In this document: piece after piece, positions 1-64,000 of the stretch
Layout of the letters: each line of letters begins with the position of its first letter
Numbering within the stretch: position 1 is the first letter of the stretch
Source of the DNA: an uncultured Methanoregulaceae archaeon
GTDB taxonomy: Archaea; Halobacteriota; Methanomicrobia; Methanomicrobiales; Methanospirillaceae
Assembly (NCBI GenBank): GCA_963717525.1
Contig: OY970343.1
Span: 768,001-832,000, forward strand
DNA length: 64,000 nt
Reading direction: 5' to 3'
Notes under the pieces: generated by a model
Databases searched by the model: none
The model's input: only the letters and a program-made list of their open reading frames with translations
What the model was told of the DNA's origin: nothing
Translations under genes and position numbers: made by a program

Positions 1-1058
1 CACCCATTTACCGGAAATGTATGCCGGTTGACCTGCCTCCTGCTGCTTGTCTGTGCATTGTATATGCCGTGCGCAGCAGCGATCACCCTCTCGCCCGGAA
101 GTTCCGGGTCGATTGCCACCATCGCGCAGGGAGACCCGGTCACGATCAGCGGCATCGCCACCGGCCACCCGCAGGTAGGGCTCCAGATATGGTTCATCGG
201 GTACAATTTTGCCAAAGTTACCACCGTGCAGGTCAACAACGACAACACCTACGAGTACGATTCAGGGGTACCGATACTGCCAACCTTGCGCCCGGACAGT
301 ACTTTGTCCTTGTCCAGCACCCTATGATGAACGGTCAGTTCGATATCGTTTATGACGCTTCGTCCGGTACCGTCAAAAATGTCCAGACCGGGAAAAGTAT
401 CTACCAGTTCACCGGCAGCGGCAGCCTCCAGAGTACGGATTCCATTACCGCGCTGATGAGCGCGATCGGGAGCCAGAACATCGATGACACCTTTGCCATG
501 GTTACGTTCTTTGTCAGCACGCCGACTGTGGCGGTCAACTCGATCGGCGACATCCCGCAGGGAGAGAACTTTAACCTGAACGGGACGACAAGCCTTGCCG
601 CGGGAGACAACCTGATGGTCGATATCACGTCGTCTTCATTTTCCCCGACCTCAAAGAGTACATCTTACGGTTTCTCCGGTGCCGGGGGCATGGTCACGGT
701 GATGCCCGGTAGTGCCGGCCAGAACACCTGGTCGTTTACCGTGGATACATCCACGTTTACTCCCGATGAGTACCTGATAATGGTCAGTGCGGTCACCCAG
801 AGCGCAACCGCCTCCGGAAAGTTCACGGTGGTCCCGGCCTCATCCTGCAGCAGCTCCGGGGAGACCTGTCCGATCCCCGGCCTTGCCTCCTCCAATGCAA
901 CATCTGCCGGGACAACGGCCGCAGTTTCCGGTAACAGCACCCCGGCGGTACCGACCACAACCGTGATCCCCGCCACTACTACGCAGAGCGCCCCGGTGCC
1001 TGCAGTGGTATGCCTGGGTGGTATCGCAGCGTTTCTTCTGATCCGCAAAAGTACCTGA
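1..1058 (+). CDS. Secreted/cell-surface protein with archaeosortase-type C-terminal anchor (5' end outside window; one frameshift near 285)
   Basis: Signal peptide (CLLLLVCALYMPCAAA) in frame 28..327 continues in frame 21..1058; Thr-rich linker then APVPAVVCLGGIAAFLLIRKST. Confidence 0.75.
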   Translation, partial: PIYRKCMPVDLPPAACLCIVYAVRSSDHPLARKFRVDCHHRAGRPGHDQRHRHRPPAGRAPDMVHRVQFCQSYHRAGQQRQHLRVRFRGTDTANLAPGQYFVLVQHPMMNGQFDIVYDASSGTVKNVQTGKSIYQFTGSGSLQSTDSITALMSAIGSQNIDDTFAMVTFFVSTPTVAVNSIGDIPQGENFNLNGTTSLAAGDNLMVDITSSSFSPTSKSTSYGFSGAGGMVTVMPGSAGQNTWSFTVDTSTFTPDEYLIMVSAVTQSATASGKFTVVPASSCSSSGETCPIPGLASSNATSAGTTAAVSGNSTPAVPTTTVIPATTTQSAPVPAVVCLGGIAAFLLIRKST

Positions 1059-1069
1059 AAATTTCTTTT

Positions 1070-2501
1070 TTACCAGCCCAGAAACAGCGTTTTTGTCTGT
1101 GTGTAACTGTCCAGCGCGTGAAAACCGTTCTCCCTGCCGATCCCGCTCTCGTTTGTCCCGCCGAACGGAACCTCGGGGGGCACGGTAAGGTGGCGGTTCA
1201 CCCAGATGATCCCGGCATGCACGTTTTGGAACACCTCTTTTACCGTCGGGAGATCCCGGGTCCAGACCGATGCGCCAAGGCCGTACTGCGACCTGTTCGC
1301 TTCACGGATGGCTGTGCCGAGATCAGGGACGGTCATCACCGGTAGGTACAGGCCCGAAGATCTCGTCCCTGAGCACCGCGGCATCGGGAGGCACATCCGC
1401 GATCAGGGTCGGGCGGTAGAAGAAGCCGTTTTCGTATTCTTTCCCGGTCACCGGGGAGCCACCGGTCAGGATCTTCCCTTCCGCCCGGTTGGTAGCCTCC
1501 TGCACAACATTTGAGATCCGGTCCATCTGGGCGGCATTGTTGAGCGGGCCCATTTCCGTTCCCGCCAGGAGGCCGTTTCCGATCTTAATGCTTTCCACCC
1601 GGGTCGTGAGCAGGTGCATGAACTCCCCGGCTATCTTCTCGTGCAGGTACAGCCTTTTCACCGCTGTACAGATCTGGCCGGCGTTGTAGAACCGCCCGCG
1701 GAGTGCCCCTTCAACTGCTCGTGGGATATCAGCATCGGCCATGACGATCATCGGGTCGGAGCCTCCCAGCTCCAGCGTGAGTGCCTTAAGATGATCGCCG
1801 GCGAGCGCGCGTATCCGGTGGCCGGTCGCACAGTTCCCGGTAAAGGAGATCTTCTTTATTTTCGCGTGACGTACCAGCGCCTCTCCAACCATCTCTCCCG
1901 TCCCGGTCACGACATTGAGCACGCCGGCTGGCAGACCGGCTTCCTGCAACAGTCCGGCTATTTTGAGGTTCGTGAGCGGTGTCGTGGACGCCGGCTTGAG
2001 GACAAGGCTGTTGCCCGCAAGCAGTGCCGGCCCCACCTTCCAGCCCATAATGAGCACCGGCATATTCCAGGGAATGATCGCGCCGCAGACACCGAGTGGA
2101 ACCCTGGTCACCAGGCAGTCCCCGGCCTTACCGAGATTTACTGTCTCACCGGCAGGTTGCCCGGCGATGGAGGCATAGTATTCGAGGATGTTTGCGCACC
2201 CCCTCACCTCGTCTATGGATTCGTGGAGTGGTTTTCCCTGCTCCCGGGTCAGGAGCTCTGCCAGCTGCTTATGGTCCCGGCGAACCATCTCCGCGGCGCG
2301 GGCGAGAAGGAGCCCGCGGTCCCGCATGGTCTTTTCCGACCACGCACCAAACGCCGCATCCGCCGCTTCGACTGCCGCATCCACATCGTCCCGGGACCCC
2401 CGGGGGACACGGTCAACAGATTCGCCGGTTGCCGGGTTCTTTACATCGATCCATGTTGCATTGGCAGCAGGAGCCGCCTTCCCGTTGATGAGCATCTCCA
2501 T
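1070..2501 (-). CDS. NAD(P)-dependent aldehyde dehydrogenase (frameshift near 1345)
   Basis: IIPWN, LELGG, catalytic GQICTA, EIFGPV; C-terminal PFGG in ORF 1070..1396. Confidence 0.92.
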
Positions 2502-2588
2502 AGAAACGATCCCCTGTTTTCTTTGTATCCACCCTATGCAGGAACTGTCCGCAAGCAGTCTATAAAATGGCAGCGGTAATCCTGCCTT

Positions 2589-4488
2589 TCACCGGTTGCA
2601 GGACGAGGGCGTGCCGGGTTCAATGGTGTCGGACGAAAGGTTCCGTATCCTGCCGGTCAGGGCGGTGCTGTAGGCCCCTGACCGGTCGAGATGAACCTTA
2701 AACGCCGGGCTTTGTACGAGCTCGATGAGGGTGACAATCCGGGGATCGGACAGCATCTCCCGGCGCATCACCAGTTCGTACTGTTCCTGTGCAACCGGTA
2801 AAAACAGCAGACCGTGGGAGGTGGCAAGCCCTTCGGAGCAGATCCCTGCATCGGCTTGCCCGGCCCTGACTGCGGCAGCAACGGCCCCGGGGGTAGCCGC
2901 CTCATTCTCATAGCCCCGTATCCGGGACGGCGGAAGGTGGTGCGATGCGAGTAGGGCATCGAAGAGAAGCCGGGTCGGGGTGTCACGGCGCGAGTTGACC
3001 CAGCAGACAGCATCAAGTGCGTCGGGCCGGATCTCTTTTGCCGAGACGATGCCCTGTTCCTGGGTCGCGATATTGACAAAGACAAGGTCCATCGACTCCA
3101 GGTACGGCACCAGCGTCTTGCATTCCCGTATGATGGAGAACGCCGGCAGGCTCATCGGCGCAGCATGGCATGAGTTCCTCTTCAGAGGCTAAAATGGCAC
3201 TCGTGTTGCCGGCGCTTGCCGTGTGGATGAAGAGGCCCTGGTCGTGGGCAAGATTTCCCAGCTCTTCGAGAACCGGGTCAATCGCACCTGAAAAAATGAG
3301 GGTCCGCTCGATGTTCGCCGGATCGGTCGTGAGAAAAACATCCAACTCGTGCTCCGCATCGTACCCTTCCACCCGGGCCGGGATGTGCGTGTAGCCGTTT
3401 GACCTGACGGTTGCCATCTGAACTACCGCGCCCCGCGAACGGGCGATCCCCCAGTACTTGTCGTTGATCCTCCCGACCGAGACAGGGATAAACTCGTCAA
3501 AGCCGATATCTGATGAGAGCGGGGTCGCAAGCCGTGCCCGGACAGAGTAATTTGGGAACGGGGCAAGTCCCCAGTATTCGAGGAGCGGGACGGCAAATTC
3601 GCGAAGCACGGTCTGGGCCGCTAGCGGGTAGCCGGGGAGGCCGATGACCGGCGTCCCGTGGATTTTCCCCAGCATCATCGGCTTGCCCGGCTTGACGGCG
3701 ACGCCGTGGAAGATCAGCTCACCGATCGCCGAGATCGCCCCCGCGGTAAAATCCCGGGTCCCGGCAGAGGACCCGGCCGAGATGATGACGAGATCGTTTG
3801 TCTCTGCGGCATGGCCAAGCGCTTCTTCGATAAGCACGGGGTCGTCCCGGACGATCGGCAGGCGCATGCACGTGGCTCCCATCGATTCGAGGAGCACCTG
3901 CGTCATGAGGGTATTGCTCTCCACAACCTGCCCGGGCTGCGGCCGGACACCAAGAGGGACGAGTTCGCTCCCGGTAGGGATGATACCAACCTGTGCTGAG
4001 GTCACTTCAATGTCGGCGATCCCGTAGGTCGCAAGGGCCCCGATATCAAAGGCCCGTATCACATGTCCCTTGGGTAAGACGAGCCTGCCCTCCCGGATAT
4101 CCTCCCCGGCAGGACGCACGTGCTGCCACGGGGCGGCGCTTTTCCGGATCTGGAACCTCCCCCCGGTTTCCCACGTGTCCTCGATCATGATCACGGCATC
4201 GAATTCAGGGGGGAGGATGTTGCCGGTATTGACCCGGGCAACATCATCGAGGGTCACCGGGCACTGGTCGGATGCCCCGAGCGTATCGCGGCTCTTTACG
4301 GCAATGCCGTCCATGGCCGCGAGGTTAACCTCGGGCACCGAATACCGGGCATAGACCGGGGTGGCAATCACTCGTCCGAGCGCCCGGGTGACCGGGACTG
4401 TTTCCGTGCGCCCGGGAATATCAAACGAACTTTTGAGAAGACCCAGCGCCTCATCAAAGGAGACAAGCGAGAGGTAGCGTTTTACCAT
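2589..4488 (-). CDS. moeA: Molybdopterin molybdotransferase MoeA fused to PBP domain (frameshift near 3185)
   Basis: AAMDGIAV, IPTGSEL, KPGKP, GLPGYP; PBP domain in ORF 2589..3155. Confidence 0.9.
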
Positions 4489-4585
4489 GCTGTATCACCG
4501 GTGTGGTTCTTTCCATAAGAGGCGGGTGAAAAAAGAATATTTCGGAGCATCTCTGGTGATCCCTGTCGCCGTTTGGCCAGTTCAG

Positions 4586-4640
4586 TACCCTATCCCGGTG
4601 ATCCACAATAAAGAATTCGGTACTGTACCGGGATAGGGTA
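4586..4640. repeat. Perfect 14-bp inverted repeat in divergent intergenic region
   Basis: TACCCTATCCCGGT (4586-4599) ... ACCGGGATAGGGTA (4627-4640). Confidence 0.8.
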
Positions 4641-4830
4641 AGAATACTGAGACAGACGGGTTCCAGCAGATTCCGGGTGGACGTTTTCCAACAGCTGCAC
4701 GTCAGACCTGCAACAATTTATCAGGATCCCTCCCGTCAAATCTCCTTGCACCCTCTTTTGGTGAGTATGGATAGTGAGGAGGACAAACTATAAGAGTAGG
4801 ATTTTCACATCACTGGATAATAGGTGTGGC

Positions 4831-5235
4831 ATGGAAGGCACAATGACCCCGGATCCGCTTCCTGATGCGTCCGATCTCACGTGGGAGGCTCTCGTGGAGA
4901 AAGAGAAGAAACCCGTTGCAGTCATGTTCTACAGCCCGACCTGCCCGTTCTGCCACCAGATAGAGCCCTACTTCAGGAACTATGCAGCAGAATACCGGGA
5001 GACCGTTACTTTTGTCCGGCTCAATATTATTATCAACCCGTGGACGGCCGAGCGGTACGGGGTGCGGAGCACGCCGACCTTCAAGTTCTTCTGTGATGGT
5101 AAGCCGGTGCAGGAGATGGTGGGTGCGGTGTACCCTGCCCTGCTCAAGAAGATGATCGACGAGGTGCTCCTGCACGGGAAAGAGTGTGCGAAGAATTCAA
5201 CCGCGATCGATTACGAGATCACCGGCTATGGCTGA
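4831..5235 (+). CDS. Thioredoxin family protein (CPFC)
   Basis: FYSPTCPFC active site, YGVRSTPT cis-Pro loop; start 4831 or 4843. Confidence 0.9.
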   Translation: MEGTMTPDPLPDASDLTWEALVEKEKKPVAVMFYSPTCPFCHQIEPYFRNYAAEYRETVTFVRLNIIINPWTAERYGVRSTPTFKFFCDGKPVQEMVGAVYPALLKKMIDEVLLHGKECAKNSTAIDYEITGYG

Positions 5236-5268
5236 AGCCCGGTAAAAATATCTTTTAAAAAACTGCGA

Positions 5269-6483
5269 TCAGATGGTTCTCCGGCACCCGGAGGACTCTG
5301 CCGCTTGTGCGACTGCCTGTGCCACCGCCCGGGTTACACTCTTGTCAAGGATGCTGGGGAGAATATGTCCCCGGTGCGGTTTTTGGACACATCCGGCGAT
5401 AGCGTGGGCGGCAGCTACCTTCATCTCGTCGGAGATTCGGGTGGCACAGGCATCGAGCGCCCCGCGGAAGATGCCCGGGAAGGCGAGCACATTGTTGATC
5501 TGGTTCGGGAAATCACTCCGGCCGGTGCCGACCACGGCTGCCCCTGCCTCTGTTGCTGCGTCCGGCCAGATCTCCGGCACCGGGTTTGCCATCGCAAAGA
5601 CAATCGGGTTCCTGTTCATCGATCGGATCATCCTCTGCGTAATAATCCCGGGAGCCGAGACGCCGATAACCGCGTCCGCTCCTTCCATAGCATCTGTAAG
5701 CGAGCCCGTCCTGCCTGCATGGTTGGTCTCCTCGCTCAAAATGAACTTGTACTTGTTCTTGTAAAGTCCCTCACGCCGGCGGTGGATGATACCCTGTGTG
5801 TCGCAGACCGTGATCTCGCGGACTGTGGTGCAGACGAGCGGGTCGTAGCCGATGCACTTGAGGAGCCGGGTGATGGAGTAGCCTGCCGCCCCTGCGCCGC
5901 AGACCACGATATTGAGATCCTCAAACGTCCTCCCGGTGACTCGGCAGGCATTCAGGAGCGCCGCGAGTACGACCACCGCGGTGCCGTGCTGGTCGTCATG
6001 CATGACCGGTATCCCGATATCCTGCAGGGCGTCTTCGACTTCGAAGCATTTCGGGGCGGCGATGTCTTCGAGATTGATCCCGCCAAAGACCGGTGCGATG
6101 TTTTTTACCTGGTCGACAAAATCGGTCTCATAATTCTCAAAGCAGATGGGAAACGCGTCGATGCCAGCGAACTCCTTGAAGAGAATTGCCTTCCCCTCCA
6201 TCACCGGAATGGCAGCATACCCGCCGATATTCCCGAGTCCGAGGACCGCCGATCCGTCCGTCACGATTGCAATGGTATTTGCCTTGAGTGTATAGCGGTA
6301 CGCAAGGTTCCTGTCCTGCCCGATCCGGCGACAGACCTCGGCAACGCCCGGGGTATAGGCACGGGAGAGGTCGTACCGGTTCCGGAGCGGGACCTTGGAC
6401 CGGATCTCCAGTTTCCCGTGATACCGTGCGTGGAGTGCGAGGGATTCCCGGTAGATCTCATCGCGGTCGGCGGTACCCGGCAT
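5269..6483 (-). CDS. NAD(P)-dependent malic enzyme
   Basis: AYTPGVA, PVMEGKA, INLEDI, HDDQHGT, GAGAAG, FAMANPVPEI, NNVLAFPG. Confidence 0.95.
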   Translation of the reverse strand: MPGTADRDEIYRESLALHARYHGKLEIRSKVPLRNRYDLSRAYTPGVAEVCRRIGQDRNLAYRYTLKANTIAIVTDGSAVLGLGNIGGYAAIPVMEGKAILFKEFAGIDAFPICFENYETDFVDQVKNIAPVFGGINLEDIAAPKCFEVEDALQDIGIPVMHDDQHGTAVVVLAALLNACRVTGRTFEDLNIVVCGAGAAGYSITRLLKCIGYDPLVCTTVREITVCDTQGIIHRRREGLYKNKYKFILSEETNHAGRTGSLTDAMEGADAVIGVSAPGIITQRMIRSMNRNPIVFAMANPVPEIWPDAATEAGAAVVGTGRSDFPNQINNVLAFPGIFRGALDACATRISDEMKVAAAHAIAGCVQKPHRGHILPSILDKSVTRAVAQAVAQAAESSGCRRTI

Positions 6484-6775
6484 TTTGTTCCTTCCTGTAC
6501 GAAAAGAGCGTAGCGAAACGTAATGAACCTTCTGAACCGGATATGATGGCTCCCTGCTTTACCCAGAGGGATGTTTCTGATGGAAAAACAGGTTGTCCCT
6601 CATCCGGATGGTTCATTGGGCACCGCACAATGATAATGGTGGTGGATCCTAGGCATTTTTCAGGAAAAAGGGATCGGTTTTTGCCCGGTACAGATCCCTC
6701 TTTATTTTCGGTCATAACCGCGTTCCGATGCCTTATGAGATTCAGGGTGACACAAACAGGACCAGATAAAAGGAG

Positions 6776-6847
6776 CGCCTCGGCCGGGATTCGAACCCGG
6801 GTCAAAAGCTCCGGAGGCTTCTAGGATGTCCACTACCCTACCGAGGC
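6776..6847 (-). tRNA. tRNA-Arg(CCG)
   Basis: Reverse complement GCCTCGG...GAAGC-CT-CCG-GA-GCTTT...GGTTCGAATCCC...CCGAGGCG folds as a cloverleaf. Confidence 0.95.
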
Positions 6848-6904
6848 TGATTTTACCTTACTTAATCTTGTGTGCTTCCATATAAATGCAAAGGATTGCC
6901 GGGA

Positions 6905-7934
6905 TCACAGGTTTTTTACCTGGTAGAGGTGCCAGATCTTGCAGGCGCCCTCGTGACTGACCATGCAGGGCCCGACCGGGGTCCGGGGAGTGCAGACCTT
7001 CCCGAAAAGCTTACAGTCTGTTGGCTGAGCAATACCCCGCAGGACCCGGTCACAGATGCAGGCCGAGTGCTTGCTCACTCTCCGGTACACAATGTCGAAC
7101 TTCTTCTGGGCGTCGTACTGCTCAAACTCCTTTTTGAGCCTGAGCCCGGACTGCGGGATGACCGGGAATCCCCGCCACTCTACGTCGGAGGGCTCGAAGA
7201 CTTCGTACATGATCTTCTTTGCCTTGAGGTTTCCTTCCCTGGAGACCGCACGCGGGTACGCGTTGTCCACCCGGTGCTTGCCCTCGCGGATCTGTTCGAC
7301 AAGCATGACCAGGCCAAGCAGGATATCCTCGGCTTCGAAGCCGGCGACGACCTGCGGGACCGGGAACTGCTCGGTACTCCTCGTAGCCCATTATCGTGCA
7401 GACATGGCCCGGAAGGACAAAGCCGTCAAGTTTTGCCTCGCCCTGCTCAAGCAACCATTTCATCGCCGGGGGAACTACCCGGTGGCAGGAGAGGATCGAG
7501 AAGTTCCCCGGGGGCCTGCCAAGAATGGAGGCGGCGGCGGTCGGGGCGGTGGTCTCGAAACCGACCGAGATAAAGACAACCTCCTTATTGGTCTTTGTGG
7601 CGATCTCGACGGCCTTGTGGATCCCCTGCACGATCCGCACGTCACCGCCGCAGGACTCTAAAGACCCTTTCGAGCCGGGCACCCGGAGTAGGTCGCCGTA
7701 GGTCGCGATGATGCAGTCCTTTTCCACGAGGTCGAGCGCAGCATCGATCTCGCCCTGCGGCGTGATGCAGACCGGGCAGCCGGGTCCCATGACGATCTTC
7801 AGCTGCGGCGGCAGGATGCTGCGCAGGCCTGTGCGGGCAATGGCCGCCTCGTGGGTACCGCAGATGTGCATGAAGGTCATATCCCGGTCCATCAGCCCGC
7901 GGAGTGTTGCTGCTATCTCGTTTTCCGTCGCCAT
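6905..7934 (-). CDS. hypD: Hydrogenase maturation protein HypD (frameshift near 7365)
   Basis: CGTH, GPGCPVC, GFETT, PGHV; C-terminal C-x-C...GPCMVSHEGAC. Confidence 0.95.
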
Positions 7935-7979
7935 GCTATCTCATACTTATTTAGAACCCTGCAACATAAGTATACGTAT

Positions 7980-9011
7980 ATGAGTGACAACCTGCTCTTC
8001 GCCGTTGCAACCATCATTGCCGGTCTTGCCGTCGCGGGAATCGCGCGTATGGTCGTGCGGTGGCTGGAGAAGTTTGCCGAGACCACCGAGACAAAATGGG
8101 ACGACATCATCGTCGCCGCGATCGGTACGCCGGTGCAGGTCGGTATTGTCGCCATCTCAATCTACATCGCCCTTAAGGATTTCGACATCATCCCGGCGCA
8201 GTACGCCTGGGTTCTTTCGGACAAGGTGCTCAATTCGATCTATATCCTGCTTGGGACGTGGATCGCGTCCTCCCTCCTTCATGACATCATCCGTATCTAC
8301 GGGCGGGAACTGGCCGAAATGACCGAAGGAGATACCGATGACCGTATTATCGATCTTCTTGAACTTGCTGTGCGCTACGTGGTCTGGTTTGCCGGGATCA
8401 TGCTGGTCTTTGTCAACCTCGAGATCAACATTACTCCCTTCCTCGCCGGTGCAGGTATCGCCGGCCTCGCCCTTGCCCTCGCTGCCCAGGACCTGATCTC
8501 CAACTTCTTCGGCGGCGCGATCATCACGGTCGACAAGCCGTTCAAGATCGGCGACCGTATTGAGGTTGACACCTACTACGGGGATGTCATGAGCATCGGG
8601 ACGCGAAGCACGAGAATCAAAACGATCGATGGGAAGATCGTAATCCTCCCCAACAGCAAGATCACCTCGAACAGCGTGGTGAACTTCTCGGAACCCGACC
8701 CGAGGGTCCGGTATACCGTCCCTGTTACCGTTGCGTACGGGAGCGATTTCGTCCGGGTCAGGCAGGTGCTCGCCGAAGTCGTGCAGGATGCCATCAAAAA
8801 CACGGAATATTTTGCTGCCGAGCCGGCGCCGAAGATCTTCTTCCAGGAGTTCGGGGAGTCGAGCCTTAAATTTGTAATCCACGTCTGGGCAAAGGCATAC
8901 AATATCCCGGATGAGGTCAAGGATGCCATCAATGTCCGGATAGCGGCACGGTTTGCTGCGGAGGGTATCGAGATCCCGTTCCCGCAGCTCGATGTCCATA
9001 TGAGAAAATAA
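7980..9011 (+). CDS. mscS: Small-conductance mechanosensitive channel (MscS family)
   Basis: N-terminal TMs, GAGIAGLALALAAQD, KPFKIGD, IEIPFPQ. Confidence 0.93.
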   Translation: MSDNLLFAVATIIAGLAVAGIARMVVRWLEKFAETTETKWDDIIVAAIGTPVQVGIVAISIYIALKDFDIIPAQYAWVLSDKVLNSIYILLGTWIASSLLHDIIRIYGRELAEMTEGDTDDRIIDLLELAVRYVVWFAGIMLVFVNLEINITPFLAGAGIAGLALALAAQDLISNFFGGAIITVDKPFKIGDRIEVDTYYGDVMSIGTRSTRIKTIDGKIVILPNSKITSNSVVNFSEPDPRVRYTVPVTVAYGSDFVRVRQVLAEVVQDAIKNTEYFAAEPAPKIFFQEFGESSLKFVIHVWAKAYNIPDEVKDAINVRIAARFAAEGIEIPFPQLDVHMRK

Positions 9012-9029
9012 TCTTTTTTGGGATTTGTG

Positions 9030-9190
9030 TGGGACCGGGAAACCGGTCCCATAGTATGAATAATTAAAAAAAAGAGAATTACGATGCTTCCCCGCCTCAG
9101 GGCCCCTCCGGGGCACGGCGGGGCAAGTGAATAACAACACATGTTCACGGACTTTGATCCGCCGCGGGGGCGCCCCTTCCGGGGCGGCGG
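9030..9190. repeat. Cluster of three GC-rich hairpins (REP-like or ncRNA)
   Basis: TGGGACCGG-GAAA-CCGGTCCCA; CCCCGCC...GGCGGGG; CCGCCGC...GCGGCGG containing GGGGCGCCCCTTC. Confidence 0.6.
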
Positions 9191-9332
9191 TCCCCACCGT
9201 ACCTGTTAGTATATGGGATGCAACTCTCTTGGTCGTTGAAAGATTTTTGTGAGAAAATTTACGTTTCTGCGTCCCCTCTCCCAACACCGGATCAGCACGT
9301 TTATGGGTATCCTCCCCTCCATTCTCATTTTG

Positions 9333-10046
9333 ATGCTGGGCATTTCTACCCTCTGCCTCCACCACGAACCACTCCCGCTTGCACTGGAAAGAATTACCGA
9401 GGTCACCGGATCAATTGAGGTGATGGACGAAGGGCTTCATTTCCTGAAAAACGCCGAACCGCTCCTCTCCCACTCCTGCATCTTCTCGATCCACGCGCCC
9501 TGCCGGGGGACCAACCTTGCAAGCCTGCTGGAGCCGATCCGCCGGGCAAGCGTTGTCGTGATGGAGGAATGCTTTGCGATCGCCGCGGAAGTGGACGCAG
9601 CGATCGTGGTGCATCCCGGCTATTTCGCGTGGCCCGAAGAAAGGGTACAGGCAGAGCAGCAGCTTGAGCGGTCGCTTGCGGAACTCTCCACTGCCGCACG
9701 GGAATACGGGGTTTCATACTCGGTCGAAAACATGGGCAACTGGGAGTATTTCTTCTTAAAGACCCCGGAAGAGCTCCCGCTGATTGGTGGCTGCGGCTTC
9801 ACTCTTGATGTAGGGCATGCGCACCAGAATCACTGCCTTGGATCATTCCTCACCTGCCCGGCTCAGCACTACCACCTCCACGACAATGATTCCACGACCG
9901 ACTCGCATCTGGCGGTGGGGAAGGGCACGATTGATTTTACGGTTGTAATGGCGGCGGTGAAGAAAGGTGGCGGCTCCCCGGTAATTGAGGTCGCGGATTT
10001 CGATGGCGCTATCAAAAGCCTACACGTGCTGGAAAAGATGCTGTAA
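9333..10046 (+). CDS. Sugar phosphate isomerase/epimerase (AP endonuclease 2 TIM barrel) family protein
   Basis: IHAP, VVHPG, VENM, LDVGHA, HLHDN..DSHL, G.GTIDF. Confidence 0.88.
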   Translation: MLGISTLCLHHEPLPLALERITEVTGSIEVMDEGLHFLKNAEPLLSHSCIFSIHAPCRGTNLASLLEPIRRASVVVMEECFAIAAEVDAAIVVHPGYFAWPEERVQAEQQLERSLAELSTAAREYGVSYSVENMGNWEYFFLKTPEELPLIGGCGFTLDVGHAHQNHCLGSFLTCPAQHYHLHDNDSTTDSHLAVGKGTIDFTVVMAAVKKGGGSPVIEVADFDGAIKSLHVLEKML

Positions 10047-10158
10047 AGGTGTGCCGGTCTCTGAGAAACGGGCTGGAATCCGGCGGCATTTTTCGCGGGA
10101 AATCCGGAGGTTTCCGCAATATTTTATAAGGTAAACCTACAATGTATCTAGGCAACCT

Positions 10159-10196
10159 GCCTGTATGGCTCAGCCGGTAGTGTTATTCCCTGGTAA
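10159..10196 (+). pseudogene. tRNA-like 5' half (Thr-GGT-like) upstream of tRNA-Thr
   Basis: GCCTGTA-TG-GCTCAGCCGGTAGTG-T-TATTCC-CT-GGT-AA resembles the 5' half of the adjacent tRNA; no T arm follows. Confidence 0.55.
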
Positions 10197-10240
10197 AAAC
10201 CGACTGCTTCCTGACATGTGCACGGTGTAAAGCAGCAAGT

Positions 10241-10314
10241 GCCTAAGTGACTCAGCCCGGCAGAGTACCTCCTTGGTAAGGAGGAAGTCGCGAGTTCAAA
10301 TCTCGCCTTAGGCT
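10241..10314 (+). tRNA. tRNA-Thr(GGT)
   Basis: GCCTAAG...CCTCC-TT-GGT-AA-GGAGG...GCGAG-TTCAAAT-CTCGC-CTTAGGC-T. Confidence 0.95.
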
Positions 10315-10537
10315 TGAATTGAAAAATTCCAGTATTTTGAGTTCTTTTGTTAAACTATCGTTATTTTTTTGTCCGGTTCATATATTTATGAAGTGTAATT
10401 ATGGTTTATCAGGTAAAGGTCAGTCCGGGGCGTATTTTTTCAAGTCTGAATCTCTTTTCAAAAGATTATTCTTTTGAGCAACTACTTTTTTTCAAAAATG
10501 GCAAGCCTCAGTGAGTAATCGGATACAGTGCTCCCGA

Positions 10538-10886
10538 TCAGAAACAGATAAAACAAAATAATGGAGAACTTGAGAGAGAGCAATACATGTCAAAACAGCC
10601 GTATCTTCCGGATAGTGATCGATTAAGCGAAAACTGAAAAATATCCCCTTCAGAACAGCTTATGCGGATCCAGGTAGAAATAAACGGATTCCAATAAGAG
10701 TACGGCTGCAAGACAAAGCAGATCAACACTTACAAGAGATTGAATTCTTAACTGATTGATGGTTATCAGTAATTGCCCTGTTTTTGTAATTTTGAATAAA
10801 CTCAGCCCGGCGGCAAAGCAAAAAAAAGCACCGATATAGCACATCCCGGCCAGGCACTTGTTTATAGTAAATAATTTACCCCGCAT
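10538..10886 (-). pseudogene. Possible disrupted membrane protein gene
   Basis: Two short overlapping hydrophobic ORFs (10650..10886, 10538..10729) in AT-rich DNA. Confidence 0.3.
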
Positions 10887-11087
10887 TATAACTAAACAGT
10901 AAATATAATCATAAATTAATCTTTCCCCTGATTAATGAAAGGAACTTCCCGCAAAAACAAGCCTCAGCCGTGGTAGACTTTTTCCTCCCAATCCTATGAC
11001 GTGACCGGTATTCCCCCCTTTCCGGAGATCTTCGTTTCGGAGAGTCTAAAAAATTGTTGTGGTGCAAAAAGAGAGAAAATCCTGTTT

Positions 11088-11927
11088 TCAGGTGATTTCA
11101 AACCCGTTTTTCAACGTTATATCCGTCCCGTTAGCGGTCAGGACCACGTCCCATTTTCCTTTGGTCGCAGTGCTAGGAAGAACAAAATCACAGTTGATAC
11201 TCTTTGGAGATGGAGTATTGATTATGGCCTGGATGGGTTGTTTTTCACCGGTCTTCTGCAGACTTACCTGTGCTCCTGAAGGGAAGTTACTCCCGAAAAG
11301 TGTTACTCCGGATATGGTACTGCCCGCACTGCCAGTAGCCGGGGAAATACCACTGATATCGGGCGTTGGTGCCGCTCCTCCGGTAGTAGCGCCCTGAGTC
11401 TTTTTGGCCGTTAAGGCAGCATCCTTTGATGCAGCGCCACCGAAATAAAACCCGATAATGGTGGCAAATATGCTGGTAAGGCTGGTGAGTACGGTATTTA
11501 TCTCCTGTGCATTGTCCGATATAAGCACAATCAGAAATGCCGTAATCCCTATCACGAGAAGGATCGCGAACGCAAGGGTCCGCCGGGTAGTACCTGACAT
11601 ACCCTGTGGCAGTTGGGCTCCATCAATTATCTTTCCAATCAGTTCTTTTTTCGCATCATTGGATAACTGGGAATTCTGGATTTTATCCATCTTTTCCATA
11701 AGAACATTGTTTGTCCTGATTGCCCACCTCTGGTCGATAAGGACGGGCAAAAAAACCAGGATAAAGGTCAGTAAAATCAGAAAGATCAAAAATGCGAAAA
11801 CAACCTGCCACAGGTTTTGATTTACTGCGTTGAGCAGGTTGATAAGCGATGCCCCGGTGGTCGCGTTTGCCGTAACGTTTCCCGTACCTATCGCCAAAAG
11901 TGTGTGCGAAATTCCAAAGTCCTGCAT
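11088..11927 (-). CDS. Membrane protein (3 TM) with C-terminal IPT/TIG-like Ig domain
   Basis: Hydrophobic helices ending IIGFYFG; PDISGISPATG...LFGSNF...GKWDVVL. Confidence 0.8.
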   Translation of the reverse strand: MQDFGISHTLLAIGTGNVTANATTGASLINLLNAVNQNLWQVVFAFLIFLILLTFILVFLPVLIDQRWAIRTNNVLMEKMDKIQNSQLSNDAKKELIGKIIDGAQLPQGMSGTTRRTLAFAILLVIGITAFLIVLISDNAQEINTVLTSLTSIFATIIGFYFGGAASKDAALTAKKTQGATTGGAAPTPDISGISPATGSAGSTISGVTLFGSNFPSGAQVSLQKTGEKQPIQAIINTPSPKSINCDFVLPSTATKGKWDVVLTANGTDITLKNGFEIT

Positions 11928-12127
11928 ATCATCCCCCCCCGTGGGAATGGTGATCCATTTACTTTCGATATAATTAAGATTGCTATTTAGATTTATTAAT
12001 AATAATTTTTACATCACAATATCCCCGTAAAAATGGGATCGGTCTACGGATATTGAGGATCGCAATTCATCCAGGATCCACTGAGAAAATGTACATGTTC
12101 AGATTCCGATAAAAAATTAAAAAAAAT

Positions 12128-12739
12128 TCAATAACCCGTCTGCGGGGTCATGGTCATTGCCGAGTGCATAAACGGCAGGAAAAAGACCGCAAACAGATAA
12201 ACTGCGATGACGATGGGGATGAGGGCAGCTATGATCATCGCGAGTGCGGCCTTCCCGGTGCTGAGCCCGGCAAGCTCGCGGATGCCGATGATACAGAGGA
12301 TGAACGACCAGATCGCAAAAAGGATGCTCGCCAGTGGGATCCACCCCAGCACAAGAGAGGGTGTCACCCCGTATATGAATGCCTTCATGGTCTGGAAAAT
12401 CCCGTTCCTCCCACCAAGGATCCAGACCCAGAGGTGGATCCAGAGCCCGGCAATGAGCGTGAAAACAGCTCCGACAATAAGGATTTCAAAGAAGGAAATG
12501 ACCGGCATCAGCGTCATAAAGGTCGTCCCGAAGACCGGCATTGTCCTGCCGAAAATGCCAAATATGTTCAGTGCGGTCAGCATGATTGCGGTAACAATTG
12601 CGGATATGATGGCGAGAAACAGCAGGAGCACACCAAAATACACGATAACGGTCTTTTCCGTATCGTCCTGCGATCCCTGGAATGTGCCAACGGGATTCAG
12701 GATAATCCCCTTTACCCGTTCAAAGAGAGCGTATACCAT
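12128..12739 (-). CDS. Yip1 family membrane protein
   Basis: IILNPVGTF start, 5 TMs, YGVTPSLVLGWIP, GIRELAGLSTGKA. Confidence 0.85.
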   Translation of the reverse strand: MVYALFERVKGIILNPVGTFQGSQDDTEKTVIVYFGVLLLFLAIISAIVTAIMLTALNIFGIFGRTMPVFGTTFMTLMPVISFFEILIVGAVFTLIAGLWIHLWVWILGGRNGIFQTMKAFIYGVTPSLVLGWIPLASILFAIWSFILCIIGIRELAGLSTGKAALAMIIAALIPIVIAVYLFAVFFLPFMHSAMTMTPQTGY

Positions 12740-12945
12740 ACATGATCGAACGCCGCATCAATATTTAAATAAATTTATTCTCTTTTCTGCCGGGAGAAAT
12801 TCTCCCTCGTGCAGGGGGTCATCCCCTGCTCTCCTCGCAATTATGGTGACCCGGGCCGGCAAAAAAGAACAGGACCCCGGGATCTGGTCCGGAAGCCCGG
12901 CACAGAAATGTCAGGCAGATCACCGAAAAAGTGGGGGTGTGTCTC

Positions 12946-13629
12946 TTACATCTGGAAGAGAGCAGAGGACAGGAGTATGATCGCGAGAAGATAGAGGATG
13001 TAGAGAAAGACCGGGGTTCCCACGCAGATCGTGGCATTTTTCAGGGTCATCTGCCGTGCGTGTTTCATACCGTTGATCCAGCAGTATGTGCTCCAGAGCA
13101 GGAAGAGGATCGAGATGACCATGGTGATCCGGGTGAACTGCACCACGGTCGGATCGGTCATGAATATTCTTGTTGCGTTCAATACGGCCTGGGGATCTTT
13201 GAGCGATTCCTGCGATAACTGCGGCAGCGTGATTCGTGGAATATATACGAGCGCCACGGCGAGCGTCACAAGGTAGCCGAAAACCAGCGGAAGGAACCCA
13301 TACCCGATTGTTTCAAGGCTGCGGGAGAAACTGCCTTTACCTTCAAAAAGCAGGGAGATGAGGTAAAAGACACCCGTTGCAATAACCCAGTAGACGAAGA
13401 CACCGATAAAGGCACCGATAACAGAGATGGCAAACACAAGGCCTGTCCCGAAACCGGCCCCCTCCAGCATCTTTGAGGTCAGGGTGGATGTCAGGTAGCC
13501 GGACGCTGCGGCAAGAATTGCTCCGGCAAGAACGATGAGGGCTGGCCTGGCAAGATTTTCCTTATCCGCCATCCTTTTCTGGAAAAATGCATCAGGGTTT
13601 ATGAGGAGATCAATGAGTTGAGAAGCCAT
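12946..13629 (-). CDS. Yip1 family membrane protein
   Basis: LLINPDAFF, GKGSF...IGYGFLP, GMKHAR. Confidence 0.85.
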   Translation of the reverse strand: MASQLIDLLINPDAFFQKRMADKENLARPALIVLAGAILAAASGYLTSTLTSKMLEGAGFGTGLVFAISVIGAFIGVFVYWVIATGVFYLISLLFEGKGSFSRSLETIGYGFLPLVFGYLVTLAVALVYIPRITLPQLSQESLKDPQAVLNATRIFMTDPTVVQFTRITMVISILFLLWSTYCWINGMKHARQMTLKNATICVGTPVFLYILYLLAIILLSSALFQM

Positions 13630-13798
13630 AGATAACCTGAATTCTTTGTGTTTAATAAAATTTAGGTGATCTCCCGGGACAAATCTCCCGTTTAACGCCG
13701 GATTTTCTCTTTAACCCATTTTAAGGAAATCGCCGCGTTGGATTTCCCGGAAAGATTTTTTGCGCCCGGCCATATTCACGGGGCCTTTAGAGTTGGCT

Positions 13799-14293
13799 TC
13801 AGGGCTGTTTCTTCTTTAATTCGGCAGCAAAGATATGGAGGAACCAGCCGTTGAGGCTGTAGGTCAGGTTAATTGAGTTGCAGAAATTGGCAAGCAGCCG
13901 CTCCCGGACGTTGGGGGATCGGACCTGGTCTATCCGTTCGAGTTCATTATGCAGCCGGATCAAGGTGCCTTTTGGCAGCGTGCGGATCCGTTTCTCGAAA
14001 TACCGGATCTGCAGTTCTGTCATGAACCGGTCATGGCCGGACATTTTTGTTACGTAATCTGCAAAATACGGCCCGGTCTTCCGGATCAGGTCCCCGCGAA
14101 AATCGTTGAGCATAGCGCTGCTGGCAAAGAGGTTCCTGATCTTTGCGCGGATCTTATGTGCAAAAGTATACTCCCGCAGCTGGGCCTCGACAAAACCGGC
14201 ATATTCATCCTGTTCTTCCCGGGATAGCATACCCGGTACTGTGCGTGATGTATCGAAAAAATCTTCGGCAGATGCCAGTATATCTCCTGCCAA
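13799..14293 (-). CDS. Hypothetical protein
   Basis: 164-aa ORF with protein-like composition filling the gap; TTG start uncertain. Confidence 0.6.
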   Translation of the reverse strand: MAGDILASAEDFFDTSRTVPGMLSREEQDEYAGFVEAQLREYTFAHKIRAKIRNLFASSAMLNDFRGDLIRKTGPYFADYVTKMSGHDRFMTELQIRYFEKRIRTLPKGTLIRLHNELERIDQVRSPNVRERLLANFCNSINLTYSLNGWFLHIFAAELKKKQP

Positions 14294-14359
14294 AAGTACC
14301 TGGTGACTGGCGATACCAAGAATCCCGTTTTCCCGGGGATGCAGCCGCGAAAAAGGGGG

Positions 14360-15766
14360 TCAGAACCCCGGCTGCTCGCATGCCTCCCACTTTGCAAAGC
14401 CGAGCCGGGCAAAAAATGCGGCAGGGGCAAAGAGGATGACAGCGCCAAGTGCGGCAAACGGGGCGGCGAACGCAACCGCGGAGAGGATGAGGAGTACGAT
14501 ACCGATCAGGACGAGGTACGTTACCATCACCTTCACGTTATAGACAAGGACGCTGGGAGAGAGGCCGGTTAGCCATACCGTGATCCCGAGGCTGTAAAAC
14601 GAGACCGAGAGGCAGAGCACGACAGCGGGGAGAAGGTAGAGCGCCTGCCCGGAGAGCAGGGCGGCGAGCGCCACAAAGACCACGGGAATCAGCTGGAGAA
14701 CCGAAAAACTCGCGATCTTGCTCTTGATGAGGGTACGGACGCTGATGGGGAGGCAGGCATAGGCCCCGAACGTGTCAAACATCGTCAGCCACGTGTACAT
14801 CGTCGACGCAATTATTCCCGTCACGATGGCAAATTCAAGGAGAACCCCGTAGGACGGAAGGTACCCGGTGAGGAGCGAGAGGAAGAACCAGATCACGACA
14901 AGCGGGATGGCAAAGGAAAAGAGCGTCTGGCCCACCATGCCCCCGCTCCGGTACATGTCGATAAGATCCTTTGCGGCGAGTGGAGGCGTGGGAAAGAAGG
15001 AGAGTTTTTTCGTGAGTGGTGTGAGCACATCAGGATAGTGTTTTGTTGAATCGGCTGTTTCGGGAGTAAAAAGCCAGATCGAGACCACAAAGAGGATCAC
15101 GATGGCCGCACAGGAGAGGACAAAGTTCAGCCACGAAAACGCGTTAAAAAGCATCAGCGGCGGAAAGAACCGGGCGGGATCCTGCCCGGTCAGGAGGGCG
15201 ATGGCCCCCGCGGCTCCTGCAAGGATAACAAGGATCGCGGCGAGCACCGGCTTCGAGCGCGAGTAGACCGAGGAGAGGAAGAAGACAGCGCAGAGGCCGG
15301 AAAGGAAGGAGAGCGTAAGGGTGAGGGAGAGGAGCAGCGGCAGGGTGACCGGGACACCGATAAAGGGGGATGCGAGCAGGAAACCGAGCGCAAGCGGGAG
15401 CACCCAGAGGACAAAGTAGTAGAGCGTGTCCTTGACGACAAAGTTTGCAAAGATGAAGCGTTCGGAGAGCGGCAGGCTCCGGGCCGAATAGGCCAGGAGG
15501 CTTGCCTGCCCGAACCGCCGGTTCATAACCTCGGCTCCAAGCAAGCCGAACGCACCGACCATGAAGCCAAGCATCAGGTAGTTTGCGTGGAGGACAAGCG
15601 AAAGCTCCCCGGCCGGGAGGGAGTGGCGCATCAGCGGGAGGAGGAACGATCCCATGAACGCGATCCAGAAGATGAGGATGGGAAAGAGCGCAAACGAGAT
15701 GCTCCCGAACATCGTCGAGTGGACCCGCCACTCCTCTTTGACCATCGCAACAAAGAGCTCAAGCAT
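14360..15766 (-). CDS. ABC transporter permease (multi-TM)
   Basis: ~12 hydrophobic segments; overlaps stop of the ABC ATPase. Confidence 0.85.
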   Translation of the reverse strand: MLELFVAMVKEEWRVHSTMFGSISFALFPILIFWIAFMGSFLLPLMRHSLPAGELSLVLHANYLMLGFMVGAFGLLGAEVMNRRFGQASLLAYSARSLPLSERFIFANFVVKDTLYYFVLWVLPLALGFLLASPFIGVPVTLPLLLSLTLTLSFLSGLCAVFFLSSVYSRSKPVLAAILVILAGAAGAIALLTGQDPARFFPPLMLFNAFSWLNFVLSCAAIVILFVVSIWLFTPETADSTKHYPDVLTPLTKKLSFFPTPPLAAKDLIDMYRSGGMVGQTLFSFAIPLVVIWFFLSLLTGYLPSYGVLLEFAIVTGIIASTMYTWLTMFDTFGAYACLPISVRTLIKSKIASFSVLQLIPVVFVALAALLSGQALYLLPAVVLCLSVSFYSLGITVWLTGLSPSVLVYNVKVMVTYLVLIGIVLLILSAVAFAAPFAALGAVILFAPAAFFARLGFAKWEACEQPGF

Positions 15767-16487
15767 TCCGGCTCCTCTGCACGAGATCGAGGAAGAAGTC
15801 GTCGAGGTGCCGGTGCCCTGCCACAAGGTCGGCGACCGTGCCGGCGTGGAGGATGTTGCCCTTGTGCAGGATCGCAAAGCCCGAGCAGATCTCCTCGGCC
15901 ACTTCGAGGATATGGGTGGAAAGGAAGATCGTGTTGCCGGCTTTTACGTACTCCGTGAGGTAGTCCTTGACGACACGCTGCATGATCGGGTCGAAGTTGA
16001 TGAGCGGTTCGTCGATCAGTGCGAGCTCCGGATTGTGGATGAACGCCTGTGCAAACATCAGCTTCTGCCGGGTCCCTCTCGAGAGATCCTTGCAGAGCAC
16101 GTCTTTTTTGTCCTTAAAATCAAGGAAATCGAACCACCACGCGGCCCGTTCATCGATGTCGGGGATCTTCCGGATTGCGCCCACGAACTGCAGGTACTCG
16201 GTTGCCGTAAGAAAACTCGGGGGTGTCTCCTGCTCGGGTATGATACCGACCCGTTCCCGGACGCCGATGGGATCCTGCCGGACATCAAGGCCGAGCACGG
16301 TTGCGGTACCGGCGGTTGGCCGGATCTGGCCGGTGAGCATCTTGATCATCGTCGATTTTCCGGATCCGTTCGGGCCCAGGAGGCCAAAAAGAGCGCCTTT
16401 CCCGACAGAGAGGCTGACACCATTGACTGCGACGAGGTCACCGTACATTTTGGTGAGGCCGGTGGCTGCAATTACGGGGGTGGTCAT
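15759..16487 (-). CDS. ABC transporter ATP-binding protein
   Basis: GPNGSGKST, LSRG, LIDEP, LSTH. Confidence 0.95.
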   Translation of the reverse strand: MTTPVIAATGLTKMYGDLVAVNGVSLSVGKGALFGLLGPNGSGKSTMIKMLTGQIRPTAGTATVLGLDVRQDPIGVRERVGIIPEQETPPSFLTATEYLQFVGAIRKIPDIDERAAWWFDFLDFKDKKDVLCKDLSRGTRQKLMFAQAFIHNPELALIDEPLINFDPIMQRVVKDYLTEYVKAGNTIFLSTHILEVAEEICSGFAILHKGNILHAGTVADLVAGHRHLDDFFLDLVQRSRNA

Positions 16488-16675
16488 GGCCGGCCTCCCG
16501 TGGAACGGGCGAGGGAATCTGCAGTCAGTACAGGGGCCCGGGGCTTATTCCCCGGGTGGTTAAAGGAGAAATGTACAGTGCCGTTCATGGGTCGTTCACC
16601 AATGGGGTGGTGGTTGTCGGGTGACAGGATTGTCCCCGGTGTGTGGCCGGAGGGCCGGATCGTTACATCAGTCAT
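16484..16675 (-). CDS. Small hypothetical protein, translationally coupled
   Basis: ATGA overlaps with both neighbours (16672-16675, 16484-16487). Confidence 0.4.
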   Translation of the reverse strand: MTDVTIRPSGHTPGTILSPDNHHPIGERPMNGTVHFSFNHPGNKPRAPVLTADSLARSTGGRP

Positions 16676-17323
16676 GGTCGCCCGCGCCTCTTTTTCTTTG
16701 CCGTCCTGCCGGCCGCGGTGCAGGGTTCACCGGCATCCGGATGGGCTGCAAGGCCATTCCAGAGGAACGCGAGCCCCTGCCGGGTGAGGAGCGCCCGCTG
16801 TTCCGGGTCCGGGGTTGCCATGATCCGGGGGGCAAGAACGGAAAGGGAGGAGGCGAGGATCGAGCAGAGGAGGCCCGGGTCGTAATCATGGATGACGCCC
16901 TCCTGGATCCCATCCCGGATCAGCTCCTGCAAAAAGAGGAAGTGCGACATGCCATCCTCGTGCGCAGGGGGAGAAATAAAGGGAGAATGGGCGAACTGCT
17001 CCATGAACCGGAACTTGTCCGGGTTCTCCGTTGCCCACGTGATCGCGTTCTCCCAGACCCGGCAGAGTCTTTTGTTGTATTGCCGGTTCATGGGCGACCC
17101 CGGTTTTCAGGGCTGCACCTGCCTCGGACTTGATCTGCCGGTACAGGGTATCAATCAGCACCTCCTTTGTGGGAAAATAGAAAAAGAGCGTCCCCGTTGC
17201 GACCCCCGTTTCACGGGAGATCAGGGAAGTTGGAGTACCATGAAACCCGCGCTCGCAGAAGAGCACGAGTGCGGTTGCGAGGATCGCATCCCTTTTGTCG
17301 TGGGCAGGTTCCATGGCTTTCAC
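16672..17323 (-). CDS. TetR/AcrR family transcriptional regulator (frameshift near 17095)
   Basis: N-terminal HTH GFHGT...[15 protein letters not shown] in ORF 16886..17323; C-terminal domain in 16672..17091. Confidence 0.9.
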
Positions 17324-17490
17324 CGCAGGAGCGCCTCCACCTGTTCCAGGGAGAATGACCCGCCATGGCCGGCATAGATTGTTGCCGGGTGTTTATCGAG
17401 AAGGGCCCGGGTGCCCCTGATCAGGAACGCATTTACGTGACCAAGCGGGATAGGGATGACCACGAAACCGGGAGCGGCCTGATCCGTCAT
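17320..17490 (-). pseudogene. Internally deleted MBL-fold metallo-hydrolase remnant (56 aa)
   Basis: N-terminal IPLGHVNAFLIRG joined directly to C-terminal IYAGHG; HxHxDH core absent; overlaps both neighbours. Confidence 0.6.
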
Positions 17491-18722
17491 GATGCTTCCC
17501 CTTTTGAGAAGAATGAGCGCACGCGGGATGCGGTGTTCATGCACCAGAGGCCGCCTTTGAGGACCGGCACAATAATGCCCATCATCCCTTCCATCTCGGC
17601 CTTCACGTCTTTCATGAGCCGGGGGATCGGCAGGTGCTGGGGGCAGGCCTTCTCGCACTTCCCGCACTGGCGGCAGAGACCGGCGTACCAGACGTCGCCG
17701 ATGAGCCCCCCGTGGTGGCCGATATACTGGAAGCGCGGGGCACGGTCGTTCGGGAAGAGGTGGTGCGCGTTGTAGAGCGCAAAGCAGCCCGGGATATCGA
17801 CCCCGGCCGGGCAGGGCATGCAGTACCCGCACCCGGTGCACCCGACCTTCATGAGCTGCCGGTAGGTCTCCTTCACCCGGTCGATTCGTGCAAGGTCTTC
17901 CGGGGGAAGCGATTGGGGGAGCGCTGAACCTGCGGTGCGGATGTTCTCGTCTATGTGGGCCTCGTTATTCATGCCCGAGAGGACGACGGTTACTTCAGGA
18001 TGGTTCCAGACCCAGCGTAGGCCCCACTCTGCAGGCGACCGTTTCACCGGGGCCTCGTCCCAGATCTTTTGTATCTCCTCCGGCACCGGGCCGGCAAGGT
18101 TCCCGCCCCGCAGGGGCTCCATCACCATTACGGCGAGGTTCTTTCCTGCCGCATATCTGAGCCCGGCCGTCCCCGCCTGGTTGTGTTCGTCGAGAAAGTT
18201 GTACTGGATCTGGCAGAACTGCCAGTCGTACGCGTCCACGATCTGCCTGAACGCGTCGAAAGTACCATGGAACGAGAACCCGGCGTTCCTGATCTTTCCC
18301 TCTGCCTTTGCTTTGTCGAGGAATTCGAGCACGCCGAGTTTTTCCAGTTTCTCCCAGCTCTCCTTCCCGAGACTGTGGAGCAGGTAGTAATCGATATGAT
18401 CGGTTTTCAGTGTCGCCAGTTGACCGGCGAGGATCCGGTCCATGTCGGCACGTTCGCGCACCGACCAGTGGGGCAGTTTTGTGGCTATCTTCACCTTTTC
18501 CCGGTAACCGTCCTGCAGCGCTTTGCCGAGGATCTGTTCGCTCTTCCCGAAATGGTAGGCCGGGGCGGTATCGAAGTAATTGACGCCCGAATCAATTGCG
18601 TGGCGGATCTGCCGGATCGTCCGCTCTTCATCGATGCCCCGGTTTTTTGACGGTAAGCGCATGCAGCCGAAGCCGAGGATGGAGAGCCGGTCGCCGGTTT
18701 TTGGGACAGTACGGTAGAGCAT
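17487..18722 (-). CDS. Aldo/keto reductase with C-terminal 4Fe-4S dicluster
   Basis: LGFGCMRLP, FDTAPAY, IATKLP, YLLH; CTGCGYCMPCP and CRQCGKCEKACP. Confidence 0.93.
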   Translation of the reverse strand: MLYRTVPKTGDRLSILGFGCMRLPSKNRGIDEERTIRQIRHAIDSGVNYFDTAPAYHFGKSEQILGKALQDGYREKVKIATKLPHWSVRERADMDRILAGQLATLKTDHIDYYLLHSLGKESWEKLEKLGVLEFLDKAKAEGKIRNAGFSFHGTFDAFRQIVDAYDWQFCQIQYNFLDEHNQAGTAGLRYAAGKNLAVMVMEPLRGGNLAGPVPEEIQKIWDEAPVKRSPAEWGLRWVWNHPEVTVVLSGMNNEAHIDENIRTAGSALPQSLPPEDLARIDRVKETYRQLMKVGCTGCGYCMPCPAGVDIPGCFALYNAHHLFPNDRAPRFQYIGHHGGLIGDVWYAGLCRQCGKCEKACPQHLPIPRLMKDVKAEMEGMMGIIVPVLKGGLWCMNTASRVRSFFSKGEAS

Positions 18723-18736
18723 GAGAACACCTGAAT

Positions 18737-18750
18737 TGACTGGTCAGTCA
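18737..18750. promoter_or_regulatory. Probable TetR operator
   Basis: Palindrome TGACTG-GT-CAGTCA ~15 bp upstream of the first gene of an operon containing a TetR gene. Confidence 0.7.
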
Positions 18751-18925
18751 GTATGTAAGATGTTCCTGTTCTTTAATTTGCGCCCTGCCAGACTCCGCCG
18801 ACTCGCCGGGGGGATCATGACGGGTATTCAACAGACAGGAAACAGAAGAACTCCCTGTTCCTCAGTGCAGGATTGGCATATCCGGAAACGGTGGAAAAAA
18901 GGAAAAACGGTCTGTTTGCACAGCC

Positions 18926-21532
18926 TTAACCAACCGCGGGTTTCTTCCGGTCAATAGAGGAGGAGTATCTCCGGTAGAACCAGATTTTTGCGAGCTCAAC
19001 GAGGAGCACATACCCGACCACGAGGCACACGAGCACTGCAAAGAACGCGAGCGGGGGCTGCACAAAACCAAAGAAACTTCCAAGGAGGGTAAAGGGGAGA
19101 AGGCACCCGACCGCGGTTATTGCTCCTGCACAGAGTATCAGCAAACGGCTGGGCCTGCTCTTATAGAACGGCACCAGCCGGGTCCGGATGACAAAGACGA
19201 TCAGCGTCTGGGTGCAGATCGATTCCACAAACCACGAGGTCTGGAAGAGGGCAGAATTGGCTTCGAAGATGTAGAGCAGGATAAAGAATGTGATGAAGTC
19301 GAAGATCGAGCTGAGCGGGCCGAACAATATCGTGAAATCCTTGATGAACCTGATGTCCCAGGTCTTGGGGCTGTCGGTATACGAGGGATCCACGTTGTCG
19401 GTCGGGATCGCCACCTGCGATACACTGTAGAGGAGGTTGTTGAGCAGGATCTGGATCGGGAGCATGGGCAGGAACGGGAGGAAGAGCGATGCCCCGGCCA
19501 CGCTGAACATGTTCCCGAAGTTGGAGCTCGTGTTCATCAGGATGTACTTCATGGTATTGCCCACGGTCTTCCTTCCCTCGATTACCCCGTCGTGGAGGAT
19601 CCGGAGATCGTTTTTTAAGAGGATGATATCTGCCGACTCCTTTGCAATATCCACTGCGTTTGCAACCGAGATGCCAACATCGGCCTCCCGGATGGATGGC
19701 GCATCGTTGATACCGTCGCCCATGAACCCGACCACATGGCCGTTCTTCTTGAGGGCGTTCATCACCCGGTTCTTCTGGACCGGTGTCATCCGCGAGAAGA
19801 TGGTCACGCCATCGACTACCCTGGCGAGTCCCTCGGTATCAAGGTTTTCGATCTCGGCGCCGGTAAGAACCCCTTTTACGGGAACCCCGATCAGTTCGCA
19901 GGTCTTCCGGGTGACGAGTTCATTATCCCCGGTGAGGATCTTGAGATCAATCCCGGACCGGGCAAGGAGCTGCACCGATTCGCGGGCGCTCTCCTTGGGC
20001 GGGTCGATGAAGGTGATGAGGCCCACAAGGACCATCTCTTTCTCATCGTCTACGGTAAATTTAGGCTGGGCACCAGTCAGGTTCCGGTAACAGACCGCGA
20101 GCGTCCGGAAGCCCTGTGCGCTCTGCTCCTCGTAGATCTTCTGGATCCGGGCCCGGGCCTCTTCAGTCAGGGGCTGGACCGTACCTCCCTTTTCTTCTGC
20201 AGTACAGATCCGCAGGACCTCCTCAGGAGCCCCCTTGGAGATAATAACCGATCCATCTTTCCGGGCCGCAACGACTGATACCCTTTTACGGACAAAATCG
20301 AATGGGATTTCGTCGATCTTGGTGCAGTCACTTATATCGAGATGCCGGAACCGCAGCACTGCGTCATCGAGCGGGCTCCTGAGGCCGGTGCCAAAAACGC
20401 TGTTGATGTAGGAATACGTGAGCACCGTCTCGCTGTCGTTTCCCTCGGTGTCGAGATGGCGGACGAGCGCGATCTGGTTCTCTGTGAGCGTCCCGGTCTT
20501 GTCGGTGCACAGGATGTCCATGCTCCCGAAGTTCTGGATAGAGGCCGGGTGCTTGACAATCGCCCCCTTCTCTGACATGGCGATTGCGCCCTTGGAGAGG
20601 TTGAGCGAGAGGATCATCGGCAGGAGCTCGGGTACCATCCCGACCGCAAGGGCGACAGAGAACAGGAGCGAATTTAAGATGTCATGCTTGAAGAACGCGT
20701 TGACAAAGAAGACAAAGACCACGAGGAAGAAGACGAACTGGGTCATTAAATAACTGAAGTGCCTGAGGCCGCGTTCGAACTCCGTCTCCGGGGGCCGGGC
20801 CACAAGCGTCTTTGCAACGCTGCCAAACTCCGTTGCAAGGCCGGTCTTTGTGACCACAGCAGTCGCCGTACCGCTCACCACCGAGGTCCCAAGGAAGATA
20901 TAATTCTCTGCCTCGGTCAGGGATTGGGCCGGGTCCCCGACTGCGGGGTTCTTCTCTACCGGATAAGGTTCGCCGGTCAGGGCTGACTGGTTTACGTAAA
21001 GATCCCGGCCTCCGATCAACCGGGCGTCAGCGGGCACGATATCTCCTGCGGAGAGGGAGATGATATCACCGGGGACCAGATCGAAAATGGGCAGTTCCTG
21101 CACGGTCCCGTCCCGGAGGACCGTGGCATTGGTGACGATCTTCTTTCTGAGCAGTTCGGCTGCCTGCCCGGCCTTATACTCCTGGAAGAAGTCGATGGTG
21201 ACACTGATGAAGACGATTATGATGATGATCGCGGCACTGATGATCCCACCGGTGAATGCGGAGATTACTGCGGCAAAGAGCAGGATGATAACCAGGAAAT
21301 TCTTGAAATGCTCTAAAAACTGGAGGATGATCGGGCGTTTCCTGACCTGGGAGATGTCGTTTGGCCCGTATTGCAGTTTCCGGTCTGCTGCCTCCTGCGA
21401 GCTGAGCCCTTTTACGGAAGTACCAAGCAGGGTATAGAGTCTGTTCGACCGGAAGGGAATGAAACTGCTTGTCCGACCCGTCATCCTGTTTTTGATCCTG
21501 TTTTGTTTTTGTGCCAAGCATCCAGTCTTCAC
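18926..21532 (-). CDS. mgtA: Magnesium-translocating P-type ATPase
   Basis: TGE, PELLP, DKTGTLT, KGAPE, GDGIND, SSNFGNMFS, PMLPIQILLNNL, FVIRT. Confidence 0.92.
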   Translation of the reverse strand: MKTGCLAQKQNRIKNRMTGRTSSFIPFRSNRLYTLLGTSVKGLSSQEAADRKLQYGPNDISQVRKRPIILQFLEHFKNFLVIILLFAAVISAFTGGIISAAIIIIIVFISVTIDFFQEYKAGQAAELLRKKIVTNATVLRDGTVQELPIFDLVPGDIISLSAGDIVPADARLIGGRDLYVNQSALTGEPYPVEKNPAVGDPAQSLTEAENYIFLGTSVVSGTATAVVTKTGLATEFGSVAKTLVARPPETEFERGLRHFSYLMTQFVFFLVVFVFFVNAFFKHDILNSLLFSVALAVGMVPELLPMILSLNLSKGAIAMSEKGAIVKHPASIQNFGSMDILCTDKTGTLTENQIALVRHLDTEGNDSETVLTYSYINSVFGTGLRSPLDDAVLRFRHLDISDCTKIDEIPFDFVRKRVSVVAARKDGSVIISKGAPEEVLRICTAEEKGGTVQPLTEEARARIQKIYEEQSAQGFRTLAVCYRNLTGAQPKFTVDDEKEMVLVGLITFIDPPKESARESVQLLARSGIDLKILTGDNELVTRKTCELIGVPVKGVLTGAEIENLDTEGLARVVDGVTIFSRMTPVQKNRVMNALKKNGHVVGFMGDGINDAPSIREADVGISVANAVDIAKESADIILLKNDLRILHDGVIEGRKTVGNTMKYILMNTSSNFGNMFSVAGASLFLPFLPMLPIQILLNNLLYSVSQVAIPTDNVDPSYTDSPKTWDIRFIKDFTILFGPLSSIFDFITFFILLYIFEANSALFQTSWFVESICTQTLIVFVIRTRLVPFYKSRPSRLLILCAGAITAVGCLLPFTLLGSFFGFVQPPLAFFAVLVCLVVGYVLLVELAKIWFYRRYSSSIDRKKPAVG

Positions 21533-21770
21533 ATCCCGCCCGGGATTTTTTATACTATACGCCGGATTTTTTAAATGGTTCCGGCGAAAAACCGGGATGT
21601 ATCGTTACAACAGGTTCTTTTAACGGAGTATTAATGATTGCCTTTGTCGTTCCGCAAAAAATTGGACCGGGGCGATCCCGCACCCGGAAAAAATGGTTTG
21701 ATTCTGATTCTGCCTGGCAGGTATATACAGAGTCACGACGACACAGCAGGATCTTTGCTCCGGGAACCGA

Positions 21771-22100
21771 CGGAAAATAAGCCCGTGAAACCGTCCGATT
21801 CCATGCGAAACAAATTGGGGGAATTATAGCGCCCTGTTTGCCAAAATACGCCAAAATTTTGCCCCATATCATGCCCATAATCGGGCAATAGCGGCCATCC
21901 GGCAGCCTCTTTTTCCGGGATCGGACGAAAACCCATCCGGGCCTGAGATCGGGCCGTAAAACGCCGATATGCGAACCGTTTATTTCGTCCGTTTGCCAAA
22001 ATACGGCTTATTTAGGCTTGGTTTTAAACGGAGCTCTATACGGGCTCCGATTGGATCCGGAAGGTGCCAATCCGGGCTTAAATCGGGCCCGGATTTGAGG
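21771..22100. repeat. Conserved ~330-bp non-coding element, copy 1
   Basis: Collinear with 52487..52815 at offset 30715 (+/-1); internal repeat GTTTGCCAAAATACG at 21836 and 21991. Confidence 0.85.
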
Positions 22101-22321
22101 GAGAGGTAGTGGGTGGTTGACCACGCTCTTGTGCAGGGCGATCATTTCCGGGAATTGCCGGATCGTGGACCAAACTTTTCTGAAAATCTTCAGCAGTCTG
22201 AGTTGAAGATTTTCCGGAATAATCCATTGTTAACTGTGAATAATGTAAAAACGGAGGAGTATGTGAAAAGAGAAGTTTAACTCTATTATCGTTAATTTTT
22301 TATTAGGTTTTCCTCGACAAA

Positions 22322-22513
22322 CTATTGTTGACTTTTATTCTTTTTATATATATAACGTGTCATTATATAACATGTTGCGTTGTATAATGTTCGGCTAGAT
22401 GCTCTGTGTTTATGCGTTTTATTAATTAAAGTTTCATTGGAACAAGAACGATATTCACATACAATTCTATCCCCTTTTATTGCATCACCATCACCAAAAA
22501 GGGTCTGCGGCAT
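22322..22513 (-). CDS. Small hypothetical protein
   Basis: 63-aa ORF coupled by TAATG overlap to the upstream gene. Confidence 0.35.
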   Translation of the reverse strand: MPQTLFGDGDAIKGDRIVCEYRSCSNETLINKTHKHRASSRTLYNATCYIMTRYIYKKNKSQQ

Positions 22514-23088
22514 TAATGAATTACCTCTAACTCATCATCACTCTGTAATTCATGAACCGCTTTCATTACAGATTCTAAATCAAATCCTAATGCTACTGCA
22601 ATTTCATCGGGATAGAGTCCATCATCATGCGACTTATAATATTCAAGCACTTGTTGTTTTATCTCAACATATGGCAAATCCCTAATTTCTATACAATGAA
22701 TGGTTACGGGATTCCTCTGGTGTTGCTCTAGCTGAAAAACTTTACCTTCCAAGTCTCTTATTTTTGATTGTAATCCTTTAATTATCTCCGATTCAGTGAT
22801 GGGCTTTTTCTTGGAAAAAGAGCGAGTGAAATCCTTTTTAGAATTTACCATGCTAGATAAAGGTGATTGAATTTGCACATCATACCGAGGATACCCTGCA
22901 GATTCTGAAAAAAATGTTGGATTAACATTCAATAAAGAGACTTTCCATTCTTCAGGTACACTCTTAACGGTCTGATCAAACATATACCCAGACATATGCC
23001 CAGACGTATAAACAGTTCCCGAAAAGGGACTTATCGTCATACCCATTGAAAGGGGTTTAATCGCTGAACATTCAGATTTTGTTGTCAT
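22513..23088 (-). CDS. Hypothetical protein with coiled coil and C-terminal winged HTH
   Basis: LYPDEIAVALGFDLESVMKAVHELQSDDELE. Confidence 0.75.
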   Translation of the reverse strand: MTTKSECSAIKPLSMGMTISPFSGTVYTSGHMSGYMFDQTVKSVPEEWKVSLLNVNPTFFSESAGYPRYDVQIQSPLSSMVNSKKDFTRSFSKKKPITESEIIKGLQSKIRDLEGKVFQLEQHQRNPVTIHCIEIRDLPYVEIKQQVLEYYKSHDDGLYPDEIAVALGFDLESVMKAVHELQSDDELEVIH

Positions 23089-23369
23089 GTTTTCGGTTGA
23101 ATTTGTATTTCCCCATAGGCTTTCTCATATGCAATTATTTGATCCCGAATCAATAATGATAACATTTTAGCTGATTGAGGACTCATAATAATATGTCCAA
23201 TATATCGAAATCTGGGATCTTCATTTTCTTCATGAGGTAGTTGAACAGAATGTTCTAAACTAAAGGTAGTTGCACAATATGACATCCGAAAAACATCGGA
23301 ATAGACCAAATTGAATGGATCTTCATCATATGAAATGATAGGTATAGGAACAGCTGGGGGTTCTGGCAT
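23085..23369 (-). CDS. DUF3467-like small protein
   Basis: VYSDVF...IIMSPQSAKML...YEKAYGEI pattern; ATGA-coupled to the HTH gene. Confidence 0.7.
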   Translation of the reverse strand: MPEPPAVPIPIISYDEDPFNLVYSDVFRMSYCATTFSLEHSVQLPHEENEDPRFRYIGHIIMSPQSAKMLSLLIRDQIIAYEKAYGEIQIQPKT

Positions 23370-23405
23370 ATAGGTTTAATTAAATTTTTAAAACTAAAAG
23401 CTTTC

Positions 23406-24365
23406 TTAGTTGAAATCTAGATGCGATGCACCTAATACCGGTCTCTCCTCCATATGACCCATAGGTGCATCCCCGCCAAGCCTCTTCCATACCTTGATAT
23501 TCACATCATACGATGGCGCCTGATACATCACGGTGGGGTCATTCCTCTTTTTACCGGATATAACCGTCTCGATGTGGCAGTATCCCCGCGTCGATTCATG
23601 CGGGTTCATTATCTTTGAGAGTGCCCGGGAGGGTTGGAAGGCTCTCACCCGGTGCCCGACACCCCCAAGCAATACCGGACGGGGAGACAACCAAAGACAG
23701 GTATTAAAAACCACGTCGTATTTAGACCATTCCGCAAGCGCCCCGACACTCGTTTTCCCCACGTAGGACATCGGATAGGCAATAAACGATTTAATGTCCC
23801 GGAAATCGTGAGGCTCTTTTACCTTTATCTTTATTCCGTGTTCAGCGGAGCCCATGCCGAGGTTGTTATTCCAATGGTTTTCCAGTATCCCCACGGTCTT
23901 GTCGGTGGGGCATTCATTGAGAAAATATAGGTTATGTGCGTGAACGTATCCCGATTCCGGATGGCCTTCCAGCATCGCCAGATAGAGGTCGGTTTTGAGG
24001 TATTTCCGCAGCAGGTCTTTGGCCTTATGGTGTGCCTCATGGAATTTCCCCAGGTATGCCATGTGACGAAGTCCACCCTTCTGCGGGGTCTTCGGTGAGG
24101 CATGGGAGCCCGTGAGTGTTACCATCACCGGCTCGAATTCCAATTCAGAGCCGATGCAGATTACCTGCCCACCCTGTAGTGTATCCTTGAGGAAGTCTAT
24201 GAGAGAAGTTCTGTGCATAATATCGAGGTGGGAAAATGGACTGTCCAGGATGAGCGGCACCTGACATTTTGTAGATTTTCTTATTCCTGCCAGAAGCGAC
24301 AGCCAAAGAACAATCCGGTCTCCTCTCGACAAGGTAGGCAAAAAATCGTAATTATCGCGTTTCAA
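23406..24365 (-). pseudogene. Chimera: SMC/DndD-like ABC-ATPase C-terminus fused to HUH rolling-circle Rep
   Basis: LSRGDR signature and PLILDSPFSHLD Walker B/D-loop, then MVTLT (motif I), GYVHAH (motif II), YPMSYVGK (motif III). Confidence 0.75.
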
Positions 24366-24506
24366 ATGAAAGATCCCATTCTCATCAAATTCAATCGAAA
24401 AGTCAGAATCTGTATATTTTCCCTTGAGGGCGGGTCGGGAATCAATATTTTACTATTTTAAAATTATCCAGTCAACCATACATGCGAAAGCACAAGGTAG
24501 TAAATT

Positions 24507-25382
24507 TTAAACTCGCTTTTCCATTCCTGTATCTGTAATCAGGTTCTCAAAGTCTATTGCCGTAGAACTTGAGGTGCATTCTTTTCCGTGGTCCTGTACT
24601 ACGTCCAGCATTTTCTTAAGCATAGTCGGGTAGATTGCACCGACCATTTCGAAGACTGGTTTTCCACTACAAAAAATTTTAAATGTTGGTGTCTGCCTGA
24701 TCCCATAACGCTCGATAATAGACATATTTGTGAGCACATTGAGGTGTCCGAATAAAATCGTCTCATGAAATTCCTTGGCATAGTTCACAACATATGGTTC
24801 AATTTGCCGACAGAAGGGGCATGATGGTGAATAGAACATAACTACGATAGGTCTAGTCTGTTTTTCGATAGTTTCATCCCATAGGATATCTGTCAGTTCA
24901 ACCAAAAGATCTTGGTTTTGAGGGAGGTTCGTATTTTCCTGCTTTAACGGTTCTATATTCAGTGATGCCGGGGCATTTCCGAACTTCGCATCGATCCACC
25001 GGGTGATCTCATCCCTCACGCGGCGGAACCCGGCCCAGATCTCTTCATCCGACCCGGTGAATGCAGCGGGATCTGAAAAACCTTGGTGAATTTCTTCTTT
25101 GGCACCCGGGAAGAACGGGCAGGTGGCCTTTGCCGAATCGCAGACCGTGACGACAATATCAATGTCGGTACTATAGAACTCATCAATAAGTTTCGACCGG
25201 TGCCCGGAAATATCAATCCCGATCTCTTTCATCACCACAATTGCCTTCGGATGGACCTGACCTTTTTCTATCCCGCCACTGAATACTTCATACTGGTCAC
25301 CGTACTTTGCCCTCATATACCCCTCCGCCATCTGGGAGCGGATAGCGTTGTGGGTGCAGATAAACAGGATCTTCTTTTTCAT
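24507..25382 (-). CDS. arsC: Arsenate reductase (LMW-PTP type ArsC) fused to a thioredoxin domain
   Basis: CTHNAIRS (C-x5-R), TVCD...CP, SDPA; then FYSPSCPFC thioredoxin. Confidence 0.88.
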   Translation of the reverse strand: MKKKILFICTHNAIRSQMAEGYMRAKYGDQYEVFSGGIEKGQVHPKAIVVMKEIGIDISGHRSKLIDEFYSTDIDIVVTVCDSAKATCPFFPGAKEEIHQGFSDPAAFTGSDEEIWAGFRRVRDEITRWIDAKFGNAPASLNIEPLKQENTNLPQNQDLLVELTDILWDETIEKQTRPIVVMFYSPSCPFCRQIEPYVVNYAKEFHETILFGHLNVLTNMSIIERYGIRQTPTFKIFCSGKPVFEMVGAIYPTMLKKMLDVVQDHGKECTSSSTAIDFENLITDTGMEKRV

Positions 25383-25412
25383 GATACCAAAATCCCTTTT
25401 TATCGTAGCGAT

Positions 25413-25490
25413 GGGCTGTTGCATCTTCGGTTGGAAGTGGCTTTTTCACCTCGGATAAATTTCCATATAAACCGCAGACGCAATAGAATC
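25413..25490. mobile_element. ~78-bp MITE-like element, copy A
   Basis: Ends GGGCTGTTGCATCT ... AGACGCAATAGAATC; 59/75 identical, ungapped, to 27165..27239. Confidence 0.75.
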
Positions 25491-25491
25491 G

Positions 25492-25986
25492 TTAATTCAT
25501 CTTCTCTTTCCTTTTCATCAGCACTGACTTGACTACTTCAGGATGTCCTTTAGGAGAGACCTTTCGCCAGACATCGGTAATCAATCCTTCCGGGTTGATC
25601 AGGAACGTGTCCCTTGACGTACCCAACACTTCTTTACCGAACAGCGTCGTTGGTTTCCAGGAGTCATAAGCGGTGAGTACCTTGTGATCGGGGTCGCTCA
25701 GAAGAAGGATAGTGAGACTGTATTTATCGGCAAATTTCTGGTGGCTTTCCTGCGAATCAGTGCTCACACCGATGACCTGTGCCCCAAGATCTGCGAATTT
25801 CTCAAGTGCCGCGTTGAACTGCATCGCTTCTATAGTACACCCCGGGGTGTTGTCTCTTGGATAAAAATACAGGACCACCCATTTTCCCCGGAATGTATTA
25901 AGACAGACTGAAGTTCCCTGTGCATCCGGAAGACAGAAATCCGGTGCCGGTTTCCCGACAAATGGGTCTTCTTTCAATTCAGACAT
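25492..25986 (-). CDS. bcp: Peroxiredoxin (BCP/PrxQ, no CxxxxC resolving Cys)
   Basis: APDFCL, VVLYFYPRDNTPGCTIEA, LLSDP. Confidence 0.92.
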   Translation of the reverse strand: MSELKEDPFVGKPAPDFCLPDAQGTSVCLNTFRGKWVVLYFYPRDNTPGCTIEAMQFNAALEKFADLGAQVIGVSTDSQESHQKFADKYSLTILLLSDPDHKVLTAYDSWKPTTLFGKEVLGTSRDTFLINPEGLITDVWRKVSPKGHPEVVKSVLMKRKEKMN

Positions 25987-26354
25987 ACCAATCAAAACCA
26001 TGATTGTTACCGATAGTATTAAAGATGCGTTTGATGCGTATACGGTTGACTGTTAATAAATCACTCCGTAGAAAATATCTTGCAGGAAGGGGTGCAGGGT
26101 GTCATACAGAAATGAGAGTGCTTTTTTCCCATCCGTCTGATAAACGATGGTCTCATCCCCCCGGTCGCATGCTTCGGCTAGTTGAACCATGGTGCTCAAC
26201 ACATGCAAGATCGACCTGATCAGCGAACATGACACGACGCACCCAGCATTTTTTCCTTCAATCATAACTATTGTTATAGTAATTGCATATGAGTGATATT
26301 CTGCCAAGAAAAAAAAAGCAATTGAGGATCATCGTTGCCATTTTCCCGGGGCGC

Positions 26355-26735
26355 TTATGTGGCCGGGTGACTTAGAGCCTTCCTGACAAGATCGAGCAGT
26401 TCCGAGTCAACGAATGGTTTAATGAGAACCCCATCTGGTGCAACATCCCGCATTCGTGCAAGCATCTTCTCTGAAGTATAAGCCGTTACAAAAATCAGGG
26501 GAATCGACCAGTGCTGCCGGATCTTTCGGGCAGTCTCGATTCCGTCAATTGAACCCGCAAGGCCAATATCCATGAGGATGAGATCGGGCAGCGGAGACTT
26601 TTGAAACGCCTTAAGTGCCATTTCTCCGGAATACGCCGGGTCGACGACCCGGTATCCCACATTTTCCAATATCTCGGTTAGATGAAGAGTGATCAGACCT
26701 TCGTCTTCCACTATCAGGACGATTTCGCCGGTCAT
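26355..26735 (-). CDS. Response regulator receiver protein
   Basis: IVLIVEDE, PDLILMDI, DGIETA, VTAY, KPF. Confidence 0.92.
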   Translation of the reverse strand: MTGEIVLIVEDEGLITLHLTEILENVGYRVVDPAYSGEMALKAFQKSPLPDLILMDIGLAGSIDGIETARKIRQHWSIPLIFVTAYTSEKMLARMRDVAPDGVLIKPFVDSELLDLVRKALSHPAT

Positions 26736-26876
26736 ATGTAAGTGATTCTTTACATTATGCAGCCGGATGATAAACACCATACATTTGTCTGCCGGTGGTT
26801 CTGGTGCGGTAGCAAGACTCAAAGAAAACGCCGCCCTCGTCGTAGATATCTGACTAGTATTTAACGAGTCTCGAAG

Positions 26877-27110
26877 ATGCACCAGGACCTGCCGCTTTGC
26901 AATTCCAGCAAAGGCGCCAAGCGGCTATATGAATGGAAAGGCCTTCAAGAAAAAGATGCGATTCCAAGAATTGCGGAAGGGAAGTACCTCAAACTGCTCT
27001 ACGATCTTCATGAACAACGAGGGACGCTCAACGTTGACAAGAATGAACTTGGAAGGAGGATGTGTCCGGATTGCGACCTGCGGGAGCGATGCGAGGAGGA
27101 GAGAACGGTA
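26877..27110 (+). pseudogene. Probable HNH endonuclease C-terminal remnant
   Basis: CNSSKG resembles the C-terminal half of a CxxCN HNH motif; CPDC follows; N-terminus missing. Confidence 0.45.
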
Positions 27111-27161
27111 GAGAAATTGTCAGTATATGTTTGGAAGGGGGGTTTCACTGAAAGGAGAGAC

Positions 27162-27239
27162 GGTCTGTTGCATCTATGTTTGGTAACGGATTTTTCACTT
27201 CGGAAGGATTTGCATATCAACCGCAGATGCAACAGAACC
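27162..27239. mobile_element. ~78-bp MITE-like element, copy B
   Basis: Perfect 12-bp terminal IR TCTGTTGCATCT / AGATGCAACAGA with GG...CC termini. Confidence 0.8.
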
Positions 27240-27411
27240 CCCTCCAGATCCCATTCTCATGGATATTCTTGTCGGTAGGTCGATATTCATTGTTTGCTTC
27301 GTACAGGCTAAAGTTCGATGAAACCTCTCTATGTTTTCGAAAATATTAAAAACATTGAAATTAATCGTAACTTAAAATTTTAAAATTCCCTTAGTGGAGA
27401 GCTGAACAGAA

Positions 27412-30036
27412 TTGGCAAAATCCGACACGATACAACAACCGGCCGCCTTTTCGGATGATGATCAGCATAAAAAACCGATGTTTACCGGAATAACCATCAT
27501 TCCCGGCGCCGTTTCCTGTTTTCTCGGTCTTTTAGGACTCGTCGGTATGTATTTTGGCATTGCTGTATTCCGCAGTATTTTCCCGGGCTATCAGACGATG
27601 GCGTTTAGTACGAGCGTACTTCTGATCCTCTTCGGATTGATCCTGGCAGCCGGTTCGATTCGGCCATTCAAGCCCCGAACGAGTCTCGGGATTCAGATTG
27701 CCATGATATTTATTGTCGTAATTGAGGTAATCGAGCTGCCCCTTAATATCCGAGGCGATCATTTTATCTTCGAATCGCAACTGGTTGGAATCGGGAATGC
27801 CATTGCTGGACAGCCCACGTCCCCTATCTCTCCGTTTACCCTAATCTTGGTAATTCTTTCCTCTGCCGCACTTTTCCTTCTTATGGCAGGGTTGACCTCG
27901 CTCAGGGATACACGAGCCCGGGATATCGCCGGGGTTCTCGGGCTGATCGTTGCGCTAACCGGTTTCACGGTTATACTCAGCTATCTCTATGGAGCTCCCC
28001 TCACGTATGGGGCCGGACTTATCCCGGTTGCAGCCCCGACCGCGCTCGCGTTCCTCGCTGTGGGAATTGGCGTTGTTACCGGTGCTGGTCAGAAGGCGAT
28101 GCCTCTTCGGTATTTCTCCGGGGACTCGATCCGGGTGCTTCTCCTCCGCACATTCCTTCCGCTTACAATCGTTGTAATTCTTGCCGGAACAGGCATAGAA
28201 ATCACCCTTCGTTTTTTCAGTGGTCCGTTCACTGCGGTTCTCACTGGAGCAAGTATCGTCATCTTTTGCCTTATCACGGGTCTGGTCGTCTATCGGGTTT
28301 CCGGCTATGTCGGGAACGTTATTGAAACTGCCCGCCGGGAACAAAGGAAGGCAGAAGAAGATCTCAGGATAAAAAATACCGAACTCGAAGCTGCTTTTGA
28401 AGAGATAACGGCAACAGAAGAGGAACTCAGGCAAAATTATGATGAATTAATAAAGAGTCAGCGTGAGCAGCAACAAGCAGAGGAAGAGATCAAACGCGCA
28501 AACGCGTATAACCGGAGCCTCATCGAAGCAAGTCTCGATCCGCTTGTCACCATCAACCTCGACGGCACTATCAATGATGTAAACGAGGCAACAATCAACG
28601 TTACCGGATTGAGCCGCGAAGGGCTTATCGGTACCGATTTCTCGAACTATTTCACTGAGCCTGAAAAGGCGAAGGCCGGGTACAAGACCGTGTTCCGCGA
28701 CGGGTCTGTGAGAGATTACGAGCTCCGGATTCGAAACCGGAACGGGAAAGTTATCCCGGTTCTCTACAACGCAACCATCTACCAGGATAGCGAGGGGGAG
28801 GTCACCGGGGTCTTTGCCGCTGCACGCGATATTACCGAAAAGAAGAGGGCCGAAGAGGCCCTCCAGAAGGCTCACGACGAGCTCGAAGAGCGGGTAGAAC
28901 AGCGGACCGAAGAACTGAGGCAAAGGAATGAGGAACTGGGCGCGGTCAATGAAGAACTCACTGCCACCCAGGAAGAACTGCGTAAAACAAATGAAACGCT
29001 GTCCGGAAGTGAGGAGCGGTACCGGACCCGGTTCAACGCATTGATTGAAGGGTTCTGCGTTATCGAGATGGTTTTCGATGAGGCTGGAAGACCTGTCGAT
29101 TACCGTTTCCTGGAGATCAACGAGGCTTTTGAAGCGCAAACCGGTTTGCATGATGCGCAGGGGAAGCTGATGCGTGATCTGGCTCCAGATCACGAACAAC
29201 ACTGGTTCGAAATTTACGGAAAAATCGCGGTAACCGGAGAACCGGCACATTTCGAGAATGAAGCGCGAGCATTGAACCGGTGGTATGAAGTACGCGCCTT
29301 CAGGATTGGTGGGCCGGACAGCCGTAAGGTTGCTATTTGTTTCAACGATATTACGGAACGCAAGAAGGCTGAAGAGTCTCTAAAGGAAGCCCTCACAGAA
29401 AAAGAGGTACTGTTAAGCGAAATTCACCACCGGGTCAAGAACAACCTGACAGCGTTCATCTCGCTTCTGAGTCTTGATGGTTCGTATGAGGACACAGAAA
29501 GCGGGCGTGCTCTACGTAAAGACCTCCAAAACCGGGCACGGAGCATGGCCCTTATTCATGAAACCCTGTACCGGACCGGGAATTTTTCAAACGTTGATAT
29601 GGAAGTATATCTGAAGAATCTTGTCAGCCAGGTCGCCAGTTCTTATAGAGAAAGTGAGAGGATCCGTACTGTTGTAGATGTTCATGGTATACCCCTCGAT
29701 ATATCCCGGGCAACCACCGCCGGCTTGATCATCAATGAACTGGTGACCAATTCATTCAAGTACGCATTCCCGCCAGGGTTTGATTGCATAGTGGTTCGGG
29801 GAGAACCCTGTACGATCTGGGTCTCGCTTTCCCACGAGAATGGGACGGACATGCTGACGGTGGCTGATAACGGGTGCGGATTACCGGAAGGGTTCGATCC
29901 CTTTACAACGAAATCGCTTGGCTTAAAACTAGTGAATTTCCTCGCCCGCCACCAGCTCCGGGCTGATATCGAAGTCCGGATGGATAAAGGAACTGAGTTT
30001 ACTTTCCGTTTGAAAAATACCGGGGATTACGCATGA
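27412..30036 (+). CDS. Membrane PAS-PAS sensor histidine kinase (HisKA_2/HATPase)
   Basis: ~8 TMs, coiled coils, two PAS domains (ARDITE, FNDITE), EIHHRVKNNL, NELVTN, DNGCG, SLGL. Confidence 0.93.
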   Translation: MAKSDTIQQPAAFSDDDQHKKPMFTGITIIPGAVSCFLGLLGLVGMYFGIAVFRSIFPGYQTMAFSTSVLLILFGLILAAGSIRPFKPRTSLGIQIAMIFIVVIEVIELPLNIRGDHFIFESQLVGIGNAIAGQPTSPISPFTLILVILSSAALFLLMAGLTSLRDTRARDIAGVLGLIVALTGFTVILSYLYGAPLTYGAGLIPVAAPTALAFLAVGIGVVTGAGQKAMPLRYFSGDSIRVLLLRTFLPLTIVVILAGTGIEITLRFFSGPFTAVLTGASIVIFCLITGLVVYRVSGYVGNVIETARREQRKAEEDLRIKNTELEAAFEEITATEEELRQNYDELIKSQREQQQAEEEIKRANAYNRSLIEASLDPLVTINLDGTINDVNEATINVTGLSREGLIGTDFSNYFTEPEKAKAGYKTVFRDGSVRDYELRIRNRNGKVIPVLYNATIYQDSEGEVTGVFAAARDITEKKRAEEALQKAHDELEERVEQRTEELRQRNEELGAVNEELTATQEELRKTNETLSGSEERYRTRFNALIEGFCVIEMVFDEAGRPVDYRFLEINEAFEAQTGLHDAQGKLMRDLAPDHEQHWFEIYGKIAVTGEPAHFENEARALNRWYEVRAFRIGGPDSRKVAICFNDITERKKAEESLKEALTEKEVLLSEIHHRVKNNLTAFISLLSLDGSYEDTESGRALRKDLQNRARSMALIHETLYRTGNFSNVDMEVYLKNLVSQVASSYRESERIRTVVDVHGIPLDISRATTAGLIINELVTNSFKYAFPPGFDCIVVRGEPCTIWVSLSHENGTDMLTVADNGCGLPEGFDPFTTKSLGLKLVNFLARHQLRADIEVRMDKGTEFTFRLKNTGDYA

Positions 30037-30089
30037 CCGGGGAAACTATCCTGATAGTAGAGGATGAATGCCTAATCGGGTTCTGTTAA
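30033..30089 (+). pseudogene. Truncated response regulator
   Basis: ATGA-coupled MTGETILIVEDECLIG, paralogous to MTGEIVLIVEDEGLI at 26735; cut at the MITE. Confidence 0.8.
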
Positions 30090-30158
30090 CTTGGTGAGGG
30101 ATCGGATATTTTATCAGGTGTTGGAAAATCGATAATCCCTCAACAAGTTAACAGAGCC
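30079..30158. mobile_element. 80-bp MITE-like element, type C
   Basis: 24-bp terminal IR with 2 mismatches: GGTTCTGTTAACTTGGTGAGGGAT / ATCCCTCAACAAGTTAACAGAGCC. Confidence 0.85.
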
Positions 30159-30253
30159 ATTACAATCATTATCGCTGTGAAATTCAATTACGATTGGAAA
30201 GAGATAGAAAACATATTTGAAAAATAAGTGGTGCGATCGTAAAAAAGACTTGA

Positions 30254-30338
30254 TGCGAGGGATGGGATTCGAACCCAAGAACTCCTACGAGACTAGGCCC
30301 TCAACCTAGCGCCTTTGACCTGGCTTGGCTACCCTCGC
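30254..30338 (-). tRNA. tRNA-Leu(GAG)
   Basis: GCGAGGG...CTAGG-TT-GAG-GG-CCTAG, long variable arm, GGTTCGAATCCC, CCCTCGCA. Confidence 0.95.
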
Positions 30339-30605
30339 CCGATAAGAATTACTGCACCGCGACTGCCGCCGGAGGACCCGGCCTGCCTCGCCCTCTGTGC
30401 CATAACAAAAAGGTTGTCTATCTAAAAGAATGTTATGGCCGATTTATCCCCATTTACGTCAGGAAAGGTAGTTTAGGATCACCTGAACGACCGGAATTTC
30501 CGTTGCGGCAGGAAAACGGGAATGCCCTTACCCATTCTTTTGTATACCCTGATGGTGAATATGAAGCATACATGTATATTTTCCTACGTTATACCCGTTG
30601 AACAT

Positions 30606-31106
30606 ATGTGGTCTGACATTATCCACGAATTTGCCGACTCGCCCTCTCAGGGCCGCGTGGTCCGGTTCCTCCTCGAAAACGGATTTGGCGTCAATGACGA
30701 GGGGCGGATCTGCTGCAACGGCATCGAGATCCCGGCCACCTCCGTTGCAAAAGCGATCGGTTCGGACCGCCGCGTCGTTGATTCCACCGCAAGGCGTATC
30801 CTTGAACGGCCGTTCCTGCGCGAGATCTTCCTCAACATGCGGGCGACCCCGGACCTGAGCCGGGTTGCAGAATCCCTGGGCCTCTCGGTTATTGTCGTCA
30901 TGCCGAAGGATGCAAGCGAGCGCGGGATTGTCAGTGCTGCGGTCCGGGTGCTTGCAAAACATTCGCTTTCGATCCGGCAGATCTTTGTCACCGATCCCCA
31001 GTTCTCCGAGGATCCGAAGCTGGTGATAATCGTTGAAGACCCGCTGCCCGCCGGCGTGGTAAACGAGATACGTGCCCTCCCGCAGGTACGGCAGGTCATT
31101 ATATAA
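30606..31106 (+). CDS. ACT-domain regulator of amino acid metabolism
   Basis: N-terminal HTH-like (IAK..DRRVVD-type) region, C-terminal ACT (GIVSAAVRVL..SIRQI). Confidence 0.82.
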   Translation: MWSDIIHEFADSPSQGRVVRFLLENGFGVNDEGRICCNGIEIPATSVAKAIGSDRRVVDSTARRILERPFLREIFLNMRATPDLSRVAESLGLSVIVVMPKDASERGIVSAAVRVLAKHSLSIRQIFVTDPQFSEDPKLVIIVEDPLPAGVVNEIRALPQVRQVII

Positions 31107-31129
31107 TATCTCAAAATAGCGGGATGTGC

Positions 31130-31627
31130 TTACTGGGTAAGCAGTTCCACTTCGTTTGCTAACCTGTACATCCGTTTCCGGATCTTCTTTGGCAGGTGGA
31201 TGGCGGAGGCAATGCTTTCCTCGATCGTGACACGGGTTGAACCAGCGATCAGGTTGTCCGCGTGAGTGACGATCTTCTCCTCGATGGTCTGCAGCATGCA
31301 GTCGCGGGGAGCAAGCCCCAGAAGCGTGCATTCATCTGCGGTCAGGCCGGCGCCGGTGTGGCACTCCACGATCCGGGCCAGCCGCTCGGGAAAGCCCTTC
31401 CCGCGCAGGAGGTCAGCCCCCCGTTGTGCATGGCCGATCGAGTGCGTGCTCCCGCGGCCGATGTCATGGAGCAGTGCGCCGGCCGTAACCAGATCCTTAT
31501 CGGCAAGCGCAGATCGCCGGGCATACTCGCTGGCACAGGTACAGACGGCCCTGCAGTGGGTAATCACCTTCGGTTTGCACCCGGCTTCCCTGAGAAGTGC
31601 TGTCCAGCGGTCCGGGGTATCAGGCAT
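31130..31627 (-). CDS. HD-domain (HDIG) metal-dependent phosphohydrolase
   Basis: HCRAV, LLHDIG, H..G, CHTGAG, EEKIVTHADNL. Confidence 0.9.
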   Translation of the reverse strand: MPDTPDRWTALLREAGCKPKVITHCRAVCTCASEYARRSALADKDLVTAGALLHDIGRGSTHSIGHAQRGADLLRGKGFPERLARIVECHTGAGLTADECTLLGLAPRDCMLQTIEEKIVTHADNLIAGSTRVTIEESIASAIHLPKKIRKRMYRLANEVELLTQ

Positions 31628-32141
31628 GGCCCAGGGCTTTTTTCATGTTCTCGATACGCTCCCGGAGCGCTTTTACGAGCATCTCATTTTCGAAATGGGA
31701 GAGCGGCTGGTTGCAGTTCGGGCATGTGAAATCATCTCCCATGGCCCGGGTAAAGGTATAGATATCGTGGCATTCCTTGCAGATGTAAAAATCGTTCTCT
31801 TCCTCGAACTGCGCCCGGTGTTCGAGTTTGCCAAGGACCAGTTCCATGTCATCGCGGATGGCATCGTGGATATGATCGATCCGGAGCTGCCAGAGGTAGG
31901 TCAGCCAGCCGGTCTCGTTATTCTTGATCCTGTGGTATTCGGCAAGCCGTTTTTCGTACAGGGTATAGAGCGTGTGACGCACGGAGTTTAAGTTGATCCC
32001 GGTGCTTGCGGCCAGGTCCTCGTCGCTGTGCTCGCCCTCCTTGGGGAATTTTTCTAGGAGGTTGAGTCCTTCATCACCGATCAGCCGGTGAATATATGCT
32101 CGCATTGCCGTATTATTAAGCACTTCTTCTACAGGATCCAT
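31620..32141 (-). CDS. tfe: Archaeal transcription factor E
   Basis: wHTH (DEDLA..NSVRHTLYTLY, GWLTYLW) plus Zn ribbon C..C / FTCPNC. Confidence 0.93.
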   Translation of the reverse strand: MDPVEEVLNNTAMRAYIHRLIGDEGLNLLEKFPKEGEHSDEDLAASTGINLNSVRHTLYTLYEKRLAEYHRIKNNETGWLTYLWQLRIDHIHDAIRDDMELVLGKLEHRAQFEEENDFYICKECHDIYTFTRAMGDDFTCPNCNQPLSHFENEMLVKALRERIENMKKALGHA

Positions 32142-33214
32142 CAGCGCATATATTGTCGGACAGTGCTAATATTCTTATCCAGCGCATCCAGTGCGGCACT
32201 GCGGGTCTGTCCGGTCCCGGATACGCTGGTGATTGCCTGGTCTTCCTCAAAAAACGTTCCCGGCCATGGGATATCGGAGACCACAGGAGCAAGTGCTTTT
32301 AAGTCCGCATCAAGGGTCAGGTCCCGGTCGGCAAAGAGAATCCGTCGTGCGGCATACTGCTGCACCCGCTGTGCTTCGGGAAGCGTCCCTGCGCAGGCAG
32401 TGACATGGAACCGGAACAGGTTACATGCGTATGCCGTCTCGACCGTGTCAAGGGTGCCCTGGAAACGGGGGTTCACTTCGATGACCCGGGGCGTGTCGCG
32501 GCCGATCACAAAGTCGATGCCAAGGGTCCCCGTGCAGCCGCTTGCCGCGGCGATCTTCTCGGCAAGAGCAACCATCACTCCCCCTGAGGGATGGTCAAAC
32601 GGGGTCACCGACCCGGAGAACCCGAACGCGGATTCGCCATTGCCCCGGAGGAGCTGCTCGTTTACCGCGATCGCCCGGGCCGCGGTACCGTTTGCAATAC
32701 AGCATACGCTGGCCGGGGTCCCTTTTGCCACTTCCTGCCGGATGTAGGGAACGCCCGGGTACAGGGCGGCCCATCCTTTTTCTGCAGCCGCATCGGGGAG
32801 CACCGCGTTGCGCCACCCTCCGGCACCCCGGCGCGGCTTTGCCATTACCGGGTATTCATTGTCGGCAGCAATAGGGGGGACCGGGACGCCAAGACCTTCA
32901 AAAAAACGCTGCATCTCCAGTTTATCAAGGAACTGCTCCACGCTTTCGCGGGGCGTTCCGCAGAGCGGTACCGGGAAGGAGAGGCTCTCGGCTCCTGAGG
33001 TTGCGATTGCAAAATCAAAGGAGTACCGCTTGCCCATCTGTGCTATGGCATCGGGGAGATCGGCAAGATCCTCAAACCGGATCCGGTCCCGGGTATACCA
33101 CGTAAGGTCCTGGTCACAGAAATGGTCGACCGCACATACCTCGTAACCGGCAAGCGCAGCGGACTGAGCCACGTGGCGCGTGGTAAACCCGGCGACGAGG
33201 ACCCGGCCTTTCAC
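32141..33214 (-). CDS. ATP-grasp domain protein (methanogen C1/cofactor associated)
   Basis: [29 protein letters not shown]. Confidence 0.85.
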
Positions 33215-33741
33215 AACTCCTCCGTCTGTTTCCCGGCCCGTGACGGCACGATACGGATCTTCGCGCCGGGAAACTCCCGGTTGAACTCCGTTCCCTCATA
33301 GAGGCGGTCCAGGAACAGTGCAAGACTTGCGATCTCCGAGTGGGGCTGGCCCGTCACAGCGACATTGTAGTCGGCAAGGCCGTACATCTCCCCGGGCACC
33401 TTCTCGGCCCCGACCACCACGAGGAGTTTTTCGCACGGCCGGATCTCGCCGATGATGTCGGGCAGGTTGATCCCGTACATCGTGAGGTGGACGACCTTTC
33501 CCCCGGCAGCCTTCCAGTCCTTAATGCAGGTACGCCACCGGACATCGTTCTCACAAAAAAAACTCCCCCCCCACCGGTCGGCAACGTCAAGGACACTCTG
33601 CACGACCCCCTTGTCGCTTGCGGCAAGATACATGCCGGCAGCGCCGAGTGCCCGGCCGGTCAGGGCCACATGGGTGGTCACCCGCTGGTCGCGCTCGGGC
33701 CGGTGGCCAATACGGAGTATGGCAACTTCCTTTCCCGTCAT
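33211..33741 (-). CDS. trm56: tRNA (cytidine(56)-2'-O)-methyltransferase
   Basis: [36 protein letters not shown]. Confidence 0.95.
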
Positions 33742-33745
33742 GGTT

Positions 33746-34018
33746 CTACGTCTTCCTTGCCTTTATCATGCCATTTTCTATTACGTAGGGGAGCGTGGTA
33801 TCGTATTTTGCCTGGCATTTCACGAGTGCCTCCCCTACGGAGAGAACCCGCACCGTGCCGTCGGCCCGTTCAATGAGGAAGGAACGGTCGAGCCGGTCCA
33901 GCGAGGCGGCGACGGCTGCCCCATCCAGCCCGCTTTTGTCCGCTACGCCATCCGCAGTGATCCCCGGCTCCTGCGCGATGAGGTGGTAGATCAGCCAGTC
34001 GGCGTCCTCGTCTTTCAC
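33746..34018 (-). CDS. Small winged-helix (MarR-like) protein
   Basis: wHTH pattern; coupled to trm56. Confidence 0.75.
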
Positions 34019-34114
34019 CTGTACTCATTCCCGCCCGGCTCCATTATAGTTTTTTGCCATCTGGCCTTTTATCCGCACGGCACCCTTTTTGCCCACCGGG
34101 GCAAACCATATCCC

Positions 34115-34525
34115 ATGGATAGTGAAGATGCCGCCCCCTCCTTTCCCGAACTGGTAAGGATCGCAGACTGCCTGCTTGAGGAGAGCGGCGAGGATGAGGA
34201 TGCATTCGTGCGCCGGCTGGAAACCCTGCCCGGGCCGGTACGACGCGAACTGCTGGTCTCGGATCTCCTGAACGCATGGCAGGTCTTTTATTATTTTTTC
34301 CACACGGTACCGGACGAGCTGGTGCGGGAACGGCTCGAACTCGAACCTGCGTCATCGCTTGTTGAGGGTGTGGAGATCGACGAGATCGAGATGCTGGTAC
34401 GGGTGTTCCGGGTCAGGGATGGCATACCGGAGATTGTGGTGACCGACGGGAAAGATCCCCTGAAAACATTCTCGGGCGCGAGTGCGGTTGCCGACAGTCT
34501 TTCCTATATTGAGGCGACGCTATAG
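34115..34525 (+). CDS. Hypothetical protein
   Basis: Acidic protein-like 3' part of ORF 33452..34525 starting MDSEDAAP. Confidence 0.7.
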   Translation: MDSEDAAPSFPELVRIADCLLEESGEDEDAFVRRLETLPGPVRRELLVSDLLNAWQVFYYFFHTVPDELVRERLELEPASSLVEGVEIDEIEMLVRVFRVRDGIPEIVVTDGKDPLKTFSGASAVADSLSYIEATL

Positions 34526-35233
34526 CCGGTCCCCGGCAGCGATCAGCTGTTCGTCAACCCTGGCGGGAATGACCGGGGGTACGTGTCCCCACTGCACGAC
34601 CGTCTCTCCCATAATGGCATAGACTCCCTGCACCCTGCCCGGGTCAATATGGTCAAGAATCCGACGGTCATCCGGGAGCAGCTCGTTGCAAATTGCGGTT
34701 GCCCATGCATCGGCATCGAGGGGGTCGCGTGCGAAGATCGTGACCGCATCCGCGACCCCGAACGAGATGGACGGGCCGACGGTCGCCGATGAGGTACAGA
34801 TACCAAACGGCTCCCTGTGCGGCGGGACGACAAAAGCGATCCGGTCCGAGAGCGGGGCGGATCCTGCATGAACGCCCACCCGTACGTCACGGTCACTGAT
34901 GAGCGCGATATCACCGCCGTTATCGATCACGCCAAATGTGGCCCCGGCCCCGATCATGGCATCGATGCCTGCGGCTGCGATGGCTCCCGCCACGGTTGCC
35001 ATGGGCCCGACGCCGGCATGTGCGGCCGCGTCTGCCATATGCCGTATCAGGGATTCATCCGCATCCGGCTCGTAGGGAAAAAACGTGCTTGCAAAAAAAG
35101 GGTCGCGGGCGATGTAGGCCTCGAGGACCTGCCGGGCGGCGATCATGCCCTCCTTTGCCGCGGCCGCGTGGGCAGGTGTTTCAGCGAGGATCGCGGCGAA
35201 GGTTTCCCGGTACCGGAACGTCTCGCGGATCAT
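34520..35233 (-). CDS. UPF0280/ApbE-like protein (COG2122, sulfur assimilation)
   Basis: VGPMATVAG, DNGGDI, GICTSSATVGPSISFG.AD. Confidence 0.9.
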   Translation of the reverse strand: MIRETFRYRETFAAILAETPAHAAAAKEGMIAARQVLEAYIARDPFFASTFFPYEPDADESLIRHMADAAAHAGVGPMATVAGAIAAAGIDAMIGAGATFGVIDNGGDIALISDRDVRVGVHAGSAPLSDRIAFVVPPHREPFGICTSSATVGPSISFGVADAVTIFARDPLDADAWATAICNELLPDDRRILDHIDPGRVQGVYAIMGETVVQWGHVPPVIPARVDEQLIAAGDRL

Positions 35234-35616
35234 AGGGGGAGCGTAAGCGCCTGGTGCGGGCAGGCGGGGACGCACTTACCGCAGAGAATGCACCGGTCTT
35301 CTGCGAGGGTAAGTTTCCAGTCTGCATCAAACGAGAAGACCTCCCGGGGGCAGATCGAGATACAGGCGCCGCAGTCCACGCACTCGCTCGTATCGAGGTT
35401 GATCCCGTGTTCGAGCAGCCTCACGGTCGCCCCGTGCCGGGTCATGCTGTTACGGACGAGCTGGCACTGGTCGTCAGGCACCTCGATGAGTGCCTCGCCC
35501 TCGGATGAGTCGATCAAGGCCCGTTCCACACTGATGAGGACGCCGGTGTCTTTTACCACCTGTGCGATGATCGGGGCATTTTCCCTTCCCTTGGAGAAGG
35601 TTACGAGCAGTTTCAT
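35230..35616 (-). CDS. NIL-domain ferredoxin
   Basis: NIL domain plus CVDCGACISICP and CILCGKCVPACP. Confidence 0.9.
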   Translation of the reverse strand: MKLLVTFSKGRENAPIIAQVVKDTGVLISVERALIDSSEGEALIEVPDDQCQLVRNSMTRHGATVRLLEHGINLDTSECVDCGACISICPREVFSFDADWKLTLAEDRCILCGKCVPACPHQALTLPL

Positions 35617-37121
35617 TTCAGCCACCTCCCCCCGAAGAGCTTCCCGAGGTTTATGGCGGTGAGCATGCCGATCACGTGGCGATCCTGGTCGAGGACCGGC
35701 AGTGCACTGATGTTGTTCTGTTCGAGTTTCCGGACCGCGATATCAACCGCTTCTTCGGTGGTTGTGGTCACGACCTTCTTTTTCATGATATCGCCGACGG
35801 TGCTTGCCTTGCCCGGGTTAGCGACTGCCTTTGAGACATCAAAGGTGGTCACGATCCCCACCAGCCTCCCGTCGCTTCCTAATACCGGCAGGTGGTTGGT
35901 CTCCCCCTTGAGGAGTTTTTGCGCGGCAGTCCGGATCTCCTCATTCTCTCCCACGCTCACGATGTGCCGGTCCATGATGTCCATTACACGGGGGCCTTTT
36001 GTGCTCTCGTGCATCGGGTGCACCTTCTTTGCCGCGTCGATGGGCCGGGTGGGGAGCGCGAGCTGCATCCTGCCTTTCTCGATCCAGGCTTTGAGTTCCC
36101 CGGCGACCTGGCGTGCCCTGTGGAAGCTCGAGAGGGACGATGTCCGCACCACCTCCCCGTTGATCTCCACCGCGCCGGACCTGAGTTCGGCATAGGTCAC
36201 GCTCCGGACCGGGGGACGGGCCCGGCTGGGAACGCCGTAATCGAGAAGGTCGACCGATATATCCTCGTCCCGTACCGCGGTCGCCCGGACAACGTCAAGG
36301 TCGAGGACCGGCAGCGGTACCCCGAGCCCGACGTACAGGGTGACGCCGTACCCGGTCATGGTTGCGGCGCGGAGGTAATCAGGGGACATCTCTTTGAGGT
36401 TGCCGGTCACCATCAGCGTGCCAAAGCCGCCGGCCGGCGAGTGCTGGGTCCCCTCACCAACCACCATTCCCTGTGCGCCGCACAGGAAGATCGGGACGCC
36501 GCCTCCGATGAGCCGGAGTTTGGGATCATTCGAGATGGGGTTGAGTACTCCCGCGCCCGAGAAGGTGATGTTGCCGGTATGGGGAAGGAGCGTTCCCATG
36601 TAGGTATGCAGGAGACGGTCGGTGGTATTGGTCGCTGCATTGTACCGCTGGTAGGCATTCCGCGGGTTGCACATGATCGCCTGGTTGAGGTTTTCGAGGA
36701 GCAGTTCGGTCGAAATTGACCTGCGCGGGTAGCAGTCGGTACCCCGGGAGGACGCCCGCAGCTCCACCGATTTTCCCGAGACGAGGTCTTCGATGACGTG
36801 GGCGCCGCCATACCTCTCGTCCAGCGTATCAGACTGCTGGGTTGCCCCGATATAGGTGTCAACGGCGGCAAGACCCCCGTATGCCTCGACGTCGTTTAAC
36901 CAGATCCGCTCCATCCGGATCGGGGGTTCCGAATGCCCGAAATTCAGGAACGCTCCCGATGAACACATCGCCCCGAACGTCCCGGTGGTGACGACGTCTA
37001 CTTCCTTCAGTGCGCCCTCCTCGCCCAGCTCGTCAACGATGCGGGGCATCTCCTCCGCGGTGACAACACGGGCACTGCCGTCACGGATGCGCTCGTTGAT
37101 CTGCCCGATGGACTTGTGCAT
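35613..37121 (-). CDS. Homocysteine biosynthesis protein (DUF39 + CBS pair)
   Basis: VDVVTTGTFGAMCSSG, GTDCYPR, NPRNAYQ.Y, two CBS domains; clustered with NIL-ferredoxin. Confidence 0.9.
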   Translation of the reverse strand: MHKSIGQINERIRDGSARVVTAEEMPRIVDELGEEGALKEVDVVTTGTFGAMCSSGAFLNFGHSEPPIRMERIWLNDVEAYGGLAAVDTYIGATQQSDTLDERYGGAHVIEDLVSGKSVELRASSRGTDCYPRRSISTELLLENLNQAIMCNPRNAYQRYNAATNTTDRLLHTYMGTLLPHTGNITFSGAGVLNPISNDPKLRLIGGGVPIFLCGAQGMVVGEGTQHSPAGGFGTLMVTGNLKEMSPDYLRAATMTGYGVTLYVGLGVPLPVLDLDVVRATAVRDEDISVDLLDYGVPSRARPPVRSVTYAELRSGAVEINGEVVRTSSLSSFHRARQVAGELKAWIEKGRMQLALPTRPIDAAKKVHPMHESTKGPRVMDIMDRHIVSVGENEEIRTAAQKLLKGETNHLPVLGSDGRLVGIVTTFDVSKAVANPGKASTVGDIMKKKVVTTTTEEAVDIAVRKLEQNNISALPVLDQDRHVIGMLTAINLGKLFGGRWLK

Positions 37122-37213
37122 GGCTGAAAATATCGTTTTATGAATATTAAAACTCATTGCTATTACCTCAGGTAATATATGGTATATATTCCCGTCCAGC
37201 GTTATTCCTGTAT

Positions 37214-37921
37214 ATGCAGCTGCGTGCTTTTGCAGAGGAGATGGAAGCGCTCGCCCCGCCATCGCTTGCCGAAGAGTTCGATGCCGGCAGGATCGGGCTT
37301 GTTATCGAAGGGAGGCCGGAGATACAAAAGGTCTGTTGTGCGCTGGACTCAACGCCCGCGGTGGTCCGGAAAGCAGTAGCCTCCGGGGCCGATATGCTTG
37401 TTGTCCACCACACGCCCCTCTGGACGCCGCTGACCACACTTACCGGGCCCACTGCGACCCTTGCGCGCGAGATCCTCGCCGGGGGATTGAATGTGTACGT
37501 AATGCACACGAATTTCGACCACGCAGCCGGGGGCGTGAACGATGCGCTTGCCGATCTTCTCGGCCTTGCGGACTGCCGGCCCCTGTCCCTGGGCCTTGTT
37601 GGTACCTGCACGCTCACGCTCCCGGAAATTGCAGAGAGGCTGGACGGGAGCCTGCGGATCTGGGGAAAACTCCTGTCGCACCGGCAGCTGGGCGTGGTTG
37701 CCGGCAGCGGTTTTGATCTCCCGCTTATGGCAGAAGCGCAGGCGCTCGGGGCCGAAGCGTTCCTCTCGTCTGAAATGAAACTTTCAGTAGCACGGGCTGC
37801 CCCGCTTCCCTGCATCGAATCGACCCACTATGCGCTGGAATCGCCGGCCATGCGGCGTCTTGCTGCACAGAAAGGCTGGCAGTATATCGACGATCCCCCA
37901 CTCCTTGCTGTGTACCCATGA
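37214..37921 (+). CDS. Nif3-like dinuclear metal centre protein
   Basis: ALD, VVHHTP, MHTNFD..GVNDALA, THYALE. Confidence 0.9.
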   Translation: MQLRAFAEEMEALAPPSLAEEFDAGRIGLVIEGRPEIQKVCCALDSTPAVVRKAVASGADMLVVHHTPLWTPLTTLTGPTATLAREILAGGLNVYVMHTNFDHAAGGVNDALADLLGLADCRPLSLGLVGTCTLTLPEIAERLDGSLRIWGKLLSHRQLGVVAGSGFDLPLMAEAQALGAEAFLSSEMKLSVARAAPLPCIESTHYALESPAMRRLAAQKGWQYIDDPPLLAVYP

Positions 37922-38235
37922 GCGATCCATGGACGTTGCTTGGCGAGAGAAAGATCCTTGACGATGAGATCCGGGCTGCGCTTGTCGCCCAGTTTGGGAC
38001 TCGGGGGAAGAAGGCGCTGGACGCCATTGACCATCATCTTGTAAAAAAATACCTCGACTTTTTTGTGGTCACCGGTTCCTCCGGCGATTATGTTATCAGT
38101 GAAGGTGTCTGTACCTGCCCGGATTTTGCGTTCCGGCAGAAACCCTGCTGGCACCTTATCGCCGTCAGGATTGCCGAGGCAACCGGGATATTCGAGACCG
38201 TCGATACATGGTACCAGGAGACCTGGAAAGGGTAA
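37918..38235 (+). CDS. SWIM zinc finger protein
   Basis: CTCPDF...PCWH. Confidence 0.88.
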   Translation: MSDPWTLLGERKILDDEIRAALVAQFGTRGKKALDAIDHHLVKKYLDFFVVTGSSGDYVISEGVCTCPDFAFRQKPCWHLIAVRIAEATGIFETVDTWYQETWKG

Positions 38236-38363
38236 CGGGCCGAACGTTACCAGTTGGATCTGCCCGGTTTCAAAAACGGTACACCGATACGGGAAAGATC
38301 CAAAATTTCCCGGGAACCGGCCTGCCCGAATGTCACCCGTGCGTGGTATGCCGGGACGCTGTC

Positions 38364-39571
38364 TCACCACAGGATGACATCTACGGTGCTTCCCTTTTCG
38401 AGCCCTTCGCATCCGGCCGGGATACAGACAAGCCCGTCGCTCCGGACAAGGGTATTGAGCAGGCCTGACTTGCCAAAGATCGGGTAAGCGATCCCTTCCT
38501 CCAGCCTGACCCGGACATACTCCTCGCGGCCCTTCTGGGAGGGGATGCTGTCGCCAAGGGTGGCTTTTGTGGTCTGCAGGTGCGGCTTTTTCTCGCCAAG
38601 CATCCGGGAAAGAAGCGGCCGGACAATCACCAGGAGCACGACATATGCCGAGGCCGGGTGGCCGGGCAGACCGATGACCGGTTTATTATCGATCGTACCG
38701 ATAATGGTCGGCTTGCCGGGAGCAATGGTGATCCCGTGGACCAGCACCGTGCCCCTGCCGGCAATAACGCTGCCGGTCATATCACGGTCATCCTTGGAAC
38801 TTCCCCCGGAGAGGAGAACCACATCACATTCCGGGAGGGCCTGTGATAACGCAATCCCGAACGACTCCTGTTCGTCCCGCACAATCCCGTAGAGCCGGGG
38901 GGTGCACCCGTACTCGCGGAGGTATGCCGCAAGCATGGCAGCGTTGGCATCCCGGACCTGCCCCGGCCCGGGCGTGGCCGTCACCGGCACGAGCTCGTTA
39001 CCGGTCGAAATGATCCCGATCACTGGCTGTTTTGCAACAATAACCGAGGTCCTGCCACAGGCAGCAAGCACGCCGGCATCCTGAGGGGAGAGCCTGCGCC
39101 CGGACGGGAGGACAACTGCACCGCGCCGGTAATCTTCGTCATGCAGGAGCACATTCTCACCGTATGCCACGGGGCGTTTCACGAGCACCGTGTCGCCGGC
39201 CGCGTCTGTATGCTCCACCATGACGACTGCATTGGCACCTTTTGGGAGGACACCCCCGGTCGGGATATACACGCATGTGCCATGCATGACCGAAAGGCCG
39301 CGCTCCCCTTCGCCCATGGATACCCGTCCGGTACACTGGAGAAGTGCAGGAGCCGAGTCGCCGGCCCTGAGGTGTCTTCTGCCCTGACGGCAAAACCGTC
39401 AACGACGGACCGGTCGAAACCGGGAATATCCTCCCCCGCGATCACATCTGCACAGAGTACGCGTCCCGGTGCACTATCTGCCGGGATCTCTTCTGGTACC
39501 GGTGCCGGGGCAATATGGACAGCAGTGGCAATTGCCTCAGGGACGTCAACAATATGCATGAACCTGCTCAT
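38364..39571 (-). CDS. moeA: Molybdopterin molybdotransferase MoeA (frameshift near 39340)
   Basis: PGFDRSVVDGFAV, TGG.LP.GA.AV, STGNEL, SGGSS, PGKP, GLPGHP. Confidence 0.92.
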
Positions 39572-40179
39572 ACCAGAAGCACGCCCGTGACACCTGTATC
39601 CTGGTGCAGTTTATCGTCCTGTCCCTGATTGGCCGGCAAAAAATGGAGGGTCCTTTTTTGCAGGGCCACCACGGGAGATCCCGGCATCTCCCGGGTGCCC
39701 GTCCCCGGCACTGCCAACCCGCTCCTCTCATAACGCATGATCAGCTGTTTTGGTTTACTTGTTTATTCTTTTTACTTCTTTTGTATGATTTTTCATAGCA
39801 GGCCCGGTGCGTGTGAAAAAGGCACATAAAAAAGTCGCCCGGCTATAACGTGAAATAATCGCAGGGATGAGTAGCGACAAAAGATAAACGATTGTGTTGA
39901 GTTTTTCCGGGGCCGGCTCAACATTAGACAGTTCCTCTTTTTAGAAAACTACGGCGCACCAGGGATCTTTGCCAGGACAATTTGTCATCGCAAACCCTTT
40001 TTTCCTTCGCGGGCAAATAAAAGATGAATGAACGGAACACCAGTACTCCGGAGGGATCGTCTCGCCCCGTCAGCCTTTTTGGGAATTGTCCCGGGACAGG
40101 ATCTCTTTGTGCCCTCCCGCGGAACTGGCCAACGACGTTACAGGATATTCCTGAATACTCTCCCATGGAGGTGCGTTTG

Positions 40180-42926
40180 ATGCTTGAAGAAGAATATCAG
40201 CTGGAATATTTCAAAAATCAGGGGTTTATACGGAAGATCTGCAAATCCTGTGGCTCCGCCTTCTGGACGCGCGACAGCTCCCGTGAGGACTGCGGCGATG
40301 CACCCTGTGTAACCTACACCTTCATCGGCAGTCCCGTGTTCACCCCCCATACGATCGATGAGATGCGCGAGGCCTTCCTCTCCTTTTTTGAAAAGAATGG
40401 GCACACACGCATCGAGCGCTACCCGGTAGTGGCACGCTGGCGGGATGATATCTACCTGACCATCGCCTCCATCGCCGATTTCCAGCCGTTTGTTACTGCA
40501 GGAATTGTCCCGCCGCCTGCAAACCCGCTCACCATCTCCCAGCCCTGCATACGGTTGAACGACCTTGACTCGGTCGGAAAGTCCGGGCGGCACCTGACCA
40601 CATTCGAAATGCTCGCCCACCATGCATTCAACACGCCGACAGAAGAGACTCTACTGGAAAGACCGCACCGTGGAACTCTGCGACCAGTTCCTCGCGTCCA
40701 TCGGTGGCGACCTCAATAAAGTCACGTACAAGGAACACCCGTGGATCGGCGGAGGGAACGCGGGGCCGAGCGTCGAGGTTATGATCGGGGGCCTCGAGGT
40801 TGCGACCCTTGTCTTCATGTACCTTGGCAGGCAGAAGACAAATCACCCGGGCTATGATCTCAACGGCGAGATGTACTACCCGATGAAGCTCCGCATTGTC
40901 GATACCGGCTACGGACTGGAACGGCTGGTCTGGGCCTCGAAAGGGTCCCCTACCATCTACGACGCGGTCTTCCCTGATATGGTCAGCCGGGTCATGAGCT
41001 CCGCCGGGATCTCGCACCTCCTTGAAAACAAGGACTATACGAAGATCCTTGCCATGAACGCCCGGTTTGCGGGGCTTATGGACATCTCCGGCTCCAATCT
41101 CTTCAACCTGCGAAAGAAAGTCGCCGCAGCCATCGAGATCTCGCCGGAGAAACTCGACCGGATGATCACCCCTGTCGAAAAGGTATATGCGATCGTTGAT
41201 CACACCCGGTGCCTTGCCTATATGCTCGGTGACTGCATCGTCCCCTCGAACGTCCGGGAAGGCTACCTCGCCCGGCTTGTCATCCGCAGGACGTTGCGGA
41301 TGATGAACGAGTTTAAGATGCAGGACACGCTCGCCGATCTCATCGAGGAGCAGATGAAGATCATCGGGATGAACAAGTTCGAACAGGACATCGCCATCGT
41401 CCGCGAGATCGTTGACCGTGAAGTCGAAAAGTACGCGGTAACGCTCGATCGCGGGACCCGGATCGTCCAGAAGGTTGCAAGGACATACAAGGCAAAGAGC
41501 CAGCGAGTGCCGCTCTCCGAGATCATCACCCTGTACGACTCCCACGGCATCCCCCCCGAGATGATCAAGGATATCGCCACGAAAGAAGGCGCCGTCATCG
41601 ATCTCCCGGACAACTTCTACTCCCAGATCGCCGACATGCACTCTGAATCCAAGAAGGAGGCAGTCGTGGATAAAACCGCCCCGTACGCAGACCGGGTCAG
41701 CGGACTTCCCCCCACAAAGAAACTTTACTACGAGCAGCCCGGGGATACCGAGTTCGAGGCGGTGGTCATTGACTTCTTCGACGAGTACGCTGTCCTCGAC
41801 CAGACGCTCTTTTACCCGGAGGGCGGTGGACAGCCGGCAGATACCGGAAGTCTTGTCGGGCCGGAGAGCATGGCCCGCGTCGACGATGTCGTGAAGGTTG
41901 GCGAGGTCATCCTCCACCACGTCAGCGGTGGCGTCCTGCAGCGCGGCGAACGGGTTAAAGGTATGGTCGATGAGGAGCGGCGGTTCTCGCTGATGCGCCA
42001 CCACACGGCCACCCATATCCTCCTCCATGCAGCAAAAGAGGTGCTTGGTGTCCATATCCACCAGTCCGGGGCGCAGAAAGGGGCAGAGAGCTCGCGTATT
42101 GATATCCGCCATTTCAAGCACATCACTCCCGACGAACTGCGGAAGATCGAGATTGCGGCCAACCGGATGGTGATGGCGAACCAGCCGGTCGAGATCTCCA
42201 TCGAGAACCGTACCAAAGCCGAGCAGGAATACGGCTTTTCCCTGTACCAGGGAGGTGTCCCGCAGGGTAAGGACCTCCGGGTGGTCAAAGTCGCCGGTGA
42301 TATCGAAGCCTGCGCTGGCACCCACTGCCGGAGCACCGGGGAGGTTGGGGCGATCAAGATCCTCAGGGTTGAGCATATCCAGGACGGGATCGAGCGGATA
42401 GAGTTTGCAGCAGGAACCGCTGCGATCTACTCTATGCAGCACCTGGAGCAGATCGCTTCTTCGTCTGCTGATGTCCTCTCTGTCCAGCTCGAAAATCTCC
42501 CGCCGACCGTAACCAGATTCTTTACTGAATGGAAAGACCAGAAAAAAGAGATCGACCGCATGAGCCAGAGGCTCGTGGACCTCGAAATTTCGACGATCCA
42601 CGCCGAGACTATGGGGGGGATCCCGGTCGTTGTGAGACGAATCGATCTTGCACCCCGCGAACTCTCGACGATCGCTACAGCCATTTCAGAAAAAGGCGGT
42701 GTTGCCCTCCTCGCTGCAACGGGGGGGACTGCACGGGTGGTCCTTGCCTCGGGCGACCCACGGGTCAATGCTGGGGAGATTATCGGGCAGGCTCTGCGGA
42801 CTCCTTGGCGGCAAAGGCGGAGGAAAACCCCAGATGGCCCAGGGTGGCGGGCCTGACGTGGATAAACTGGATCTTGCCCTGAACGTGGGACGCGAGCGCA
42901 TCATTGCGGCGCTGCAGAAGAAATGA
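40180..42926 (+). CDS. alaS: Alanine--tRNA ligase, archaeal type (frameshifts near 40650 and 42790)
   Basis: [53 protein letters not shown]. Confidence 0.95.
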
Positions 42927-42928
42927 CC

Positions 42929-43523
42929 ATGACCGGAGAGGTAGTCGGTACTGGAACCGGGTGACGAACAGGCGCAGAAGATAGCAAAAGCCATGGCAAG
43001 CCAGACGGCAAGCGACATTCTCTCTCTCCTTGCGCTTGGTACAAAAAGCCTCACCGACATCACCGAGCAGCTTAAGATCCCCCTCACCACCGCAAAGTAC
43101 CACGCCGGGAACCTGCTCGATGCCGGCCTCATTAAGGTCTCAGAGACACGGTACAGCATCAAAGGGCGCGAGGTGAAGATGTACACGCTCACCGATCGGC
43201 TCCTGATTGTCGCGCCAAAACGAACCAATGTCAGGGATCTGCTCCTCAAGTACAGCTCTCTTTTTGGAATCGTTATTGCCGGAACGCTCGCGGTTTTTGC
43301 CATCGTTCCCCTGCTCTCTTCACAGGCATTACCGGAAGCAGCCCCCCTCATGACAGCCGGTGCTGAATCGGGGGCCGGGATGTATGCGGCAAAAGCTGTG
43401 GTACCCAATGCTGTGGCTCCGGCGTCACCCCTCGATCCGGCGCTTGCCTTCTTCCTAGGGGGGGTACTGGTTATAGGTGTCCTGCTCTGCTACGAAGCCT
43501 GGCTCTGGAAGACGCGGCGCTGA
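42929..43523 (+). CDS. ArsR-like wHTH regulator with two C-terminal TMs (frameshift near 42947)
   Basis: LEPGDEQAQKIAKAMASQTA, KSLTDI...TTAKYH...KGRE. Confidence 0.82.
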
Positions 43524-43646
43524 AATACCGGCAAAAATACACAAGCGCAGAGAGCTTTACCTTCTTTATTGATTTATTACAAGAATTCCGGTCCTGACCG
43601 CTGGATACAAGGCAGTGACCGCCAAAAAAGGGTTGGATATTTAAGA

Positions 43647-44474
43647 TTACGATCGTTTTATTCTGACTGCCAACAGCATGCCAATCGCCAGTGCCCCGAT
43701 AACCACCATTGCCGGCAGGGGCGACCTGGTAGGAATTGGCGTAGGAATTGAGGTATAGGTTACCATTTTTGTGGTGCTGACCACGAGAGGGGTCGGTGTA
43801 GGGATCGTTGTTGCTGTAGTCGGGGCAACAACGTGGAATACAACCGAGGTGATGGCGCCGTTTGCATCGGAAAACTTGACCGTATAATCGTCAGGCTGGG
43901 TTACAGCCACAATTTGCCTAAAATCGCCGTCACCGGTCTGGATATTAGGGGTTGTTCCAATATACAGGGGGCCGAAGACCTGTCCAGCGGATGCACCATT
44001 GACCGAAATTTGGATGCCACTATTTCCCCCGTTCTTGAGGGAGCCGGCAATCACGAGCGCATCGGCAAGGTTCTGGGTAGTCGGGGAGGTGATGGTCAGG
44101 TCACCAGAGCGATCGGTCATAGTGATGAGCTGCGTGGTCACAGAATCTGATCCAATGGCAGCTACACCATTCCATGCGATCTCCACATCGTACTGGCCGC
44201 CCTTGAGCCCGGTCGTGTCGAAGAGCGCGTACTGGGTGAGCTGGTTTGGCTGGATGGTCATTGGCTGGCTGGAGATCAGTGTCGCCGTGTACTGTTTCTG
44301 GTAAAAGTTCAGGTTAAAACTGGTTCCGGCAGGAAAATTGGAATCAATGGAGCATTTGATGGTCTGGCCGACCGGGATGGTAAGCGGAGAGCAGTTCAGG
44401 TTTATGTTATAGGCTGATGCTGATCCCACCAGGGCCAGCAAGAGCAGGATAAAGATACACAGAAACTTTTTCAT
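43647..44474 (-). CDS. Secreted/cell-surface protein with archaeosortase-type anchor
   Basis: Signal peptide, Thr/Pro linker, SPLPAMVVIGALAIGMLLAVRIKRS. Confidence 0.82.
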   Translation of the reverse strand: MKKFLCIFILLLLALVGSASAYNINLNCSPLTIPVGQTIKCSIDSNFPAGTSFNLNFYQKQYTATLISSQPMTIQPNQLTQYALFDTTGLKGGQYDVEIAWNGVAAIGSDSVTTQLITMTDRSGDLTITSPTTQNLADALVIAGSLKNGGNSGIQISVNGASAGQVFGPLYIGTTPNIQTGDGDFRQIVAVTQPDDYTVKFSDANGAITSVVFHVVAPTTATTIPTPTPLVVSTTKMVTYTSIPTPIPTRSPLPAMVVIGALAIGMLLAVRIKRS

Positions 44475-44558
44475 GCCTAGTTGGTCGAATCGCCGGCATT
44501 AAAAAGGTTCCCCAATGGTGCCCGGAGGGACGTTTGCATTTATCCCGGAAGGGGAGGA

Positions 44559-45167
44559 TCAGATAAGGTCGATAAAATTTTTGAGCAGCGCAAGACCGAC
44601 CGCCCCGCTCTTTTCCGGGTGGAACTGGACGCCGTACACGTTGTCGCGGACTATTGCCGAGGCAAAGGGAAGGATGTACTCCGTGGAGGTGAGCGTGTAC
44701 TCCGGGGTAGTATCGGCATAGTAGGAATGGACGAAGTATACATACGCTTCCCTGGGGAGACCGGCAAAAAGCGGGCTTTTCTCTTTTGTGAGCCTGATTG
44801 TGTTCCAGCCCATGTGCGGGACCTTGATGCCGGGGACCACAGGAAACCGGCGCACGCAGCCCGGGATGAGGCCAAGACCCTGGTGCAGACCGTGTTCCTC
44901 GCTTGAGTCCATGAGCATCTGCATACCAAGGCAGATGCCAAGGAGCGGGACATCTTTTACCGCAGCACAGACCGTCTCCCTGAGGGGGCCCAGCTGGTCC
45001 ATGCCCTCGTGGAAGGCGCCAACACCCGGGAGCACGATGCCATCGGCAGCCGCGATCTCGTCTGCATTGCCGGTAATGACCGCCCTCGCCCCGGCTGCCT
45101 CGATCCCGCGCATGACGCTGCGCAGGTTTCCGAGACCGTAATCAATGATGGTGATTGTCGTTCCCAT
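44559..45167 (-). CDS. hisH: Imidazole glycerol phosphate synthase subunit HisH
   Basis: IIDYGLGNLRSV, LPGVGAF, GICLGMQ, VPHMGWN, QFHPEKS. Confidence 0.95.
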   Translation of the reverse strand: MGTTITIIDYGLGNLRSVMRGIEAAGARAVITGNADEIAAADGIVLPGVGAFHEGMDQLGPLRETVCAAVKDVPLLGICLGMQMLMDSSEEHGLHQGLGLIPGCVRRFPVVPGIKVPHMGWNTIRLTKEKSPLFAGLPREAYVYFVHSYYADTTPEYTLTSTEYILPFASAIVRDNVYGVQFHPEKSGAVGLALLKNFIDLI

Positions 45168-46557
45168 GTACGTCCTCCCGGATCCTCCATGCCCCGCTTT
45201 CGATCCAGTCTGCGGGGAGATCCTGCGTCCTGCGCCATGCTTCGAGGTGTTCCTTCCACCCCTCCCAGAGGCCGGCAAAATCGGTCTCGATCATGTGGAT
45301 CAATGCCATATCACTGGACGGGCACATGAAACATCCGATCCGATCCAGCCGGTGTTCGTAGAGCCGGTTGTAAGGAGCATGCTCCATAAAAAGGTAGAGC
45401 CAGACGTGAAGCGCAGTCCAGTCCTGGATCGGGGCCGCAGAAAGCTGCACCTTTACCGTCGGGTTTCTCCACACACGATCGCTCCCTGCCCGCGAGAGGG
45501 ATTCGTACCGGCGCTGGCCGATAAAAGAGAGGCACTCCCCCCAAGTCGTGCGGATCGTCTCTGTGACCGGCAGGAGCTTGCAGACGCTGCAGCACCAGCG
45601 GGCGTTGACAGCCGGCGGGCCCTGCCGGGCAAGGGTCGTCCAGAATTTTTCAGATGTGGCAGTCCGGATGACCTCTGCCTGGTACTTCTGCTCCACCTCT
45701 GCCACATTCGCGTAGGTCTCCGGGAACTCGAGGCCGGTGTCGGCAAAGAGCAGCGGGACGTTCCCGAGGGCCTTGCGTACGACCAGCAGGGTGGCAAGGC
45801 TGTCTTTTCCCCCGGAGTACGAGATCGTTGGCTGGAGCAAGTACGCGGCGGCGACGTCCTTTACAAACCGTACCTGCCTCACCTTCGGTACTGTGCGATG
45901 ATACCGGCATTGGACCGGACGGCATCCTCCCATGTGGCCTTCCCGGGCACGATGGTCGAGGCAACATTCCTGCGGTTGCGTACAACCTGTCCCTTCTGCA
46001 GTGCCCGGGCCTCTTCTGCCCCGGCCTTTGCCCTGCCGACGCCGATGCATTCCCTCTTCTTGGCAAGGATGAAGACCTCGTCACCTTTCCGGACCGCATC
46101 GTCAATAAAATCGAGTCCGGGCCTGAGCACACTCATGCCCTGGTCGCGGATGAAGGGCACCGCGGTATCATCGACCACGACGAAGCGTTTTTCCGGCCGG
46201 AAAAGGGCACACGCTTCGGGGCGCGGGATCGGTTCCCACCTGCGTTCTTTGGGGATGTACCGGATGGAGCCGGCGATCCCCCCGCCGATCACGATCTCTT
46301 CCATCCGGTCGGTGTCCGGGTACCTTGTTTAACAGGACGAGATGGCCGGCGGGAACGAGCGGTGCGCCAAAGTGCTCACAAAAGATACTGTTGACAAGCG
46401 TAATATCGGCCGGAAAGGCCGGCCGTGCATCGCCCGGTGGCGTGAGCGGCACCTCGCGGGTTGCCGAACCACAGGAAGCACAGGTCTTTGCAAGGACCGG
46501 TGTGTGACACTGGTCGCACCAGCGCAGCAGGATCCTGCCAAGATAGGGGGGGCGCAT
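45142..46557 (-). CDS. PAPS-reductase family protein with Zn ribbon and PUA domain (two frameshifts)
   Basis: WC..C..P...C..C, TPPGDARP; PUA domain; SYSGGKDS, RWCC..CK, RIGCFMCP. Confidence 0.88.
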
Positions 46558-46757
46558 TCCCACATCTGTTCGCGCTTGTGGGATAAAATGATAAGCGCTG
46601 TCTCTTCCCGGTCAGGAAAAATTCTCTATCTTCCGGTAACGGCGGATGGTTTGGATAATATCGACAGGTTTGATATGTACGTCTTACCATTATGAGACTG
46701 TGACAGCCGACTGTTCAGGCACCGGGCGTGCCGGAGGTTTTTGGGAGGCGATCGAAG

Positions 46758-47021
46758 ATGATTCTTGATATCTGGCTCTTTACAGCAGTCGGTTTTTTTA
46801 TTCTCACCTTCTGCGCTGTCCTGCGTATTGTTCCCGGCCCCACACTGAATGATCGCCTGATCGCGGTCAATGTCGCAGCCACCCTTGCATGTGCAGGGGC
46901 GCTCGCCCTGACTGTGGCCATGGGCAGCCTGCTCGTGGCGCTGGTCGCCGGCCTGACCGCATGCGTCGTGTTTGCGGCGACGATCAGAATCTCCCAGGTA
47001 CGGAAGGGTGCGGCGTCATGA
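46758..47021 (+). CDS. Mrp/Mnh antiporter subunit F-like protein
   Basis: RIVPGPTLNDRLIAVN; 3 TMs. Confidence 0.8.
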   Translation: MILDIWLFTAVGFFILTFCAVLRIVPGPTLNDRLIAVNVAATLACAGALALTVAMGSLLVALVAGLTACVVFAATIRISQVRKGAAS

Positions 47022-47371
47022 GCGCATGGTTGCTTGATGGGCTCATTACCGTCCTGCTCGTCCTTGCGGTCGGCTTTGGGGCCATCAGCGTCATCGGCCT
47101 GCTCCTCTTCCCGGATATCCGGAGCCGGTCCTTTACCGGCCTGCGGGCCGGCATTCTTGCGACTGCCCTTGTGACCGGTGCCGGTGTTTGTTATGGCATC
47201 TTTTCGTGGATCACCTTTGGTGGCAGGCAGGTGCAGTACCTGCAGTATACGCTCGTGGCGATCCTGATGCTTCTCCTGGTAGTGCTCCTCAACCGGGTCG
47301 CAACTCGTGTCCTGTGCCATTCGTCCGTGCCGGTACAGCCCCCTTCTACGGGTGAAAAAGACCAGTCATAA
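47018..47371 (+). CDS. Mrp/Mnh antiporter subunit G-like protein
   Basis: IGLLLFPDIRSR; 3 TMs; ATGA-coupled. Confidence 0.75.
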   Translation: MSAWLLDGLITVLLVLAVGFGAISVIGLLLFPDIRSRSFTGLRAGILATALVTGAGVCYGIFSWITFGGRQVQYLQYTLVAILMLLLVVLLNRVATRVLCHSSVPVQPPSTGEKDQS

Positions 47372-47461
47372 CCTCTTTTCCGCGGTGTTCCGGGTAATCC
47401 CGGGCGGCTCTTTTGTTCGTTAAACCGGGCAGGAGAGGGTTCCGGAAACCTGATGTACCGT

Positions 47462-47813
47462 TCAGCAGGCCTTTTCTTCCGGGAGTGTTTCATCTGCTTC
47501 CGGTTCCATGAAACAGAGCACAGCCGCAATTCCGAGGAGAATAACTGCCGGCAGGTACCAGGTTATCAGGTACAATGTTCCGGCAAGCGGGACCGACAGC
47601 AGGATCCAGACCGCGGATGAGAGCAGCATCCACCCTGCAAACCGGGTCTCAGAGTTTGCAATCGCTGCCCCCATCAGGCCGAGGCTGGAAAAAAGGGCGG
47701 CCTGGACTCCTGAGAGGGTCATATCGGAGGAAGTCTGAGGTAAAAATAACATATGCTGCGGTGGCAATACCGAGAATACCTCCGATCACGCCCACGATAA
47801 ACTGTCTCTTCAT
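47462..47813 (-). CDS. Small membrane protein (frameshift near 47735)
   Basis: MKRQFIVGVIGGILG joins hydrophobic ORF 47462..47767. Confidence 0.65.
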
Positions 47814-48200
47814 CACTACACGATAGGACAACAAACGCTCTTAAAGATTGCTTTTTTTATCTTCCGGTATATAATAGACCGGGCCGGATGAAGGCGCGGG
47901 GGGCGTTTTTTGGGAAATGTCTGGTAAAACAGCGTTCCCGCTCACAATCCGGAGGATTTTCAGAGAATAATTGTCCGCTCTATTGGGCCTCTTTTGGCAA
48001 TCCGGGTGAAATTATAAGGATTGCGCAATTTCCTCCCAATCGTTCCTAAATCGGTCCTGTTCCGGAGTCTCCCATTTTTCGCAGGATAAAAGTGTGATTC
48101 AGTGCGATTCTATGGGCGAAACCATAATTTTGACCAAAATATTTATCTATTCGTAGAATAATGAAAATTATAACCCTTTCCGGTGGGAGGTGGAATGTAA

Positions 48201-48284
48201 ATGGTTGCAGCAAAGAAACCGGCCGCAAAGAAGGCCCCAGCAAAAAAACCCGCCGTAAAGAAGGCAGCCCCGAAGAAGAAGTAA
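48201..48284 (+). CDS. 27-aa histone-H1-like basic peptide MVAAKKPAAKKAPAKKPAVKKAAPKKK
   Basis: SD GGAGGTG at 48186-48192; synonymous codon variation among repeats; downstream T-tract. Confidence 0.85.
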   Translation: MVAAKKPAAKKAPAKKPAVKKAAPKKK

Positions 48285-48303
48285 TTATCGGGCATAATTA
48301 ATG

Positions 48304-48319
48304 TTTTCTCTCTTTTTTT
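48304..48319 (+). terminator. Oligo-T archaeal terminator
   Basis: TTTTCTCTCTTTTTTT 20 nt after the micropeptide stop. Confidence 0.6.
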
Positions 48320-48445
48320 GAATTACCCTGTCCTGAAGATATAATGACTGATAATGGTCACCGTTTGCAGCAATCCTTCCCGGTAACCGATACCGGGCAT
48401 GGGAACATGAATACCCCGGTACCACGGTAATGGATCACGCTGGCC

Positions 48446-49108
48446 TTACTCCGGCCACGTAATGACCTCTTCCACCGATGGCCTGATCGAGGGAGACAAC
48501 GGTTCTGCAGGATATCCCGTGGCGCACCCCATGAGCGCCCATCGCCCGGGTTCAAGCCCGAGGATCCGGCAGAACTGCTCGTTCACTGCCATCTGTGCCG
48601 TGACAGAGACAAGCTGGAAGCCGAGGCCGAGTGCCGTCGCTTTCAGCCACATGTTCTCCATGCAGTGCGCAAGGGACTGCTGTTCTACGGGAGGAAATCC
48701 CTTTTTCTCCGCGACAACGATATAAAACGGGGCAGTGCCGATACCGGGTACCATGCCCATGTTTCTGATCATCGCAAGCCGGTTTATGAACCCGGCTGCC
48801 TTGCTCCGTAGGCCGGCATTATGTGATGTTTCCCGTACCAGAGCACTGGCCATTGCGACAACCTCTTCAAAGACCAGCGGGATCAGCGCTTTCATGGCCT
48901 TTGACTCCTTCCGGACCACCACAAACCTCCTGAAATAATCGGTCGAATTCCCGATTGCCGATGCCGCAAATGGAGCATGGAGACCGGCGTGAACGATGCT
49001 CTCGATCATCTCATCCGTGGGGATATCTGCTGTAAACTTCCGGTGGGAGCGGCGTTCCCCAATAATCCTGTCCAGGATCGCGTTGTCCTGATCGGTTTTT
49101 GCAGTCAT
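48446..49108 (-). CDS. Nitroreductase family protein
   Basis: ERRSHRKF, AGLHAP, ENMWLKATALGLG, TGYP. Confidence 0.9.
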   Translation of the reverse strand: MTAKTDQDNAILDRIIGERRSHRKFTADIPTDEMIESIVHAGLHAPFAASAIGNSTDYFRRFVVVRKESKAMKALIPLVFEEVVAMASALVRETSHNAGLRSKAAGFINRLAMIRNMGMVPGIGTAPFYIVVAEKKGFPPVEQQSLAHCMENMWLKATALGLGFQLVSVTAQMAVNEQFCRILGLEPGRWALMGCATGYPAEPLSPSIRPSVEEVITWPE

Positions 49109-49260
49109 GTTCTTTCAGCCTCACATTTCTTGGAGTGCCGGGATATTTCAAGCTCATGTTCTTACGGACCGCAAGAGCGGGAACGTTTTTTGGAAAGGAA
49201 TTGTTGCCCTGTCATCCATATCCTCACTTTTTATATGCCATCCCCTCAAATCCCTGAATC

Positions 49261-49845
49261 ATGATAGACGCGATTGTCCGGAAAGTTAAGGATCTCCTCA
49301 CAAACCCTCTGGAGACTTTCAGGAAATCACGGGAGGATGAAATGACCCCCGTCGTCAGGTATTTCCTCGCTCTCCTGGTTGTCGACGCGGTCCTGACCGC
49401 AATTATATCCCTCGCCGGTTTTGGCATATGGGGCATGGTGGGCAGGGTCACGCATATCCACCACCCGATACTGATCTTTCTCCTTGTGCTTATCGGCGGT
49501 CTTATCCTTGCCCCTATCTTTGCCGCATGGCTGCACCTCTGGGTCTGGATTGTCGGCGGGCGCAAGGGGTTTTCTCAGACCCTCAAAGCCGTTATGTACG
49601 GCGCAACACCCGGTTTGCTCCTTGGCTGGATCCCCATTATCGGTATCCTGTTCCACCTCTGGGCAATGGTCCTTGCCATCTTCGGGATCCACGAACTGCA
49701 CGAGATTGACGGTGGCAGGGCAGCCTTTGCCGTGATCATTGCAGTCATCATCCCGCTCGTTATTCTCGTCCTGATTGCAGCATGGCTTCTCGTTGGCAGC
49801 GTGGCCACGACCATGCCTGTGGCAAGGACGGGACTCCTCTCATAA
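49261..49845 (+). CDS. Yip1 family membrane protein
   Basis: Paralog of 12128..12739 (HLWVWI.GGR.G..QT.KA..YG.TP.L.LGWIP). Confidence 0.87.
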   Translation: MIDAIVRKVKDLLTNPLETFRKSREDEMTPVVRYFLALLVVDAVLTAIISLAGFGIWGMVGRVTHIHHPILIFLLVLIGGLILAPIFAAWLHLWVWIVGGRKGFSQTLKAVMYGATPGLLLGWIPIIGILFHLWAMVLAIFGIHELHEIDGGRAAFAVIIAVIIPLVILVLIAAWLLVGSVATTMPVARTGLLS

Positions 49846-49991
49846 CTTTTCTGATAGCCCGGATTGAAGAGCAGCATCCGGCCGGCTTCCCGGCATGATA
49901 CCGGTACGGATAGGAGATCTTCCGCCTCACAAATTATATCCCCGTCAGGAACGCACCAGAAACTGATACCATCAGTACTATCGGTGACAGG

Positions 49992-52452
49992 ATGCCGGAA
50001 GAACGAGATGCTGCTACAGGGACACCCGCCGGGTACGAGGCCATGGGAACCGGAGAACTGATCGCCTCGTTATCAGCGGACACAAAGAACGGGTTGTCTG
50101 CAGCTGAGCACAAACGCCGGGTCGCAGCATACGGGTACAATGAAGTCCAAGAAAAAAAGGCCAACCCGTACCTGGGTTTCGTAAAAAAATTCTCCGGTCC
50201 CACCGCGTGGATGCTCGAGGCGGTCATTGTCCTCTCCCTTATCCTTGGGAATTATGCTGACGTGTACGTTATCGTGGCGCTCCTCTTCCTCAACGCTGTT
50301 CTTGGTTTTTTCCAGGAGCAGAAGGCGTCGGTTGCTGTCGATGCACTGAAGCAGAGGCTGCGGGTGAATGCACGTACCCTGCGGGACGGGACCTGGCAGA
50401 TACTCCCGGCACGGGATCTTGTCCCCGGCGATATAGTACGGATCCGGGCCGGTGACTTCGTCCCGGCCGATGTAAAGGTACTCGACGGGAGTCTTGCTGT
50501 AGACCAGTCGGCCCTGACCGGTGAATCACTCACGGTTGAGAAAGCAGCGGGCGGGATGCTTTATTCGGGCTCCATCATCAGGTCCGGGGAAGCGACCGGG
50601 CTTGTTGTCCTCACCGGGGCCCGGACCTATTTTGGGAAGACGACCGAACTGGTGCAATTTGCGCGCCCGAGGCTCCAGGCCGAGGAGTTAGTCTCGCAGG
50701 TGGTGAAATGGCTCTTGGTGATCGTCGGCCTAGCGCTCGCTGCCGCCTTTGCTGTCGCCGCATTGGCCGGCATGCGTATGCTTGATGTTCTCTCCCTCGC
50801 GCTCGCGCTCCTTGCCTCCTCCATCCCGGTTGCGCTGCCCGCGATGTTTACGATAACGATGGCTCTGGGGGCCATGGAACTCGCGAAGCGCGGCGTGCTT
50901 GTGACCCGGCTGAGCGCGTCAGAAGATGCGGCCACAATGGATACCCTCTGCACGGACAAGACCGGCACGATCACCACAAACCGGCTCACTGTTGCCGGCA
51001 TTATCCCGGAGGCCGGGTGGAGCGAGGCAGATGTCCTCCTGTACGGGGCACTCGCCTCGGAGGCTGCAAACCATGATCCCATCGATTGCGCGTTCCTTGT
51101 TGCGGCAGAAGACCGGGATATTCCTACCGGGGATTTTGCCCGGCGATCTTTTGTCCCCTTCGATCCTGCAACCCGGAGGACTGAAGCGATCGTGGAGAAG
51201 GCCGGTACGACCAGCCGGGTGGTCAAGGGTGCCATCAGTGCCATCGCGGAGCTTGCCGGGACCGATCCCGCCGGGCTCAGGGAGCAGTCCACCGGGTTTG
51301 CTGCGAAGGGATACCGGACGCTCGCGGTGGCGATGGGCACCGGTGAACAAACACAGCAGGTCATCGGGCTCGTTGCCCTGTACCGACACACCACGGCCGG
51401 ATGCCGGAACACTGATCGGCGAGTTGCAGGACCTCGGGATATCGGTGAAGATGCTGACCGGGGATGCCCTCTCCATTGCGCAGGAGACGGCCCGGCAGGT
51501 CGGCCTTCCGGGAACCATCACGGCCGCTGATGAACTGGAGAAAGCACGGGCAACCGATCCCCATCAGGCCTCTGCGCTGGTCGAGCAAAGCGCTGGGTTT
51601 GCACGGATCTACCCGCAGGACAAATACGAGATCGTCAAAAGCCTGCAGGAGAATGGCCACATCGTCGGCATGACCGGCGATGGTATCAACGATGCACCGT
51701 CTCTCCGGCAGGCAGAAGTGGGGATCGCTGTCAGCAGTGCAACCGATGTGGCAAAAGGTGCAGCAAGCGTGGTCCTGACAAGCGACGGCCTTGCTCATAT
51801 CATCGACCTTGTGCTGGTAGGCAGGATGATGCACCAGCGGATGCTCACCTGGATCTTCAATAAGGTTGTAAAGACCTTCCAGATCGTGGTCTTCGTGGTC
51901 GTGGCGTTCCTTTTGACCGGCCAGTTCATCGTCTCAGTCTTCGGTGTTGTGCTGCTGCTCTTCGTGATCGATTTTGTTACGCTCTCGCTCTCGACCGATA
52001 CTGTGCGGGGGTCGAAAAGACCGGACAGCTGGGATATATCGGGCCTCGTGAAATCTTCGCTTGTCCTTGGTGTCCTCGTCGTTCTCGAATCCCTTGCAAT
52101 TCTCGCGGTAGGCCTCGGGCCGCTCGGCCTTGCCGGCAACCTTGCCGCAATCCAGACGTTCTCGTTTGCGATCCTCTTCTACTTCGGGATGCTCACGGTC
52201 TTTGTGGTCCGGGAGCGGGGGCACTTCTGGGATTCGTTCCCGAGCAGGTCGCTGTTTTGGATCACGCTCGCGGACATGGGTGTTGTGGCCGTGCTTGCCA
52301 CTGTGGGAATTCCCGGGCTTGCAGCGATTCCGCCCATGGATACGCTGATCGTGATCGGTATGTCCGTGGTCTTCTCGTTTGTGATCAACGACTCTGTCAA
52401 GTATGTCATGCTCAGGCGGGGAAGAGAGAAGGCCAAGAAGTCCGGGATCTGA
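49992..52452 (+). CDS. Plasma-membrane proton-efflux P-type ATPase (frameshift near 51380)
   Basis: DQSALTGES, IPVALP, DKTGTIT, PFDP, KGA, MLTGD, TGDGINDAP. Confidence 0.92.
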
Positions 52453-52486
52453 AACCGGTGCCGGTTGTGTTACCCTTTCCAGTGTC

Positions 52487-52815
52487 CGGAAATACGCCCG
52501 TAAAACCGTCCGATTGCAACTCTCCAGAATCAGAGCCTATACGTCCCGTTATTTGCCAAAATACGCAAAAATTGAGCCCCATATAATACCCTTTAGCGCC
52601 CCATATTCGCGTTCTGGCGGCATCTTTTTTCCGGATCGTGTAAATGCCAATTTTACATGAGATCGACCAAAATAACCGCATTATTGAGTTCATTTTAATT
52701 TGTCCGATCGGAAAAATAAGGCGTATTTGGGGTTATTTTGAAACGGAGCCCGATTCAGGCTCCTTTTGGAGATGTCAGATGCCAATCGGAGGCTGAATTG
52801 AGCCCGGATCTGGGG
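52487..52815. repeat. Conserved ~330-bp non-coding element, copy 2
   Basis: Shares GCCCGTRAAACCGTCCGATT, TTTGCCAAAATACGC, GCCCCATAT, TGAGATCG, AAACGGAGC, TGCCAATC, GCCCGGAT with 21771..22100. Confidence 0.85.
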
Positions 52816-53133
52816 TGGGTGATGGCGTACCCCCGACCCTGTTTGGCCAGAGGAAGCTACCCCCTTCCCGAGGAAGATGAGGTTATTCATGGAGCGTTTG
52901 TTCTCCGGGATCTATGATTGACAAACACTATTTTCCCCGCATGCTTACCAAATGTACCACAGAGATTTCGCTGTGATCATTACTGAAGATCCGGGACATA
53001 CATTCCCATGAACAACCCGGATTTCTTTGTGTGGATGGTGCCACAACAAAAAATGTTCCGCACGTACTCTGAACGATTGCCTGCCCATTTACCCTGCTGG
53101 TGCAGGATTGGCAGGTGTACCAAGGTGTGAGAA

Positions 53134-53757
53134 ATGACCCGTTACCTGATTGATATCCGCCAGATGGGGCCGGTAAAGCACCAGATCCGCACGTTAAGCA
53201 ACCACCTAGAAGAGAAATTTAATCTTGGGGACAAACAGGTGATCCCCCATATCACTCTCGCCGGCCCTTTTTCGACTGACGATGAAGAAAAACTCATAGA
53301 AAATTTCACAAAAATATGCAGGAACCAGAAGGAGATCCCGGAATATCAGGTCGGGGGGTATGGATTTTTTGACGACTCGCGGGTGGTTTTTGTTACCATC
53401 ACCCCGGATGAGACCCTGAAACAATTCCGCTACCAGCTGGCGCAGGCACTCTTTCCGTACTGCTCGCTGCGGACCTATGACCTGACATCAGCAGACGAAT
53501 TCAGCTTCCACTCCACGCTCGCCATGAAACTTGACTGGCTCACCTTCCAGAGAATAAAATGGTATTTCAGGAAACAGGAGAGCATCCGGCACCGGCACCA
53601 CCCGATCCGGGCAACACTGCTCCGGAATTCCCGGATCCTCTGCGAGTATGATTTTATCCAGAACCGGATGCTCACCCGGTCACAGGCCCTTCACCGGGCG
53701 ACCCTGATGCGGGACATAGACATTCTGAAGTCGTGGGGCGAGGAAAGCCGGCCGTGA
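53134..53757 (+). CDS. 2H phosphoesterase (2'-5' RNA ligase family)
   Basis: Two HxT motifs: PHITL and FHSTL. Confidence 0.88.
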   Translation: MTRYLIDIRQMGPVKHQIRTLSNHLEEKFNLGDKQVIPHITLAGPFSTDDEEKLIENFTKICRNQKEIPEYQVGGYGFFDDSRVVFVTITPDETLKQFRYQLAQALFPYCSLRTYDLTSADEFSFHSTLAMKLDWLTFQRIKWYFRKQESIRHRHHPIRATLLRNSRILCEYDFIQNRMLTRSQALHRATLMRDIDILKSWGEESRP

Positions 53758-53814
53758 GTAGTATCCCCAACCGGATCTGCCCGATTGCATTGAGTGTCGA
53801 TCGATACCAAGGTA

Positions 53815-53995
53815 TTTTCTTTTTCCTGATCCACCGGAAATTCCCGAAAAAGGAAGGGATACCCCCTACCCCTCTTTGATCTGAGAGGGGGATCACCCGG
53901 GGGATCACCCCTTCCCCTCAATTTTTGATCCGGTTGCGGGCCGGGCGATCAGGAAAACAGGGGCAGACGCCCTTTAGCCCGCACGATTGAGAAAA
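53815..53995 (-). repeat. GC-rich palindromic repeat element (short relative of 56382..56789)
   Basis: Reverse complement begins TTTCTCAATCG; contains GATCGCCCGG and GGGGTGATCCCCC. Confidence 0.55.
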
Positions 53996-54334
53996 CTACT
54001 GCACCTTCCTAAAATAGTTTTGAATTTATTATGCCGACTGATCACTTTTTTTGTGCTGACCAGCGCGATGTCGAAGTGATACCGGAAACCGATGGACGGG
54101 TCGCTCACCCGAAACCTCCCGCAGAGATCATCTATACAGGCTAGCGAGTACCGGCGGCAGATGATAGACGCTTATTTTTATCCGGGAATCATTAATTTTG
54201 TGCTAATTTGGGTGTATTAAGTGAAATAATGAAAACTTAGGGATAATTGGATTTTAACATATTAATTATAAAAAACTATATAATAATAAAAAATCATTAG
54301 GAACATATCGAACCAGAAAAGAAGAGGGGTTCCG

Positions 54335-55297
54335 ATGAAATATGATATTATTGCGTTTTCCGATGTGCACCTTGGAATACATGTCAAAAAAGAGCAAGAG
54401 TATTGCAAGTGGGGCGCCTTTCTGAAAATAATGCATCTCTGGAAGGAAGATATAACAGACGCGGCTGCCTTTTGTGAATTTGTAAAAGCTCTCTCAGAGG
54501 AACCTCCTAAAAATCTGGTAATTTTGGGGGATCTTCTGGAATTCTGGAGGAAAACTAACCATGAGGTTCTTTGTAGAAATCATAAGGTTCTCAAGGCTCT
54601 TTTTTCGTTAAACTGTAAAATCTATTACGTCGTAGGAAATCACGATTATCTTATCTACGAACTTGCGCAAAAATATAAGAAAAATTTCCAAAAAGGCGGA
54701 GATATCGAATTTTGTAAAGATATCAGACTGATGAGCGGCAGGGAATATATCTTTTTTACTCATGGTTATGATTTGGATGTGCAGATCAATTATGAAATGA
54801 TGGGAATCGAAATGTACGAATCTTTCGCTGCTGTCCAGTGTCGTGCAACCAATAGTCTCGGAGGATTAGTCTCGACTCTTTGGAATGGAAAAACCTGGTT
54901 AACTTTAAACTTTCATAAATTATGGAGAAAGATCTCTATAGTATGTGGAATATCAGATAAAAATCATAAAGATGAGGATGATATGATTAAAAACATCACA
55001 ATTTCTGGATTGGCCCATTTGTTCTGTGGTGCTCAACCGGGTGATCTTTTGGTTTTTGGGCATACACATCGGCCATTTATTGATCACGACCATGTTGTGG
55101 CAAACACCGGTTCGTGGTGTGAAGATATCGAGTCACTATGCAAAGAAAGAGTGCAGGGGATTACCCATACGGGCTCCCTTTGCGAAGACATCGATCCAAA
55201 AGACAACAATGAAGTGAAATACAACAATAGAACTTATGTAACGATAAACAATGGAATAATGGAATTGAAAACTTTCGTTAAAGGCAAACCCCTTTAA
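54335..55297 (+). CDS. Calcineurin-like metallophosphoesterase (LpxH-like)
   Basis: SDVHLG, LGDL, GNHD, THG, GHTH, NTGSW. Confidence 0.9.
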   Translation: MKYDIIAFSDVHLGIHVKKEQEYCKWGAFLKIMHLWKEDITDAAAFCEFVKALSEEPPKNLVILGDLLEFWRKTNHEVLCRNHKVLKALFSLNCKIYYVVGNHDYLIYELAQKYKKNFQKGGDIEFCKDIRLMSGREYIFFTHGYDLDVQINYEMMGIEMYESFAAVQCRATNSLGGLVSTLWNGKTWLTLNFHKLWRKISIVCGISDKNHKDEDDMIKNITISGLAHLFCGAQPGDLLVFGHTHRPFIDHDHVVANTGSWCEDIESLCKERVQGITHTGSLCEDIDPKDNNEVKYNNRTYVTINNGIMELKTFVKGKPL

Positions 55298-55760
55298 CAT
55301 TTCAAAACTGTCTTGAGGTAATATAGTTTTATTTTCTGATTTTTTAAAAACTTCCTTGTTCGGAGCAGTTTTTAGAAACTTTCCGCGTCCAAATTTTTTC
55401 AAGAAATCTCTCAAAACGATCTGTTCTTAAACGCTCTTACTACTAGAAATTGTAATTTATCGATCTTTCCTCCGGCATTCTGGTGGTTTAACGTTCATTA
55501 TACCCTCATGATTTTTTTCCCAGATTGCTGGCACGTTATGCAGATTTAGCCTAAATTTTGCAATAGTTATCCTATGAAATACACGTCAACTGACCACAAA
55601 CATATGTATGCAATTTGCCGCGCACACGTCAAACAGACGAATGACAATAACAACACTAGCAGGTTATCGGCTGGCAATACTGGCCGGCATGTGAAAGAAT
55701 GTTGCCTGATAAAATGAATATTTATATAGATAAATAATGAATTAACGCTTAAAATATCTG

Positions 55761-56378
55761 ATGGTGGAATATATGGGCACAATGCGGGTTGTAACTGAAA
55801 ATGAAAATGCGGCGCATGATGAACTGATTGCAAAAGTGAATGCTTCTTCAAATCTTTCCGATGAGGAAAAAAAGGCTATAACGGAATCTCCCAATGCACC
55901 TAAAGACACTGACGGAATGCTCAGTGCATTATCAAAACTGATTCCGGTTCCTGTTATGACGGTGTATACCCTGCTTGATGGAACTTTCAGGTCACTTAGC
56001 CCGGTTCCGACATTGGGCTGGCTTTGTTTTTTCATTGTATGTTGTTTCTTCACGGTCTGGATAACTTGGGCATTTACTGAAGGTCCAAAGATCGAAATGA
56101 TGCCCATTTCACATTGGTCGAAAAAGTATGCTGAAAAAAACGACCCGATTGCAGAATATCTTAAAACCTGGAACGATAACATCAGAAACCAAAGACTGAA
56201 ACAGACAGTTGTTGTGATGATCGCATTTATCGCGTATGTAATGGCTATCGGAGGTCCTTTCCCAACACTATATACCATTGCACCATGGGCTGTATGGCAG
56301 GGTTATTACGGAACTGTGGCACTCGGTATAGTTACGTTAATAGTTTACGTTATGCTCCCCAAGACGAGCACACAATAA
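55761..56378 (+). CDS. 4-TM membrane protein of unknown function
   Basis: LSKLIP..VY, AFIAYVMAIGGPF; AT-rich. Confidence 0.8.
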   Translation: MVEYMGTMRVVTENENAAHDELIAKVNASSNLSDEEKKAITESPNAPKDTDGMLSALSKLIPVPVMTVYTLLDGTFRSLSPVPTLGWLCFFIVCCFFTVWITWAFTEGPKIEMMPISHWSKKYAEKNDPIAEYLKTWNDNIRNQRLKQTVVVMIAFIAYVMAIGGPFPTLYTIAPWAVWQGYYGTVALGIVTLIVYVMLPKTSTQ

Positions 56379-56381
56379 TCA

Positions 56382-56789
56382 TTTTTCAATCGCCTTCCAG
56401 TTGCAGGGGATAAAGAGTTTGCAGTTGCGGACCGGAGAGGATAGCCCGGGATCCGACGGGCAGACGATCATGATGATGGGGCTGATCCCCCTGTATCCCC
56501 AACGAGCGAGGATTGCCGCCGCTCCCACAGGGGCGCCCCTTCGGCGGAATTAAGAAAGAATCAACCGCACTTTGCCCAGCGAGGGCCTGGCGCGGCGCCC
56601 GAGCGACTCCCTGAGCAGCAGGGAGGGGGGAGGAATCGCGTTCTTCGGCTGCTCGCGTGATCTCTCGCGGGAGATGAAAGGAACCCTGAAAGAATACCCA
56701 AACTGTATCTGGTGGAGCACTATCCTGCACAACCCGGACCAGGGACCCGAAGGAGACAGAATCATCCGGGAAAATCCGAAATTGAAAAA
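56382..56789 (+). mobile_element. ~410-bp GC-rich non-coding element with 9-bp terminal IR (MITE/REP-like)
   Basis: TTTTTCAAT (56382) ... ATTGAAAAA (56789); sharp GC contrast with flanking genes; internal GGGGCTGATCCCC and GGGGCGCCCCTTC. Confidence 0.6.
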
Positions 56790-56831
56790 AATAGGAAGGC
56801 ATTAATACAAAATTCAGAGAACTCATTGTTA

Positions 56832-57596
56832 ATGTTCGAAACCCCCTTTTACGATAAGATTCAGATCGAAGATTTATTGGCGAGAAATCGAGATCTTAAG
56901 AGGGGCCGTGCAAGTGTAATTATTGGGATAATTGCTATAATTGTTGCATTATGGGCAATCATAGGAGCAGTGACAGCCCCGATACTTGCTCCGACTAATT
57001 ATGAGAGCATTTGTCCAAATGTCAACTTCTCGGAAGCACATTCATGGATAATTATTCCTGTTAATGCTACTAACGAAACCTCATGGATTAGAACACCAGC
57101 AATGGATTTTGAAAAAAATGTTTCAAATGAAACGCGATGCGGTGAAACCTCCTGCTATTTTACCCCCAACGAAGGAGCAATAGATTATTTATTATATAAC
57201 AATTCTTTTGATTTGCTGTTGTTTTTAGGGAGTGCGCTAACTATTTTATTATTGGTTATATTTAGGAGAATTATATGGCTAAATTACAAGGAAGAACGGA
57301 AAAACATTCAATTATTACAGAAATTGAATTTTCAGCCGTACAATAGCGAAATCATCGAAGGTGAAGGAAACTATAGTTGGATATTTTTAGTAATAGGGAT
57401 TTTCTGGATTCCAGCCGCTATGGGCTTAACTAAAATAATTAATATACCGAATTTTAATCTTCCTTTCTTTCCTAATTCACATTTTATATGTGCCGCGAGC
57501 ATTCCTAATTCTACGTTTTGGGTGCTTTTAGGTTTAGGAGAGGTAATAATTATATTTTCATGGTTATTTGAAAAATTTTCTCCAAAGAAAGGTTAA
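56832..57596 (+). CDS. AT-rich 4-TM membrane protein with extracellular Cys/N-glycosylation loop
   Basis: Four hydrophobic segments, several N-x-S/T sites; start uncertain. Confidence 0.75.
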   Translation: MFETPFYDKIQIEDLLARNRDLKRGRASVIIGIIAIIVALWAIIGAVTAPILAPTNYESICPNVNFSEAHSWIIIPVNATNETSWIRTPAMDFEKNVSNETRCGETSCYFTPNEGAIDYLLYNNSFDLLLFLGSALTILLLVIFRRIIWLNYKEERKNIQLLQKLNFQPYNSEIIEGEGNYSWIFLVIGIFWIPAAMGLTKIINIPNFNLPFFPNSHFICAASIPNSTFWVLLGLGEVIIIFSWLFEKFSPKKG

Positions 57597-57660
57597 TTCT
57601 TTTTTCATTTCGCTGAACAATAAGGCAAAATATTACGCGCTTACAACGTGAAAAGAGGTA

Positions 57661-57719
57661 CGCCCCGGCCGGGACTTTAATCAAGAATAAAAGAAGCGCA
57701 GCGCCTCTCCCATCGAGGC
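57661..57719 (-). pseudogene. Decayed tRNA-like sequence downstream of tRNA-Gly
   Basis: Reverse complement GCCTCGA...GATTAAAGTCCCGGCCGGGGCG: acceptor-like pairing and T-arm relic, 17/22 match to the tRNA-Arg(CCG) 3' end. Confidence 0.45.
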
Positions 57720-57724
57720 AATTA

Positions 57725-57796
57725 TGCGCCGACCGGGACTCGAACCCGGGTTTAGGCGTTGGCAACGCCTAGTGATAACCACTACACTATCGGCGC
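57725..57796 (-). tRNA. tRNA-Gly(GCC)
   Basis: GCGCCGA...AGGCG-TT-GCC-AA-CGCCT...GGTTCGAGTCCC..TCGGCGCA. Confidence 0.95.
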
Positions 57797-58007
57797 AGTG
57801 TGCTTTAAAGTGTGGGCACTTATAGAATTTAAGTATATCGACCTTTGGGGCGCGAAACAGGCGTATTTACCGGCCGCTCTCCCCGTATGACAGGGCAGAC
57901 CGGTCCTGGCCTTTCTCAATCCTGCCACCCGGTCCGTGAGGCATCCCGCAGCTGCCGGATGCAAATGCCATATCTTAAAGTAACGCAATCGCTCTATCTA
58001 TTGATCA

Positions 58008-58634
58008 ATGATTCCTCTCTTCGTGGAGTGCGCGGGAAAACGGGTGGTCATCTTCGGAGGAGGGGAAGTGGCCGCACGGAAGGCCGGGCATTTCGCACGG
58101 GAGGCTGACGTCCTTGTGGTCAGCAGGACATTCACCCCGTCGTGCCGTTCGCTGCCGGTCCATCTCCAGACGCTCGATACCCGGGCCGCGACGGACGCGG
58201 AGCTCGGGCTGCTCATCGCACCCGCGTTCCTCGTGATCGGTGCGCTTTCCGAGCGGTCCGAGAACGACCGGATCGGTGCGCTCTGCCGGGATCACGGTGT
58301 GCTCTTCAACAACGCGGACGGGACTCCCGGCGACGTGGTCATCCCGGCCATTTCGACCGGGGAGTTTTACACGGTTGCGGTCAGCACGGGAAGCAGGAGC
58401 CCTGCGGTCTCCCGGTTTATCCGGCAGGAGATTGAGAAGAATTACCCGGCGCTCGATGCCATGATCGCGCTCCAGCACCGGCTGCGTGAGACCCTGAAAG
58501 AGCGCATGACCACGCCGGAGGAGCGCCGGAGGATACTCTGGGCGGTGCTCCGCGACAAGGCGGTCTGGACACTCCTCTCCGATTCACCGGACCGGGCGTG
58601 GGAACGCGTGAGCGGGCGGTATCTCCATGAATAA
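58008..58634 (+). CDS. sirC: Precorrin-2 dehydrogenase/sirohydrochlorin ferrochelatase (CysG-N/SirC)
   Basis: MIPLF, GGGEVAARK, NNAD, AVSTGSRSP. Confidence 0.88.
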   Translation: MIPLFVECAGKRVVIFGGGEVAARKAGHFAREADVLVVSRTFTPSCRSLPVHLQTLDTRAATDAELGLLIAPAFLVIGALSERSENDRIGALCRDHGVLFNNADGTPGDVVIPAISTGEFYTVAVSTGSRSPAVSRFIRQEIEKNYPALDAMIALQHRLRETLKERMTTPEERRRILWAVLRDKAVWTLLSDSPDRAWERVSGRYLHE

Positions 58635-59913
58635 GCATACCTCACGGATCGCCATTGCCGGTGTCAGCCACCATACCGCGGACGTGATGGCACTCGAAGC
58701 CTTCCGGTTCGGGGACGAGCCTGCGTTCCTTGCCGCTGCACAGAAAAAATTCCACGGTGTTCTCCTCCTCCAGACCTGCAACCGGGTAGAGGTGATTGTC
58801 GAAGGTGATGCCGGTTCGCTCCGGGAGTTCCTTGAAGAGCACGGGAGGAAGGGTTTTTTCCTGCTCGAAGGCCGGGAGGCGCTCCACCACCTCCTCTCGC
58901 TTGCCGCCGGCATCGAATCGATGATCGTAGGCGAGGACCAGATTATCGGCCAGCTGAAAAAAGCCCTTGCCGATGGCGAGGCCGCCGGAACCGCAAGTAC
59001 GTTCCTTGCGCTCTGCATCAACAAGGCCGTCCACGTAGGCATTGGCGTCCGCAAAAACACCCGTATCAACAGGGGGGCGGTCTCAGTAGGTTCTGCCGCT
59101 GTGCTTCTCGCCGAATCAGAGATCGGGACTCTTGAGGGCCGGCACATCCTTGTCGTCGGGAGCGGCGAGATGGGGCTCCTTGTGGCCCAGGCACTCGCCG
59201 CAAAGCAGCTGACCGCGATGTATGTGGCGAACCGCACTTTCGGCCGGGCGGTCAAGCTCGCGGAGAAGATCGGCGGAAAGGCGGTCCGGATGAACGAACT
59301 GTACCGCTATATCACACTCTCGGATGTGGTGATCTCCTGCACATCTGCGCCCCACCCGGTCATCCACCGGCAGCCGTTGAAAGAGGCGATGCTGGCCCGG
59401 TGCTGGCCGGTCGAGGGTCATCCCCGCCCCCTCATCATAGTCGATATTGCCCAGCCCCGGGATGTCGAGGAGGGTGCCGGTGCCATCGATGGCGTCCGGC
59501 TCTTTACGATAGATGACCTCCGGCAGGTCAACGAGCAAACCATGAGCACCCGCCGGGCCGAAGCGGAACGGGCGGCGGCGTATGTCAACGACGAACTGGA
59601 ACTCTTCATCCGCCAGCTGCACCGGAAATCTGCCGATGACTGCATCGCTGCACTGCATACCTGGGCGGAGGCCGTGCGGTTGCGCGAACGGGACAAGGCG
59701 CTTGCACGGCTTGCCAGTGCGGATGACCGGACCATCGAAGTGATCGATGATCTCTCCCGGGTGCTCACCAAAAAGATCCTTACTGACGCGACCGCATCGA
59801 TCCGGACCTGCGCCGAGGAGGGCGATCGCAGCACGGCAGAAGCGCTGGTGCAGGCCCTGATCCGGGGGACGACGGTAAATGACCCTCTCGAACACCCGGA
59901 GACACCGGAGTAA
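58627..59913 (+). CDS. hemA: Glutamyl-tRNA reductase
   Basis: TCNRVE, SMIVGEDQIIGQ, GSGEMG, ANRT, DIAQPRD. Confidence 0.95.
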   Translation: MNKHTSRIAIAGVSHHTADVMALEAFRFGDEPAFLAAAQKKFHGVLLLQTCNRVEVIVEGDAGSLREFLEEHGRKGFFLLEGREALHHLLSLAAGIESMIVGEDQIIGQLKKALADGEAAGTASTFLALCINKAVHVGIGVRKNTRINRGAVSVGSAAVLLAESEIGTLEGRHILVVGSGEMGLLVAQALAAKQLTAMYVANRTFGRAVKLAEKIGGKAVRMNELYRYITLSDVVISCTSAPHPVIHRQPLKEAMLARCWPVEGHPRPLIIVDIAQPRDVEEGAGAIDGVRLFTIDDLRQVNEQTMSTRRAEAERAAAYVNDELELFIRQLHRKSADDCIAALHTWAEAVRLRERDKALARLASADDRTIEVIDDLSRVLTKKILTDATASIRTCAEEGDRSTAEALVQALIRGTTVNDPLEHPETPE

Positions 59914-60010
59914 GGGACTGGCCCCTGTCGCCAGCTGGTCCGGGCCGGGTTTCCTGAATGTGGTTTACATAAAAGAATCTTAAAAAGAAGAATACGCCGG
60001 GCGCTCTTTC

Positions 60011-60676
60011 TCACCCGAGTTTTGCGTAGGCAGCCTCTGCAAGTGTTTTAAGGGTATCGTACTGCGAACCGGGTCCGGTCATCCTGAGCACTTCAAGGAT
60101 CTCACCTTTTGCAAAGATCACTTCAATATACCCTTCTGCCGGGGCTGATGTTCCCGATCCTGACGAGAGCGCTGAGAGACCCCCGGCTGTTGTGGAAGCA
60201 GGGGTCGTGTTCACGGCAGTGGCTGATAGTGCACGTGTATCAGGCCCTGTTGCTGGCAGCGGCAGGCCGGAGAAGGCAAGGTCCGCCTGCTGCTGCTCGC
60301 CCGCGTCCACGAGAGAGACAATGGATGACATATTCTTTGCATCATAGATCGTGATGGTCTGGGTGATCGAAGTTGATCCTGCAGTACCGTTCCCAGATGA
60401 GGCATAGGTGGCAACGTAGCCCTCCTGCCACCCGAGATCTTTTGCTAAAGAGCTCATTTCATCGGCAGATTTCTGCCGGCCGGACTGTTGTGTAAAACCA
60501 GCGGGAAGATCAGCCGGGGCGAGCGCGAGCGGGGCAAGCGATATGTTTACTGTAGTGGCATTGGTGACCGGTGCAGGTGTAATATTCCCCGGTGTACCGG
60601 GTGTGGATGTACATCCGGCGCACAGGAGAACAACGCAGAAGGTAACAGCGAGAATGAAGAATGCGAATCTTTGCAT
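60011..60676 (-). CDS. Putative lipoprotein
   Basis: Lipobox LCAGC after a hydrophobic leader. Confidence 0.8.
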   Translation of the reverse strand: MQRFAFFILAVTFCVVLLCAGCTSTPGTPGNITPAPVTNATTVNISLAPLALAPADLPAGFTQQSGRQKSADEMSSLAKDLGWQEGYVATYASSGNGTAGSTSITQTITIYDAKNMSSIVSLVDAGEQQQADLAFSGLPLPATGPDTRALSATAVNTTPASTTAGGLSALSSGSGTSAPAEGYIEVIFAKGEILEVLRMTGPGSQYDTLKTLAEAAYAKLG

Positions 60677-60818
60677 ATGGAATGGTAAAACCGGAAACGG
60701 GATATAGGTTGCCGCTCTTTTTCGCTCCATCGGGAATGGATGGCGGTGCCCATATAATATAATCATAAATACCTTGCACCAGCAATCTCTTATCATCAAC
60801 GTCCAAGGTGTGGTGCCC

Positions 60819-61798
60819 GTGTTCCTTCAGCGACGCATGAGGCGGGTTCGTTCCCGCACTATCCAGCCTCTTTTGTGTGAGACGATCCTGACTAGAAATG
60901 ACCTCGTTGCCCCGCTTTTTGTGGATGAAACGGCAGGGGCCCCGGTGCCCATCGGGTCCATGCCCGGGCAGTCACGGTACCCGATCGATGGGATCGCGGC
61001 GGTTGCCGGTAAATTCTGGGAGCATGGCATCAGGGCGGTCCTCCTTTTCGGCGTCCCGGCTCACAAGGACGAGGCGGCAACCAGCGCCTACGACCCCGGA
61101 GGGGTTGTGCAGCAGGCTGTACCGGAAGATCAAGACCGCATACCCGGGCATGGTGGTCATCACGGACGTCTGTGCCTGCGAGTACACGAGCCACGGCCAC
61201 TGCGGGATTGTCGGTGACAGCCGTTGCGGGGGACAGGATCTCTTAAACGATGAGTCCCTTCTCCTCATGAATAAAATTGCTGTCAGCCACGCGGAGGCTG
61301 GCGCCGATATCGTTGCCCCGTCCTGCATGCTCGACGGCATGGTCAGGTCGATCAGGACGGCACTTGACGAGGACGGATATGAAGAGGTGCTGATCCTGTC
61401 GGTACTCAACCAAGTTTTCCTCCGCACTGTACGGCCCGTTCCGGGAAGCGGCAGAGTCCGGGTACTCGTTTGGCGACCGCACCACCTACCAGATGAACCC
61501 GGCAAATGGCCGTGAGGCGTTCCTCGAATCACAACTCGATATGGAGGAGGGGGCCGATATCCTTATGGTCAAACCGGCAGGGCCCTACCTCGATGTCCTT
61601 GCCGAGATCGCAACGCTTGGTCTTCCTGTGGCCGCGTTTCAGGTGAGCGGGGAATATGCCATGATAAAAGCCGCAGCGGAACGCGGCTGGATAAAAGAGA
61701 AAGAGACTGTCATCGAGATGCTCACCTGCATCAAGAGAGCCGGGGCCGATCTCATCATCACCTATTTTGCGTATGATGCCTGCGGGTGGCTTGAATGA
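60819..61798 (+). CDS. hemB: Porphobilinogen synthase (two frameshifts)
   Basis: [41 protein letters not shown]. Confidence 0.93.
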
Positions 61799-63041
61799 AG
61801 AGTGCCGACCTCTTCTCGCAGGCACAGGGACTGATGCCTGGCGGTGTCTCAAGTCCGGTCCGGGCGATCAAGCCTTACCCGTTTTATACAGAACACGCGG
61901 AAGGTGCACACCTCACTACGGTTGATGGCACAAACCTTGTCGACTGTTGCATGGCCTACGGCCCCCTCCTCCTCGGCCACGCCCACCCGGAGATTAAAAA
62001 GGCGATCGCCGCCCAGCTCGAAAAGGGCTGGCTCTACGGGACGCCGACCCCGTACGAACCGGAGTTTGCCCGGCTCATCACCGGGGACCACCCGGGCATG
62101 GATATGGCCAGGTTTGTATCCAGCGGATCGGAGGCGACCATGGCCGCGATCCGGCTCGCCCGGGGTTTTACCGGCAAGTCCGACATCATCAAGATCGAGG
62201 GCGGTTTCCACGGTGCCCATGACGCGGTCCTCGTGAAGGCAGGATCGGGAGCGACGACGATGGGCGTTCCCGACTCGGCGGGCGTGCTCCCGGCGCTTGT
62301 CGCCCACACCCGGCAGCTCCCCTACAACGATGCGGAGGCGCTTGAATCGATGCTCGCATCGCACCATGACATAGCCGCCCTCATTATAGAACCAGTACTT
62401 GGGAACATCGGGCCGGTCCTCCCGGAGCAGGGTACTTCAAAGACATCCGGGAGATTACGAGCGCCTATGGCGTCCTGTTGATCTTCGACGAAGTAATTAC
62501 CGGCTACCGGCTCGGCATCGGCGGAGCGCAGAAGATGTTTGGTGTCAGGCCCGATCTCACCACGTTCGGGAAGATCATCGGCGGCGGTCTTCCGATCGGC
62601 GCATTCTGCGGGAGAAAAGAGATCATGTCGCTTGTGGCACCGCAGGGGCCGGTCTACCAGGCCGGAACCTTCTCGGGCAACCCGCTCTCCCTAGCCGCCG
62701 GGATCGCAACCGTCCGCTGGCTGCACAACCATCCGGCTATCTACCCGGATCTTGCCGAGAAGGTCAGGGCCATCGAAGAGTCGCTGGGAACAGGTAAAAA
62801 TGCTGGCGGGTCATTTGTCCGGATTGGCTCGATGTTCAAGTACTTCTTCCGGAACAAGCCCCCTCAGAACTACATCGAGGTTAAAGAGTGCGATACGACT
62901 GCCTTTTTTGCATTCTGGCAGAAGATGCTCGCACGCGGGATCTTCCTCCCGCCCTCACAGTTCGAGACAAACTTCCTCTCCGCTGCACATACCAAAAAAG
63001 ATCTTGAAGCTATTACCGGGGGGTACGCAGCATGTCTCTGA
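61795..63041 (+). CDS. hemL: Glutamate-1-semialdehyde 2,1-aminomutase (frameshift near 62430)
   Basis: [36 protein letters not shown]. Confidence 0.95.
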
Positions 63042-63915
63042 AGGTCGGGACCCGGGGCAGCAGGCTTGCGCTCGCACAGACCGCGACGGTCATAAAAAAG
63101 ATCCAGGCCCTCGGTATCGAAGTCGAACAGAAGATCATCAGCACGCAGGGTGACGAGGTCACGGGTGTCCCCCTTCACGCAATCGGAAAACAGGGCGTCT
63201 TTGTCCGGGCGCTCGACGATGCGATCCTGAGGGGCGAGATCGACTGCGCTGTGCACAGCATGAAGGACATTCCCGCGATACGGCCCTCGGGCCTTATCAC
63301 CTCCGCGATCCTCACCCGCGACTCTCCTGCCGATTTCCTTGCCTTTTCCGGCCCGGTCTCTGCGGTCAGGATCATCGGCACATCGAGCACCCGGCGCCGG
63401 GCCAGCTCCTGCGCCACGACCCGTCTCTCGAGATCAAAGACCTTAGGGGCAATGTGGACACAAGGGTAAGGAAACTGAGTGAAGGCCATTACAACGCAAT
63501 TGTCCTTGCCGAGGCCGGCCTCTCACGGCTGGGCATCCGGATCCCGGGCGAGCGGCTCCCCCCGGAGAAATTCGTTCCCACCCCAAATCAGGGGACGATT
63601 GCGGTGGTGAGCCGGGCCGATCCCTCGATTATGGAAGTACTCGCAAGCATCGATCACCCGGCGACGAGGAAAGACGTCGCGATTGAACGGGCCGTGATGG
63701 AACAGGTAGGGGCCGGCTGCTTCACCCCCATGGGAATCTACTGCCGGGACGGCAACCTGATCGCCGAAGTCCTCTCACTTGATGGAAAACGGACAGAACG
63801 CATAGAAAAGAAGATCGGGACACTTGAAGAGGCCCGGACAGAGGGCAGTGCCCTGCGGGTGCGGGCCGGTACCCTGATCGCGGATGCATACCATACTCTG
63901 GGGATTTCCTTATGA
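63032..63915 (+). CDS. hemC: Hydroxymethylbilane synthase (frameshift near 63405)
   Basis: [32 protein letters not shown]. Confidence 0.95.
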
Positions 63916-64000
63916 CGGGCATGGTCTATCTTGTGGGCTCCGGCCCGGGCGGTACGGGGCTCCTCACGCAGCGGGCAGCCGACATGATCGAAACGGCGGA
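63912..64000 (+). CDS. cobA: Uroporphyrinogen-III C-methyltransferase (partial, runs off window)
   Basis: [26 protein letters not shown]-coupled to hemC. Confidence 0.85.
   Translation, partial: MTGMVYLVGSGPGGTGLLTQRAADMIETA

Follow-up and report, generated by a model that had tools for sequence, protein, structure and literature searches.

The window, a stretch of 64,000 nucleotides on contig OY970343.1 of an uncultured Methanoregulaceae archaeon, contains a micro-gene in an intergenic gap, with a divergent small membrane ORF on one side and a convergent nitroreductase gene on the other. The features of the locus, in window coordinates, are as follows.

45142-46565, minus strand: PAPS-reductase/PUA gene, here in three frames, with a PUA match; synteny anchor on the upstream side.
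48107-48114, plus strand: upstream element ATTCTATG, a possible regulator site some 25 nt ahead of the BRE.
48132-48149, plus strand: putative archaeal promoter, BRE-like GACCAAAA followed by TATA-like TTTATCTA; near-invariant in 14 orthologues.
48170-48200, plus strand: 5' leader of about 30 nt, predicted start near 48172, with an ACC/GGT mini-hairpin of 3 bp at 48173-48184.
48186-48192, plus strand: Shine-Dalgarno (SD) GGAGGTG, 8-nt spacer to the ATG; spacer of 7-9 nt in 69/69 orthologues.
48201-48284, plus strand: Lys/Ala/Pro ORF of 27 aa; net charge +11, pI about 11, 2786 Da with Met.
48304-48319, plus strand: T-rich tract, probable archaeal intrinsic terminator; a run of at least 5 T is kept in relatives.
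48446-49108, minus strand: convergent nitroreductase gene (PF00881); downstream in just 8 of 72 host-genus loci and not fixed.

Translation of 48201-48284 on the plus strand gives MVAAKKPAAKKAPAKKPAVKKAAPKKK before the stop codon, with 11 K, 9 A, 4 P, 2 V and 1 M laid out as four KKxxx pentamers (KKPAA, KKAPA, KKPAV, KKAAP) and a KKK end. The preliminary description had reported an ATG at 48201 with GGAGGTG 8 nt before it and the same numbers of K, A and P, all of which agree with our reading. It had also described the gene as standing alone, and this was confirmed at the level of the genome: a K/A/P filter on the 2.29-Mb host genome passed six stretches, five of which are segments of larger proteins, and the micro-gene ORF, with its own promoter and T-tract, is the only stand-alone one. 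K/A/P-rich tails were also observed on many ordinary host-genus proteins (G000:C1 near 656983, 1565704, 1555911, 2223461, and 1529478), suggesting a general use of such tails, and they result in false matches in searches. The 27-mer is expected to be disordered. An amphipathic membrane-active peptide was dismissed on its maximum hydrophobic moment of 0.24 and GRAVY of -0.84.

Identity over the 48132-48149 box averages 0.96 (10-nt bin, 69 loci) compared with about 0.6 further upstream, and by the archaeal consensus this box is probably the promoter. TATA-like boxes had earlier been placed at about 48141-48173; the conserved box stands, while the second TATA box near 48168-48173 probably does not, since that AT stretch is more likely a transcription start region. 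Archaeal promoter spacing would put the start near 48172. In the ATTCTATG element, ATTCT is invariant and ATG nearly invariant among 14 aligned orthologues. The leader keeps ACC...GGT in 14/14 host-genus variants, and changes fall either in the 6-nt loop or beyond the stem; the stems in other genera are different, of 3-6 bp and each weak, and are absent from most g11 leaders. Folding of the 50-nt leader was no better than that of shuffles (z = 0.1 to 1.3 for four leaders folded), and an SD-masking hairpin was ruled out by these values and by mostly non-compensatory variants. In a single case (L072, G379:C29), both the SD and the pyrimidine loop in the leader are changed such that an SD-masking pairing would persist.

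The full GGAGGTG-type SD precedes 21 of 4675 mechanical ORFs of at least 100 aa in the host genome, and in one further genome the micro-gene has an SD with a one-base variant. Codon fractions of the ORF, which rest on 11 Lys and 9 Ala codons, are 0.73 for AAG and 0.56 for GCA vs. 0.68 and 0.39 in the ribosomal-protein set. The rare full SD and the ribosomal-protein-like codons suggest that the micro-gene is highly expressed. The T-tract that had been noted after the stop codon was located at 48304-48319, and a run of at least 5 T within 45 nt of the stop is present in 67/69 orthologues and, among metagenome copies, in 100 of the 105 that could be scored. An RNA search returned one peat metatranscriptome run with 7% of the sampled words, which yielded only contigs over 47000-49400. 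A 252-nt contig of this library spans 48127-48255 with 4 differences; it may be DNA and not RNA, because it includes the promoter and its upstream part is unlike the window, and we do not take it as a sign of transcription. Other contigs of the same run, from relatives, fall on neighbouring genes.

The ORF and its SD are conserved in relatives, with orthologues in at least 78 of 102 sampled Methanoregula genomes, many of them incomplete. When 400 genomes of the order were searched with a protein profile, matches came from 76 of the 102 in the host genus and from 4 of the 11 in g11. In five of the 76 the match lay in longer frames only, and the 71 retained were joined by at least five genomes from a pattern search (among the matches listed) and two from a DNA model. 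When 30 relatives were searched at the DNA level, matches came from 15 of the 18 genomes in the same genus and from one of the other 12, where only the flank matched. The micro-gene was not found by DNA profile search in two host-genus genomes that are 93-94% complete (G204 and G014). Named database records with the micro-gene belong to Methanoregula, Methanoregulaceae or Methanomicrobiales, and a promoter of the micro-gene type was present in 70 of 117 parsed matches.

Over 69 unique host-genus loci, dN/dS is 0.12 (0.10 among the 14 closest), pairwise differences at codon positions 1, 2, and 3 are 0.12, 0.095, and 0.35, all length variants stay in frame, and the stop codon is TAA in 57 and TGA in 12; this set consists of related, not independent, sequences and omits two long paralogues, loci cut by contig ends and one variant-SD locus. 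Selection at the protein level, which had first been argued from synonymous codon variation inside one copy, is thus carried by dN/dS, the original argument being weak. A leader-only metagenome pattern, with no coding information beyond ATGG, matched at least 120 loci, and all 109 complete ORFs from the matches listed contain at least 36% Lys, 107 being 24-31 aa long and the other two 52 and 108 aa. The 79 distinct peptides with the family leader contain 967 Lys, 0 Arg, and 0 Asp, and yet AGA/AGG make up 19.5% of the Arg codons in the host genome. These results show that the micro-gene is a real, self-contained protein-coding gene under purifying selection, and that selection acts on the spaced lysine pairs.

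It is very improbable that the locus yields no functional protein and that its product is instead a small RNA, a leader peptide of the attenuator type or a precursor on which a modifying enzyme acts. Conservation of the leader and promoter matches that of the ORF, which would suit such a role, but the low dN/dS, third positions that differ three times as often as first and second ones, and in-frame lengths speak against it, as does the lack of an Rfam match. Pairing between the 5' and 3' UTRs beat shuffles (z < -1.64) in only 1 of 113 loci, by which closed-loop pairing was also ruled out. What lies downstream differs between loci, with a convergent gene in the window, and synteny over 120 loci revealed no fixed enzyme neighbour downstream; an attenuator was dismissed on the variable neighbours and their convergence at the window locus.

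In the same 120 loci, the upstream 1.5 kb or so contains a divergent PAPS-reductase/PUA gene in 18/72 loci of g1, 7/8 of g11, 18/19 of g5, and 1/4 of g3, and the intact homologue at L394 has PAPS_reduct plus PUA domains. The window copy is frame-split, as is a P-type ATPase gene at 49992-52452, and polyphosphate kinase elsewhere matches in two pieces; the splits are probably assembly indels. Downstream, a siroheme-synthase-like gene occurs in g1 (8), g11 (5), g22 (1/5), and g6 (2/6), and another upstream gene is common to g6, g39, g42, and g44. No chromatin gene was found among the recurrent neighbours of these loci. L394 (G056:C6) is filed under g3 and carries a peptide, leader and neighbour of g5 type, pointing to transfer or a misbinned contig.

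A DNA profile was run on 160 chosen genomes and the best 60 loci were read. Stand-alone basic ORFs of 19-31 aa with the same promoter-leader-SD-terminator layout occur in g11 (4/4), g24 (1/1), g5 (14/15), and g39 (3/3), and also in g42, g44, g6 (6/8), g3 (3/10), and g22 (3/8 plus one doubtful), and synteny links most of them to one another. The syntenic, diverged peptides of 19-31 aa have net charges of +4 to +12. Outside the host family, the Ala/Pro pentamer is lost, Asp, Glu, and Gln are gained and the net charge is +4 to +8 (+4 to +7 in the syntenic relatives of g5, g39, g42, g44, and g6), with acidic residues at about 10-17% in g5, g6, and g39. Across the order, the peptides have in common just their small size, paired lysines and basic C-end. 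The net charge of these relatives is about half as high, which weakens the case for pure condensation as the role of the entire family.

The micro-gene was not found in the searched genomes of g10, g12, g13, g20, g21, g29, and family f4, where divergence could hide it. Those DNA-model matches in g10, g14, and g18 that were read were rejected as K-rich N-terminal tails of a long enzyme. In 30 genomes, 59 loci were scanned over 1.5 kb around two synteny anchors and no micro-gene was found; in 14 genomes, the sequence between the anchors (326 kb) held just a 15-aa variant, in two g3 genomes. This basic ORF (L469:5547-5594 and L471:291-338) lies between the anchors with a TATA box, a leader of about 30 nt, GGAGGTG, and a T-tract, and is possibly the shortest family member.

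Stand-alone Cys-headed or Lys/Glu versions were also observed in other families of the phylum. In family f14, SD-led stand-alone ORFs of 28-29 and 96-100 aa (L497:1524-1613, L498:1564-1650, L506:1513-1602, L504:1556-1645, L492:1292-1582, and L493:1516-1818) combine a cysteine-rich head (CxxCxC or CGCGC) with a K/A/P tail that ends like the 27-mer; the four scanned gave no Pfam match, and they are possibly a metal-binding version. In families f9 and f8, L494:1537-1614 and L503:1527-1610 encode stand-alone Lys/Glu pentamer peptides of 25-27 aa with net charges of +4 to +5 and with promoter-like and SD signals. Such K/E-mixed versions, together with the few properties kept across the order and net charges of +4 to +12, would fit a general polyanion buffer or stress protectant, in effect a genetically encoded polyamine or a disordered shield that prefers no particular target. 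This role is improbable, however, because the strict KKxxx register and Arg exclusion within the host genus go beyond what bulk charge would need.

Stand-alone look-alikes of 18-36 aa, in series reaching more than 200 aa, occur in unrelated bacteria, such as a 27-mer in Nitrospirae record L277 and a 21-mer in Stagnimonas record L295. In low-complexity sequence of this kind, shared descent and convergence look alike, including with respect to Hc2. Hc2-like stand-alone ORFs that lack the family leader were observed at L403:1463-1630 (55 aa, f2) and L358:1527-1637 (36 aa, g17). Among viral sequences, a loose pattern matched at least 117 loci, including 12 rows from 11 loci with short K-rich ORFs, none with the family leader, and a specific pattern matched five loci, none belonging to the family. 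The viral contigs L122, L144, L176, and L207 contain SD-led poly-lysine ORFs of 23-30 aa with a short Tyr/Gly/His-containing start that are unrelated to the family. Ten of ten family peptides were absent from a collection of 15 billion proteins, which means little for peptides under 30 aa because its shorter search starts at 30 residues; of 17 peptides of at least 30 aa that were looked up, three were present, two of them named hypothetical protein. No paper on the micro-gene family was found by title or abstract start, in a search with most subscription papers and supplements outside its scope.

Two genomes carry, besides the short gene, a copy of 92 or 112 aa under the same promoter and leader. 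Both copies pass the Pfam HC2 model (PF07382, cut-off 40 bits) with 48.5 and 59 bits, respectively, while the 27-mer scores 15 bits, under the cut-off, with HC2 as its sole Pfam match at E<=1. On the NCBIfam models NF038052 (Hc2, cut-off 135) and NF038053 (Burkholderia H1-like, cut-off 80), the 27-mer reached 12.3 and 14.3 bits and the long paralogues at most 42.6 and 42.5, respectively. A 52-aa intermediate exists under the family leader, and overall lengths are 24-112 aa. The long copies that pass HC2 and this intermediate indicate that the 27-mer stands at the short end of a series of Hc2-like repeats in which length is free to vary. Judged from its sequence, the gene is an expandable repeat unit, usually about one Hc2 element long. 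For the 92-aa paralogue, the ESM Atlas returned HC2-type bacterial clusters at 0.96-0.97 with low recognition, which is a weak lead.

The Hc2 pentamer is described in PMC2848022 as two basic residues plus three of A, V, T or P. The pentamers of the 27-mer fall within this definition, and its family resembles chlamydial Hc2 (HctB) and the Hc2-like proteins of Bordetella and Burkholderia in variable repeat number. Hc2, however, is 165-237 aa long, and the micro-peptide lacks Arg and a long non-repeat C-terminal region and belongs, unlike Hc2, to an archaeal host with true histones. The composition of the host-genus peptides (K 41%, A 37%, and P 10% over 70 loci) is close to that given in PMC11331069 for the chicken H1.11L tail (K 41%, A 31%, and P 13%). 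Both are K/A/P copolymers with evenly spaced lysines and little or no Arg, but the 27-mer has no winged-helix globular domain, is about one quarter of the length of the tail (111 residues) and lacks S/T-P-x-K sites. Thus, the histone-H1-like label first given to the peptide is apt for tail composition and Hc2-type pentamers, and fails for want of a globular domain and for scores below the HC2 and Hc2 cut-offs. The family is an archaeal minimal variant of the H1-like/Hc2-like polycations, outside H1 and Hc2 by the curated tests. As stated in the review PMC6136690, linker histones homologous to H1 were not found in archaea.

KPAA/KPAV-type repeats are also shared with the tails of Pseudomonas AlgP and PhaF, which are attached to a folded N-terminal domain, whereas the 27-mer stands alone. 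According to statements in PMC9239181, AlgP KPAA-repeat peptides bind DNA in vitro and the KPAA domain is required for polyphosphate granule spacing. A granule protein that acts in this manner, coating polyphosphate or linking granules to the nucleoid, would also be consistent with the polyphosphate kinase 1 encoded in G000. This is quite unlikely, since the 27-mer has neither the 124-aa N-terminal domain nor the 154 aa of repeats of AlgP, and the kinase was not among the recurrent neighbours tested. Methanosarcina mazei sP26 (bioRxiv 2020.05.06.080432) is by description also a small, unstructured protein of a methanogen, 23 aa long and encoded by a conserved gene of its own; it differs in that it targets a specific enzyme, glutamine synthetase, and comes from a leaderless mRNA, whereas the micro-gene mRNA would have a leader of about 30 nt.

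The 27-mer matched no solved structure in the PDB even at E 10. The ribosomal microproteins eL41, bS22, and Thx are 25-35 aa long, highly basic, Arg-rich and fixed in length and sequence. The 27-mer shares their small size and basicity and not their Arg richness or fixed length, and it is possible but doubtful that it acts in their manner as a ribosome- or RNA-associated microprotein, neutralising rRNA phosphates or stabilising stored ribosomes or mRNA. Products of 24-31 aa with basic character, a strong SD and ribosomal-protein-like codons would fit this role, and the eL41 gene was not found in G000, a weak test in which no control scored above the cut-off. However, lengths of 24-112 aa under one leader and a sequence not kept between families are not what would be expected of a protein seated in a fixed pocket of the rRNA, and the Arg-free composition and the absence of a structure match also weigh against it. 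An RNA target would have a parallel in Hc2 itself, which is described as RNA-binding and translation-repressing in PMC2848022.

The host genome, which is 87% complete, encodes one short histone and Alba, and MC1 and HU were not found in it. Histones are present in 67/67 genomes of the order and MC1 in 0/67, so that the peptide would act beside histones and not replace them. We consider it about an even chance (probability about 0.5) that the peptide is a disordered polycation, present in abundance, which binds nucleoid DNA without specificity alongside the tail-less archaeal histone. DNA binding is favoured by the H1-tail-like composition, the Hc2-type pentamers, the Arg exclusion and the DNA binding of AlgP repeats, as well as by the rare full SD and ribosomal-protein-like codons. 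It is also favoured by size and gene organisation: nucleoid-associated proteins (NAPs) of archaea are typically small, single-gene units, as PMC7613761 puts it, and the micro-gene is small and has its own promoter, a T-tract and variable neighbours. On the other hand, the peptide carries just +11 on 27 residues compared with an H1 tail of 111 residues, and Lys and Pro are weakly condensing choices by the account in PMC11331069, where lysine-for-arginine replacement and proline weaken condensation. The low-charge relatives, the failure to find the micro-gene in several histone-bearing genera and the absence of chromatin genes among recurrent neighbours also argue against DNA binding. Composition does not choose DNA over RNA or polyphosphate, because any polyanion would bind such a peptide.

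If the peptide does bind the nucleoid, a strongly expressed single-gene unit would supply a disordered polycation of 26-27 residues, comparable in action to a histone-H1 tail on its own or to a single repeat element of Hc2. Its contacts with nucleoid DNA, and probably with RNA too, would be electrostatic and non-specific, and would bring about weak, reversible charge neutralisation and compaction of DNA free of the tail-less histone. Its lysine-only chemistry and prolines would favour loose, dynamic condensation and not protamine-like packing, and the lysine-only make-up would leave room for control by lysine modification. It is tentatively proposed, though rather unlikely, that the peptide serves as a linker-histone tail in trans, binding DNA between histone hypernucleosomes and tuning compaction, possibly under lysine modification.

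The 27-mer is too short for the protein collection searched and its gene is missed by gene-finding software; moreover, its tryptic fragments are no longer than 5 residues, so proteome-based NAP surveys would miss it. The significance is tempered by similar unannotated polycation micro-genes in many bacteria and by a role that we infer here. An experimental host is within reach, because a diverged relative of 31 aa is on file at NCBI as a hypothetical protein of the named species Methanocalculus alkaliphilus. Should the peptide prove to be abundant and located on the nucleoid, a component would be missing from the chromatin inventory of common methanogens, and a synthetic 27-mer and the natural expansions of 52, 92, and 112 aa could be used to test how small a functional H1-like unit can be. 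If the linker tail in trans is true, histone-bearing archaea would have an H1-like chromatin layer that has been missed below gene-calling limits.
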